64,000 bases of DNA from Escherichia coli 042 (lineage in GTDB: Bacteria > Pseudomonadota > Gammaproteobacteria > Enterobacterales > Enterobacteriaceae): assembly GCF_000027125.1 (NCBI RefSeq), contig NC_017626.1. One strand, written 5' to 3'. The position numbers and the translations under genes were made by a program. The notes below the pieces were generated by a model, which saw nothing but the letters and a program-made list of their open reading frames with translations, did no database searches and was not told the DNA's origin. Shown here piece by piece: positions 1-64,000 of this stretch. The number at the start of each line of letters is the position of its first letter. Positions within the stretch are counted from its first letter, which is position 1.

Positions 1-1
1 T

Positions 2-76
2 ATCGCCATTCTTATCCTCAAACTCATTGTTGCAGCACTGCAACTGCTTGATGCTGTTCTGAAATACCTGAAGTAA
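2..76 (+). CDS. tisB: Type I toxin TisB, C-terminal 24 codons (5' end lies before the window)
   Basis: In-frame translation IAILILKLIVAALQLLDAVLKYLK* matches the remembered TisB C-terminus; it sits directly upstream of emrD as in K-12. Confidence 0.6.
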   Translation: MAILILKLIVAALQLLDAVLKYLK

Positions 77-96
77 TTCAGATTCAAGTCGCACCA

Positions 97-126
97 AAGG
101 GGAGCGGTTACCCGCTCCCCTTTTAT
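97..126 (+). terminator. Rho-independent terminator downstream of tisB
   Basis: GC-rich inverted repeat aaggggagcgg/ccgctcccctt with a 4-nt loop, followed by TTTT. Confidence 0.6.
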
Positions 127-355
127 ATTTAGCGTGTGGGTTGGTGTCGGATGCGATGCTGATGCATCTTATCCGCCCTACCATCCCTCCCGGCAACATT
201 TATTGCCGCTTTTGTTTACATATTCTGCCGCTAAACAATTCCCCATTCCTGGCGTATATCTGGCTAACATTTATCAATGTGATAGATTCCTCTCCCGCAT
301 TTATGGGAATGCGTAGTGACTTATTCTAATTATTTTTATAAAAGCATCCGTGATA

Positions 356-1540
356 ATGAAAAGGCATAGAAACGTCAATTTGTTATTGATGTTGGTATTA
401 CTCGTGGCCGTCGGTCAGATGGCGCAAACCATTTATATTCCAGCTATTGCCGATATGGCGCGCGATCTCAACGTCCGTGAAGGGGCGGTGCAGAGCGTAA
501 TGGGCGCTTATCTGCTGACTTACGGTGTCTCACAGCTGTTTTATGGCCCGATTTCCGACCGTGTGGGTCGCCGACCTGTGATCCTCGTCGGAATGTCCAT
601 TTTTATGCTGGCAACGCTGGTCGCGGTCACGACCTCCAGTTTGACAGTATTGATTGCCGCCAGCGCGATGCAGGGGATGGGCACCGGCGTTGGCGGCGTA
701 ATGGCGCGTACGTTGCCGCGTGATTTATATGAACGAACACAGTTGCGCCATGCTAATAGCCTGTTAAACATGGGAATTCTTGTCAGTCCGTTACTCGCAC
801 CGCTAATCGGCGGTCTGCTGGATACGATGTGGAACTGGCGCGCCTGTTATCTCTTTTTGTTGGTACTTTGTGCCGGTGTGACCTTCAGTATGGCCCGCTG
901 GATGCCGGAAACGCGTCCGGTCGACGCACCGCGCACACGCCTGCTTACCAGTTATAAAACGCTTTTCGGTAACAGCGGTTTTAACTGTTATTTGCTGATG
1001 CTGATTGGCGGTCTGGCAGGGATTGCCGCCTTTGAAGCCTGCTCCGGCGTGCTGATGGGCGCGGTATTAGGGCTGAGCAGTATGACGGTCAGTATTTTGT
1101 TTATTCTGCCGATTCCGGCGGCATTTTTTGGGGCATGGTTTGCCGGACGTCCTAATAAACGCTTCTCAACGTTGATGTGGCAGTCGGTTATCTGCTGCCT
1201 GCTGGCTGGCTTGCTGATGTGGATCCCCGACTGGTTTGGCGTGATGAATGTCTGGACGCTGCTCGTTCCCGCCGCGCTGTTCTTTTTCGGTGCCGGGATG
1301 CTGTTTCCGCTGGCGACCAGCGGCGCGATGGAGCCGTTCCCTTTCCTGGCGGGCACGGCTGGCGCGCTGGTCGGCGGTCTACAAAACATTGGTTCCGGCG
1401 TGCTGGCGTCGCTCTCTGCGATGTTGCCGCAAACCGGTCAGGGCAGCCTGGGGTTGTTGATGACCTTAATGGGATTGTTGATCGTGCTGTGCTGGCTACC
1501 GCTGGCGACGCGGATGTCGCATCAGGGGCAGCCCGTTTAA
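356..1540 (+). CDS. emrD: MFS multidrug efflux transporter EmrD
   Basis: ORF 350..1540; the translation from the internal ATG (MKRHRNVNLLLMLVLLVAVGQMAQTIYIPAIADMARDL...) is near-identical to remembered K-12 EmrD (394 aa). Confidence 0.93.
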   Translation: MKRHRNVNLLLMLVLLVAVGQMAQTIYIPAIADMARDLNVREGAVQSVMGAYLLTYGVSQLFYGPISDRVGRRPVILVGMSIFMLATLVAVTTSSLTVLIAASAMQGMGTGVGGVMARTLPRDLYERTQLRHANSLLNMGILVSPLLAPLIGGLLDTMWNWRACYLFLLVLCAGVTFSMARWMPETRPVDAPRTRLLTSYKTLFGNSGFNCYLLMLIGGLAGIAAFEACSGVLMGAVLGLSSMTVSILFILPIPAAFFGAWFAGRPNKRFSTLMWQSVICCLLAGLLMWIPDWFGVMNVWTLLVPAALFFFGAGMLFPLATSGAMEPFPFLAGTAGALVGGLQNIGSGVLASLSAMLPQTGQGSLGLLMTLMGLLIVLCWLPLATRMSHQGQPV

Positions 1541-1547
1541 GCTCAAG

Positions 1548-2045
1548 TCACCGCAGCATCGTCATCAGCTCCATGGGAGAACGATGCTGCTTTATCAGAT
1601 CACGCATCACCCGCATATGCGGTGCGGAGTAAGAATAAAACGCCTGATAGTCCGCACATAGCACGCTGTCTGGCATCGCCTCCCGAGCGTGCGGACACAG
1701 CCGATGCCAGTCGCACGCCTGGCAGTCACGGCGCGGTTGCGGGTTTTCGCTGCCACACCATTTTTGTAAGGTGGCGTCAAAAAGCTCAATCGAGATACGA
1801 CTGATATCTGCCCGTACCCAACACTCGAACAGGGCAATTAAAAATTTCCCCCACAGCTCTGCTGTCACCGAAGCGGCCGTCAGATCGCCCCGGTCATCAA
1901 ATTCAAGATGGGGAATAAGCTGTACGGAGCGGAGCCCCCGCTGTTTGAAATTGTGATAAAAATCGGCAGGTTGCAGAGCATCCTTATACTCTACAACCAG
2001 TTTATGCCTGTCCTCTTCAGCATCAATGACCTGACTTCCTGTCAT
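1548..2045 (-). CDS. yidF: YidF, Cys-rich protein encoded next to the yidJ sulfatase
   Basis: 165-aa ORF with C-x-x-C-containing segment (CQACDWHRLCPH); position and size match K-12 yidF; overlaps yidG by 4 bp. Confidence 0.8.
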   Translation of the reverse strand: MTGSQVIDAEEDRHKLVVEYKDALQPADFYHNFKQRGLRSVQLIPHLEFDDRGDLTAASVTAELWGKFLIALFECWVRADISRISIELFDATLQKWCGSENPQPRRDCQACDWHRLCPHAREAMPDSVLCADYQAFYSYSAPHMRVMRDLIKQHRSPMELMTMLR

Positions 2046-2404
2046 GCGACTCTCTCAATAAATACGATAAGTTGATGTATATGCGTTACAGCAAACAGTA
2101 TTGCGAGAGATAACACCGCGAGGGAGATCAAAAATTTGTCACGGACTACGTGAAATTGGGAAAAATCGCTATTCGTGACATCCATTAAATTGCGATTACG
2201 GGTGTAGTGCCAGAGGATCAGCGCCACGATGGCGAGGATGCCAATCGAAATCCAGAATAACATGCCCGCATGGTGCCAGTTGTGTTTGATAACCAACGCC
2301 ATCAACGCGCCGTAGCCCAGCATGGTACGAAACCACGCCAGTGATGTACGCTCCGGCTGCAGCCCTGGGTCGGCAATGCGTCTGGCTTTGCGGCTATCCG
2401 GCAT
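2042..2404 (-). CDS. yidG: Inner membrane protein YidG
   Basis: 120-aa hydrophobic ORF, overlapping yidF and yidH (operon arrangement). Confidence 0.8.
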   Translation of the reverse strand: MPDSRKARRIADPGLQPERTSLAWFRTMLGYGALMALVIKHNWHHAGMLFWISIGILAIVALILWHYTRNRNLMDVTNSDFSQFHVVRDKFLISLAVLSLAILFAVTHIHQLIVFIERVA

Positions 2405-2741
2405 ACAACACCAGTCCCATGACGATCACCGCCACGATCATCAATATTAAGCTGATGATTAATAAGCTGTTGGTATAGGGCAGGTCCTCTTTCAGACGCA
2501 TCGCTTTTTCATTGCGTAACCAGCGCAAGTAGCCATACATCGCTAACCCGCCGGAAAACAGACACAACAACAACGCCAGCAGTTCGCGAATGACGGGCGT
2601 GGCGAAATCTGGCGCAAGTTGGTCAAGCCCAACCCCCGCCGCCAGAAATCCTAGTGCGGTACGGATCCACGCCAGAAAAGTACGCTCATTAGCCAGCGAG
2701 AAGCGGTAATCGGGCGCTTCTCCGAGGCGGGAAATTTTCAT
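2394..2741 (-). CDS. yidH: Inner membrane protein YidH (DUF202-like)
   Basis: 115-aa ORF with two hydrophobic segments, first gene of a yidHGF overlap series. Confidence 0.8.
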   Translation of the reverse strand: MKISRLGEAPDYRFSLANERTFLAWIRTALGFLAAGVGLDQLAPDFATPVIRELLALLLCLFSGGLAMYGYLRWLRNEKAMRLKEDLPYTNSLLIISLILMIVAVIVMGLVLYAG

Positions 2742-2849
2742 TGTTGCTCCTTTGCAATTTCACTAACGCTCTATCTTTAGCGGTTTTTTTTAAGAATTTC
2801 GTCCGCCCGTTTCCTGATATGCTTTTGCCATCCGCTACAAGGAGGTCAG

Positions 2850-3299
2850 ATGGGTATCATAGCTCAAAATAAAATCAGTTCATTGGGCATGCTGTTCGGT
2901 GCCATCGCTTTAATGATGGGGATTATCCACTTTTCATTCGGCCCTTTTTCCGCACCACCGCCAACGCTTGAAAGCATCGTGGCGGACAAAACGGCTGAAA
3001 TTAAAAGAGGTCTTCTCGCCGGAATAAAAGGCGAAAAAATTACCACCGTGGAGAAAAAAGAGGACGTGGATGTCGATAAAATCCTCGATCAAAGCGGTAT
3101 CGCACTGGCCATTGCTGCGCTACTTTGCGCATTTGTTGGCGGTATGCGTAAGGAAAATCGCTGGGGCATTCGCGGCGCGCTGGTTTTTGGCGGCGGGACG
3201 CTGGCTTTCCATACCTTGCTTTTTGGTATCGGCATCGTGTGCAGCATTTTGCTGATATTCCTTATCTTTTCCTTCCTGACCGGCGGTTCGCTGGTTTAA
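2850..3299 (+). CDS. yidI: Inner membrane protein YidI
   Basis: 149-aa hydrophobic ORF preceded by aaggaggt RBS; synteny. Confidence 0.8.
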   Translation: MGIIAQNKISSLGMLFGAIALMMGIIHFSFGPFSAPPPTLESIVADKTAEIKRGLLAGIKGEKITTVEKKEDVDVDKILDQSGIALAIAALLCAFVGGMRKENRWGIRGALVFGGGTLAFHTLLFGIGIVCSILLIFLIFSFLTGGSLV

Positions 3300-3345
3300 G
3301 CAGCCTGAATAATGCCCGCCGGGTGATCATCAGCGGGCATTATCG

Positions 3346-4839
3346 TCAGAACTTCTGTTTTTTCTCTTCCACCTTCACCCCTTGTGTCGGTAGGCCGGTG
3401 TCATAGTCGCGTACCACTGGCGAATAGCCATCTTGTGGGCGTGGACGAAACGCCCCCATCCAGCGCGGTCGTGCATCTTTACGCCACGGACGCAGACTCC
3501 ATTGGTAACTGCGGAACGGATCGCGAATTTTATCCATGTAATCCAATAAGGCGTCATGCATTTTGCTGCGCACGTCGGCAAAACGGATATCATCTATCAG
3601 GTTATGCATTTCATTTGAATCATTACGGCGATCGTAAAGTTCATCACTGGTGAAGAGGTTGAGCACCAGTTTAAAGTCATCCGTCACCCAGCAACGCACC
3701 GGAATAAAACCGCCAAAGCTGTCATGCTCAATCTCGTAGCGGTTAAATTCCACCATCACGCCGCGTGGCTCTGTCACGGCAAGGATATTTTCCCCCGGCA
3801 GAATCTCTGGTTTTTCAATATCTGCCAGCGCCATCATTGTCGGCAGTAAATCGATATGACTGACTGGCGTATCGACCTGTCGCCGCTCCCCTTGCGGCGA
3901 ACGGATGATCAGCGGAATGCGGGTGATGTCGTCATACATCGCCGCCCCTTTACTGATCAGCTTATGTGCGCCCATCATTTCGCCGTGATCGGAGGTATAA
4001 ATAACCCACGTATTTTCACGTTGCTCTGGCGTTAAGGCATTGATGACCCGTCCGATTTGGTCATCAACAAAGTCATTACAGGCAAAATAGAGCGGATGGT
4101 GATAAAGCCCGTCATCACCGACTGGCGATGGCATCGCCTGCGCCCATAAGCGGTGATGTTCCGGTTTGTTAGCCAGGTCATCCTGTGCTTTCTCGCCCAG
4201 CTCGTAGTAAAAATCAGCGTATTTCTCTAAATACTCCACCGGACAGGTGAACGGGTGATGCGGCTCATCATACGAAACCACCATCAGGAAGGGTTCCTCG
4301 GCGCGCGCGGGCTGTTGCAGAAAATCTACCGCCCGATTGCTGATGCGGTGCGCCCAGGTGAAGGTTTCGTCGATATGGTTCGCCTGTAAATCCTCAACGC
4401 TGTTTAGGCCATTGCGCCACAGGCTGATCTCTTTTTCCGTCAGTTCGCTAAGGTAGTTCGCCCCATCGAACCAGTAATCAGCGTCCCACTCCGGCGGACA
4501 CTCGCCAGTGCCGAAATAGTCATGACCGTCGAGATGCCATTTGCCAATGTAACAGGTGTGATAGCCCGCATCCTTAAAGTAGCGCCCCATGGTGGAAATG
4601 TTTTTACCTGGCGCGACGTTGTTGGTCCACGGGCCGGACTGGTTAGCGTAGATACCGGTAAACAGCCCGGCGCGCGCTGGTGTACAAACCGGTGAACAGG
4701 TATAGGCGGAATTAAAGCGAATACTTTCCGCCGCCAGACTATCAATATTTTGCGTATTCAGCGGCTTACCGCTATAGCAACCGACCATATTGGTGGCCTG
4801 GGTATCGGTCATGATGAACAGAAAATTGGGGCGTTTCAT
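3346..4839 (-). CDS. yidJ: Sulfatase/arylsulfatase-family protein YidJ
   Basis: 497-aa ORF; N-terminal sulfatase signature region (CTPARAGLFTG) around the Cys that becomes formylglycine in this family. Confidence 0.88.
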   Translation of the reverse strand: MKRPNFLFIMTDTQATNMVGCYSGKPLNTQNIDSLAAESIRFNSAYTCSPVCTPARAGLFTGIYANQSGPWTNNVAPGKNISTMGRYFKDAGYHTCYIGKWHLDGHDYFGTGECPPEWDADYWFDGANYLSELTEKEISLWRNGLNSVEDLQANHIDETFTWAHRISNRAVDFLQQPARAEEPFLMVVSYDEPHHPFTCPVEYLEKYADFYYELGEKAQDDLANKPEHHRLWAQAMPSPVGDDGLYHHPLYFACNDFVDDQIGRVINALTPEQRENTWVIYTSDHGEMMGAHKLISKGAAMYDDITRIPLIIRSPQGERRQVDTPVSHIDLLPTMMALADIEKPEILPGENILAVTEPRGVMVEFNRYEIEHDSFGGFIPVRCWVTDDFKLVLNLFTSDELYDRRNDSNEMHNLIDDIRFADVRSKMHDALLDYMDKIRDPFRSYQWSLRPWRKDARPRWMGAFRPRPQDGYSPVVRDYDTGLPTQGVKVEEKKQKF

Positions 4840-6551
4840 AGGCTATCCTTCGCGTCGGGAGTAAAGGTTACGGCTGGGTCGTGACGATGCCGCCAGCTAT
4901 CAAAAATCAGGTAGACAATCACTACGGCAGCGATGAAATAACTGATCATCGCTAACCAGCGCGTACCGTAGCCGCCGAATTCAGCCAGCCCGGCATAGAC
5001 GCCAATCATCGCGAACAGGATGCCAATTGACGCGATCTTGACGTTTTTCCACGGTTTCATGTCCACCGCAAACGCATCGTTGAAGGTGAACGGCGTGGCG
5101 CGCGGTTTGATAAAACCGATCACCAGCATCACGACCACGTTGATGCAGAACGTACAGGCCAGCACATAGAGGAAATGGAAGTCGAACTTCACCAGATAGT
5201 TGATGGTGATGTAGCTGATTATGCCAATCCCCATCGCCACTTTTGCCGCCAGCGCCGGAATGCGCGGGAAGAAAAAGCCCATAATGATGATGGTAACCAG
5301 CGGCACGTTGTAAATACCGTTGAGCTGTTTCATCCAGCTATATAGCCCCTGCGGCGCGTTGGCGATCCACGGCGCGACCAGCACCGAAACGATAGCGATA
5401 AAGAAACCAAATTTGCGCCCGACGGTGACCAGCTGCTGCGGCTCGGCATTCTGGTTAATGATGCGCCGGTAAATACCCATACTGAATAACGTACTGGCGC
5501 TATTCAGAAAGCCGTTGAAGGTACTGATCACCGCACCAAATAACACCGCGCCGAAGAAACCCACCAGTGGCACTGGCAGAACGTTATTGACCAGCGTCGG
5601 GTAGGCCATGTCGGCTTTAGGTAAATCCTGATACAGATGAAACGCAATCAACCCTGGCAGCACCAGTACCAGCGGGTCGAGCATTTTCAGCACCGCCGTT
5701 AACAGCGCCCCCTTTTGCCCTTCCGCCAGGCTTTTTGACGCCAGTGTGCGTTGCACGATGCCCTGATTTGTACACCAGTAAAAGGTGTTCACCAGAATCA
5801 AACCGGTAAATGCCGCGCCAATCGGCAAGGGATCGGTCGGGCCGCCGACTGAGTTTAATTTCTCGGCGTGAACGGTGGTGAGTTGCTCAATGCCCTGCAT
5901 AAAGCTGCCCTTGCCCATCGCGATCAGGCCAAATATCGGCACCATCAACCCGCCAATAACCAGCCCAATACCGTTAATGGAGTCTGCCACTGCCATTGCG
6001 CGCAGTCCGCCGATCACCGCATACAAAATTCCCGCCATACCAAGCAAAATAACCAGTAGCCAGATCGCTGCGCCGTGGGAAATTTGTAACGATTCCCCGA
6101 CGTGAAACAGGCTGTTGAGCGCCAACGCGCCGGAGTAGAGAACAATCGGCAGAAAGCAGACACCGGTGGCAATGAGGAAGCAGAAGTCGATGATAATACG
6201 CGTCGTTTTATCATAACGTTCCTCCAGGAAATCGGGGATGGTGGCAATGCCACGCTTCAGATAGCGCGGTAAAAAGATTAGCGCGAGGAAGATCAGCGTC
6301 ACCGCAGAAGTGACTTCCCAGCCCATCACCGACATGCCGCTTTTGTAGGCCTGCCCGGAAAGTCCAACCAGTTGTTCCGTGGAAAGGTTGGTTAGCATTA
6401 ACGAAGCGGCAATAACCGGCGCTTTTAGTGAACGTCCGGCAAGAAAATAGCCTTGTTGCGATCCGGTATCTGTTTTGCGGACCTTCCACCAGGTGATGAC
6501 CGCCACCAGCAGCGTAAAACCGACAAAACTCAAGATTTGTAACGAATTCAT
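4836..6551 (-). CDS. yidK: Sodium:solute symporter (SSS) family transporter YidK
   Basis: 571-aa polytopic membrane ORF, 4-bp overlap with yidJ; synteny. Confidence 0.88.
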   Translation of the reverse strand: MNSLQILSFVGFTLLVAVITWWKVRKTDTGSQQGYFLAGRSLKAPVIAASLMLTNLSTEQLVGLSGQAYKSGMSVMGWEVTSAVTLIFLALIFLPRYLKRGIATIPDFLEERYDKTTRIIIDFCFLIATGVCFLPIVLYSGALALNSLFHVGESLQISHGAAIWLLVILLGMAGILYAVIGGLRAMAVADSINGIGLVIGGLMVPIFGLIAMGKGSFMQGIEQLTTVHAEKLNSVGGPTDPLPIGAAFTGLILVNTFYWCTNQGIVQRTLASKSLAEGQKGALLTAVLKMLDPLVLVLPGLIAFHLYQDLPKADMAYPTLVNNVLPVPLVGFFGAVLFGAVISTFNGFLNSASTLFSMGIYRRIINQNAEPQQLVTVGRKFGFFIAIVSVLVAPWIANAPQGLYSWMKQLNGIYNVPLVTIIIMGFFFPRIPALAAKVAMGIGIISYITINYLVKFDFHFLYVLACTFCINVVVMLVIGFIKPRATPFTFNDAFAVDMKPWKNVKIASIGILFAMIGVYAGLAEFGGYGTRWLAMISYFIAAVVIVYLIFDSWRHRHDPAVTFTPDAKDSL

Positions 6552-6717
6552 CTCATAGCCCTTATTTATGTTTATGTCCCGGACGCATGAATATAGGGAG
6601 AGGTAAAATGCGTCGGGTCAGGCAGTCAGATTCTTAAAATACAAACGTCGTATCCCTGAACGGATTGTTTTCTGTTAAGTTCAGGTTGTGAGCATAATTC
6701 GCCGGAGGGATATTAAA

Positions 6718-10546
<3,829 letters not shown>

Positions 10547-10841
10547 TTCCACATCCTCTTTTCTCAATTCTGTAAGTAGGAAGCCTGATTGGTTATGCGG
10601 CAGGCCTGGAGCGAGGATAGGAAGATGCGATCGGCAGAACATGACGACCCAATGGGATTCGTGATCGCTTTCATGCTTTTCGTTGGGCGGTAGAGATCTA
10701 CGTTTTCGCGAAAAAGTAGACATCTGTGAGCACTGGTACACAGCATCGAACACATCTTTAAAAAAAAGATTTTTTTTCAATCGATTAAGCAGAACTTGTG
10801 GGCGCATTACCCGGGCTTGCAGGCAAAAAAGAGATCTAGAG

Positions 10842-11558
10842 ATGATCTACAAAAGCATTGCGGAGCGGTTAAGAATTCGACTTAATTCCGCAGATTTCAC
10901 GCTAAACAGCCTTCTTCCCGGTGAAAAAAAGCTGGCGGAAGAGTTTGCGGTATCGCGGATGACCATCCGTAAAGCCATTGACCTTCTGGTGGCGTGGGGG
11001 CTGGTGGTCCGCCGCCACGGCAGCGGCACTTACCTGGTGCGTAAAGATGTATTGCATCAAACCGCCAGCCTGACCGGGCTGGTGGAGGTGTTAAAACGCC
11101 AAGGAAAAACGGTCACCAGCCAGGTGCTGATTTTTGAAATCATGCCTGCGCCTCCGGCCATTGCCAGCCAGTTACGGATTCAAATCAACGAGCAGATCTA
11201 CTTCTCCCGTCGCGTTCGTTTTGTGGAAGGGAAACCGCTGATGCTGGAAGACAGCTATATGCCGGTAAAACTGTTCCGTAACCTTTCGCTGCAACATCTG
11301 GAAGGGTCGAAGTTTGAATATATTGAACAAGAGTGCGGGATTCTGATTGGCGGTAATTATGAAAGCCTGACGCCGGTGCTCGCCGATAGACTGCTGGCGC
11401 GGCAAATGAAGGTAGCGGAACACACGCCACTGCTGCGGATCACCTCGTTGTCATATAGCGAGAGCGGGGAGTTTTTGAATTATTCAGTGATGTTCAGAAA
11501 TGCCAGCGAATACCAGGTGGAGTACCATTTACGGCGACTCCACCCGGAAAAGAGTTAA
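10842..11558 (+). CDS. yidP: GntR-family transcriptional regulator YidP
   Basis: ORF 10683..11558; start moved to ATG at 10842 ([10 protein letters not shown]...), giving 238 aa; N-terminal GntR HTH ([22 protein letters not shown]). Confidence 0.85.
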
Positions 11559-13216
11559 CCGATACTCCAGAAGAGCACCGCCAGTAATTGGGGGGTGATA
11601 ATGCGCAGGAACATCACTAACGGATAGACAGTGGCGTAAGAGAGCGCCGCCGCACCGCTCGTTGGATGAAGATTATTAGCAAACGCCAGCGCCGGAGGAT
11701 CGGTCATGGAGCCAGCCAGCATCCCGCACATGGTCAGGTAATTCATTTTGGCTAACATCCGCGCCAGAATGCCAACAGTAATCAGCGGAACGGCGGTGAT
11801 CAGCGCACCATAACCAATCCAGCTTAGCCCTTCGCCATTGACCAGGGTATTCACAAAATCCCCACCAGATTTCAGACCAACGACCGAGAGGAACAGCACG
11901 ATCCCCAGCTCCCGCAGCGCGAGGTTGGCACTTGGCGGCATAAACCAGTACAGCTTGCCGATACTGCCGATACGCCCGAGGATCAACGCCATAATCAGCG
12001 GACCGCCCGCCAGCCCCAGTTTCAATGCGGCCGGGAATCCCGGCACAAAGACGGGAATAGAACCTAACAATACGCCAAGCCCGATACCAATAAACACCGG
12101 CAACATCTGAACCTGTTGCAGTTTTTGCTGCGCATTCCCCAGCACATTGGCAACGGCATCAATTGCGGACGGACGCCCCACCAGGTTGAGAATATCGCCG
12201 AACTGCAGGCTGATATCGCCACTGGCAACCAGTTCGACCCCGGCACGGTTCAGGCGCGAGATAACAACGTCGTAGCGTTCTTTAAAGTGCAGGTCGCGAA
12301 TACGCTTACCAAGCACGTTTTCATTGGTGACCACCACACGCTCGACGCGTAAATCAGTGCCTTTCGTGGACAGCGAGGTATCGACCTCCTGACCAATCAC
12401 CAGTTGCGCATTATGTAAATCCGCTGGCTGCCCCACCAGATGCAGCAAATCGCCCAGTTGGATAATGGTATCTGGCGAAGGTACTTTTAGGGTTTCTTCT
12501 CGTTTCAGACGCGAGCAGATAATTTTGTCGCCGTTGAGAATCGGTACATCTTTAATGGCTAAATCATGCAGGTTAGGGTTCTCAACGCGAATATTGATAG
12601 TCCTGATCAGCGCGCCGCCATTGGTGCGTGAAGACTCGTGCTGCTGGGCTTCTGTCTCGACATTGACGCGGAAAATAACCCGCAACATCCACATGGTGAA
12701 CAAAATCCCGCAAATGCCGAATGGATACGCCATCGCGTAACTCATCCCCATCTGATCGACCATTTCCATTGGTGTACCCAGGTCGCGCAAGATCTGCTGC
12801 CCTGCCCCCAGTGCTGGCGTATTGGTTACCGCACCGGAGAAAATCCCCAGTACTACCGGCAGTGGAATATCAAACAGTTTATGCAGGATGGCGGTAACCA
12901 GACCACCGATGATGACGATCAGAACAGCAAACAGGTTGAGGCGTAATCCGGAGACGCGCAATGAGGCAAAGAAGCCCGGACCCACCTGAATCCCGATGGT
13001 ATAAACGAACAGGATCAGGCCAAATTCCTGAATAACATGCAGCATATCGCTACTTAATGTCATCCCCGCCTGAGAAACAAAATGGCCGACGATGATCCCA
13101 CCAAACAGCACGCCGCCAATACCTAATCCTATGCCGCGAAATTTGACGTTGCCGATAAACAAACCGACGACTGCCACCAAAGCCAGAATACTGACCGTTA
13201 ATGCTATATCACTCAT
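11555..13216 (-). CDS. yidE: Putative transporter YidE (AAE family)
   Basis: ORF 11555..13240; start placed at MSDIALT (13216), giving 553 aa; two-lobed membrane protein. Confidence 0.85.
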
Positions 13217-13365
13217 CGTCCATTTCTCTTGAGATAACATTTTAATTGCTACGGATTATGGCTGAATCGGTGAAGCAGATTTGCCTTATAGCGCACATTA
13301 TCACGGGAAAGAACGTGCCGAAATATCTTAAACAGGCGAAAATTAACGCATTGTTGAAGAAGAAA

Positions 13366-13400
13366 GACAAAAAAAGCCCCACCAGAATGGCGGGGCAAAG
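13366..13400 (-). terminator. Rho-independent terminator after ibpB
   Basis: Minus-strand hairpin gccccgcc...ggtggggc followed by a T7 run immediately downstream of the ibpB stop. Confidence 0.6.
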
Positions 13401-13411
13401 AGAATAGCTAG

Positions 13412-13840
13412 TTAGCTATTTAACGCGGGACGTTCGCTGATAGCGATACGCTGCGCTGCGATGGGTTCAGGCTCATTACGAATTAAATCAATATGCAGTA
13501 AACCGTTTACGAAGGTTGCACCAGAGACTTCCATATTTTCAGCCAGCGTAAAGCTCAGGCTAAATGGCTGATTCATAAGCCCTTGATGCAGCCATTTTTT
13601 CTCTTCTTTTGGCTGCTCCGGCGTGCCTTTTACGCTCAGGCGCGTACCTTCCAGTTGAATCTCTAAATCTTCCTGACGAAAACCTGCCAGCGCAAGGGTA
13701 ATGCGGTAGTGGTTATCGTCGCTTTTCTCAATGTTGTACGGCGGGAAGCTCTGGCTTTCACCGGCGTTTTGCAGTGCGTTGGCCAGTTTGTCAAAACCGA
13801 TCCATTGACGCATCAGTGGGGATAAATCGAAGTTACGCAT
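13412..13840 (-). CDS. ibpB: Small heat-shock protein IbpB
   Basis: ORF 13412..13879; start at [13 protein letters not shown] (13840), giving 142 aa; alpha-crystallin domain. Confidence 0.93.
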
Positions 13841-13951
13841 AGTCATTTCTCCTTCTAAGAAGCGAGTAAGTACCTGCAAATCCGAAGATTCGCATATGCT
13901 CCCTGACGGCGAGCATGGAGATGTCAGGCCGCGCCAGGCGGCCTTAAGGAA

Positions 13952-14365
13952 TTAGTTGATTTCGATACGGCGCGGTTTTTTCGCTTCCGGAATCACGCGT
14001 TCGAGATCGATATACAGCAGACCATTCACCAGGTTAGCACCACGAACATGAATGTTCTCAGCTAACTGGAATTTGCGTTCAAAGTTGCGTTCAGCGATGC
14101 CCTGGTACAGATAGGTGCGCTCTTTTTGTTCGTCGGCGTGAGCACCTTTCACCACCAGCAGATTATCCTGGGCGGTAATTTCCAGTTCGCTCTCAGCAAA
14201 ACCAGCCACAGCGATAGCAATGCGGTAATGGTTTTCGTCTACCAGTTCAACGTTATACGGAGGGTAGCCGCCATTACTCTGGCTCTGGTTGTTTTCTAAG
14301 TGGTTAAACAAACGGTCAAATCCAATAGCAGAACGGTAAAGCGGGGATAAATCAAAGTTACGCAT
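13952..14365 (-). CDS. ibpA: Small heat-shock protein IbpA
   Basis: ORF 13952..14371; start at [16 protein letters not shown] (14365), giving 137 aa. Confidence 0.93.
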
Positions 14366-14460
14366 AATCAATAGCTCCTGAAATCAGCGAGAATGTAAGA
14401 CCTTCCACAATGGACAGGTCAGGTAGCCAGAACACCCATCAGGCGCGTCCTCATCGGCTA
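14366..14460 (-). promoter_or_regulatory. ibpA 5' UTR (location of the described ROSE-like RNA thermometer)
   Basis: Leader between the sigma-32 promoter and the ibpA AGGAG Shine-Dalgarno; the thermometer assignment is from literature knowledge, and the fold was not computed. Confidence 0.45.
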
Positions 14461-14466
14461 CGATGT

Positions 14467-14496
14467 AAAAATGGGTCTGGAAATGAACTTTTCAAG
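14467..14496 (-). promoter_or_regulatory. Sigma-32 heat-shock promoter of ibpAB
   Basis: Minus strand reads cTTGAAAa, 15-nt spacer, CCCATTTTT, a good match to the sigma-32 consensus TTGAAA / CCCCATNT. Confidence 0.7.
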
Positions 14497-14670
14497 CCTT
14501 ATCAGCGGACTTTTTTTTGCAGTTTATGGTCTATTGCATAGACTGAGGGGGCAGCACGAAACGTTAAAGTGCGATAGCCGCCACAGTGCGACGTAATGAT
14601 GATGTTATTTTCAGCAAGGGATCGCTATAACTCATCAGGCCAACACCCACGATCAACAGATGAATTTATT

Positions 14671-15003
14671 ATGATAAGAAATGTGTTGTTAGCGTTCATG
14701 ATATGCAGCGGAATGACATTACTTGGAGGATGCTCCAGCGTGATGTCCCATACCGGGGGGAAAGAAGGAACGTATCCCGGCACCCGCGCCAGCGCCACCA
14801 TGATTGGCGACGATGAAACCAACTGGGGCACTAAGTCGCTGGCGATTCTCGATATGCCGTTTACCGCTGTGATGGACACGCTTTTACTGCCGTGGGACGT
14901 GTTCCGCAAAGACAGCTCGGTGCGCTCACGCGTTGAAAAAAGCGAAGCCAACGCGCAAGCCACCAATGCGGTTATTCCACCGGCCAGAATGCCTGATAAC
15001 TGA
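14671..15003 (+). CDS. yidQ: Lipoprotein YidQ
   Basis: ORF 14596..15003; start at MIRNVLLAFMICSGMTLLGGCSS (14671) with a lipobox (LGGC); 110 aa. Confidence 0.82.
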   Translation: MIRNVLLAFMICSGMTLLGGCSSVMSHTGGKEGTYPGTRASATMIGDDETNWGTKSLAILDMPFTAVMDTLLLPWDVFRKDSSVRSRVEKSEANAQATNAVIPPARMPDN

Positions 15004-15004
15004 T

Positions 15005-16219
15005 TTAGCGATCAGTTTCGGTGATCCACAGCTGGCCGCCTTCCATCCACGCCAGCCATTGACCATCCGGCGAGAAGACCACGGCGTCCGCAGAAGGTGG
15101 ATTGGCGTGGTTTTCGGTTAAATACTCAACCTCGCCGCTTTGCGCATGGGCACAAGCAATTCGATTATCCAGCACAAAGCCCAACCATTCTCCTGATGGA
15201 TGCCAGTTAAATGCAGACTGAATATCCGTTTTGTTATGGGTTAACTGGCGCGGCTCGCCGCCCTGTGGCGAGATAAGCCACAGTTGCACAATGCCGTTAT
15301 CATTACGCATTAAAAACGCGATTTGCGTACCCTGCGGATTACAGCGCACCCAGTGGCGCGGGACGTTGACTAACCCCGGATAAGCCCGATGGTGGGTAAA
15401 GGTTAAACGTCGCTGCACGACGCCACGCGGTGGCGCGGGCAGGGTTGTTTCCGTTCCACTTAATGGCGCATCACCTGCCGCTTTCCAGCCAGCTTCATCT
15501 TGCGGTAACTCAACGATAAATAGCTCCGGCACTTTCTCGCCCTTTGGCGAAAGTGTGTCGCCAATAAACGCCAGCGCGTGATTTCCTACCCATCCTTCTT
15601 CATAAGCACGATTGATTTCATCGCTGCCAGGCTGCGGCGTGGGCGTGGTTTTACTCACCAGCACGCACCAGTGGCTACCGCTGTATTCACGCGGATGCTG
15701 CTTTTGTACGTTGACCGGGCCAAACGGTGCCGCAACACCGACGTTTCGCAAATCCAGCGCCGAATCGAGTTGATGCATTACATGGTCGTTATAGGTAAAG
15801 CTCACCCTTTCTCCGTTCGGGCTAAAGACATGCACATGGCTGCCGCCGCGCAGCGCTCCTGGGGTGTACGGCGCGGTAATATCCATTGCATCGAGATTGC
15901 TCACCTTGCCGCCTTCAACAATCACTCCGCGCCGATGATGGAAGTCGTAATGCCATGTTTCATCAGGATTTTCCGGTCCGTGGATGAAAACATATTTCTC
16001 TGACTTCGGATGAACGGTCACCACGCCGACGTACGCGCCCTGTGACGCGCGATAGATAACCTCGACCTCTCCAGTATGGATATTCACACGCTCAATGGTC
16101 TCGCCGGTAAACGACGCGCCAGAAGGACGCACGTCAAATACCAGCCACTGGCTGTCGGGCGTCCAGGTATTGGTATTGGTGAGCAGGTGATTACGGGGAG
16201 CAAAGGTTATCTGTTTCAT
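15005..16219 (-). CDS. yidR: YidR, beta-propeller-like protein (DUF3748)
   Basis: ORF 15005..16255; start preferred at MKQITFAPRN (16219) because AGGA lies 7 nt upstream; the upstream ATGs at 16252/16255 lack an RBS. Start is uncertain by 11-12 codons. Confidence 0.78.
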   Translation of the reverse strand: MKQITFAPRNHLLTNTNTWTPDSQWLVFDVRPSGASFTGETIERVNIHTGEVEVIYRASQGAYVGVVTVHPKSEKYVFIHGPENPDETWHYDFHHRRGVIVEGGKVSNLDAMDITAPYTPGALRGGSHVHVFSPNGERVSFTYNDHVMHQLDSALDLRNVGVAAPFGPVNVQKQHPREYSGSHWCVLVSKTTPTPQPGSDEINRAYEEGWVGNHALAFIGDTLSPKGEKVPELFIVELPQDEAGWKAAGDAPLSGTETTLPAPPRGVVQRRLTFTHHRAYPGLVNVPRHWVRCNPQGTQIAFLMRNDNGIVQLWLISPQGGEPRQLTHNKTDIQSAFNWHPSGEWLGFVLDNRIACAHAQSGEVEYLTENHANPPSADAVVFSPDGQWLAWMEGGQLWITETDR

Positions 16220-16319
16220 GGCGCGGTCCTGATACAAAACGGGTCCCGCCATCATACTTCACAAGGACTTCACTTTCAGACAATAGTCTTTCGCCATCGT
16301 GATGAATGTGAGTGAAAAG

Positions 16320-17384
16320 ATGGAACATTTCGACGTGGCGATTATTGGCCTCGGCCCGGCAGGGTCGGCGTTGGCACGAAAGTTAGCCGGCAAAATGCAG
16401 GTGATCGCGCTGGATAAAAAGCATCAGCATGGTACTGAAGGTTTCAGTAAACCTTGCGGCGGTCTGCTGGCACCGGATGCGCAGCGATCTTTTATTCGCG
16501 ATGGACTGACGCTTCCGGTCGATGTGATCGCCAATCCGCAGATTTTCAGCGTCAAAACCGTCGACGTCGCCGCATCGCTCACGCGTAACTACCAGCGAAG
16601 CTATATCAATATTAATCGCCACGCTTTCGACTTGTGGATGAAATCGCTGATCCCCGCCAGCGTTGAGGTTTACCACGATAGCCTGTGCCGGAAAATCTGG
16701 CGTGAGGATGATAAATGGCATGTCATTTTTCGTGCAGACGGTTGGGAGCAGCATATTACCGCCCGCTATCTGGTCGGTGCCGATGGTGCCAACTCGATGG
16801 TGCGGCGACATCTCTACCCGGACCATCAAATTCGTAAATATGTCGCTATCCAGCAGTGGTTCGCAGAGAAGCATCCGGTGCCGTTCTACTCCTGCATCTT
16901 TGATAATGCGATAACTGACTGTTACTCATGGAGTATCAGCAAAGACGGTTATTTTATCTTTGGCGGTGCCTATCCCATGAAAGACGGTCAGACGCGTTTC
17001 ACGACGCTGAAAGAGAAAATGAACGCCTTTCAGTTCCAGTTTGGCAAAGCAGTGAAAAGCGAGAAATGTACCGTGCTGTTCCCCTCACGCTGGCAGGATT
17101 TTGTCTGCGGTAAGGACAACGCCTTTCTGATTGGTGAAGCGGCGGGATTTATCAGCGCCAGTTCGCTGGAGGGGATTAGCTATGCGCTGGATAGCGCAGA
17201 GATTCTGCGTTCGGTGTTACTGAAGCAGCCGGAGAAGAGCAACGCCGCCTACTGGCGCGCTACCCGCAAACTGCGTTTAAAACTCTTCGGTAAGATAGTA
17301 AAAAGCCGATGCCTGACCGCACCGGCTTTAAGAAAGTGGATTATGCGCAGTGGTGTGGCGCATATTCCACAGTTGAAAGATTAG
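16320..17384 (+). CDS. cbrA: FAD-dependent oxidoreductase CbrA
   Basis: ORF 16299..17384; start at [24 protein letters not shown] (FAD-binding GxGxxG); 354 aa. Confidence 0.9.
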
Positions 17385-18673
17385 CCAACGCGCTTCACAT
17401 CGCCCACCAGCAGGATGTAAGAGAGCGCGCCAATCAACGCGACGGCGGAGATATAAACCAGTGCAGGTGCGAAACCGTAACCCTGCGCCAGGTACCCCAC
17501 CACCAGCGGAACGGTGATGCCGCCCAGACCACCGGCAAAGTTAAACACGCCGCCGGTTAAACCAATCAGGCGCATCGGTGCCAGAGAAGAAACCAGCGAC
17601 CAGGTAATCGAAGCAAAACCGTTACCGAAGAATGCCAGCGCCATCAGGCACATAATCATCATCGGATCGTTGGTGTAGTTAGCGCCCATAATGCAGGTGG
17701 AGATCAGCAAGCCGCAGATAATCGGCGTTTTACGCGCAAAGCCCAGTGAAAAGCCCTTACGTACCAGCAGATCCGCGACCCAGCCAGAGAGCAGGACGCC
17801 GACAAACGCCGCGAGGAATGGCACCGTGGTCATAAAGCCTGCTTTCAGCGCCGTGATTCCTTTTTCCTGGGTTAAATAGTTCGGGAACCAGGTTAAGAAA
17901 AACCACAGTGTAGAAGCCACCGCAAATTGCCCAAGATAGACACCGATCAGTTTACGATGGAACACCAGTTTCCAGTCTTTGGCTGTTAACGGCTGACGTG
18001 CCTCTTTTTTCACCGGCGCATCGCCATCCACCAGACCGCCGCCATCACGAATGTAATCCAGTTCAGCTTTGCTGATACCTTTGGTCAGGCGCGGCGGCTG
18101 ATAAACCTTAAACCAAATCAGCGACCAGATAATGCCGATACCACCAGTGACAATGAACACCCAGTGCCAGCTCAACATTTCCTGAATCCAGATCAGTAGC
18201 GGAGTCAGAAACGCCAGACCGACAAACTGACCAGACGTATAAAAACCAACGGCGGAAGCGCGTTCATGTTCCGGGAACCAGCTGGTCACCATCCGGTTAT
18301 TGGTCGGGAAAGCGGGCGCTTCGAAAATACCGGTTATCGCGCGCAGACCAATTAATGACATTAATCCCGTGGCAAAGCCCTGGAATAAAGTCGCCACTGA
18401 CCAGCCAAATATCGCAATAAAATAAGTCACGCGTGAACCTACGCGATCTAAGAACCAACCGCCGGGGATCTGGCATAACGTATAAAGCCATGCGAAGGCC
18501 GAAAATACATAGCCCATTTCCGCTTTCGTAATGCCGAACTCTTCCTGAATATGAGCGGAAGCCACGGCCAGGTTAGCGCGGTCAACATAACAAATGACCA
18601 CCGTAATAAAGATCATCACCAGCGTCAGATAACGCCGACGCCCCGGCTTTGCTGCATTAACGGGAATATCCAT
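17381..18673 (-). CDS. dgoT: D-galactonate:H+ symporter DgoT (MFS)
   Basis: ORF 17381..18718; start at [17 protein letters not shown] (18673), giving 430 aa; convergent 4-bp overlap with cbrA. Confidence 0.9.
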
Positions 18674-18792
18674 AGCGAGCTTTCTCCAGATTTTGGGCAT
18701 AGCGAAGCCGCTCACCATGCCCTGTAATTTACAGAGGGTTATATTTTTGTATTACTGTTTTAGTGCCCGATGAGGGGCTTACGTGGCAGGAA

Positions 18793-19941
18793 TTACCACT
18801 CTGCTACGCTGTTATCTTCATGACGCCAGAGCGGATTACGCCAGTCCGGGGCATTTTTACTGAACTCAATAACTTTAGCTTCGTCGATTTCCACGCCTAA
18901 GCCCGGTTTCGTTAGCGGTTTAAAGAAGCCGCCAACCATGCTGAAGTCTTCTTTGTTTTTCACAAAGTCGAGTAACTCCGCGCCTTTGTTGTAATGAATG
19001 CCCATACTTTGTTCCTGAAGTACGGCGTTATAGGAAACAAAGTCGATATGCAGACAAGCCGCCAGTGCAATCGGTCCGAGCGGACAGTGCGGCGCAAGTG
19101 TCACGTCATAGGCTTCTGCCATTCCGGCAATTTTGTAGCATTCGGTAATACCGCCTGCATGAGAGAGATCCGGTTGCAGAATCGAAATACCACCCGCCTC
19201 CAGCACACGTTTAAAATCGAAACGTGAGAACATGCGCTCACCCGCCGCCAGTGGAATATGCGTTTGTGCCGCCAGTTTCGGGTAGTATTCGGCTTGTTCC
19301 GCCAGCACCGGCTCTTCAATAAACAGCGGGCGATACGGCTCCAGTTCTTTAATCAGCACTTTCGCCATCGGCGCGCTGACGCGACCGTGGAAATCAAGAC
19401 CAAACTCAATCTGATTGCCAAAAGCTTCACGAATTTGTGCCACGGTGTTGACTGCCGCATCTACCGCGCGGGAGTTATCAATTAGCCCCAGCTCTTCACA
19501 ACCGTTCAGTTTGAAGGTATCGAAGCCGATTTCGCGCAGGGTTTTTATGCCGTCGATAACATCCGCCGGACGATCGCCGCCGACCCAACTGTAGGCTTTA
19601 ATTTTGTCGCGAACCAGGCCGCCCATCAGTTGCCACACCGGCGCATTCAGCACTTTGCCTTTGATATCCCATAACGCCTGGTCGATCCCGGCGATGGCGC
19701 TCATCAGGATTGGACCGCCACGATAAAATCCGGCGCGATACATCACTTGCCATAAGTCATTGATGCGCGATGGATCCTGACCAATCAAATAGTCACCCAG
19801 CTCGTGAACTGCCGCTTCCACCGTACGGGCGCGGCCTTCAATCACGGGCTCGCCCCAGCCGACCACGCCTTCATCGGTTTCAATTTTCAGGAACATCCAG
19901 CGGGGAGGTAAACGATACGTGGTAATTTTGGTGATTTTCAT
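18793..19941 (-). CDS. dgoD: D-galactonate dehydratase
   Basis: 382-aa enolase-superfamily ORF ([31 protein letters not shown]). Confidence 0.93.
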
Positions 19942-20555
19942 TGCACTGCCTCTCGATACGCCTTAACAAATGCTGCTGCCTGCTGCGCGGTGCGTTCTAT
20001 GGACTGCCCGGCGCGATAGAGATCGCTGCCTAAGCCTGCCCCTGCACAACCTGCGTCTATCCACTGCGCCAGGTTTTCTGGCGTCACGCCGCCAACGGCA
20101 AAGACTGCGATGTCCGGTGGTAATACCGCTTTTAACGCTTTGATGTATTGCGGACCAAAAGCCGATGACGGAAATATTTTCAGCGCCTGAGCGCCCGCGT
20201 CGAGCGCGGTAAAGGCTTCGGTCGCCGTCGCGCAGCCGGGGCAAACGGTCATGCCGTAGCCCACCGCACGGCGGATCACTTCACTATGGATATTGGGCGT
20301 AACGATGAGCTGGCAGCCCATCCTGGCGAGCACATCGACCTGTTCAGGTTTCAGTACCGTACCTGCGCCAATCAACGCCTTGTCGCCATACGCATCAACG
20401 ATGGCGGGAATGCTCTGCTCCCATTGTGGGGAATTCAGCGGGATTTCAACCGCGTCGAACCCGGCGTCAATCACCGCGCCAACATGCGCCAGCGCCTCGT
20501 CGGGCGTAATGCCGCGCAAAATGGCGATCAGCGGGAGTTTAGTTTGCCACTGCAT
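19938..20555 (-). CDS. dgoA: 2-dehydro-3-deoxy-6-phosphogalactonate aldolase
   Basis: 205-aa ORF, 4-bp overlap with dgoD; KDPG-aldolase-like fold by similarity. Confidence 0.9.
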
Positions 20556-21417
20556 GAGCGATGCTCCTTATACCAGCCTGAAATGCCGTGTCGCCCGCCA
20601 CCGCCGCCACGTCGCAACCCATCGCCTGAAAGGCTTGCTGGTAGCGCGCGGTCAGCGATGTTCCGGCGACAAGGGTGATGGCGTGTTGATGGGTCACATA
20701 GTCGCGCATACTGGCAACCTCTGCGCCAATCAACAAACCAGAGAGAAATTCACTGACCTGTTCGCGGGGAAGTGTTCCCAGCACATGCGAAGCGCGAACT
20801 TCAAAAAGCTGCGGCAATACGGCGGGAGCATTAAGGCCACGCTCAAGACCAGCCGCGAAGGCATCGGCAGAGTTTTCCTGCGGCGGCAAACCTGCGCCAA
20901 TCAATGAGTGATTTAACAGTAAATGATGTAATTCACCGGTCATCACGGTGCGAAAATCGTTGATTTGCTGGCTATCGGCCTGCACCCATTTGCAATGAGT
21001 ACCGGGCATAACATAAAGAGAGGAAGGAGCCAGAGCACGCGCGCCGATCAATTGTGTTTCTTCGCCGCGCATCACATTGTGGTTATCGTCATGAGAGACG
21101 CATAATCCGGGAATAATCCAGATATTGTCGCCAACCGACGTTAATTGTTCGCCAATAGACGAAAAACGGGCAGGAACAGATAAATACGGAGCAATTTTCC
21201 AGCCTACATTGCTGCCGACCATTCCTGCCATCACCACTGGCGTATTCTCTTCACGCCAGTCGGTCGTGACTTCTGCTAACACCGTAGCCGGAGATTTTCC
21301 GTTCAGGCGCGTGACGCCTGCTTCTGATTGCCTGCTGTCCAGGCAGTGGTCGCCCTGATAAAGCCAGGCGCGCAGATTGGTCGATCCCCAGTCAATTGCG
21401 ATGTAGCGAGCTGTCAT
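20539..21417 (-). CDS. dgoK: 2-dehydro-3-deoxygalactonokinase
   Basis: 292-aa ORF overlapping dgoA and dgoR; operon synteny. Confidence 0.9.
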   Translation of the reverse strand: MTARYIAIDWGSTNLRAWLYQGDHCLDSRQSEAGVTRLNGKSPATVLAEVTTDWREENTPVVMAGMVGSNVGWKIAPYLSVPARFSSIGEQLTSVGDNIWIIPGLCVSHDDNHNVMRGEETQLIGARALAPSSLYVMPGTHCKWVQADSQQINDFRTVMTGELHHLLLNHSLIGAGLPPQENSADAFAAGLERGLNAPAVLPQLFEVRASHVLGTLPREQVSEFLSGLLIGAEVASMRDYVTHQHAITLVAGTSLTARYQQAFQAMGCDVAAVAGDTAFQAGIRSIAHAVAN

Positions 21418-22103
21418 GTGATTTCCTTTAACCTTCGTGTCGAGCTGGCGATCATGGTAAGCGCCGCCTGCTCTGCCGCATCGCCGTCCTGATGCCGTAT
21501 TGCATCGAACAGCGCCTTATGTTCCTGGAGCGTTTGCGGCATGTTGGCCTCATCGCCCATCCAGGTTCGTTCAAAAACCGCCCGCTGCAACGAACTGATC
21601 GCAATGCTAAGTTGCTGTAACACCGGGTTATGTACCGACTGCAGCACCGCCTCGTGGTAGCGAATATCCGCTTCGTTAAACGCTTCGCGGTCCTGATTGT
21701 TGGCAATCATCTCGTTCAGCGCCGATTCAATCTGCGCCAGATCGCTGGAAGTCGCGCGCTCTGCTGCCCAACGGGCAATCGCCGGTTCCACCAGATTTCG
21801 CACTTCGCTCATTGCACTGATAAGCCGTGGGTCGTAGTCGTTTTCCAGCACCCATTGCAGTACGTCAGTGTCGAGGTAATTCCACTGGTTACGCGGAGCC
21901 ACAAACGCCCCGCGATAACGTTTCATTTCAATCAGCCGCTTCGCCATCAGCGAACGAAATACCTCACGGATGATGTTGCGCGAGGTTGCAAACTCCTCAC
22001 AGAGTTCCGCCTCAGCCGGAAGCGGCGAGCCTGGCACGTATTTACCGTGAACGATCTGTTTACCCAGCGTAATGACAATGCGATCGGTTTTATTGAGAGT
22101 CAT
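21414..22103 (-). CDS. dgoR: GntR/FadR-family repressor of the dgo operon
   Basis: 229-aa ORF with N-terminal GntR HTH; first gene of dgoRKADT. Confidence 0.9.
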   Translation of the reverse strand: MTLNKTDRIVITLGKQIVHGKYVPGSPLPAEAELCEEFATSRNIIREVFRSLMAKRLIEMKRYRGAFVAPRNQWNYLDTDVLQWVLENDYDPRLISAMSEVRNLVEPAIARWAAERATSSDLAQIESALNEMIANNQDREAFNEADIRYHEAVLQSVHNPVLQQLSIAISSLQRAVFERTWMGDEANMPQTLQEHKALFDAIRHQDGDAAEQAALTMIASSTRRLKEIT

Positions 22104-22167
22104 GGAGAGTCCTTGTGCTCTGTATGTTCTTCTCTACTTTACCCCGATCGATGCATAACGCGGCAAC

Positions 22168-22243
22168 TTTGTAGTACCAGCGTGATGACGTTCGCGTTTG
22201 CCGTGTGCGTAATGTAGTACAAAATTATATTGTTGTACTACAA
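22168..22243 (-). promoter_or_regulatory. dgo promoter region with three TGTA(G/C)TAC operator-like repeats
   Basis: tttGTAGTACc (22168-22178), aTGTAGTACAaa (22212-22223) and tTGTACTACAa (22233-22243, inverted copy) match the GntR/FadR-type t.GT.n.AC.a palindrome. Confidence 0.6.
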
Positions 22244-22380
22244 TTTAGATCACAAAAAGAACAATGCATAAAAAAATGACATGCGTCGGGCAGAAATCTG
22301 AAAAGGGATATCAGGCGCTAAACAGGAGGAAAAGAAGAGTATGCTTTCAACGGCTTAGCTACTCGTTTAAAGGATTAATC

Positions 22381-23037
22381 ATGAAGTTGAATTTTAAGGG
22401 ATTTTTTAAGGCTGCCGGTTTATTCCCACTGGCGCTGATGCTTTCGGGCTGTATCTCGTATGCCCTGGTTTCCCATACCGCAAAGGGTACTTCAGGAAAG
22501 TATCAATCGCAGTCAGACACCATCACGGGGCTATCGCAGGCAAAAGATAGTAATGGAACAAAAGGCTATGTTTTTGTAGGGGAATCGCTGGACTACCTTA
22601 TCACTGATGGTGCCGATGACATCGTTAAAATGCTCAATGATCCAGCACTTAACCGGCACAATATTCAGGTTGCTGATGACGCAAGATTTGTTTTAAATGC
22701 GGGGAAAAAGAAATTTACCGGCACAATATCGCTTTACTACTACTGGAATAACGAAGAAGAAAAGGCACTGGCAACTCATTATGGTTTTGCCTGTGGTGTT
22801 CAACACTGTACCAGGTCACTGGAAAACCTAAAAGGCACAATCCATGAGAAAAATAAAAACATGGATTACTCAAAGGTAATGGCGTTCTACCATCCATTTA
22901 AAGTGCGATTTTATGAATACTATTCACCCAGAGGCATTCCGGATGGTGTTTCCGCAGCATTACTGCCAGTGACTGTTACGCTGGACATCATTACTGCACC
23001 GCTGCAATTTCTGGTTGTATATGCAGTAAACCAATAA
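22381..23037 (+). CDS. yidX: Lipoprotein YidX
   Basis: ORF 22264..23037; start at [24 protein letters not shown] (lipobox), giving 218 aa. Confidence 0.82.
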
Positions 23038-23048
23038 TCAGTAAGCGG

Positions 23049-23080
23049 GCAAACGCGTTTATGCTGTTTGCCCGTCCACT
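23049..23080. terminator. Bidirectional hairpin between convergent yidX and yidA
   Basis: cgggcaaacgcgtttatgctgtttgcccg inverted repeat between the two stop codons. Confidence 0.5.
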
Positions 23081-23082
23081 GA

Positions 23083-23895
23083 TTAATTCAGCACATACTT
23101 CTCAATAGCAAACGCCACGCCATCTTCAAGGTTGGATTTGGTGACAAAGTTCGCCACTTCTTTCACCGAAGGAATAGCGTTATCCATCGCCACACCGACG
23201 CCTGCATATTCAATCATTGCGATGTCGTTTTCCTGATCGCCAATCGCCATGATTTCTTCCGGCTTAATACCTAACACGTCGGCCAGTGATTTCACACCCG
23301 TACCTTTGTTAACGCGTTTATCGAGGATTTCGAGGAAGTACGGCGCACTTTTCAGCACGGTGTATTTTTCTTTCACTTCCTGCGGAATACGCGCGATGGC
23401 CTGGTCGAGGATGGCAGGTTCATCAATCATCATCACTTTCAGGAACTGGGTATTGGGGTCCATTTTCTCCGCTTCGCAGAACACCAGCGGAATGGTGGCA
23501 ACGAAAGATTCATGCACCGTGTAGTAGCTGATATCACGATTAGCGGTGTACAGCGTGGTGCGGTCCAGCGCGTGGAAATGAGAACCGACTTCGCGGGAGA
23601 GTTTTTCCAGGAAACGGTAGTCGTCATAGCTCAGAGCGGTTTGCGCCACGGTGCTACCATCAGCGGCCTTCTGTACCAGCGCGCCGTTATAAGTAATGCA
23701 GTAGTCGCCCGGCTGTTCCATATGCAGCTCTTTCAGGTAATTGTGAACACCTGCATAAGGGCGACCCGTCGTCAGCACAACATTCACGCCACGGGCGCGA
23801 GCTGCGGCAATCGCATTTTTAACGGCGGGTGAAATGGTGTGATCGGGCAGCAGAAGTGTGCCATCCATATCGATAGCAATGAGTTTGATAGCCAT
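23083..23895 (-). CDS. yidA: HAD-superfamily (Cof-type) sugar phosphatase YidA
   Basis: 270-aa ORF with N-terminal DxD motif (IAIDMDGTLL). Confidence 0.92.
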   Translation of the reverse strand: MAIKLIAIDMDGTLLLPDHTISPAVKNAIAAARARGVNVVLTTGRPYAGVHNYLKELHMEQPGDYCITYNGALVQKAADGSTVAQTALSYDDYRFLEKLSREVGSHFHALDRTTLYTANRDISYYTVHESFVATIPLVFCEAEKMDPNTQFLKVMMIDEPAILDQAIARIPQEVKEKYTVLKSAPYFLEILDKRVNKGTGVKSLADVLGIKPEEIMAIGDQENDIAMIEYAGVGVAMDNAIPSVKEVANFVTKSNLEDGVAFAIEKYVLN

Positions 23896-24009
23896 GAGTT
23901 CCCCAGGTAGATTGGTTCCTGACCCATGCTAACGCGATTCCGCTCAAAAATCAGTACAACACCCTAGGGAAAAGGGGGATGCAACGCGCGTTGCGTGCTC
24001 CCCTTTTGC

Positions 24010-24408
24010 TTAGCGGAAGAGTTTCCCTTTCAGCAGTTCCATACCTGCGGAAAGCAGATCGTTATTGGCTTGTGGTGACACTTCACCTTGCGGTGAGAGT
24101 GCATCAATAATCTTCGGCAATTGTTCTGCCAGTAAACTGGAAGCTGTACTGGTATCCACGCCCAGTTTTTGCCCGAGATCGGACACCGCATTTGTGCCGA
24201 GCGCTGATTCCAGTTGCTCGCCGCTAACTGGTTGGTTGCCCTGTTGATTACTCAGCCAGGTTGAGAGAATGGCACCTAAACCGCCACTTTGCAGTTTTTC
24301 CAGCAGCACCTGAATGCCGCCCTGCTCCTCAACCCAGCTCAAAATGGCCTGATATTTCCCCGCATCGCCTTTCAGAAAGGCACCGACAACTTCATCAAAA
24401 AGCCCCAT
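24010..24408 (-). CDS. yidB: YidB (DUF937 family)
   Basis: ORF 24010..24417; start at MGLFDEVVGAFLKGDAGKYQ, giving 132 aa. Confidence 0.85.
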   Translation of the reverse strand: MGLFDEVVGAFLKGDAGKYQAILSWVEEQGGIQVLLEKLQSGGLGAILSTWLSNQQGNQPVSGEQLESALGTNAVSDLGQKLGVDTSTASSLLAEQLPKIIDALSPQGEVSPQANNDLLSAGMELLKGKLFR

Positions 24409-24482
24409 GATAATCACCTGTAAAGCGTTACGTGTTGACTCAAAAAGTATAGATCTGCGGGATGATAATTGCGGATTGCAGA

Positions 24483-24515
24483 AATAAAAAGGGCGAAGAT
24501 GATCTCCGCCCTTTT
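24483..24515 (-). terminator. Rho-independent terminator after gyrB
   Basis: Hairpin gggcggagatcatcttcgccc followed on the minus strand by TTTTTATTT. Confidence 0.6.
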
Positions 24516-24527
24516 CTTATAGCTTCT

Positions 24528-24632
24528 TGCCGGATGCGGCGTTAACGTCTGATCCGGCCTACAAAATCATGCAAATTCAATATATTGCACGAGTCTCGTA
24601 GGCCTGATAAGCGTAGCGCATCAGGCACGCTC
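24528..24632. repeat. REP (repetitive extragenic palindromic) elements, two units
   Basis: gccggatgcggcgttaacgtctgatccggcctac and gtaggcctgataagcgtagcgcatcaggc match the enterobacterial REP consensus. Confidence 0.8.
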
Positions 24633-24647
24633 GCATTGTTAACGCCA

Positions 24648-28163
<3,516 letters not shown>

Positions 28164-28164
<1 letters not shown>

Positions 28165-29264
28165 TACAGTCTCATTGGCATGACAACATAGGCAGCCGAC
28201 TGTGATGCGGCATCTTCAATCTGCACGCTGGAAACCGAATCGGTCAGCATCATGCGGACGTTTTCACATTTCAGCGCGTTCAGAACATCCAGCACATAGC
28301 TGACGTTGAAGCCGATTTCCATCTCCGCACCGCTATAGGTAACGTCGAGGATCTCTTCCGCTTCTTCCTGTTCCGGGTTGTTGGCGGTGATTTTCAGCTG
28401 GTTTTCGCTGACATACAGACGTACGCCGCGGAATTTCTCGTTAGAGAGAATTGCCGCGCGAGCAAACGCCTGCTTGAGGAGATCGCAACCTGCTTCCAGA
28501 TGCTTGTCTGGGTTTTTCGGCAGAACGCGTCGGTAATCCGGGAAGCGACCATCCACCAGTTTCGAGGTGAAGATAAAGTCGCCAACGTGGGCGCGAATGT
28601 TGTTGCTGCCAATCTGCACGCGCAGCGGATTGTCGCCGCCGTCAAGCATACGCATCAGTTCAATCACGCCTTTACGCGGCACGATCACCGAATGGCTTGG
28701 CAAAGATTGACCAATTGGCATTGAACAGACTGCCAGACGGTGACCGTCGGTCGCCACGGTGCGCAGTTCTTCACCTTCGGTTTCAAACAGCATACCGTTT
28801 AAGTAATAGCGAACGTCCTGATGCGCCATAGAAAACTGGGTCGCTTCAATCAGACGCTTCATCGTCGCCTGCGGCAGGGTAAATTCGACTTCGCTCTGCC
28901 AGTCATCGAGGTTCGGGAAATCCGCCGCTGGCAGGGTAGACAGCGAAAAACGGCTACGCCCGGAGCGCACCAGCATACGCTCACCTTCCAGCTGCACGGC
29001 AATTTCCGCGCCTTCAGGCAGACCACGGCAGATATCAAAGAATTTGCGCGCTGGAACGGTCGTCGCCCCTGGCTCGTGTGACTGAACCAGCGCAACGCGT
29101 GCCACCATTTCCATCTCGAGATCAGTACCGGTCAGCGACAACGTACCGTCAGCAACCTGTAACAGCAGATTACCGAGAATCGGTAGCGTAGGACGACCAC
29201 CTAACGGCCCGCTCACCTGTTGTAGCGGTTTTAATAAATGCTCACGTTCTACGGTAAATTTCAT
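28164..29264 (-). CDS. dnaN: DNA polymerase III beta sliding clamp
   Basis: 366-aa ORF ([37 protein letters not shown]). Confidence 0.98.
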
Positions 29265-29268
29265 AGGT

Positions 29269-64000: not shown

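Follow-up and report, generated by a model that had tools for sequence, protein, structure and literature searches.

The first 130 bases of the 64,000-nt stretch of DNA analysed here (hereafter the window) very probably constitute the 3' end of the chromosomal type I toxin gene tisB, comprising the last 24 of its 29 codons, a 19-nt 3' UTR and the Rho-independent terminator of tisAB. This tisB copy is an ordinary, already described chromosomal gene that happens to be truncated where the window begins; its terminator is likewise known. Since tisB/istR-1 is among the best-studied type I toxin-antitoxin systems, the finding alone matters little. Its value lies in annotation, in that these 130 bases are to be labelled as partial tisB plus terminator rather than as a novel small ORF. 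The features of this segment are as follows, with the evidence for each in brackets.

1..76, plus strand: 3' part of the tisB CDS, nt 15-90 of 90 (translation, profile scores, K-12/GMF065 identity, RefSeq)
77..95, plus strand: tisB 3' UTR spacer TTCAGATTCAAGTCGCACC, 19 nt (alignment)
96..123, plus strand: tisAB terminator stem-loop, with loop TTAC at 108-111 (terminator scan, fold, covariation)
121..130, plus strand: T-rich tract TTTTATATTT, 8 T in 10 (sequence)

The coding tail of tisB and its distribution

Translation of window 2-73 gives, in a single frame, the 24 residues IAILILKLIVAALQLLDAVLKYLK, followed by a TAA stop codon at 74-76. By alignment, the window opens on the last base of codon 5 (GAT, Asp), and window 2-73 corresponds to codons 6-29 of tisB, with the start codon located 14 nt 5' of the window in relatives. 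We scored the 24-residue fragment against three profiles, and each curated cut-off was passed: 53.9 bits (cut-off 53) for NF011340 and 48 bits (cut-off 38) for TIGR04459, which are the NCBIfam TisB equivalog models, and 32.9 bits (cut-off 25) for Pfam PF13939. Since the fragment aligned to positions 6-29 of the 29 positions in the TisB profile, exactly the first five residues are missing. Additionally, window 1-107 aligns base for base with K-12 MG1655 (107/107; the K-12 coordinate equals 3853566 plus the window position), which puts the match to TisB far beyond chance. Translation, the three profile cut-offs and the K-12 identity all agree with the first-pass annotation, which had read the first 76 nt as encoding the C-terminal 24 residues of TisB.

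The tail was found in 4358 of 5426 complete E. coli genomes, annotated as tisB by RefSeq and chromosomal in every case. In the approximately 1060 genomes without it, homology to the window starts only at 188-190. Such tail-less genomes are in keeping with a published account (PMC9040746) in which phylogroup B2, E. albertii and clade V lack tisB/istR. The tisB-less genomes carry ~150 bp of unrelated sequence instead, and window 188-190 marks the right-hand breakpoint.

We also searched the GTDB representative genomes with a degenerate pattern back-translated from the TisB C-terminus. This yielded 14 loci, from Escherichia, Citrobacter, Salmonella diarizonae, Intestinirhabdus and Enterobacter. 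A 243-nt contig of a 'Bacillus hominis' assembly (L019, NZ_BOQD01000672.1) matches the tisB tail, terminator and REP of K-12 without a difference, and almost certainly reflects contamination of that assembly by E. coli DNA.

Could the reading frame be a chance ORF, or could the real gene lie on the opposite strand? The ORF list of the relative GMF065 does contain antisense ORFs of 70 and 82 codons overlapping the tail, but it is the plus-strand frame that passes the curated TisB models, and the sole RefSeq annotation at the tail is tisB. Furthermore, the substitutions between genera cluster at third positions of the TisB frame: of the 19 coding columns that vary across five genera, 13 lie there, in a test that is partly circular because the search pattern fixed residues 19-29, and in codons 6-18, which the pattern did not constrain and which alone are unbiased, third positions account for 7 of 13 variable sites. 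The toxicity of TisB is, moreover, experimentally established (PMC4147584). On the strength of the TisB models, the codon-position pattern, the RefSeq annotation and this known toxicity, the antisense ORFs are ruled out as a real gene, and we give practically no weight to a chance or opposite-strand origin of the frame.

The terminator hairpin and its loop allele

Downstream of the spacer, the hairpin at 96-123 reads AAAGGGGAGCGG-TTAC-CCGCTCCCCTTT and forms a stem of 12 pairs (8 G-C) that has a G+C-rich core of 9 bp; it is followed by TATATTT, and the first three T of the tract at 121-130 also pair in the extended stem. Positions 96-130 thus present a G+C-rich stem-loop followed by a U-rich tract, as in an intrinsic terminator. 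The terminator scan ranked this hairpin as the strongest terminator-like site within the first 2 kb, and its predicted fold of -23.6 kcal/mol stands well apart from dinucleotide shuffles (z = -4.5).

The stem has been maintained in evolution across five genera. In 15 distinct sequences, 99.4% of the cells of this stem are paired, slid partners giving 42-73%, and 6 of the 12 stem pairs never vary. There are 2 compensatory pairs, both from one sequence (Escherichia sp. ESNIH1), and 4 one-sided changes that preserve pairing, three of which involve wobble pairs only and the other of which (pair 23-50) leaves one unpaired cell. The spacer at 77-95 likewise hardly varies among Escherichia, Citrobacter, Salmonella, Intestinirhabdus and Enterobacter (alignment of 16 sequences; mean column identity 91%), and over these five genera the tisB 3' UTR as a whole is conserved with nearly the strictness of the peptide. 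Similarity between genera then ends abruptly after CCCCTTT of the hairpin.

The position of the hairpin also matches the known transcript length. The full-length tisAB transcript is UV-inducible and measures 359 nt (Weel-Sneve et al., PMC2577331). On L001, from GMF065, the tisAB -10 hexamer ends at 2264; in addition, a Term-seq 3' end at K-12 3853441 (L001 2375) corresponds to +105, within the stretch that pairs with IstR-1 and that RNase III cleaves to give the '+106' species (PMC7815308). Both the -10 position and this Term-seq end place +1 at L001 2271, so that a transcript of 359 nt would end at L001 2629, equivalent to window ~129, in the U-tract. The hairpin and its conservation, the U-tract and the published length fit the earlier claim of a strong intrinsic terminator after tisB. 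Our data support the assignment of hairpin 96-123 as the tisAB terminator, and we infer its efficiency. As to the limits of the feature, given earlier as 2-126, the start holds; the end is better placed at 130, since 126 lies inside the U-tract.

We also considered that the hairpin might mainly be a conserved 3'-end RNA element, such as a stabiliser or a site bound by a protein, or that it might work in both directions and also terminate the convergent ysdE transcript. In favour of this, all five genera keep the stem, the GNRA loop and the 19-nt spacer, and the U-tract that follows the conserved hairpin is down to UUU in Citrobacter and Salmonella. Since the U-tract is often UUU outside E. coli, terminator strength may differ by genus, or the hairpin may act as a 3'-end stabiliser as well. 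The E. coli U-tract is nevertheless a good one, the 359-nt length fits termination at the hairpin, and conservation between genera stops exactly at the hairpin end, as expected of a transcript end. Since the stem is perfectly palindromic and has AAA/TTT on its flanks, the hairpin also forms in a minus-strand transcript, but on that strand it is followed merely by TTTGGTG. The Term-seq tables for unstressed K-12 (PMC7815308) contain no 3' end at the tisB terminator; what they do contain is a 3' end for istR and another, on the plus strand, within the IstR-1 duplex region. Because tisB is barely transcribed without SOS induction, this missing end weighs only weakly against termination at the hairpin. 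Taken together, we consider a primarily non-terminating or bidirectional hairpin improbable, and such a function would add to the terminator reading rather than replace it.

Alongside its place in the tisAB terminator, the tisB 3' UTR, comprising the 19-nt spacer and the GNRA-capped hairpin, might conceivably have an RNA-level role beyond termination, for example in 3'-end protection or chaperone binding, a suggestion that we put forward with low confidence. The papers on the tisB standby site contain no discussion of the terminator or the 3' UTR, we found nothing relevant in the literature on tisB together with ProQ, and Rfam returned no family for tisB mRNA on window 1-3000.

The terminator loop is the sole difference from K-12 within the tisB tail and terminator, being TTAC in the window and GAAA in K-12; GTAA is a common third allele. 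Read on the opposite strand, the 28-nt hairpin of the window is exactly the GTAA hairpin (in RNA, UUAC vs GUAA). Owing to this relation, the TTAC allele looks like an inversion, of the loop alone or of all 28 nt, within a perfect palindrome, which, as we infer, would be expected from template switching. With TTAC the hairpin no longer has a GNRA loop, and its predicted stability falls by 1.5 kcal/mol. The allele is rare, occurring in 6 of the 4358 tail-bearing complete genomes and in none of the 14 TisB C-terminus loci from GTDB representative genomes; in the other genera examined, all loops are GNRA except that of Enterobacter kpr-6 (GCCA). If the 3' UTR does have an extra role, the window lineage, having lost the GNRA loop, would provide a natural variant for testing it.

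The upstream module in relatives

The window itself is without the first 14 nt of tisB and all regulatory parts, and the upstream check was made on the closest complete genomes. The closest of these is GMF065, with 99.8% identity over 1600 nt and full identity over window 1-360; no complete genome is 100% identical over 1600 nt. The following elements were located in GMF065, in L001 coordinates.

2052-2181, minus strand: istR (RF01400, 145 bits, E = 1.5e-31)
2233-2252: LexA box TACTGTTTATTTATACAGTA, perfect
2259-2264: TATAAT -10 element
2377-2490: tisA ORF, 37 codons, overlapping the tisB start
2487: tisB ATG, in frame, 14 nt before window base 1

The LexA box is placed 6 nt 5' of TATAAT in both GMF065 and K-12, and the IstR-1/tisB pairing sequence AGCACACTGTrTTATGTCAACA is present in two copies as a direct repeat. 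The ivbL gene lies ~565 bp upstream of tisB in relatives, and emrD, at 356-1540 of the window, occupies the downstream side of the ilvB/ivbL-emrD location; the tisB/istR locus has been reported always to lie between ilvB and emrD (PMC9040746). The junction expected 5' of the window is ...CAGGAGACGCGT-ATG-A(A/G)C-CTG-GTG-GA. Residue 2 of TisB, whose codon is 11-9 nt 5' of window base 1 (L001 2490-2492), is Ser (MSLVD...) in the closest relatives and most non-K-12 loci and Asn (MNLVD...) in K-12.

Six complete genomes are 100% identical to window 1-135, and we examined five of them upstream, GF43 being the sixth. The 601-nt module was uninterrupted in all five, at 99.7-100% identity: those of GMF065, NRZ14408, OW967178 and LT599825 are 100% identical to one another, and that of N3 shows 99.7%. 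The first-pass annotation had placed IstR-1 and the LexA-controlled tisAB promoter just outside the window, and both were found upstream in the nearest genomes. All that it proposed to look for there, namely tisA, the LexA box and istR, is present, as is a start codon in frame with the tail, with ~450 bp sufficing instead of the ~500 suggested. It was also right to caution that the module cannot be assessed as a whole within the window, the module of the source genome being a predicted one.

Across E. coli, at least 80% of the module was found in one place in 4150 tail-bearing genomes, and ~208 of 4358 (4.8%) are without an intact one-piece module. Most damaged modules carry ISKox3 (ISL3 family) in the 8-bp spacer of the LexA box, with target duplication TTATTTAT and the IS end sequence GGGTCTTCCC...; an insertion at this point separates the two operator half-sites. 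The transposase is oriented in the same way as tisB in 190 complete genomes and oppositely in 9, and the tisB tails and terminators are unchanged. Our first IS junction query matched 9 genomes only, because most insertions are in the opposite orientation to those it matched; the 190 came from a second query. Copies of ISKox3 occupy L005 1675-3010 and L020 1178-2508, and the insertion site lies ~255-262 nt 5' of window base 1 in intact genomes. Several strains carrying ISKox3 have names that are probably those of ST410 isolates.

A different lesion was seen in GMF054, where 258 bp have been cleanly deleted between the two direct repeats of the IstR-1/tisB pairing sequence, with junction GGTAACCGCAA|AGCACACTGTG (L004 1500-1560 vs L001 2122-2380). 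The deletion takes out the promoters of istR and of tisAB together with the LexA box and the 5' UTR, while tisB and its terminator remain. The promoter segment is absent in 2 tail-bearing genomes only, GMF054 included. The ISKox3 insertion in the LexA box, the deletion between pairing repeats and the loop inversion may interest those who study SOS-dependent persistence.

These lesions raise the question of whether the source genome has an intact tail and a crippled module, with the LexA operator or promoter split by ISKox3 or the control region deleted, in which case tisB would no longer be SOS-regulated and would be silent or IS-driven. Such insertions and the deletion together account for ~4.8% of tail-bearing genomes. 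Yet the IS and deletion genomes examined carry GAAA or GTAA loops, in contrast to the rare TTAC of the window, and the module is uninterrupted in 5 of the 6 genomes sharing the TTAC allele (GF43 being the sixth), so we hold a crippled module to be very improbable. The 4150 of 4358 tail-bearing genomes with a module give a prior of ~95% for an intact one, which rises given that the five of six TTAC-allele genomes examined were all intact. Judged from the sequences of its relatives, an intact upstream module in the source genome is highly probable.

If the module is intact, it would be expected to operate as established in K-12 (PMC4147584, PMC7708055, which also cover the toxicity of TisB by depolarisation and its neutralisation by IstR-1). 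The tisAB promoter would be repressed by LexA until DNA damage lifts the repression. The 359-nt +1 primary transcript would be translationally inert, and 5' processing would convert it into the active +42 form, to which 30S subunits would gain access through a standby site located ~100 nt 5' of the ribosome-binding site of tisB, itself sequestered. The divergent sRNA IstR-1 would pair over ~21 nt at the standby site, blocking standby binding and leading to RNase III cleavage. Once tisB mRNA exceeds IstR-1, the 29-residue hydrophobic peptide would enter the inner membrane, where it would dissipate the proton motive force, lower ATP and promote growth arrest and persistence. The part in the window (residues 6-29) would encode essentially the whole membrane helix. 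By ending the transcript, the hairpin and U-tract would keep SOS-induced transcription out of ysdE and emrD, and the hairpin presumably shields the mRNA 3' end as well.

Neighbouring sequence and related systems

Downstream of the terminator, the window contains the following features.

144..181, strand not assigned: probable REP element (weak naRNA4 match; PMC2577331)
191..208, plus strand: second small hairpin CGGCAA-CATTTA-TTGCCG, then CTTTTGTTTA (terminator scan)
200..274, minus strand: ysdE, 24 codons, convergent with tisB (RefSeq annotations)
356..1540, plus strand: emrD, multidrug efflux MFS transporter, the downstream neighbour of tisB (ORF list; RefSeq in 5420 genomes)

The earlier reading had the terminator directly upstream of emrD. 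The gene does follow, but not directly, as the REP element, the small hairpin and ysdE occupy a gap of ~230 bp. A REP sequence between the tisAB terminator and emrD has been described (PMC2577331); in the Rfam search of window 1-3000, the element at 144-181 scored 21.7 bits against the REP-derived naRNA4 model, below the gathering score of 59.5. The small hairpin at 191-208 sits where homology with the tisB-less genomes resumes (~188-190). In some strains a G+C-rich palindromic insert of ~140-180 bp, with arms CCCTCTCCCCAAAGGGGCGAGGGG and CCCCTCGCCCCTTTGGGGAGAGGG, replaces or accompanies the REP (L005 3405-3585, equivalent to window ~141-185), and hits H53-H57 have the same extra 139 bp. At its start (272-274, minus strand), ysdE has ATA in the window and in GMF065 and ATG in K-12; the codon before the ATA, at 275-277, is a TTG in the same frame, and ysdE of GMF065 is still annotated by RefSeq.

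Further downstream, window 1543-1941 (yidF) differs from GMF065 by 16 mismatches in 400 bp, compared with 2 over window 1-1542. This suggests a recombination tract, with the source genome being a mosaic relative to its nearest complete relative. Close to the tisB polymorphism there is a second one of presence and absence: yidI (2850-3299; region 2753-3345) is found in the window and in K-12, and ~50 bp stand in its place in GMF065 and TUM13773. Elsewhere in the window, Rfam matches above the gathering score were the ROSE_2 thermometer of the ibpA leader (14359-14431, minus strand), the ES036/CssrF sRNA (24563-24605, plus strand) and AsdA, antisense to dnaA (30082-30162, plus strand), all of them expected for this E. 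coli region. There are no tRNA genes in the 64,000-nt window.

The closest known system is tisB/istR-1 of K-12 itself (b4618, b4616), with which the window shares positions 1-107, the terminator stem and the REP, ysdE and emrD neighbours; the same istR, LexA box and tisA are found in the nearest relatives of the window. K-12 differs in its GAAA loop as against TTAC, in having Asn2 where the relatives have Ser2, and in the ATG start of ysdE as against ATA. Unlike the complete K-12 gene, the window holds 76 of the 90 nt of tisB.

Among other type I systems, hok/sok resembles tisB in that the toxin mRNA is inactive by structure and is processed before translation. The two belong to different families: hok has an overlapping antisense RNA, a coupled leader ORF (mok) and 3' processing, whereas tisB has a standby site and 5' processing. 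Similar to tisB in architecture and logic are dinQ/agrB, zorO/orzO and shoB/ohsC, which, like tisB, encode small hydrophobic inner-membrane peptides from primary transcripts that are inert and processed at the 5' end, and whose trans-acting divergent sRNA pairs in the toxin 5' UTR; dinQ, like tisAB, is also LexA-controlled (PMC4147584). These three, however, are unrelated peptides at unrelated loci, and the fragment in the window matches the TisB models only.

Follow-up and report, generated by a model that had tools for sequence, protein, structure and literature searches.

Escherichia coli YidF, a predicted remnant of an anSME beside the sulfatase YidJ and the DUF202 proteins YidH and YidG

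Radical-SAM enzymes bind SAM through a GGE(P) motif. In anSMEcpe (PDB 4K36-4K39), one of the anaerobic sulfatase-maturating enzymes (anSMEs; radical SAM/SPASM), the ligands of the Aux I and Aux II [4Fe-4S] clusters have been identified (PMC5715301), being C255, C261, C276 and C330 for Aux I and C317, C320, C326 and C348 for Aux II. Twitch domains are without the CX2CX5CX3C motif (PMC5715301). YidF of E. coli shares common descent with anSMEcpe, AslB and YdeM by sequence and fold, and it also lies in a sulfatase cluster. It retains the CX2CX5C...C cysteines of the anSMEcpe Aux II site, but has neither the CX3CX2C and GGE motifs nor the Aux I ligands, and it carries a tail that AslB and YdeM are missing. 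As in SPASM and Twitch domains, its cysteine motif belongs to the C-terminal auxiliary-cluster region, and, similarly to a Twitch domain, YidF would hold one cluster at most. However, the pattern of loss is the opposite of that in Twitch domains, since YidF keeps three cysteines of CX2CX5CX3C, which are Aux II ligands, and lacks those of Aux I; moreover, unlike SPASM and Twitch domains, it is not joined to a radical-SAM domain. With the aerobic formylglycine-generating enzyme (FGE) it shares only the presumed context, the activation of a Cys-type sulfatase: YidF matched no FGE-sulfatase domain in Pfam or NCBIfam and no FGE fold by Foldseek. Among the closest known relatives are full-length YidF orthologues, with which E. 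coli YidF has in common the locus, the ATGA coupling to yidG, an MTGC-type start, the C-terminal tail and 42-48% identity over the shared residues. These orthologues are complete anSMEs above the equivalog cut-off, whereas E. coli has a remnant only.

The window analysed is a stretch of 64,000 nucleotides from E. coli 042, in which positions 1548-6551 hold the yidF-yidG-yidH-(yidI)-yidJ-yidK region, as seen from ORFs and gene-name annotation; this is E. coli chromosome, with 99.6% identity to strain ECA64. The yidF CDS (1548..2045, minus strand) encodes 165 aa and is listed as an internally deleted anSME derivative on the basis of the ORF list and a TIGR03942 match. There are two genes for DUF202 inner-membrane proteins, yidG (2042..2404, minus; Pfam PF02656, E 3e-12) and the extremely conserved yidH (2394..2741, minus; PF02656, E 4e-19). 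A Cys-type (formylglycine-dependent) sulfatase of 497 aa is encoded by yidJ (3346..4839, minus; PF00884, E 2e-71), and a sodium:solute symporter of 571 aa by yidK (4836..6551, minus; SSF PF00474, E 3e-50; NF007790, 855.9 bits), presumed to import the sulfated substrate. The divergent yidL (6688..7611, plus) encodes an AraC-family regulator with Pfam HTH_AraC and AraC_binding matches. An earlier note on this DNA had described yidJ and the SSS transporter gene yidK as co-oriented, next to a yidHGF overlap series. Both descriptions hold, with ATGA overlaps at the yidK/yidJ and yidG/yidF junctions and an 11 nt overlap between yidH and yidG. The genes do not, however, form a single co-oriented block, as the small membrane-protein gene yidI (2850..3299, plus) is interposed between yidJ and yidH.

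E. coli YidF matches NCBIfam TIGR03942, the anSME model, with E 1e-19, but its score of 70.8 bits is one fifth of the curated equivalog cut-off of 349.45. The HMM match covers model positions 160-245 of 363, after which the protein continues with the last third of the enzyme. Sequence alignment to anSMEcpe from the PDB falls into two blocks, YidF residues 27-95 with 175-246 and residues 103-152 with 312-370. In a Foldseek search of the PDB (significance at E <= 0.001) with the AlphaFold (AF2) model of YidF (pLDDT 82.9), anSMEcpe 4K36-4K39 were the sole significant matches (E 2e-6, TM 0.63-0.65). Residues 17-96 (1758..1997, minus), modelled with pLDDT >90, correspond to the end of the radical-SAM barrel and are homologous to anSMEcpe 175-246. 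The Pfam SPASM model PF13186 gave no match, and neither Pfam nor Foldseek against the PDB detected a ferredoxin or thioredoxin-like family or fold. Thus, of the two comparisons that the earlier note had proposed for YidF, that with anSME/SPASM proteins was borne out by sequence and fold and that with thioredoxin-like folds was not.

Much of the enzyme is missing. The CX3CX2C motif for the radical-SAM [4Fe-4S] cluster is absent from E. coli YidF in the motif table and in alignments with AslB, YdeM and the full-length orthologues; also gone, with gaps in alignment columns 7-155, are the barrel's first four beta/alpha units together with the GGE(P) motif. None of the Aux I ligands is found in E. 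coli YidF: three lie within a deleted segment and the fourth in a 4-residue gap. In all, the radical-SAM core has lost about 150 residues and the SPASM domain about 60, three Aux I cysteines among the latter. The N-terminus MTGSQV (2028..2045, minus) keeps the original start, as full-length orthologues begin MTGCQVMAKP..., so that yidF underwent in-frame internal deletion rather than acquiring a new start; the MTGC/S start is retained by the short forms in general. Judged from these alignments, YidF is a descendant of an anSME with two in-frame internal deletions, through which the radical-SAM core and, in the SPASM domain, the Aux I half were lost. A role of E. coli YidF as a radical-SAM maturase was rejected on the missing motifs and the low score.

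Four putative equivalents of the Aux II ligands remain in residues 108-130 (1656..1724, minus). C108, C111, C117 and C130 of this CX2CX5C...C motif align with anSMEcpe C317, C320, C326 and C348, and the C-x-x-C spacing noticed earlier lies in CQACDWHRLCPH (residues 108-119; window 1689-1724, minus). It is not a chance motif, as among 54 aligned homologues C108, C111 and C130 never vary and C117 hardly does. The third cysteine is replaced by Tyr in one Citrobacter clade; its placement by MAFFT is ambiguous, and the CX2CX5C spacing favours the HMMER alignment. Model confidence is lowest in the cysteine loop (pLDDT 57-64), and the four cysteines may possibly bind one Fe-S cluster. The protein ends with the tail QAFYSYSAPHMRVMRDLIKQHRSPMELMTMLR (residues 134-165; 1551..1646, minus), which has invariant columns and is specific to the YidF clade; in the alignments it was found neither in AslB and YdeM nor in distant radical-SAM enzymes adjoining DUF202 genes.

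Comparison was made over 55 species-level loci, the window and 54 related ones, comprising 22 full-length-class and 33 short-form loci. Full-length orthologues (370-374 aa) occur in Atlantibacter, Kluyvera, Yokenella, Kosakonia, Leclercia sp. and several Citrobacter; they score 469-484 bits on TIGR03942 and carry CX3CX2C as CNLxCRYC. An intact yidK-yidJ-yidH-yidG-yidF cluster ends with full-length yidF in Atlantibacter, Kluyvera and several Citrobacter, and nine full-length-class loci have yidL-yidK-yidJ-yidH-yidG-yidF in one direction. All 11 full-length genes that adjoin a sulfatase keep every motif, as do 4 of the 11 without a sulfatase, the other 7 being degenerate or frameshifted; phylogeny confounds this association, Kosakonia being the source of most degenerate cases. 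These loci show an ancestral cluster of yidL, the importer gene yidK, the sulfatase gene yidJ, yidH, yidG and a maturase gene of which yidF is the remnant.

Shortening was repeated. Three or more lineages independently underwent large deletions, all of them in frame. A single clade of all short forms has a bootstrap of 5/100, and a clade of full-length Leclercia, short Leclercia and Silvania one of 92/100. A 192-aa form from C. amalonaticus still carries CX3CX2C; over residues 17-96 its closest relatives are full-length C. amalonaticus genes, one of which is, in the tail as well, a joint closest relative. By these trees and alignments, the short forms arose more than once. The same two radical-SAM/SPASM segments were lost in frame repeatedly, with the Aux II and tail unit kept under selection each time, which suggests that the maturase had a second, non-catalytic role.

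The sulfatase domain of YidJ begins at residue 4, hence there is no signal peptide and YidJ is cytoplasmic. Its closest solved relatives are carbohydrate sulfatases. The formylglycine target motif is C52-T-P-A-R56 (4672..4686, minus); CTPARAGLFTG from C52 is invariant in 17 YidJ orthologues and fits the signature C/S-x-P-x-R-x(4)-T-G. As YidF is without every SAM-cleavage motif, we infer that it cannot itself convert Cys52 to formylglycine; YidJ being intact and strongly constrained, it would have to be matured in trans. Candidate maturases are AslB and YdeM, full-length paralogues of YidF whose genes are present in 5425 and 5346, respectively, of 5426 E. coli genomes. Work by Benjdia and colleagues from 2007 reportedly supports a sulfatase maturation in E. 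coli that is independent of AslB and YdeM. The RefSeq PGAP label of E. coli YidF, 'radical SAM protein', wrongly invites the assumption that YidJ has a neighbouring maturase; for work on YidJ, or with E. coli as the host of Cys-type sulfatases, the places to look are AslB, YdeM or a third system.

Our preferred reading, to which we assign a probability of about 0.7, is that YidF is a gutted anSME remnant that does not activate YidJ and has been kept as a non-catalytic partner of YidH/YidG. The ancestral yidF encoded a radical-SAM/SPASM maturase for cytoplasmic YidJ at the end of the yidK-yidJ-yidH-yidG-yidF cluster. In Escherichia, the two in-frame deletions left 165 aa, made of the start of the ancestral protein, the last segment of the barrel, the four cysteines of Aux II type and the clade-specific tail, and YidJ would now be matured by AslB, YdeM or the system independent of both. 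The partnership with membrane YidH/YidG, possibly with one Fe-S cluster in YidF, would be a second function retained from the old maturase. Partnership in the cytoplasm with YidH/YidG is the most likely present role, the evidence for it being gene order and selection: yidH-yidG lie directly upstream of yidF in all 55 loci, and short YidF is under constraint. One genome each of Enterobacter kobei and Salmonella enterica, among those examined, has yidH-yidG without any yidF, and YidF is therefore dispensable for YidH/YidG there.

Selection bears on a reading to which we give a small but real chance, that YidF is a decaying relic without present function, derived from a dispensable maturase and whittled away toward complete loss. 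There is indeed a graded series, from intact full-length genes through full-length genes with broken motifs (Kosakonia, RIT691, a soil MAG) and forms of 249, 220 and 192 aa to those of 165-178 aa, and then to none in E. kobei and S. enterica. Short forms also evolve faster than sulfatase-linked full-length genes, and frameshifted copies exist in E. albertii NBRC 107761, L. adecarboxylata NCTC13032 and Enterobacter EA-1. However, 52 of 55 loci have an unbroken ORF, nearly every complete E. coli genome (5420 of 5426) carries the gene, and decay does not readily account for large deletions that were in frame every time. The dN/dS of short forms, a simple pairwise Nei-Gojobori estimate with several pairs near saturation, is 0.09-0.32; no comparison comes near 1, even for pairs with dS >1. 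By segment it is 0.19 for residues 17-96 and 0.29 for the relatively relaxed cysteine loop, and the tail is the most constrained part, with 0.086 even though synonymous sites change freely (dS 0.45). Within Escherichia, yidF (0.09-0.11) is as constrained as its neighbours yidG and yidI; yidH stands at about 0-0.006. Short YidF thus appears to be kept under purifying selection and would not be neutral junk.

Somewhat less probable still, and unlikely in our view, is a small redox or Fe-S accessory for YidJ maturation, which would pass electrons to or from AslB/YdeM or present the CTPAR segment. A maturation or redox-accessory role had been guessed in the earlier note; the link to maturation gained from the anSME homology, but the loss of the radical-SAM and Aux I motifs and the lack of any thioredoxin-like or ferredoxin family or fold among the matches speak against the role itself. 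Retention of the four Aux II-type cysteines when all other cluster ligands were lost fits an accessory, as do the continuing need of YidJ for maturation and the 8 short-form loci that keep yidJK. The co-occurrence of yidF with yidJ, proposed as a check, is however partial: yidJ is carried by only 17 of the 55 loci, 23 of the 33 short-form loci are without a sulfatase within 10 kb, and yidJ is lacking from about 290 E. coli genomes that do have yidF. In addition, the dN/dS of YidJ is about 0.045 whichever form of YidF accompanies it. A further proposal is that YidF is all or part of the AslB/YdeM-independent system, acting by non-radical-SAM chemistry. YidF is the sole other anSME-related gene product encoded near a Cys-type sulfatase, but it has the catalytic motif of no known FGly-forming enzyme, is retained mostly where the adjacent sulfatase is missing and does not occur in those genomes of S. 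enterica and E. kobei that were examined; we consider the proposal very improbable. Its specific version, in which a catalytically reduced piece of SPASM, bearing a single Fe-S site, acts with YidH/YidG to support Cys-to-formylglycine conversion unlike that of FGE and radical-SAM anSMEs, seems just as far-fetched.

Distant DUF202/YidH homologues also adjoin sulfatases and full radical-SAM/SPASM enzymes in sulfatase/anSME modules. DUF202 membrane proteins are thus regular members of modules made of an importer, a cytoplasmic sulfatase and an anSME, which gives this uncharacterised family a testable context. In E. coli, yidI on the opposite strand splits the ancestral yidJ-yidH adjacency; it is not found between these genes in Atlantibacter, Kluyvera and most full-length Citrobacter loci. 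A GC-rich hairpin (3309..3343, strand unassigned), read by eye and not among the output of a simple terminator scan, occupies the gap between yidI and yidJ, whose 3' ends converge, and is likely their bidirectional terminator. With yidI on the other strand and this hairpin between the two ends, the layout suggests two predicted units in E. coli, yidKJ and yidHGF. The regulator gene yidL was found in all related loci having yidKJ.

The cysteine motif CQACDWHRLCPH pointed out in the earlier note is real and occupies residues 108-119 of YidF. A Pfam search with YidF gave no match, and its homology was seen only through NCBIfam and PDB searches. The NCBIfam model TIGR03942 was matched with an E value of 1e-19 and 70.8 bits (curated cut-off 349.45), over positions 160-245 of 363 only. 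In the PDB sequence search, YidF aligned in two blocks with anSMEcpe, the anaerobic sulfatase-maturating enzyme (anSME) of Clostridium perfringens: YidF 27-95 with residues 175-246, and YidF 103-152 with residues 312-370. An AlphaFold2 model from 54 homologues reached a pLDDT of 82.9 and a pTM of 0.79, with less confidence in the cysteine loop, and its sole significant Foldseek matches in the PDB were the anSMEcpe structures 4K36-4K39 (TM 0.63-0.65). The comparison with anSME/SPASM enzymes proposed with the motif was thus positive by both sequence and fold. The one proposed with thioredoxin-like folds was negative, as neither a thioredoxin-like nor an FGE-like family or fold was found for YidF in family searches or with Foldseek against the PDB.

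YidF was then aligned with the full-length E. coli paralogues AslB and YdeM and with full-length relatives. The N-terminus is common to both forms (MTGSQV in YidF, MTGCQVMAKP in full-length proteins). Missing from YidF are about 150 residues with the CX3CX2C radical-SAM cluster motif and the GGEP motif, and a further segment of about 60 residues with three cysteines of auxiliary cluster I (Aux I). In anSMEcpe, Aux I is held by C255, C261, C276 and C330, and Aux II by C317, C320, C326 and C348 (PMC5715301). C108, C111, C117 and C130 of YidF align exactly with the four Aux II ligands, and opposite C330 the alignment has a four-residue gap. What is left to E. coli YidF is thus one potential cluster site, with no SAM-cleaving machinery. 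Of the tests that define a radical-SAM maturase it passes common descent alone, and both its identity and its loss of catalysis are near certain.

The first 9000 nt of the window come from the E. coli chromosome; they share 99.6% identity with strain ECA64 and occur in 5422 of 5426 complete genomes. The gene order is emrD(+), yidF(-), yidG(-), yidH(-), yidI(+), yidJ(-), yidK(-), yidL(+). YidJ matches Pfam Sulfatase (E 2e-71) from residue 4 onwards and so lacks a signal peptide. YidK is a sodium:solute symporter, YidL an AraC-type regulator, and YidG and YidH are DUF202 proteins (Pfam/NCBIfam). ATGA overlaps link yidK to yidJ and yidG to yidF, and yidH and yidG overlap by 11 nt. The module described at 1548-6551 is correct in gene content and not in co-orientation, because the small membrane-protein gene yidI (2850-3299, within the region 2850-3343) runs the other way (+), between yidJ and yidH. 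A GC-rich hairpin (3309-3343) separates the convergent ends of yidI and yidJ. This layout suggests that yidKJ and yidHGF may be separate units in E. coli. A promoter/terminator scan gave no guidance, with fewer promoter-like sites than in shuffled controls. yidI occurs in Escherichia, S. arizonae and a few Citrobacter, is missing from most contiguous yidK-yidJ-yidH-yidG-yidF loci (window compared with contigs L009, L012 and L030), and seems to have been inserted later, dividing the operon.

The conserved tail (YidF residues 134-165) served as bait in a search of one genome per species, which yielded 54 loci, all from Enterobacteriaceae. The full-length class (about 350-374 aa) accounts for 22 loci, from Atlantibacter, Kluyvera, Yokenella, Kosakonia, Leclercia sp. 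and several Citrobacter. Short or intermediate forms account for 32, from Escherichia, Salmonella enterica subsp. arizonae and diarizonae, many Citrobacter, Klebsiella, Raoultella, Silvania, Superficieibacter, Pluralibacter and L. adecarboxylata. Full-length YidF scores 469-484 bits on TIGR03942, and these proteins are therefore bona fide anSMEs. Nine full-length loci read yidL / yidK-yidJ-yidH-yidG-yidF, in the same direction throughout, and yidI is absent from all but one. All motifs are kept in 11 of 11 full-length genes with a sulfatase gene within 10 kb (nine yidJ, two a different sulfatase). Without a sulfatase within 10 kb, 4 of 11 are intact and 7 have broken motifs, internal deletions or frameshifts, most of the degenerate genes being from Kosakonia, so that the counts are not independent. 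Motif integrity thus tracks the neighboring sulfatase, which supports ancestral full-length YidF as the probable maturase of that sulfatase. The role in sulfatase maturation or as a redox accessory that had been guessed for YidF is thus supported in part: it finds support for this ancestral gene and is unlikely for the E. coli short form.

For the short form, which is 165 aa in E. coli, truncation from the N-terminus with translation beginning at a new codon was considered and rejected, since its MTGC/S start and its ATGA junction with yidG are the same as in the full-length genes. Short forms therefore arose via in-frame internal deletions. A single ancient truncation was also rejected. Monophyly of all short forms has a bootstrap of 5/100, and the short Leclercia and Silvania forms cluster with a full-length Leclercia gene (92/100), to which they are closest in the middle and in the tail. 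A 192-aa form from C. amalonaticus still carries CX3CX2C; its nearest relatives in the middle region are full-length C. amalonaticus genes, one of which ties for closest in the tail. This polyphyly and the nearest-neighbor results imply at least three separate in-frame losses of the same two segments.

Pairwise dN/dS among short forms is 0.09-0.32, with 0.086 in the tail, 0.19 in the barrel segment and 0.29 in the cysteine loop. Sulfatase-linked full-length genes show 0.06-0.10. In Kosakonia full-length genes without a sulfatase, the parts lost in E. coli are relaxed (0.19 in the core and 0.37 in the Aux I segment). For the same Escherichia genome pairs, yidF has a dN/dS of 0.09-0.11, a constraint like that on yidG and yidI. 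The gene is present in 5420 of 5426 complete E. coli genomes. On the opposing side, frameshifted copies occur at 3 of 55 loci (the window and the 54 others), and yidH-yidG stand without any yidF in one examined genome each of E. kobei and S. enterica. Judged from these sequence comparisons, the short form appears to be neither a one-off accident nor neutral.

YidF's constant partner is the DUF202 pair and not the sulfatase. In the window and at each of the 54 loci, yidF comes directly after yidH-yidG. The earlier note had staked its guess on conserved cysteines and on co-occurrence with yidJ; the cysteines are conserved, and the co-occurrence goes halfway, as yidJ-yidK are found at 17 of 55 loci including the window. 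Among E. coli genomes, yidJ is present in 5131 against 5420 for yidF. Distant YidH homologues were sought by an exhaustive search of representatives, a word-indexed search being saturated by close enterobacterial orthologues; the distant DUF202 contig L068 was left out as too short to interpret. Homologues at 41-54% identity (contigs L066, L067, L069 and L070-L072) lie in four further gene arrangements, with importer, sulfatase or radical SAM genes: AraC, symporter, sulfatase and two DUF202 genes; anSME and two DUF202 genes, with a 4-nt overlap; PTS, sulfatase, GntR, two DUF202 genes and radical SAM/SPASM; and symporter, sulfatase, radical SAM/SPASM and one DUF202 gene. The three sulfatases readable in full beside distant DUF202 genes are Cys-type and without signal peptides. 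Together these arrangements and sulfatase features define a conserved module of an importer, a cytoplasmic Cys-type sulfatase, an anSME and DUF202 proteins. By gene content and sequence, the E. coli yidF-yidK region is a degraded copy of this module, and the uncharacterised DUF202/YidH family thereby gains a consistent functional context. YidH (2394-2741) is near-frozen within Escherichia (dN about 0, dN/dS 0-0.006) and 84-99% identical across Enterobacteriaceae, a conservation far above that of YidG or YidF. The one experimental hint found on what YidH/YidG do is a screen for D-alanine export in which YidH overexpression was a hit, without confirmation by transport assay (PMC10299036). The radical-SAM enzyme of L069 ends in a SEC-C-type cysteine motif.

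YidJ has an invariant CTPARAGLFTG and a dN/dS of about 0.045 regardless of whether its neighbor is full-length or short. The full-length paralogues are near-universal in E. coli (aslB in 5425 and ydeM in 5346 of 5426 genomes), and sulfatase maturation independent of AslB/YdeM has been suspected in this species (PMC8379841). YidJ would be matured in trans, by AslB or YdeM or by the suspected independent system. With less confidence, the retained unit of barrel end, Aux II-type site and clade-only tail may be selected for a non-catalytic role with YidH/YidG, and it possibly holds one Fe-S cluster. The structural model suggests that the retained pieces could pack into one compact fold, which would explain why the same pieces were kept each time. 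We give the main explanation as a whole, loss of catalysis included, a probability of about 0.7; the present function of YidF is the part that we infer.

The literature on yidF, searched in full text, gave mainly irrelevant hits and no study of its function, one mention being a typo for YdiF. An older microarray table labels YidF a 'predicted transcriptional regulator'. PGAP names it 'radical SAM protein', so the homology was already implicit, and the curated K-12 record has 'uncharacterized protein'. The searchable literature appears to hold no description of YidF as a precisely gutted anSME with Aux II ligands only, of full-length orthologues at the same locus, of a recurrent reduction whose product is under selection, or of the DUF202 pair, and not the sulfatase, as its constant partner. 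The analysis corrects a tempting mis-annotation and makes simple genetic tests available for how sulfatases mature in E. coli.

Several features of the neighborhood were also observed. In Silvania confinis and Leclercia sp. 29361 (contigs L006/L047 and L018, about 4000-8900), yidL-yidK-yidJ are swapped for a different sulfatase, PTS IIB/IIC and an arylsulfotransferase-family gene. The new block still adjoins yidH-yidG-yidF, so that the sulfatase context outlasts the exchange of modules. Downstream of yidF and convergent with it, contigs L012-L052 (e.g. L003 10544-14389) carry a PALP-family (pyridoxal-phosphate) gene like dsdA, a GntP-family permease and a LysR-family regulator. By domain families, this set looks like the D-serine locus dsdA-dsdX-dsdC. 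It is found in Citrobacter, Kosakonia, Klebsiella, Raoultella, Silvania and Leclercia, while E. coli has emrD there. The convergent emrD and yidF stop codons are only 7 bp apart (1540-1548), too close for terminators between the genes, and any termination signals must therefore sit within the opposing coding sequences. When Escherichia lineages are compared (window 1548-2404 against L053-L055), synonymous divergence within a given genome pair is much greater for yidF and yidG than for yidJ and yidK; with strain E69, dS is 1.02 for yidF and 0.13 for yidJ. This contrast points to a mosaic ancestry of the locus or to recombination across it. The window's yidF is matched at 99% or more in only 4 of 5420 E. 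coli genomes. At least 80% of window positions 1-9000 is covered in only 3966 of 5422 genomes, so the neighborhood is partly variable. Downstream of yidL, the 6-phospho-alpha-glucosidase gene (7608-8930) is an intact 440-aa ORF, whereas in K-12 the corresponding gene, glvG, carries a pseudogene annotation.

Follow-up and report, generated by a model that had tools for sequence, protein, structure and literature searches.

The perfect A/T inverted repeat between glvBC and yidP in Escherichia coli 042, namely A8-GA-T8 (AAAAAAAAGATTTTTTTT; positions 10760–10777 of the window, by which we mean the whole 64,000-nucleotide stretch of DNA under analysis), owes its symmetry to a single G-to-T change at position 10771, carried by one haplotype that makes up ∼7% of the E. 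coli genomes with the locus. The symmetry itself is probably incidental, and the tract is better read as AT-rich spacer and leader DNA that would act, if at all, through its composition rather than as a sequence-specific site. Two observations argue for this reading, namely (i) that the palindrome is a minority allele and (ii) that the AT-rich spacer in which it lies is poorly conserved, both of which point to ordinary DNA rather than to a regulator binding site. A false lead is thereby removed, in that an operator-like perfect palindrome turns out to result from an accidental change of one base and to occur in only a minority of strains. While the result for the palindrome itself matters very little, the comparison of loci usefully maps the uncharacterized glvBC/yidP control region: a CRP-like box is conserved alongside promoter-like hexamers, a palindrome of the form GTCTAC...GTAGAC is a concrete candidate for the YidP operator, and an AT-rich spacer of fixed length comes to light.

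Position and chance occurrence of the A8-GA-T8 tract

The tract resides in the 295-bp gap between the divergent genes glvBC (ATG at 10546, minus strand) and yidP (ATG at 10842), whose starts follow the annotation of the RefSeq genome NZ_CP042899, which has the identical sequence; the region is identical to that of E. coli strain CFSAN061763. As the initial annotation of this DNA had described, a perfect inverted repeat is present between the glv and yidP starts, with 8-nt A and T arms on either side of a 2-nt GA spacer. The sequence was real but misplaced by that annotation, since its coordinates of 10736–10775 began 24 nt too early and lost the last two T residues; the longer string that it quoted, ctttaaaaaaaagattttttttcaatcgatt, occupies 10756–10786. 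The arms can be extended imperfectly to 11 nt (TTTAAAAAAAA and TTTTTTTTCAA, 91% complementary). In dinucleotide-preserving shuffles of the 64-kb window, 0.14 occurrences of A8-NN-T8 with at most two mismatches were expected. Further, the window contains only four A-runs and seven T-runs of at least 8 nt, so that an A8 directly next to a T8 is not expected by chance. The A8-GA-T8 observation is thus real and goes beyond base composition alone. The features of the region are collected in Table 1.

Table 1. Genes, repeats, and conserved or candidate control elements around the tract (window positions; promoter, operator, and protein-binding labels are putative)
Feature	Position	Strand	Remarks
6-Phospho-alpha-glucosidase, family 4 glycosyl hydrolase	7608–8930	−	Intact
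glvBC, PTS EIICB	8930–10546	−	Intact; PTS_EIIC, PTS_EIIB
−10-like TATCCT, putative glvBC promoter	10614–10619	−	TATTCT, TATGCT, or TATCCT at one fixed offset in 67 loci
CRP-like box CGTGA-N6-TCATG	10660–10675 (center 10667.5)		GTGA...TCA pattern in 67/67 loci
O1, 34-bp palindrome, AGAGATCTACGTTTTCG / CGAAAAAGTAGACATCT	10692–10725		82% complementary; conserved
−10-like TACGTT, putative yidP promoter	10699–10704	+	Inside the left half of O1
AT-rich spacer with the tract	10726–10825		Poorly conserved; not alignable between genera
Alternative inverted repeat ACATCTTT-A5-AAAGATGT	10752–10772		Perfect with G10771, broken by T10771
A8, left arm	10760–10767		A8 in most E. coli alleles
GA between the arms	10768–10769		Invariant in all E. 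coli alleles read
T8, right arm	10770–10777		T/G polymorphism at 10771 makes or breaks the perfect palindrome
IHF-like core TTTCAATCGATTA	10775–10787	+	12/13 against WATCAANNNNTTR; lead only
O2, AGAGATCTAGAG: yidP Shine-Dalgarno fused to a GTCTAC-type half-site	10830–10841	+	
yidP, GntR/HutC-family regulator	10842–11558	+	GntR E 6.8e-21, UTRA E 1.2e-30

Allelic variation of the tract within E. coli

The glvBC-yidP gap was found in 4278 of 5426 complete E. coli genomes. When positions 10735–10800 were compared by blastn, 290 of these 4278 genomes (6.8%) matched the window exactly, and 3967 differed from it at one to three positions. All 15 of the nonidentical alleles that we read, which include those of K-12, an O157-like strain, O139:H1, and a divergent allele (83% identity), have a G at 10771 and therefore carry A8-GATG-T6. 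T10771 was seen only in the window haplotype, and in FORC_069 the base at 10771 is the sole difference from the window across the whole gap. The G is also present in EBJ003, GF4-3, and 2017C-4109 (alleles L004, L005, and L007), strains in which both glvA and glvBC are intact. The initial annotation had named the absence of the palindrome from other strains with an intact glv locus as the outcome that would speak against it, and this is the outcome that our conservation check returned. By parsimony, T10771 probably arose within E. coli as a G-to-T change; in E. albertii, the aligned column at 10771 is a T, at a place where the alignment is weak. A single substitution separates the perfect palindrome from an ordinary AT-rich stretch, the common allele being A8-GATG-T6.

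Other changes to the two runs are rare. A shortened A7 occurs in two genomes (L009 and L089), AAAAATAA takes the place of A8 in two more (L008 and L090), and single genomes have either a T7 after the G or a T-to-C change within the T run; sequencing errors in homopolymers could account for the 1-nt length variants. The tract tolerates substitutions and 1-nt length changes. The A8 run is fairly stable across E. coli alleles. Alleles L088 and L091 do not keep the alternative repeat ACATCTTT-A5-AAAGATGT, and neither of the two inverted repeats is kept in divergent alleles or in E. albertii. Across 14 alleles, we counted 21 polymorphic columns per 100 nt in the spacer (10726–10825), 7.1 in the CRP-like box and O1, and 2.8 in the glv leader, which makes the spacer the most polymorphic part of the gap in a sample biased toward the tract, most alleles having been picked by queries centered on it. 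The yidP ribosome-binding site showed zero polymorphism in the same number of E. coli alleles.

The tract has two homopolymers of 8 nt, which some genomes carry as A7 or T7, and this could suggest a contingency locus, in which the runs slip and switch expression; the perfect inverted repeat could suggest a cruciform extruded by supercoiling. We hold either to be extremely improbable. Homopolymer tracts in promoter spacers are known from phase-variable genes in Neisseria, Haemophilus, and Bordetella fim, and the tract resembles them in having 8-nt homopolymers, which a weak minus-strand promoter candidate (see below) would use as its spacer. Unlike in those systems, the length of the tract is essentially fixed in the 4278 genomes, with a 66-nt match in nearly all of the rows sampled from them; among 60 evenly sampled rows, ∼3 had 65 nt (one lineage) and one had 67 nt. 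The rare variants, A7 and T7 in a few lineages, look clonal or may have arisen in sequencing, and phase variation was discarded on this length distribution. As for a cruciform, the arms comprise only 8 bp of A-T, and the DNA hairpin of the A/T repeat in the window has a folding energy of −3.1 kcal/mol (z −0.9), with the centroid structure unpaired. Moreover, the symmetry that a cruciform would need is missing in 93% of strains. The alternative repeat of the G allele forms a DNA hairpin of −5.7 kcal/mol (z −2.7). RNA hairpins at the tract are weak (−2.3 and −4.5 kcal/mol, z about −1), its folding energies as DNA or RNA being no better than those of shuffled sequences, a search of Rfam at a permissive E-value returned zero matches, and a scan of 10450–10950 found no intrinsic terminator. 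Cruciform, RNA hairpin, and terminator readings were rejected on these folding energies.

Conserved control elements and the candidate YidP operator

To place the tract within the control region, we compared the loci retrieved by a YidP search with one genome per species, which gave 67 usable loci from other Enterobacterales (Escherichia albertii, Citrobacter, Klebsiella, Raoultella, Kluyvera, Kosakonia, Buttiauxella, Cedecea, Mangrovibacter, Proteus, and others). All 67 have the divergent glvBC/yidP arrangement, and four blocks are conserved in them, namely the CRP-like box, a glv −10-like hexamer, the GTCTAC palindrome, and AGAGGTCTAC. The promoter, start-site, and operator assignments proposed for this region all build on conservation and geometry.

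The CRP-like box, which has the cross-species form CGATTCGTGATCGCTTTCATGG, agrees at 7 of 10 core positions with TGTGA-N6-TCACA and is a candidate for binding by CRP. On the glvBC side of it, the −10-like block (TATTCT, TATGCT, or TATCCT) is the best conserved minus-strand promoter position in the 67 loci. If TATCCT is the glv −10 element, glvBC transcripts would start near 10607, and the CRP-like box would be centered near −61.5, which is the classic class I position of CRP. On the yidP side, TACTTT is fixed in its offset in 52 of the 67 loci and, except for the reverse complement of the glv −10 block, is the top plus-strand promoter position for conservation. The conservation of TACGTT/TACTTT may, however, only reflect the operator half-site in which it lies. 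With TACGTT as the −10 element, yidP would start near 10709–10711, and the CRP-like box would then fall near the class II position.

The GTCTAC...GTAGAC palindrome O1 keeps a constant offset from the CRP-like box in all 67 loci and has the cross-species form TTGTCTACTTTTT...AAAAATAGACAT. The core of the NagR/DasR dre site, which is GTGGTCTAGACCAC and in which NagR contacts guanines (PMC4333415), recurs in the GGTCTA half-sites of O1. We consider O1 the probable YidP operator. A second element with this type of half-site, O2, stands directly before the yidP ATG, where AGAGGTCTAC is nearly invariant in ∼60 species. A possible third half-site, CCCTAC near the glv start, was set aside for its varying distance to O1 (130–138 bp, with outliers up to 196), as was a second CRP-like site, TGTGA-N6-GTACA at 10725–10740, which is polymorphic in E. 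coli and absent in E. albertii. In the literature that we searched, which covered yidP, glvC together with H-NS, and the E. coli glv genes, we found no report on the regulation of the glvBC/yidP gap, and the supplementary start-site data for EDL933 mention neither yidP nor glv.

The initial annotation had proposed the A/T palindrome itself as a possible operator for YidP, which would bind it as a dimer. The idea draws on a perfect inverted repeat in a divergent region next to the gene of a GntR-family regulator with a UTRA domain, an arrangement that GntR/HutC operators such as the NagR/DasR dre sites share. However, dre sites are read through guanines, whereas the arms of the tract are pure A/T and lack G/C bases of the kind that HutC-family proteins read. 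Further, of the 4278 E. coli genomes with the region, no more than 290 have the perfect palindrome, and it is absent from intact-locus strains and from all other genera, without a counterpart in the 66 other species that share the glvBC/yidP arrangement. The dre-like GGTCTA half-sites of the region are found not in the tract but in O1 and O2, and O1, conserved in the 67 loci, is a far better candidate. An operator function for the palindrome is hence highly improbable, and we do not retain this part of the annotation.

Promoter and UP-element readings of the tract

A strict sigma-70 consensus scan of 10450–10950 found no promoter, and in a weight-matrix scan the maximum for the gap was about 6 bits, against 9.7 bits for lacP1 under the same model. 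Against this background, we examined two ways in which the tract could be part of a core promoter. In the first, TAAAAA on the plus strand (10759–10764) would serve as a yidP-proximal −10 element, with a yidP start near 10771, at the site where other genera conserve tTAttt..aTGTAaT. In the second, TTGAAA (10780–10775) and AAAGAT (10759–10754) on the minus strand would serve as the −35 and −10 elements of a glv-directed promoter, with the A/T runs as its spacer and the length of the tract tuning its strength. The latter pair, with its 15-nt spacer, is the top minus-strand candidate in the gap (5.5 bits), the conserved aTGTAaT occupies the same columns as the E. coli ATGTTTT, the region of the tract melts most easily in the gap, and A7 and T7 variants do occur. 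The tract-touching candidates nevertheless score poorly (1.9 to 5.5 bits), TAAAAA lacks the final T, and the minus-strand spacer is short at only 15 nt. Moreover, the stacked scores at TGTAAT across 32 species average 0.95 bits with no conserved −35, promoter-like elements elsewhere in the region are better conserved, and the length variants are rare and look clonal. With the strict scan empty as well, we regard a core promoter that involves the tract as unlikely.

An UP-like element, which the initial annotation had also suggested, would require the A/T tracts to contact the C-terminal domain of the RNA polymerase alpha subunit upstream of a glv or yidP promoter. UP elements of the rrnB P1 type have an A/T-rich consensus and are positioned at −40 to −60. 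The tract resembles them in its A/T-tract composition and lies in a divergent promoter region, but on neither strand does a credible promoter place it at −40 to −60. No acceptable −35 element was found at 10782–10800 on the plus strand or at 10738–10755 on the minus strand, where one just downstream of the tract would be expected. From the putative starts described above, the tract would instead occupy about +50 to +67 of the transcribed yidP leader and would lie about 153–170 bp upstream of the glv start (−153 to −170). We therefore give an UP-like role hardly any credence.

The AT-rich spacer across species

The spacer between O1 and the yidP ribosome-binding site (10726–10825), which is probably part of the yidP leader, differs in length between species. 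The distance from O1 to the yidP ATG is 46–47 nt in 25 species, 100–101 nt in three, 119 nt in Escherichia, and 123–124 nt in Proteus, while 32 species share a length of exactly 121 nt. The segment that bears the tract is absent from the 25 species of the first group, whose spacer is ∼75 nt shorter. An A5+...T5+ arrangement of any kind occurs in the O1-ATG segment of only 3 of the 67 loci. Between genera, the only alignable block is tTAttt..aTGTAaT...TTttaa...AAAc...GGTT, which the 121-nt group shares. When the sequences are anchored on the ATG, the common E. coli ATGTTTT shares columns with the aTGTAaT that is conserved in these 32 species, and G10771 aligns with the conserved G; the palindromic T allele loses that G, and the T10771 substitution might thus not be neutral.

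AT content in the 32 species with the 121-nt spacer peaks at 80–87% at −70 to −60 from the ATG, and the E. coli tract, at −82 to −65, coincides with this peak. Mean predicted curvature in the same group shows a small peak of 26–27 degrees at the AT peak, as against ∼50 degrees at O1. Of the tract position, these species keep the AT-richness only. Given the conserved AT-richness and the fixed 121-nt length, the stretch may have a real structural or protein-binding role.

We propose that the tract represents, in E. coli, an AT-rich stretch of the ∼120-bp spacer between two conserved control parts. One flank of this spacer would comprise the CRP-like box, the glv promoter, and O1 overlapping the likely yidP promoter, and the other would comprise the yidP ribosome-binding site. 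Any role of the tract would then be compositional, with the middle of the spacer being AT-rich, easily melted, and modestly curved.

IHF-like core and the possibility of a hinge

Directly at the right arm of the tract lies a sequence that resembles the consensus for IHF, WATCAANNNNTTR (Table 1). The H' site of lambda attP, a well-known IHF site, carries an upstream A-tract, and the E. coli sequence is alike in that its core is preceded by A/T-rich DNA: the A8 run ends 7 nt upstream of the core, and the T6–8 run abuts it. We considered that the stretch could be a nucleoid-protein site or hinge, with IHF bound at TTTCAA-N4-TTA or with HU or Fis at the apex of a loop, where the bend would join O1 (center 10708.5) and O2 (center about 10835.5) for bridging by YidP. 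Several observations fit a hinge: (i) while 83 single-mismatch matches to the IHF consensus per 64 kb correspond to 0.38 expected per gap, only 0.055 are expected when an adjacent A/T run is required; (ii) the polymorphisms at 10781 and 10782, as well as the differences in E. albertii, all fall within N4, with TTTCAA and TTA kept; (iii) exact consensus matches in the Proteus loci stand 69 nt ahead of the ATG, as compared with 67 nt for the E. coli core; and (iv) the O1-O2 midpoint, 10772, lies inside the tract, at the same midpoint as the AT peak of the 32 species with the fixed 121-nt spacer.

Other observations weigh against it. The sole mismatch hits the usually conserved A of WATCAA, and one-mismatch matches of this kind are frequent by chance. 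No such match is found at this position in Klebsiella, Raoultella, and Kluyvera, and most genera have none; the site is not conserved outside Escherichia and Proteus. The spacer is absent in 25 species, i.e., in a third of the species. Further, the spacer-length classes (55–56, 109–110, 128, 130, and 132–133 bp) showed no significant clustering in helical phase (about p = 0.17). Even if the stretch were a hinge, the palindromic symmetry would be irrelevant to it. Taken together, an IHF site or hinge is doubtful; if real, it would be a further instance of architectural DNA at work in a repressor loop, here with natural alleles that differ at the apex.

A related and quite unlikely possibility, modeled on the GalR loop with HU at its apex or on other loops with IHF, is that the AT-rich stretch would form the flexible apex of a ∼128-bp YidP repression loop between O1 and O2, perhaps with the help of a bending protein at TTTCAA-N4-TTA. 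Were this so, the apex alleles (G or T at 10771, A7 or A8, and T6 to T8) would tune the geometry of the loop, and E. coli lineages would differ in how strongly the glv alpha-glucoside PTS operon and yidP are expressed at the basal level.

Stability and predicted curvature of the tract

That the tract is easily melted, as the initial annotation had held, is borne out by nearest-neighbor stability, which places it among the least stable 1.3–1.9% of the 18–30-bp windows and makes it the least stable part of the gap. It lies within 10750–10795, which is 76% AT and the most AT-rich part of the gap.

Its description as intrinsically bent holds in part. A4T4 repeats are reportedly curved and T4A4 repeats straight, according to Hagerman, and curved DNA is known upstream of bacterial promoters. 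The tract resembles curved A4T4 DNA of this type, in that an A-tract is followed by a T-tract in AT-rich DNA of a promoter region, with the center of A8 at 10763.5 and that of T8 at 10773.5, i.e., 10 bp apart. Both runs exceed 4 nt, they are repeated in phase with the helix (about 10–11 bp), and their AnTn orientation is the one that the models below return as curved in calibration. Unlike A4T4 repeats, it has only two runs, each of 8 nt, as compared with calibration tracts of 4 to 6 nt. We carried out the curvature prediction that the annotation had proposed with three dinucleotide wedge models, which were calibrated on curved A4T4 versus straight T4A4 repeats (58–80 degrees for the calibration repeats). 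The models predicted a moderate bend of 27–30 degrees per 30 bp, which is in the 88–90th percentile of the window. Stronger bends are predicted elsewhere, and the bend of the tract is below both that of O1, 60 bp away, and that of the G10771 allele, which is predicted to be more curved than the T allele (36–43 degrees). The strongest predicted bends of the gap are at 10705–10710 and 10818–10820.

A candidate YidP operator in the glvBC-yidP gap

The 295-bp gap between the divergent glvBC and yidP genes was compared across 67 Enterobacterales loci with this arrangement, which were found by a YidP search with one genome per species. The palindrome at 10692-10725 offers a concrete operator candidate for YidP, a regulator that is so far uncharacterised; its GTCTAC...GTAGAC halves hold a fixed position and are kept in all 67 loci. 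Within the conserved part of the gap, predicted curvature peaks at this palindrome.

Sequence elements of the glvBC-yidP gap (window positions)
Feature	Sequence	Position	Strand	Remarks
-10-like hexamer	TATTCT/TATCCT	10614-10619	glv	Conserved, at a fixed offset
CRP-like box	CGTGA-N6-TCATG	10660-10675		Kept in 67/67 loci
34-bp palindrome	AGAGATCTACGTTTTCG / CGAAAAAGTAGACATCT	10692-10725		GTCTAC...GTAGAC halves kept in 67 loci
Second CRP-like sequence	TGTGA-N6-GTACA	10725-10740		Within the imperfect palindrome CTGTGAGCACTGGTACACAG
Element at the yidP ribosome-binding site	AGAGGTCTAC (E. coli form AGAGATCTAG)	10830-10841		Directly 5' of the yidP ATG

The element preceding the yidP ATG is almost unvarying in ~60 species, a degree of conservation that exceeds the needs of a Shine-Dalgarno spacer, and it looks like a putative additional operator half-site overlapping the ribosome-binding site. 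The GTCTAC-type half-sites at 10694-10699, 10832-10837, and 10845-10848 read GATCTAC or AGATCT in Escherichia, and all three therefore carry Dam methylation sites (GATC). Most other genera have the form GGTCTAC.

Spacers between the palindrome and the yidP start codon (window 10726-10841; loci L012-L079 of the comparison) come in discrete length classes: 46-47, 100-101, 119, 121, and 123-124 nt. In 32 species the spacer measures exactly 121 nt despite largely diverged sequence, which suggests a constraint on length. Within this spacer, the region of E. albertii (L011) homologous to 10750-10785, where the window has the A8-GA-T8 palindrome, contains a longer, different perfect inverted repeat, ACATTGAAAA-ATATCTTA-TTTTCAATGT; both species thus have dyad symmetry here, with differing arms and spacers.

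CRP-like sequences and putative promoters

The distance between the conserved CRP-like box and the -10-like hexamer fits a putative glv promoter under class I CRP control. For a putative yidP promoter inside the 34-bp palindrome, this box is close to the class II position. The second CRP-like sequence, together with its imperfect palindrome, is polymorphic in E. coli at 10722 and 10734, and is missing in E. albertii.

Decay of the locus in E. coli

Many E. coli lineages show ongoing decay of the glv/yidP locus (window 7608-11558), as seen in alleles L002, L003, L006, L008, L009, L010, L090, and L091. The lesions comprise glvA frameshifts (K-12, FORC_069, 2014C-3050, and 32-4), an internal stop in glvBC of K-12, yidP frameshifts (HKUOPY1 and MLI023K2), an ISVsa5 (IS4-like) insertion at ~10748 in MB53, and an 87-bp deletion at ~10575-10662 in VTB96935v. 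Of 5426 E. coli genomes, 1148 lack the gap sequence.

Other features of the window

In a duplex-stability scan, the least stable and most AT-rich DNA of the window clusters at ~47800-53600, and also at 36200 and 59700; this DNA may be a horizontally acquired island. At ~14359-14431 (7811-7883 of locus L001), in the 5' region of ibpA downstream of yidE, the RefSeq annotation gives a ROSE RNA thermometer, a known element separate from the A8-GA-T8 palindrome.

Follow-up and report, generated by a model that had tools for sequence, protein, structure and literature searches.

Positions 14366-14500 of the 64-kb window (the window being the whole stretch of DNA that was analysed, 64,000 nucleotides in length) almost certainly constitute the native control region of ibpAB, in which a sigma-32 promoter, an RNA thermometer that hides the Shine-Dalgarno (SD) sequence, and feedback by the IbpA protein are combined. 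Within these positions, all of the named elements are carried by the minus strand, a detail that the earlier note on this DNA had left unstated. For its part, the present analysis contributes to this reading the sequence elements themselves, a family match, patterns of conservation and covariation, and energetics that are weak; the literature contributes heat-dependent translation, the effect of deleting a bulged G, binding of the RpoH holoenzyme, and binding of IbpA. We infer the exact transcription start, the role of an A-tract as an UP element, and the roles of two upstream hairpins designated SL1 and SL2. As a control element of ibpA, the region has been described and annotated and is thus already known, being the family's type example and having been annotated beforehand.

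The regulated gene is ibpA, which is divergent from yidQ, and the interval of interest falls between the two. The genes at the locus are as follows:

Positions 13952..14365, minus strand: ibpA coding sequence, the regulated gene, an open reading frame of 137 aa plus stop with its ATG at 14365..14363 (RefSeq and K-12 annotation)
Positions 13840..13412, minus strand: ibpB (RefSeq annotation)
Positions 14671..15003, plus strand: yidQ (RefSeq annotation)

The ibpA product matches the Pfam HSP20 family (E 2.7e-24), and an HSP20/alpha-crystallin domain is present in the products of both ibpA and ibpB; the earlier note was therefore right to name ibpA as the downstream gene, a designation on which the domain, RefSeq, and the K-12 annotation agree. 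Across positions 14340-14680 the sequence is 100% identical to that of E. coli K-12 MG1655, and the leader is the type sequence of the E. coli ibpA ROSE-like thermometer, not a variant of it. Of 5426 complete E. coli genomes, 5419 contain this stretch, 5400 of them at an identity of at least 99%. RefSeq itself annotates at this locus a ROSE element, over the same interval as the Rfam match described below, together with ibpA, ibpB, and yidQ.

Upstream of ibpA, three sequence elements compose the putative promoter region:

Positions 14490..14496, minus strand: -35 element of sigma-32 type, CTTGAAA (sequence and conservation)
Positions 14467..14475, minus strand: -10 element of sigma-32 type, CCCATTTTT, located 14 nt 3' of TTGAAA at a conserved spacing
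Positions 14511..14518, minus strand: A-tract TGCAAAAAAAAGT, UP-element-like, about 15 nt upstream of the -35 element and just beyond the flagged interval

Promoters recognized by sigma-32 carry a CTTGAAA-like -35 element and a CCCCATNT-like -10 element about 13-15 nt apart. The ibpA promoter resembles the E. coli sigma-32 promoters (those of dnaK, groE, and others) in its CTTGAAA, its CCCAT-containing -10 element, a spacer within the range of 13-15 nt, and the presence of a heat-shock gene downstream, but it differs from the CCCCATNT consensus, which has four Cs, in that its -10 element CCCATTTTT has three. The spacer between TTGAAA and CCCATTTTT reads AGTTCATTTCCAGA and counts 14 nt, which corrects the 15 nt given in the earlier note. 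On its own, the promoter pattern is weak evidence: TTGAAA-N13-15-CCCAT occurs once in the 64-kb window against 0.19 occurrences expected, and at least one match arose in 18 of 100 shuffles. The pattern was nonetheless found in 73 species, with the 14-nt spacing the same in 72 of the 73; the -35 element is TTGAAA in 70 of these species and TTGATA in 3, and the -10 octamer encountered most often is ACCCATTT (43/73). In an alignment of 80 species (designated A1), the -35 columns are at least 90% conserved. The A-tract, when anchored on the -35 element, is kept in essentially all 80 species and may act as an UP element. With both elements present and their spacing so widely conserved, the assignment of a sigma-32 promoter in the earlier note stands. 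A scan of positions 13200-14800 for sigma-70 promoters returned no candidate. Genomic SELEX with the RpoH holoenzyme yielded a peak within the ibpA/yidQ spacer (PMC5493296), and ibpA mRNA is induced by heat as a member of the RpoH regulon (PMC9032294).

Transcription from this promoter probably initiates a short distance downstream:

Positions 14458..14460, minus strand: putative transcription start, with G14458 the most likely nucleotide, as deduced from the published 'G71' numbering

This placement follows from the bulged G of the SD hairpin, G14388, which would be position 71 of a transcript with +1 at G14458 and which is called 'G71' in PMC2896394. G14458 is a purine approximately 9-10 nt 3' of the -10 element and is a plausible start. 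No mapped ibpA transcription start was found in the accessible literature, nor do the supplements of the start-site atlas of Kim et al. 2012 list ibpA. The leader would span about 93-95 nt, or 93 nt if +1 is G14458; the figure of about 100 nt in the earlier note was thus roughly right but somewhat too long.

The leader that follows is predicted to fold into three hairpins, of which the third sequesters the SD sequence:

Positions 14359..14431, minus strand: extent of the Rfam ROSE_2 match, which takes in SL2 and SL3 and reaches 7 nt into the ibpA coding sequence
Positions 14424..14460, minus strand: SL1, a stable hairpin at the 5' terminus (MFE fold and compensatory changes)
Positions 14399..14420, minus strand: SL2, a stable hairpin with a bulged G (MFE fold and ROSE_2 consensus helix)
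Positions 14369..14395, minus strand: SL3, the thermolabile SD-occluding hairpin (Rfam consensus, MFE fold, and RNAalifold)
Positions 14386..14390, minus strand: anti-SD UCGCU, the C variant of the ROSE motif U(U/C)GCU, with G14388 bulged
Positions 14375..14379, minus strand: Shine-Dalgarno sequence AGGAG, 9 nt 5' of the AUG

This leader belongs to a known family. The match to Rfam ROSE_2 (RF01832) at 14431..14359 on the minus strand scores 100.4 bits (E 9.1e-23) against a gathering score of 65 bits, and it is full length, covering model positions 1-73 of 73 with no truncation. The ROSE_2 consensus consists of two helices, one corresponding to SL2 and the other, CUC-G-CUG/CAGGAG around an AUUU loop, to SL3, and the latter is invariant throughout that Rfam family. 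Several features that characterize ROSE elements are found here: placement in a small heat-shock gene's 5' UTR, an above-threshold family score, an anti-SD (UCGCU) imperfectly paired to the SD and containing a bulged G, and three hairpins, where such elements have two to four, with those on the 5' side stable and the SD hairpin weak. Together with the existing literature on this very leader, these features bear out the ROSE-like thermometer reading proposed in the earlier note, and the comparison with a characterised ibpA leader that it had called for gives identity to K-12 as well as the full-length ROSE_2 match. Membership in ROSE_3 was rejected on a score of 20.8 bits (E 0.69), which lies under the gathering score of 43; the likeness to that sub-family is therefore limited to the SD hairpin, and the leader lies outside it.

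The thermometer of the E. coli ibpA gene as it is cited in PMC10410725 (ref. 26, Waldminghaus et al. 2009), a ROSE_2 element, occupies the same locus and does not differ from the element described here. With the ibpA thermometers of Pseudomonas (PMC3669281) and with rhizobial ROSE1 (Rfam ROSE and ROSE_3), the leader shares the U(U/C)GCU anti-SD, a bulged G, and placement of the SD in the 3'-proximal hairpin; also common to the Pseudomonas and rhizobial ROSE elements and that of E. coli are a small heat-shock protein gene downstream and one or more stable 5' hairpins that do not melt. The architectures differ in that the Pseudomonas leaders form two hairpins in a UTR of 61-62 nt, whereas the E. 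coli leader forms three in about 93 nt.

At the core of SL3, CUC-G-CUG pairs with CAGGAG across an AUUU loop (14391..14375), and beneath it lies a weak lower stem, CA/UG. The leader does end in AGGAG, as the earlier note had said, at 14379..14375. The same note anticipated a stem of the UUGCU type opposite the SD; the stem is of that type, but the motif itself is UCGCU. ROSE-like thermometers are defined by U(U/C)GCU (PMC3669281), of which the leader has the C variant. In Silvania, U takes the place of C14389, giving UUGCU. Bulging of G14388 is common to the Rfam consensus, the MFE of the isolated hairpin, and RNAalifold. Among 80 species, AGGAG is invariant but for Cedecea neteri (CAUGAG), and SL3 has six core pairs that are 99.8% paired and essentially invariant: four never vary, one shows variation on one side, and in the last only one cell is unpaired. 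SL3, being invariant, gives no covariation signal, and comparison therefore cannot tell pairing from conservation of the two sides for other reasons; such invariance is expected, since a fixed SD forces a fixed partner. Deletion of G14388 in silico is predicted to create a perfect 6-bp stem, lowering the energy at 30°C from -5.0 to -8.95 kcal/mol and reducing SD opening 4-5-fold at all temperatures. In a secondary account that cites the original experiments, deletion of G71 from the E. coli ibpA leader abolishes thermosensing (PMC2896394), and the modelled effect of removing G14388 is consistent with that phenotype.

The arrangement of all three hairpins was further evaluated by comparison across the Enterobacteriaceae, with alignment A1 comprising 80 ibpA loci from different species over 150 nt made up of upstream sequence and 15 nt of coding sequence. 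Under the three-hairpin model, standard pairs occupy 88.1% of cells; shifting the 3' partners by 1-3 columns brings this down to 34-52%. None of 500 shuffles reached the covariation score of the model. RNAalifold, run without the three-hairpin model, recovers the top of SL1 and the SD hairpin. In SL1, which consists of a lower stem, a 4-nt asymmetric internal loop, an upper stem with a bulged G, and a tetraloop, compensatory changes occur at 7 of the 9 upper-stem pairs, with pairing in 92.4% of cells. SL2, with the pairing GACCU-G-UCC(A) / (U)GGAAGGUC, is paired in 94.7% of cells, its outer pair being AU in 35 species, GC in 34, and GU in 11. The predicted structures of SL1 and SL2 are thus supported by compensatory changes, and both hairpins form part of the MFE throughout the range 20-50°C (ViennaRNA).

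These data bear on whether the promoter-like hexamers and the foldable leader resemble regulatory elements by chance and have no regulatory function, a proposition whose probability is vanishingly small. In its favor can be counted the expectation of 0.19 promoter patterns per window, a whole-leader MFE that is not significant (z -1.06), and an SD occlusion that also is not significant alone, 10.7% of shuffles that preserve the dinucleotides of the upstream part being equal or better (11% when rounded). Chance would nevertheless have to produce the ROSE_2 match with its E-value of 9e-23, compensatory changes in both SL1 and SL2, and motif positions and spacing that hold across 80 species in which linkers and loops have drifted (0.38 for the linker, 1.00 for the SL3 core), all at the exact locus for which an experimental literature exists. 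Conservation and the family match already refute it.

Folding of the single E. coli sequence is less informative. SL3 is the MFE structure of the isolated region and of the UTR plus AUG, with energies of -5.6, -4.6, and -3.8 kcal/mol at 30, 37, and 42°C, respectively. For the UTR plus AUG, the SD is predicted to be 99% paired at 30°C, and its unpaired fraction rises about 3-fold, from approximately 1% to approximately 3.5% at 42°C. Extending the construct by 9-15 nt of coding sequence brings in a competing fold of similar energy, which pairs the CGC of the anti-SD with the G of the AUG and the CG of codon 2; this alternative is preferred at or below 37°C, and predicted SD accessibility then falls with temperature. 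The probability of canonical SL3 in E. coli consequently ranges from 0.2 to 0.99 with the length of coding sequence included, and is 0.2-0.4 with 9-15 nt (ViennaRNA). The check at 30 and 42°C suggested in the earlier note thus comes out both ways, the UTR plus AUG opening with heat but the inclusion of 9-15 nt of coding sequence reversing the trend. When the 80 species are folded singly, canonical SL3 is the dominant predicted structure in most, with a median probability of 0.97, 0.81, 0.76, and 0.69 for 3, 15, 30, and 60 nt of coding sequence, and E. coli is in the minority showing the competing fold. In 76-91% of these species, the SD-unpaired fraction is predicted to increase between 30 and 42°C.

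Folding of one sequence is not decisive and neither proves nor refutes a thermometer. The earlier note had proposed that failure to predict a stable SD-occluding structure would refute its reading; this is an unsound refutation, because SL3 is weak by design and its prediction shifts when coding sequence is included. Published simulations likewise found melting of the ibpA ribosome-binding site to be not significantly different from that of 100 ordinary mRNAs (PMC2896394), and sensing by ROSE elements relies on non-canonical, heat-labile pairs that nearest-neighbour models miss (PMC4166951). For weak and deliberately imperfect hairpins, folding one sequence at two temperatures is an invalid test.

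Researchers have described the ibpA leader as a three-stem-loop RNA thermometer in which SL3 masks the SD (bioRxiv 10.1101/2020.04.20.050740), and the E. coli ibpA-bgaB fusion has been employed as a positive control for thermo-induction (PMC3669281). A second layer of control is exerted by the gene product. IbpA binds the 5' UTR of its own mRNA and is a repressor of its own translation (PMC10474464); repression extends to ibpA, ibpB, and rpoH and is relieved by aggregates (bioRxiv 10.1101/2020.04.20.050740, PMC10474464, PMC10410725), and it requires both SL1-3 and residue R93 of the protein (bioRxiv 10.1101/2020.04.20.050740, PMC10474464). The ibpA leader is the primary published target of this autoregulation (PMC10474464, PMC10410725), and the SL1-3 delineated here are those mutated in that work, for which the K-12 sequence, identical to the present one, was employed. 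This feedback complements the thermometer and is no replacement for it. The autorepression layer was absent from the earlier note.

The feedback raises the question of whether the leader is mainly a translational operator worked by IbpA, with aggregation as the main signal and the temperature response of SL3 a minor, leaky contribution; we consider this conceivable, though distinctly less probable than a thermometer with feedback. Repression by IbpA of a reporter with this 5' UTR has been observed in vivo as well as with the PURE system, and filter-binding assays show that the protein binds the UTR, an ability that the R93A mutant lacks (PMC10474464). Mutation of any one of SL1-3 relieves repression, and aggregation-prone proteins induce at 37°C with no heat applied (bioRxiv 10.1101/2020.04.20.050740). 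To these can be added the only ~3-fold change in predicted SD opening between 30 and 42°C, and levels of identity (98% in the SL2 inner stem and 100% in the SL3 core vs 76% at four-fold sites and 77% in SL1) that exceed structural need. The two mechanisms are, however, compatible, and the authors themselves see in IbpA a 'safety catch' for a leaky thermometer (bioRxiv 10.1101/2020.04.20.050740). An operator of this kind also sits poorly with the use of the E. coli ibpA-bgaB fusion as a thermo-induction control (PMC3669281), with the loss of thermosensing upon bulged-G deletion as related in PMC2896394, and with Pseudomonas leaders that give temperature-dependent 30S toeprints in vitro when no IbpA is present (PMC3669281).

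Another proposal, which we regard as improbable, holds that the hairpins mainly protect the mRNA, whether as a 5' stem-loop against RppH and RNase E or in processing of ibpAB, with pairing of the SD a by-product. SL1 does lie at the extreme 5' end of the transcript as placed here and is stable at all temperatures, a stabilising role of hairpin I in ROSE-like leaders has been discussed (PMC3669281), and RNase-mediated RNA degradation partly assists the IbpA feedback (PMC10410725). Protection leaves unexplained why an invariant UCGCU and a conserved bulged G are positioned exactly opposite the SD, why the leader gives a full-length match to a thermometer family, and why deletion of the G has the phenotype cited in PMC2896394; moreover, a stability role of SL1 and SL2 fits the thermometer model and is not an alternative to it.

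With the combined thermometer and feedback preferred, regulation at ibpA would very probably proceed as follows. Heat or protein-folding stress would cause sigma-32 to accumulate and to direct transcription from around G14458, probably with help from the A-tract. In the resulting leader, SL1 and SL2 would remain stable at all physiological temperatures, while SL3 would pair AGGAG with UCGCU in a helix weakened by the bulged G to about -5 kcal/mol. At low temperature, 30S binding would be poor and the SD occluded; warming would unzip SL3 gradually, with no switch to an alternative fold, allowing more translation. Free IbpA oligomers would bind the same leader to repress translation further, and aggregates would titrate IbpA and lift the repression.

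Parts of the leader have evolved at an uneven pace. For each class of site, the frequency of the majority base and the number of invariant sites among the 80 species are:

ibpA four-fold degenerate sites (neutral proxy): 0.76, invariant 0/10
SL1 paired columns: 0.77, invariant 4/26
SL2 inner 6 bp: 0.98, invariant 8/12
SL3 core: 1.00, invariant 11/13
Loops: 0.53-0.78, invariant 1/16
SL2-SL3 linker: 0.38, invariant 0/13

By these measures the alignment shows three evolutionary regimes in one leader, with structure only conserved in SL1, sequence conserved in SL2 and SL3, and linkers and loops free to vary. Identity in the SL1 paired columns is close to neutral, and it is therefore structure alone that is conserved there. 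The inner stem of SL2, CCUGUCC/GGAAGG, is on the other hand 98% identical across the 80 species, an invariance that goes beyond a simple scaffolding or stabilising role and is left unexplained by either. Given this sequence-level invariance, SL2 is a candidate for the element that IbpA recognizes, and it is tempting to speculate, although tentatively, that SL2, perhaps with the invariant SL3 core, is read in a sequence-specific manner by IbpA oligomers, by another factor, or through a tertiary contact. The papers on IbpA autoregulation leave the determinants of RNA binding undefined, and the candidate that SL2 provides has not been published; it is the only point here that goes beyond the literature consulted. 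If this reading of SL2 is true, the leader would be a composite RNA-protein sensor whose specificity determinant is as yet undefined. The regimes themselves suggest, in a testable way, which parts of the RNA may be read by IbpA or another partner. An alternative pairing between SL2 and SL3 (CCUG with CAGG) was also considered by eye and set aside as not compelling, the complementarity amounting to 4 bp only.

A sigma-54 promoter has been described upstream of the second gene, ibpB; the sequence 5' of ibpB offered only a weak 6/12 match to GG-N10-GC, located inside ibpA, and this candidate was rejected. Rfam matches to Hrs1 and anti-hemB at 13369-13440 fell below threshold and reflect the ibpB terminator hairpin. 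The spacer between ibpA and ibpB contains a further hairpin:

Positions 13849..13866, minus strand: second ROSE-like SD hairpin in the ibpA-ibpB spacer, CUC-G-CUUC / UUA / GAAGGAG, with bulged G13863

The fold of this spacer (13953..13838) gives a z of -2.67, and ibpB has been reported to possess its own RNA thermometer, which also is repressed by IbpA (bioRxiv 10.1101/2020.04.20.050740, PMC10410725). As folded, the hairpin at 13849..13866 is ROSE-like and probably controls ibpB.

The 3' end of the ibpB leader carries a second ROSE-like hairpin, which retains the UCGCU motif of the ibpA leader and has its bulged G at G13863:

13849-13866 (-), ROSE-like hairpin, CUC-G-CUUC / UUA / GAAGGAG

This hairpin is located in the ibpA-ibpB spacer (13841-13951). 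Folding predicts four hairpins in the 116-nt spacer (z -2.67), and a search of the spacer against Rfam returned no match at E<=1. Previous work describes ibpB as having its own thermometer, likewise subject to IbpA repression (bioRxiv 10.1101/2020.04.20.050740; PMC10410725). The RefSeq start of ibpB is the ATG at 13840. Another ATG (ATGACT, 13841-13846, -) lies in frame two codons 5' of this annotated start, and a TTG-started ORF in frame with ibpB reaches back to 13879 (-). ibpB is also said to possess a sigma-54 promoter; the sole GG-N10-GC (sigma-54-like) motif upstream of the gene, TGGTGAATGGTCTGCT, resides within the ibpA coding sequence at 14016-14031 (-) and has 6/12 consensus matches.

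Across the aligned ibpA loci of 80 Enterobacteriaceae species, the inner stem of SL2 (14399-14420, -), CCUGUCC/GGAAGG, shows 98% identity, whereas SL1 is free to covary and does so at the neutral rate. A purely structural role does not suffice to explain the sequence-level constraint on SL2. The core of the SD hairpin displays only two natural variants among these species. In Silvania confinis (locus L046:1066-1215), UUGCU replaces UCGCU with retention of a U-G pair, while in Cedecea neteri NBRC 105707 (locus L049:1066-1215) the SD reads CAUGAG as opposed to CAGGAG, which is a weaker SD and costs the hairpin one pair. The IbpA protein and UTR of this same Cedecea strain were employed in earlier work (PMC10474464).

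When 9-15 nt of coding sequence are included, ViennaRNA also predicts for E. coli ibpA a weak alternative in which the anti-SD CGC (14387-14389) pairs with 14361-14363 (-), that is, with the G of the AUG and the CG of codon 2. Such a pairing would hide the start codon rather than the SD; in most other species it does not predominate.

Two further elements lie upstream of the ibpA promoter, the first just beyond the interval flagged in the earlier note (14366-14500):

14511-14518 (-), A-tract TGCAAAAAAAAGT (A8), ~15 nt 5' of the -35
14529-14543, perfect palindrome GTCTAT-GCA-ATAGAC, in the ibpA/yidQ spacer

The A-tract is kept in essentially all 80 species and appears UP-element-like in sequence. 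Conservation of the palindrome is recognizable across Escherichia, Citrobacter, Salmonella, and Klebsiella; the element could be bound by a regulator or belong to the yidQ promoter.

Downstream of ibpB is a strong intrinsic terminator, and the window holds two further above-threshold Rfam matches:

13376-13396 (-), intrinsic terminator, GCCCCGCCATTCTGGTGGGGC followed by T7
24563-24605 (+), ES036/CssrF sRNA, 50.9 bits
30082-30162 (+), AsdA, antisense RNA of the dnaA mRNA, 101.9 bits

Sub-threshold Hrs1 and anti-hemB matches at 13369-13440 are accounted for by the ibpB terminator.

Follow-up and report, generated by a model that had tools for sequence, protein, structure and literature searches.

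The three repeats in the DNA upstream of dgoR in Escherichia coli 042 are best read as operators for the DgoR dimer, comprising a high-affinity pair, IR1 and IR2, and a third repeat that is predicted to serve as a weaker auxiliary site. We place the probability of this reading at roughly 0.7. The feature itself is already known: IR1 and IR2 are experimentally established, and the third site has been a computational prediction since 2015. The window referred to throughout is the whole stretch of 64,000 nucleotides that was analysed. The genes and repeats of the locus are as follows, with dgo genes and operators read on the minus strand.

21414-22103, minus strand: dgoR, with its ATG at 22103, a 229-aa ORF and the first gene of the dgoRKADT operon, encoding a GntR/FadR-family repressor
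20539-21417, minus strand: dgoK, following dgoR
19938-20555, minus strand: dgoA, following dgoK
18793-19941, minus strand: dgoD, following dgoA
22110-22114, minus strand: Shine-Dalgarno sequence AAGGA of dgoR, within the conserved block CACAAGGAC
22243-22233, minus strand: IR1 (O1), TTGTAGTACAA, a perfect inverted repeat identical to the published IR1
22222-22212, minus strand: IR2 (O2), TTGTACTACAT, with a mismatch at the last base, equal to the published IR2 and listed in the S1 file of Suvorova et al.
22179-22169, minus strand: third site (S1 or O3), TGGTACTACAA, imperfect with a mismatch at position 2, a predicted DgoR site

The identity of dgoR was established from the RefSeq annotation of identical E. 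coli DNA, from alignment of the locus with K-12 MG1655, and from the domains of its product. Thousands of RefSeq E. coli genomes carry the annotation dgoK/dgoR/yidX over the 1-kb stretch. The 229-aa protein matched Pfam PF00392 (GntR, E = 2.9e-14, residues 7-68) and PF07729 (FCD, E = 2.1e-27, residues 98-218), the N-terminal GntR winged-helix and C-terminal all-helical FCD effector domain that define the GntR/FadR subfamily. Between 21400 and 22400 only 8 of 5435 E. coli records were at least 99% identical, the majority lying at 95-99%, and the top species-level match of the DgoR protein was Escherichia whittamii (99%); together these point to an uncommon E. coli lineage or allele.

A preliminary description of this DNA, made from its letters, had reported three operator-like strings in front of dgoR. 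These were located 66-140 bp upstream of the ATG, all within 73 bp. On the plus strand they read tttGTAGTACc (22168-22178), aTGTAGTACAaa (22212-22223) and tTGTACTACAa (22233-22243), with the 9-mers TGTAGTACC at 22170-22178, TGTAGTACA at 22213-22221 and TGTACTACA at 22234-22242. Each repeat is a dyad, TGTA-S-TACA, that is itself an inverted repeat, and the "inverted copy" among the three that had been described comes down to the only asymmetric base, the central G or C, of an otherwise palindromic sequence. The operator consensus of the FadR subfamily in the literature is TKGT-N3-ACMA. All three repeats conform to it, as TTGT-AGT-ACAA in IR1, TTGT-ACT-ACAT in IR2 and TGGT-ACT-ACAA in the third site, which bears out the GntR/FadR palindromic pattern suggested earlier, two of the three being published operators. 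The perfect-palindrome form of the third site would be TTGTACTACAA. Centre-to-centre distances are 21 bp from IR1 to IR2, 43 bp from IR2 to the third site and 64 bp from IR1 to the third site.

Over the whole 64-kb window the sequence TGTASTACA with at most one mismatch shows no enrichment, occurring 10 times where 6.9 +/- 2.5 were expected. When the window was shuffled under a first-order Markov model, three matches within 80 bp arose in 0 of 300 shuffles and two matches in 16 of 300, and chance was ruled out on this basis as the origin of the three-site cluster. Elsewhere in the window, the same 11-mer as IR2 (TTGTACTACAT) occurs at 33324-33334 within a 548-aa ORF (32019-33665), and two more 9-mers with one mismatch lie at 33406 and 33562. 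By chance, 64 kb should contain about one such 11-mer, and the isolated copy at 33324 was accordingly attributed to chance.

IR1 and IR2 have been characterised experimentally. The published IR1, 5'-CTAAATTGTAGTACAACAATAT-3', from the Chaba laboratory papers is identical to 22248-22227 of the window on the minus strand, and in the same papers IR2 is described with one mismatch. In that work DgoR is an autorepressor with D-galactonate as its effector, and the dimeric protein represses the operon through two closely spaced inverted repeats over a D-galactonate-inducible promoter. The published DgoR EMSAs used a 55-nt probe said to span both inverted repeats, with no mention of the third site. 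The same picture was reached independently by Sort-Seq and DNA-affinity mass spectrometry (Belliveau 2018 PNAS): Sort-Seq gave a dgoR-dependent repressor footprint at -140 to -110 relative to the ATG, and the DNA-affinity mass spectrometry of DgoR was done on -145 to -110. The EMSA and footprint-type tests that the preliminary description had proposed are therefore already in print for IR1 and IR2. Reg-Seq (Ireland 2020) took the dgoR promoter as one without undiscovered sites.

The third site entered the literature as a prediction. Suvorova, Korostelev & Gelfand 2015 (PLoS One 10:e0132618, S1 file) give the DgoR sites of E. coli b4479 as CTAAATTGTAGTACAACAATA, TAAGTTTGTACTACATTACAC and CACGCTGGTACTACAAAGTTG, the last being the predicted third site of E. 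coli. Three sites each are also listed there for E. fergusonii, Enterobacter 638, Cronobacter, Klebsiella, Shigella, Serratia and Salmonella, so that a three-site prediction for E. coli and seven other Enterobacterales has been public since 2015. No experiment on binding to the third site was found in the literature searched, which for the Chaba laboratory comprised its papers later than the 2019 primary study (Singh et al.).

A comparative approach was used to examine the conservation of the three sites. The comparison set held 80 loci, one genome per species, with DgoR orthologues of 79-99% identity; 79 were usable and with the window made 80 sequences, and conserved islands were read from a MAFFT alignment of the dgoR-proximal intergenic DNA. 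The first island joined TTTTTGTGATCT and IR1; those that followed were IR2, the third site, GGTAAAGTAG and the region of the Shine-Dalgarno sequence. The three sites stand at about -139 (IR1), -118 (IR2) and -75 (third) in almost all loci. The IR1 11-mer was perfect in 75 of 80 sequences, IR2 was present with 1-2 mismatches at a fixed offset of +21 bp from IR1 in 79 of 80, and the third site was found with 1-3 mismatches in 78 of 80, in both Enterobacteriaceae and Erwiniaceae. Conservation at orthologous loci, as expected of a DgoR operator, was therefore observed for IR1, IR2 and the third site alike. A count of background matches in the locus flanks (23) was discarded as probably inflated, since about 10 loci carry the dgoR upstream region at non-default coordinates, beyond the range that had been excluded.

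The third site was the top-conserved 11-mer of the leader, ranking 1 of 98 with a mean of 0.91 against 0.69 +/- 0.12. The 32 bp that separate it from IR2 are only 30-60% conserved, and the spacing is nonetheless kept, at 43 bp in 71 species, 42 bp in 6 and 44 bp in 1. The distances of 21, 43 and 64 bp correspond to about 2, 4.1 and 6.1 helical turns, and the spacing of 42-44 bp in 78 species has to be read against the small number of indels leader-wide. The third site was also unchanged in 8 diverse genomes of E. coli, although these vary elsewhere in their promoter regions. These data weigh on the possibility that the third repeat is a functionless copy of an operator, either decaying or arisen by chance. 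Such a copy could well be imperfect everywhere, as the third repeat is, and an equally good 11-mer does occur by chance at 33324 inside an ORF. Its retention in place in 78 of 80 sequences from two families while the flanking spacer diverged, the first rank in conservation and the result of the shuffles all argue against it, and we consider a functionless copy quite improbable.

Two side observations were made on the loci compared. One locus (L056), from an assembly titled Chryseobacterium sp. 18061, is an Enterobacteriaceae-type dgoR locus with 90% amino-acid identity and an unchanged arrangement of operators, so that contamination or mislabelling of the assembly is probable. Natural variants of IR1 exist as TTGTAGTGCAA in E. 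coli fS25a (L082) and as TTGTAGCGCAA in S. flexneri (Suvorova S1). Both alter the ACAA box and might cause partial derepression of the operon.

The pattern of conservation within the third site is that of a DgoR half-site pair. Among the 78 species, G3, T4, A5, C9 and A11 never change, while T1, T7 and A10 are kept in at least 95%, with variation limited to positions 2 and 8 and the centre (position 6). The conserved positions are those that define IR1 and IR2, namely the TKGT-N3-ACMA boxes. In 7 species the central base is changed from C to G, as expected of a site for a protein that recognises a palindrome. The 11-mer that forms the third site in E. coli (TGGTACTACAA) occupies the IR2 position in Pectobacterium, Sodalis and Affinibrenneria.

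The third site was a perfect palindrome in 0 of 78 species. The left box is weakened in 16 species, among them Escherichia, Salmonella, Citrobacter and Klebsiella, which have a base other than T at position 2 and A at position 8; in 60 species it is the right box, with T at position 2 and G or T at position 8; the other 2 species are imperfect at both positions. The states of the left and right boxes change about 5-8 times on a rough neighbour-joining tree of dgoR. Such repeated change in a site that is never perfect hints at selection for intermediate affinity, and this pattern is treated as a lead only, given a weak neighbour-joining tree and species that are not independent of one another.

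The promoter elements around the repeats were assigned as follows.

22239-22254, minus strand: class II CRP site TGTGATCTAAATTGTA, with a conserved TGTGA left half (22254-22250) and a right half that overlaps IR1
22216-22211, minus strand: -10 hexamer TACATT of P1, the galactonate/CRP-dependent promoter, with its putative TSS near 22204
22224-22229, minus strand: TATAAT, located between IR1 and IR2 and belonging to one of the overlapping RNAP sites (TATAAG in K-12)
22166-22161, minus strand: TTGCCG, probable -35 of P2 (a putative hexamer assignment), partly conserved as TTGAGG/TTGCGG and inside the -70 to -30 RNAP site
22134-22143, minus strand: block GGTAAAGTAG with the probable P2 -10 TAAAGT (22141-22136), inside the -70 to -30 RNAP site

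Several of these elements coincide with features defined by Sort-Seq. Counting from the ATG, Belliveau 2018 placed a class II CRP site containing TGTGA at -160 to -140, and also reported a sub-optimal wild-type -10 (TACATT), three RNAP binding sites that overlap one another and have a TATAAT-like logo, and an additional RNAP site at -70 to -30 that is active in wild-type cells on glucose and corresponds to about 22173-22133 in the window. TSS positions, about 22204 for P1 and about 22129 for P2, were estimated from the hexamers and from Belliveau's coordinates, and genome-wide Cappable-seq TSS data had no entries near the dgo locus. By our own count the CRP site lies 41.5-42.5 bp from the putative P1 TSS; the block TTTTTGTGATCT at the CRP site is at least 90% conserved. 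In GGTAAAGTAG the majority base reaches a frequency of at least 90% at 9 of 10 positions in the 80 sequences. The spacer between TTGCCG and TAAAGT is 19 bp, which is unusual. A scan of 22000-22450 for consensus promoters and terminators gave no matches and is uninformative, since the real promoters here, CRP-dependent or with a 19-bp spacer, are too far from consensus.

Two further observations concern the DNA between these elements. Position 22224, the last base of the TATAAN between IR1 and IR2, is T in the window, G in K-12, C in RIVM_C040753 and A in strain C7, a four-base variation that could tune one of the overlapping RNAP sites. Directly upstream of the third repeat, TCACG (22181-22185) is 60-88% conserved across genera and resembles a CRP right half-site, the matching left half being poor and unconserved.

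Relative to these promoters, IR1 is centred at about -34 of P1, where it overlaps the -35 region as well as the CRP site in its right half, and IR2 at about -13 of P1, overlapping the -10 hexamer TACATT. The third site has its centre at about +31 when counted from P1 and at about -45 when counted from P2, and lies 2 bp upstream of the putative P2 -35. This placement, in the dgoR upstream region and at a promoter, is what would be expected of DgoR operators, with the P1 and P2 hexamers being putative assignments.

The position of the third site next to P2 is also compatible with a different account, in which the DgoR sites are only IR1 and IR2 and the third repeat is kept as an element of P2 (upstream or -35-proximal) or as the site of some other factor, its resemblance to an operator being incidental. 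The repeat abuts the RNAP site at -70 to -30, the adjacent TCACG block is conserved too, no repressor signature was seen at the repeat by Sort-Seq, and the repeat always carries at least one mismatch. Against this, the conserved positions are exactly the DgoR half-site boxes, with variation at 2, 6 and 8; the centre flips from C to G in the manner of a palindrome; the identical 11-mer stands at the IR2 position in other genera; and dyad symmetry is not expected of a promoter element. We therefore regard this account as unlikely.

Since the third repeat lies inside the transcribed P1 leader and the repeats are in principle mutually complementary, it was also considered whether the third repeat is conserved for a fold of the dgoR 5' leader RNA, in which it might pair with that portion of IR2 that is transcribed. 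RNAalifold returned 0 consensus pairs for 23 diverse leaders, and the leader of the window, at -20.7 kcal/mol (z = +0.25), was matched or bettered by 111 of 200 shuffles. A conserved leader RNA structure was rejected on these results as an explanation of the third site and has very little chance of being correct.

The reading of the three repeats as DgoR operators, by comparison, joins the published mechanism at P1 to a predicted role for the third site. IR1 and IR2 cover the -35 and -10 of P1, which is CRP-activated and D-galactonate-inducible; bound DgoR excludes RNA polymerase and D-galactonate releases DgoR from both sites. The third repeat would act as a weaker auxiliary operator in the transcribed leader, probably on a helical face shared with IR1 and IR2 and directly upstream of the -35 of a conserved weak promoter, P2, that may be the source of basal dgoR transcription. 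Support comes from the conserved block GGTAAAGTAG beside it, which coincides with the experimental RNAP site at -70 to -30. A DgoR dimer centred at about -45 of P2 would be expected to collide with sigma region 4 or with the C-terminal domain of alpha, and the simplest role for the site would then be to damp basal dgoR transcription when DgoR is high. DgoR at this site could in this way throttle P2 and provide a second tier of autoregulation at higher DgoR levels; alternatively, it might stabilise the repression complex at P1 or act as a roadblock. A strong effect is argued against by Sort-Seq in glucose, in which the repressor signature was confined to -140 to -110 (Belliveau 2018). With P2 active in the wild type and no such signature at the third site, any repression from it must be weak under those conditions. 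Further points against the auxiliary role are the imperfect palindrome in all 78 species, the 19-bp spacer that the P2 hexamers require and the view taken of the promoter in Reg-Seq.

A more specific form of this reading can be offered tentatively, with distinctly less than an even chance of being right: the third repeat may be a selected sub-optimal operator, such that IR1 and IR2 silence P1 while a weak site at the P2 -35 caps repressor synthesis at high DgoR. This two-tier proposal is drawn from the left or right box being weakened in every one of the 78 species, with the states switched several times on the rough tree. As for the earlier suggestion of multi-site autoregulation of the dgo operon by DgoR, its core is upheld by the published binding of DgoR to IR1 and IR2 and the published autorepression, and the third member of the set is a predicted site that is strongly conserved in the 80-sequence comparison.

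The arrangement may be set beside other repressors. In LldR, also of the FadR subfamily, operators O1 and O2 flank the lldPRD promoter, upstream and downstream of the start, and cooperative action or looping has been proposed for these two sites, which are more than 100 bp apart. The dgo region differs in that its three sites fit into 75 bp and two of the three cover the core promoter. The lac repressor combines a strong main operator, O1, with the weak auxiliary operators O2 and O3, which possibly raise the local repressor concentration. LacI belongs to a different family and is a tetramer, unlike DgoR, for which the literature gives a dimer, and a 43-bp loop would be very tight. NanR, of the GntR/FadR family, binds three tandem GGTATA repeats (cited in the DgoR literature) and so resembles DgoR as a FadR-family repressor with three sites at one promoter; its sites are direct hexamer repeats bound cooperatively side by side, whereas those of DgoR are separate 11-bp inverted repeats.

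The closest known counterpart is the dgo cis-acting element of E. coli K-12 (Singh et al. 2019 J Bacteriol 201:e00281-18; Belliveau 2018), which is the same locus and has identical copies of IR1, IR2, third repeat, CRP half-site and downstream -10 block. The window differs from it by 3 substitutions over the 200 bp that precede the ATG, and one of these turns the K-12 TATAAG into a perfect TATAAT. The published K-12 model has two operators, not three, whereas the regulon of Suvorova 2015 holds exactly these three sites for E. coli b4479; the latter is a computational prediction and is silent on promoter position, affinity and the always-imperfect third site.

The dgo operator region is a well-studied model of a GntR/FadR sugar-acid regulator and has served as a "gold standard" promoter in Sort-Seq/Reg-Seq. 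The experimental model has two operators, and the published and present comparative data support a third, conserved and weak one near a conserved second promoter. If borne out, this third operator would refine quantitative models of dgo autoregulation in an organism whose colonisation of the gut is affected by D-galactonate use.
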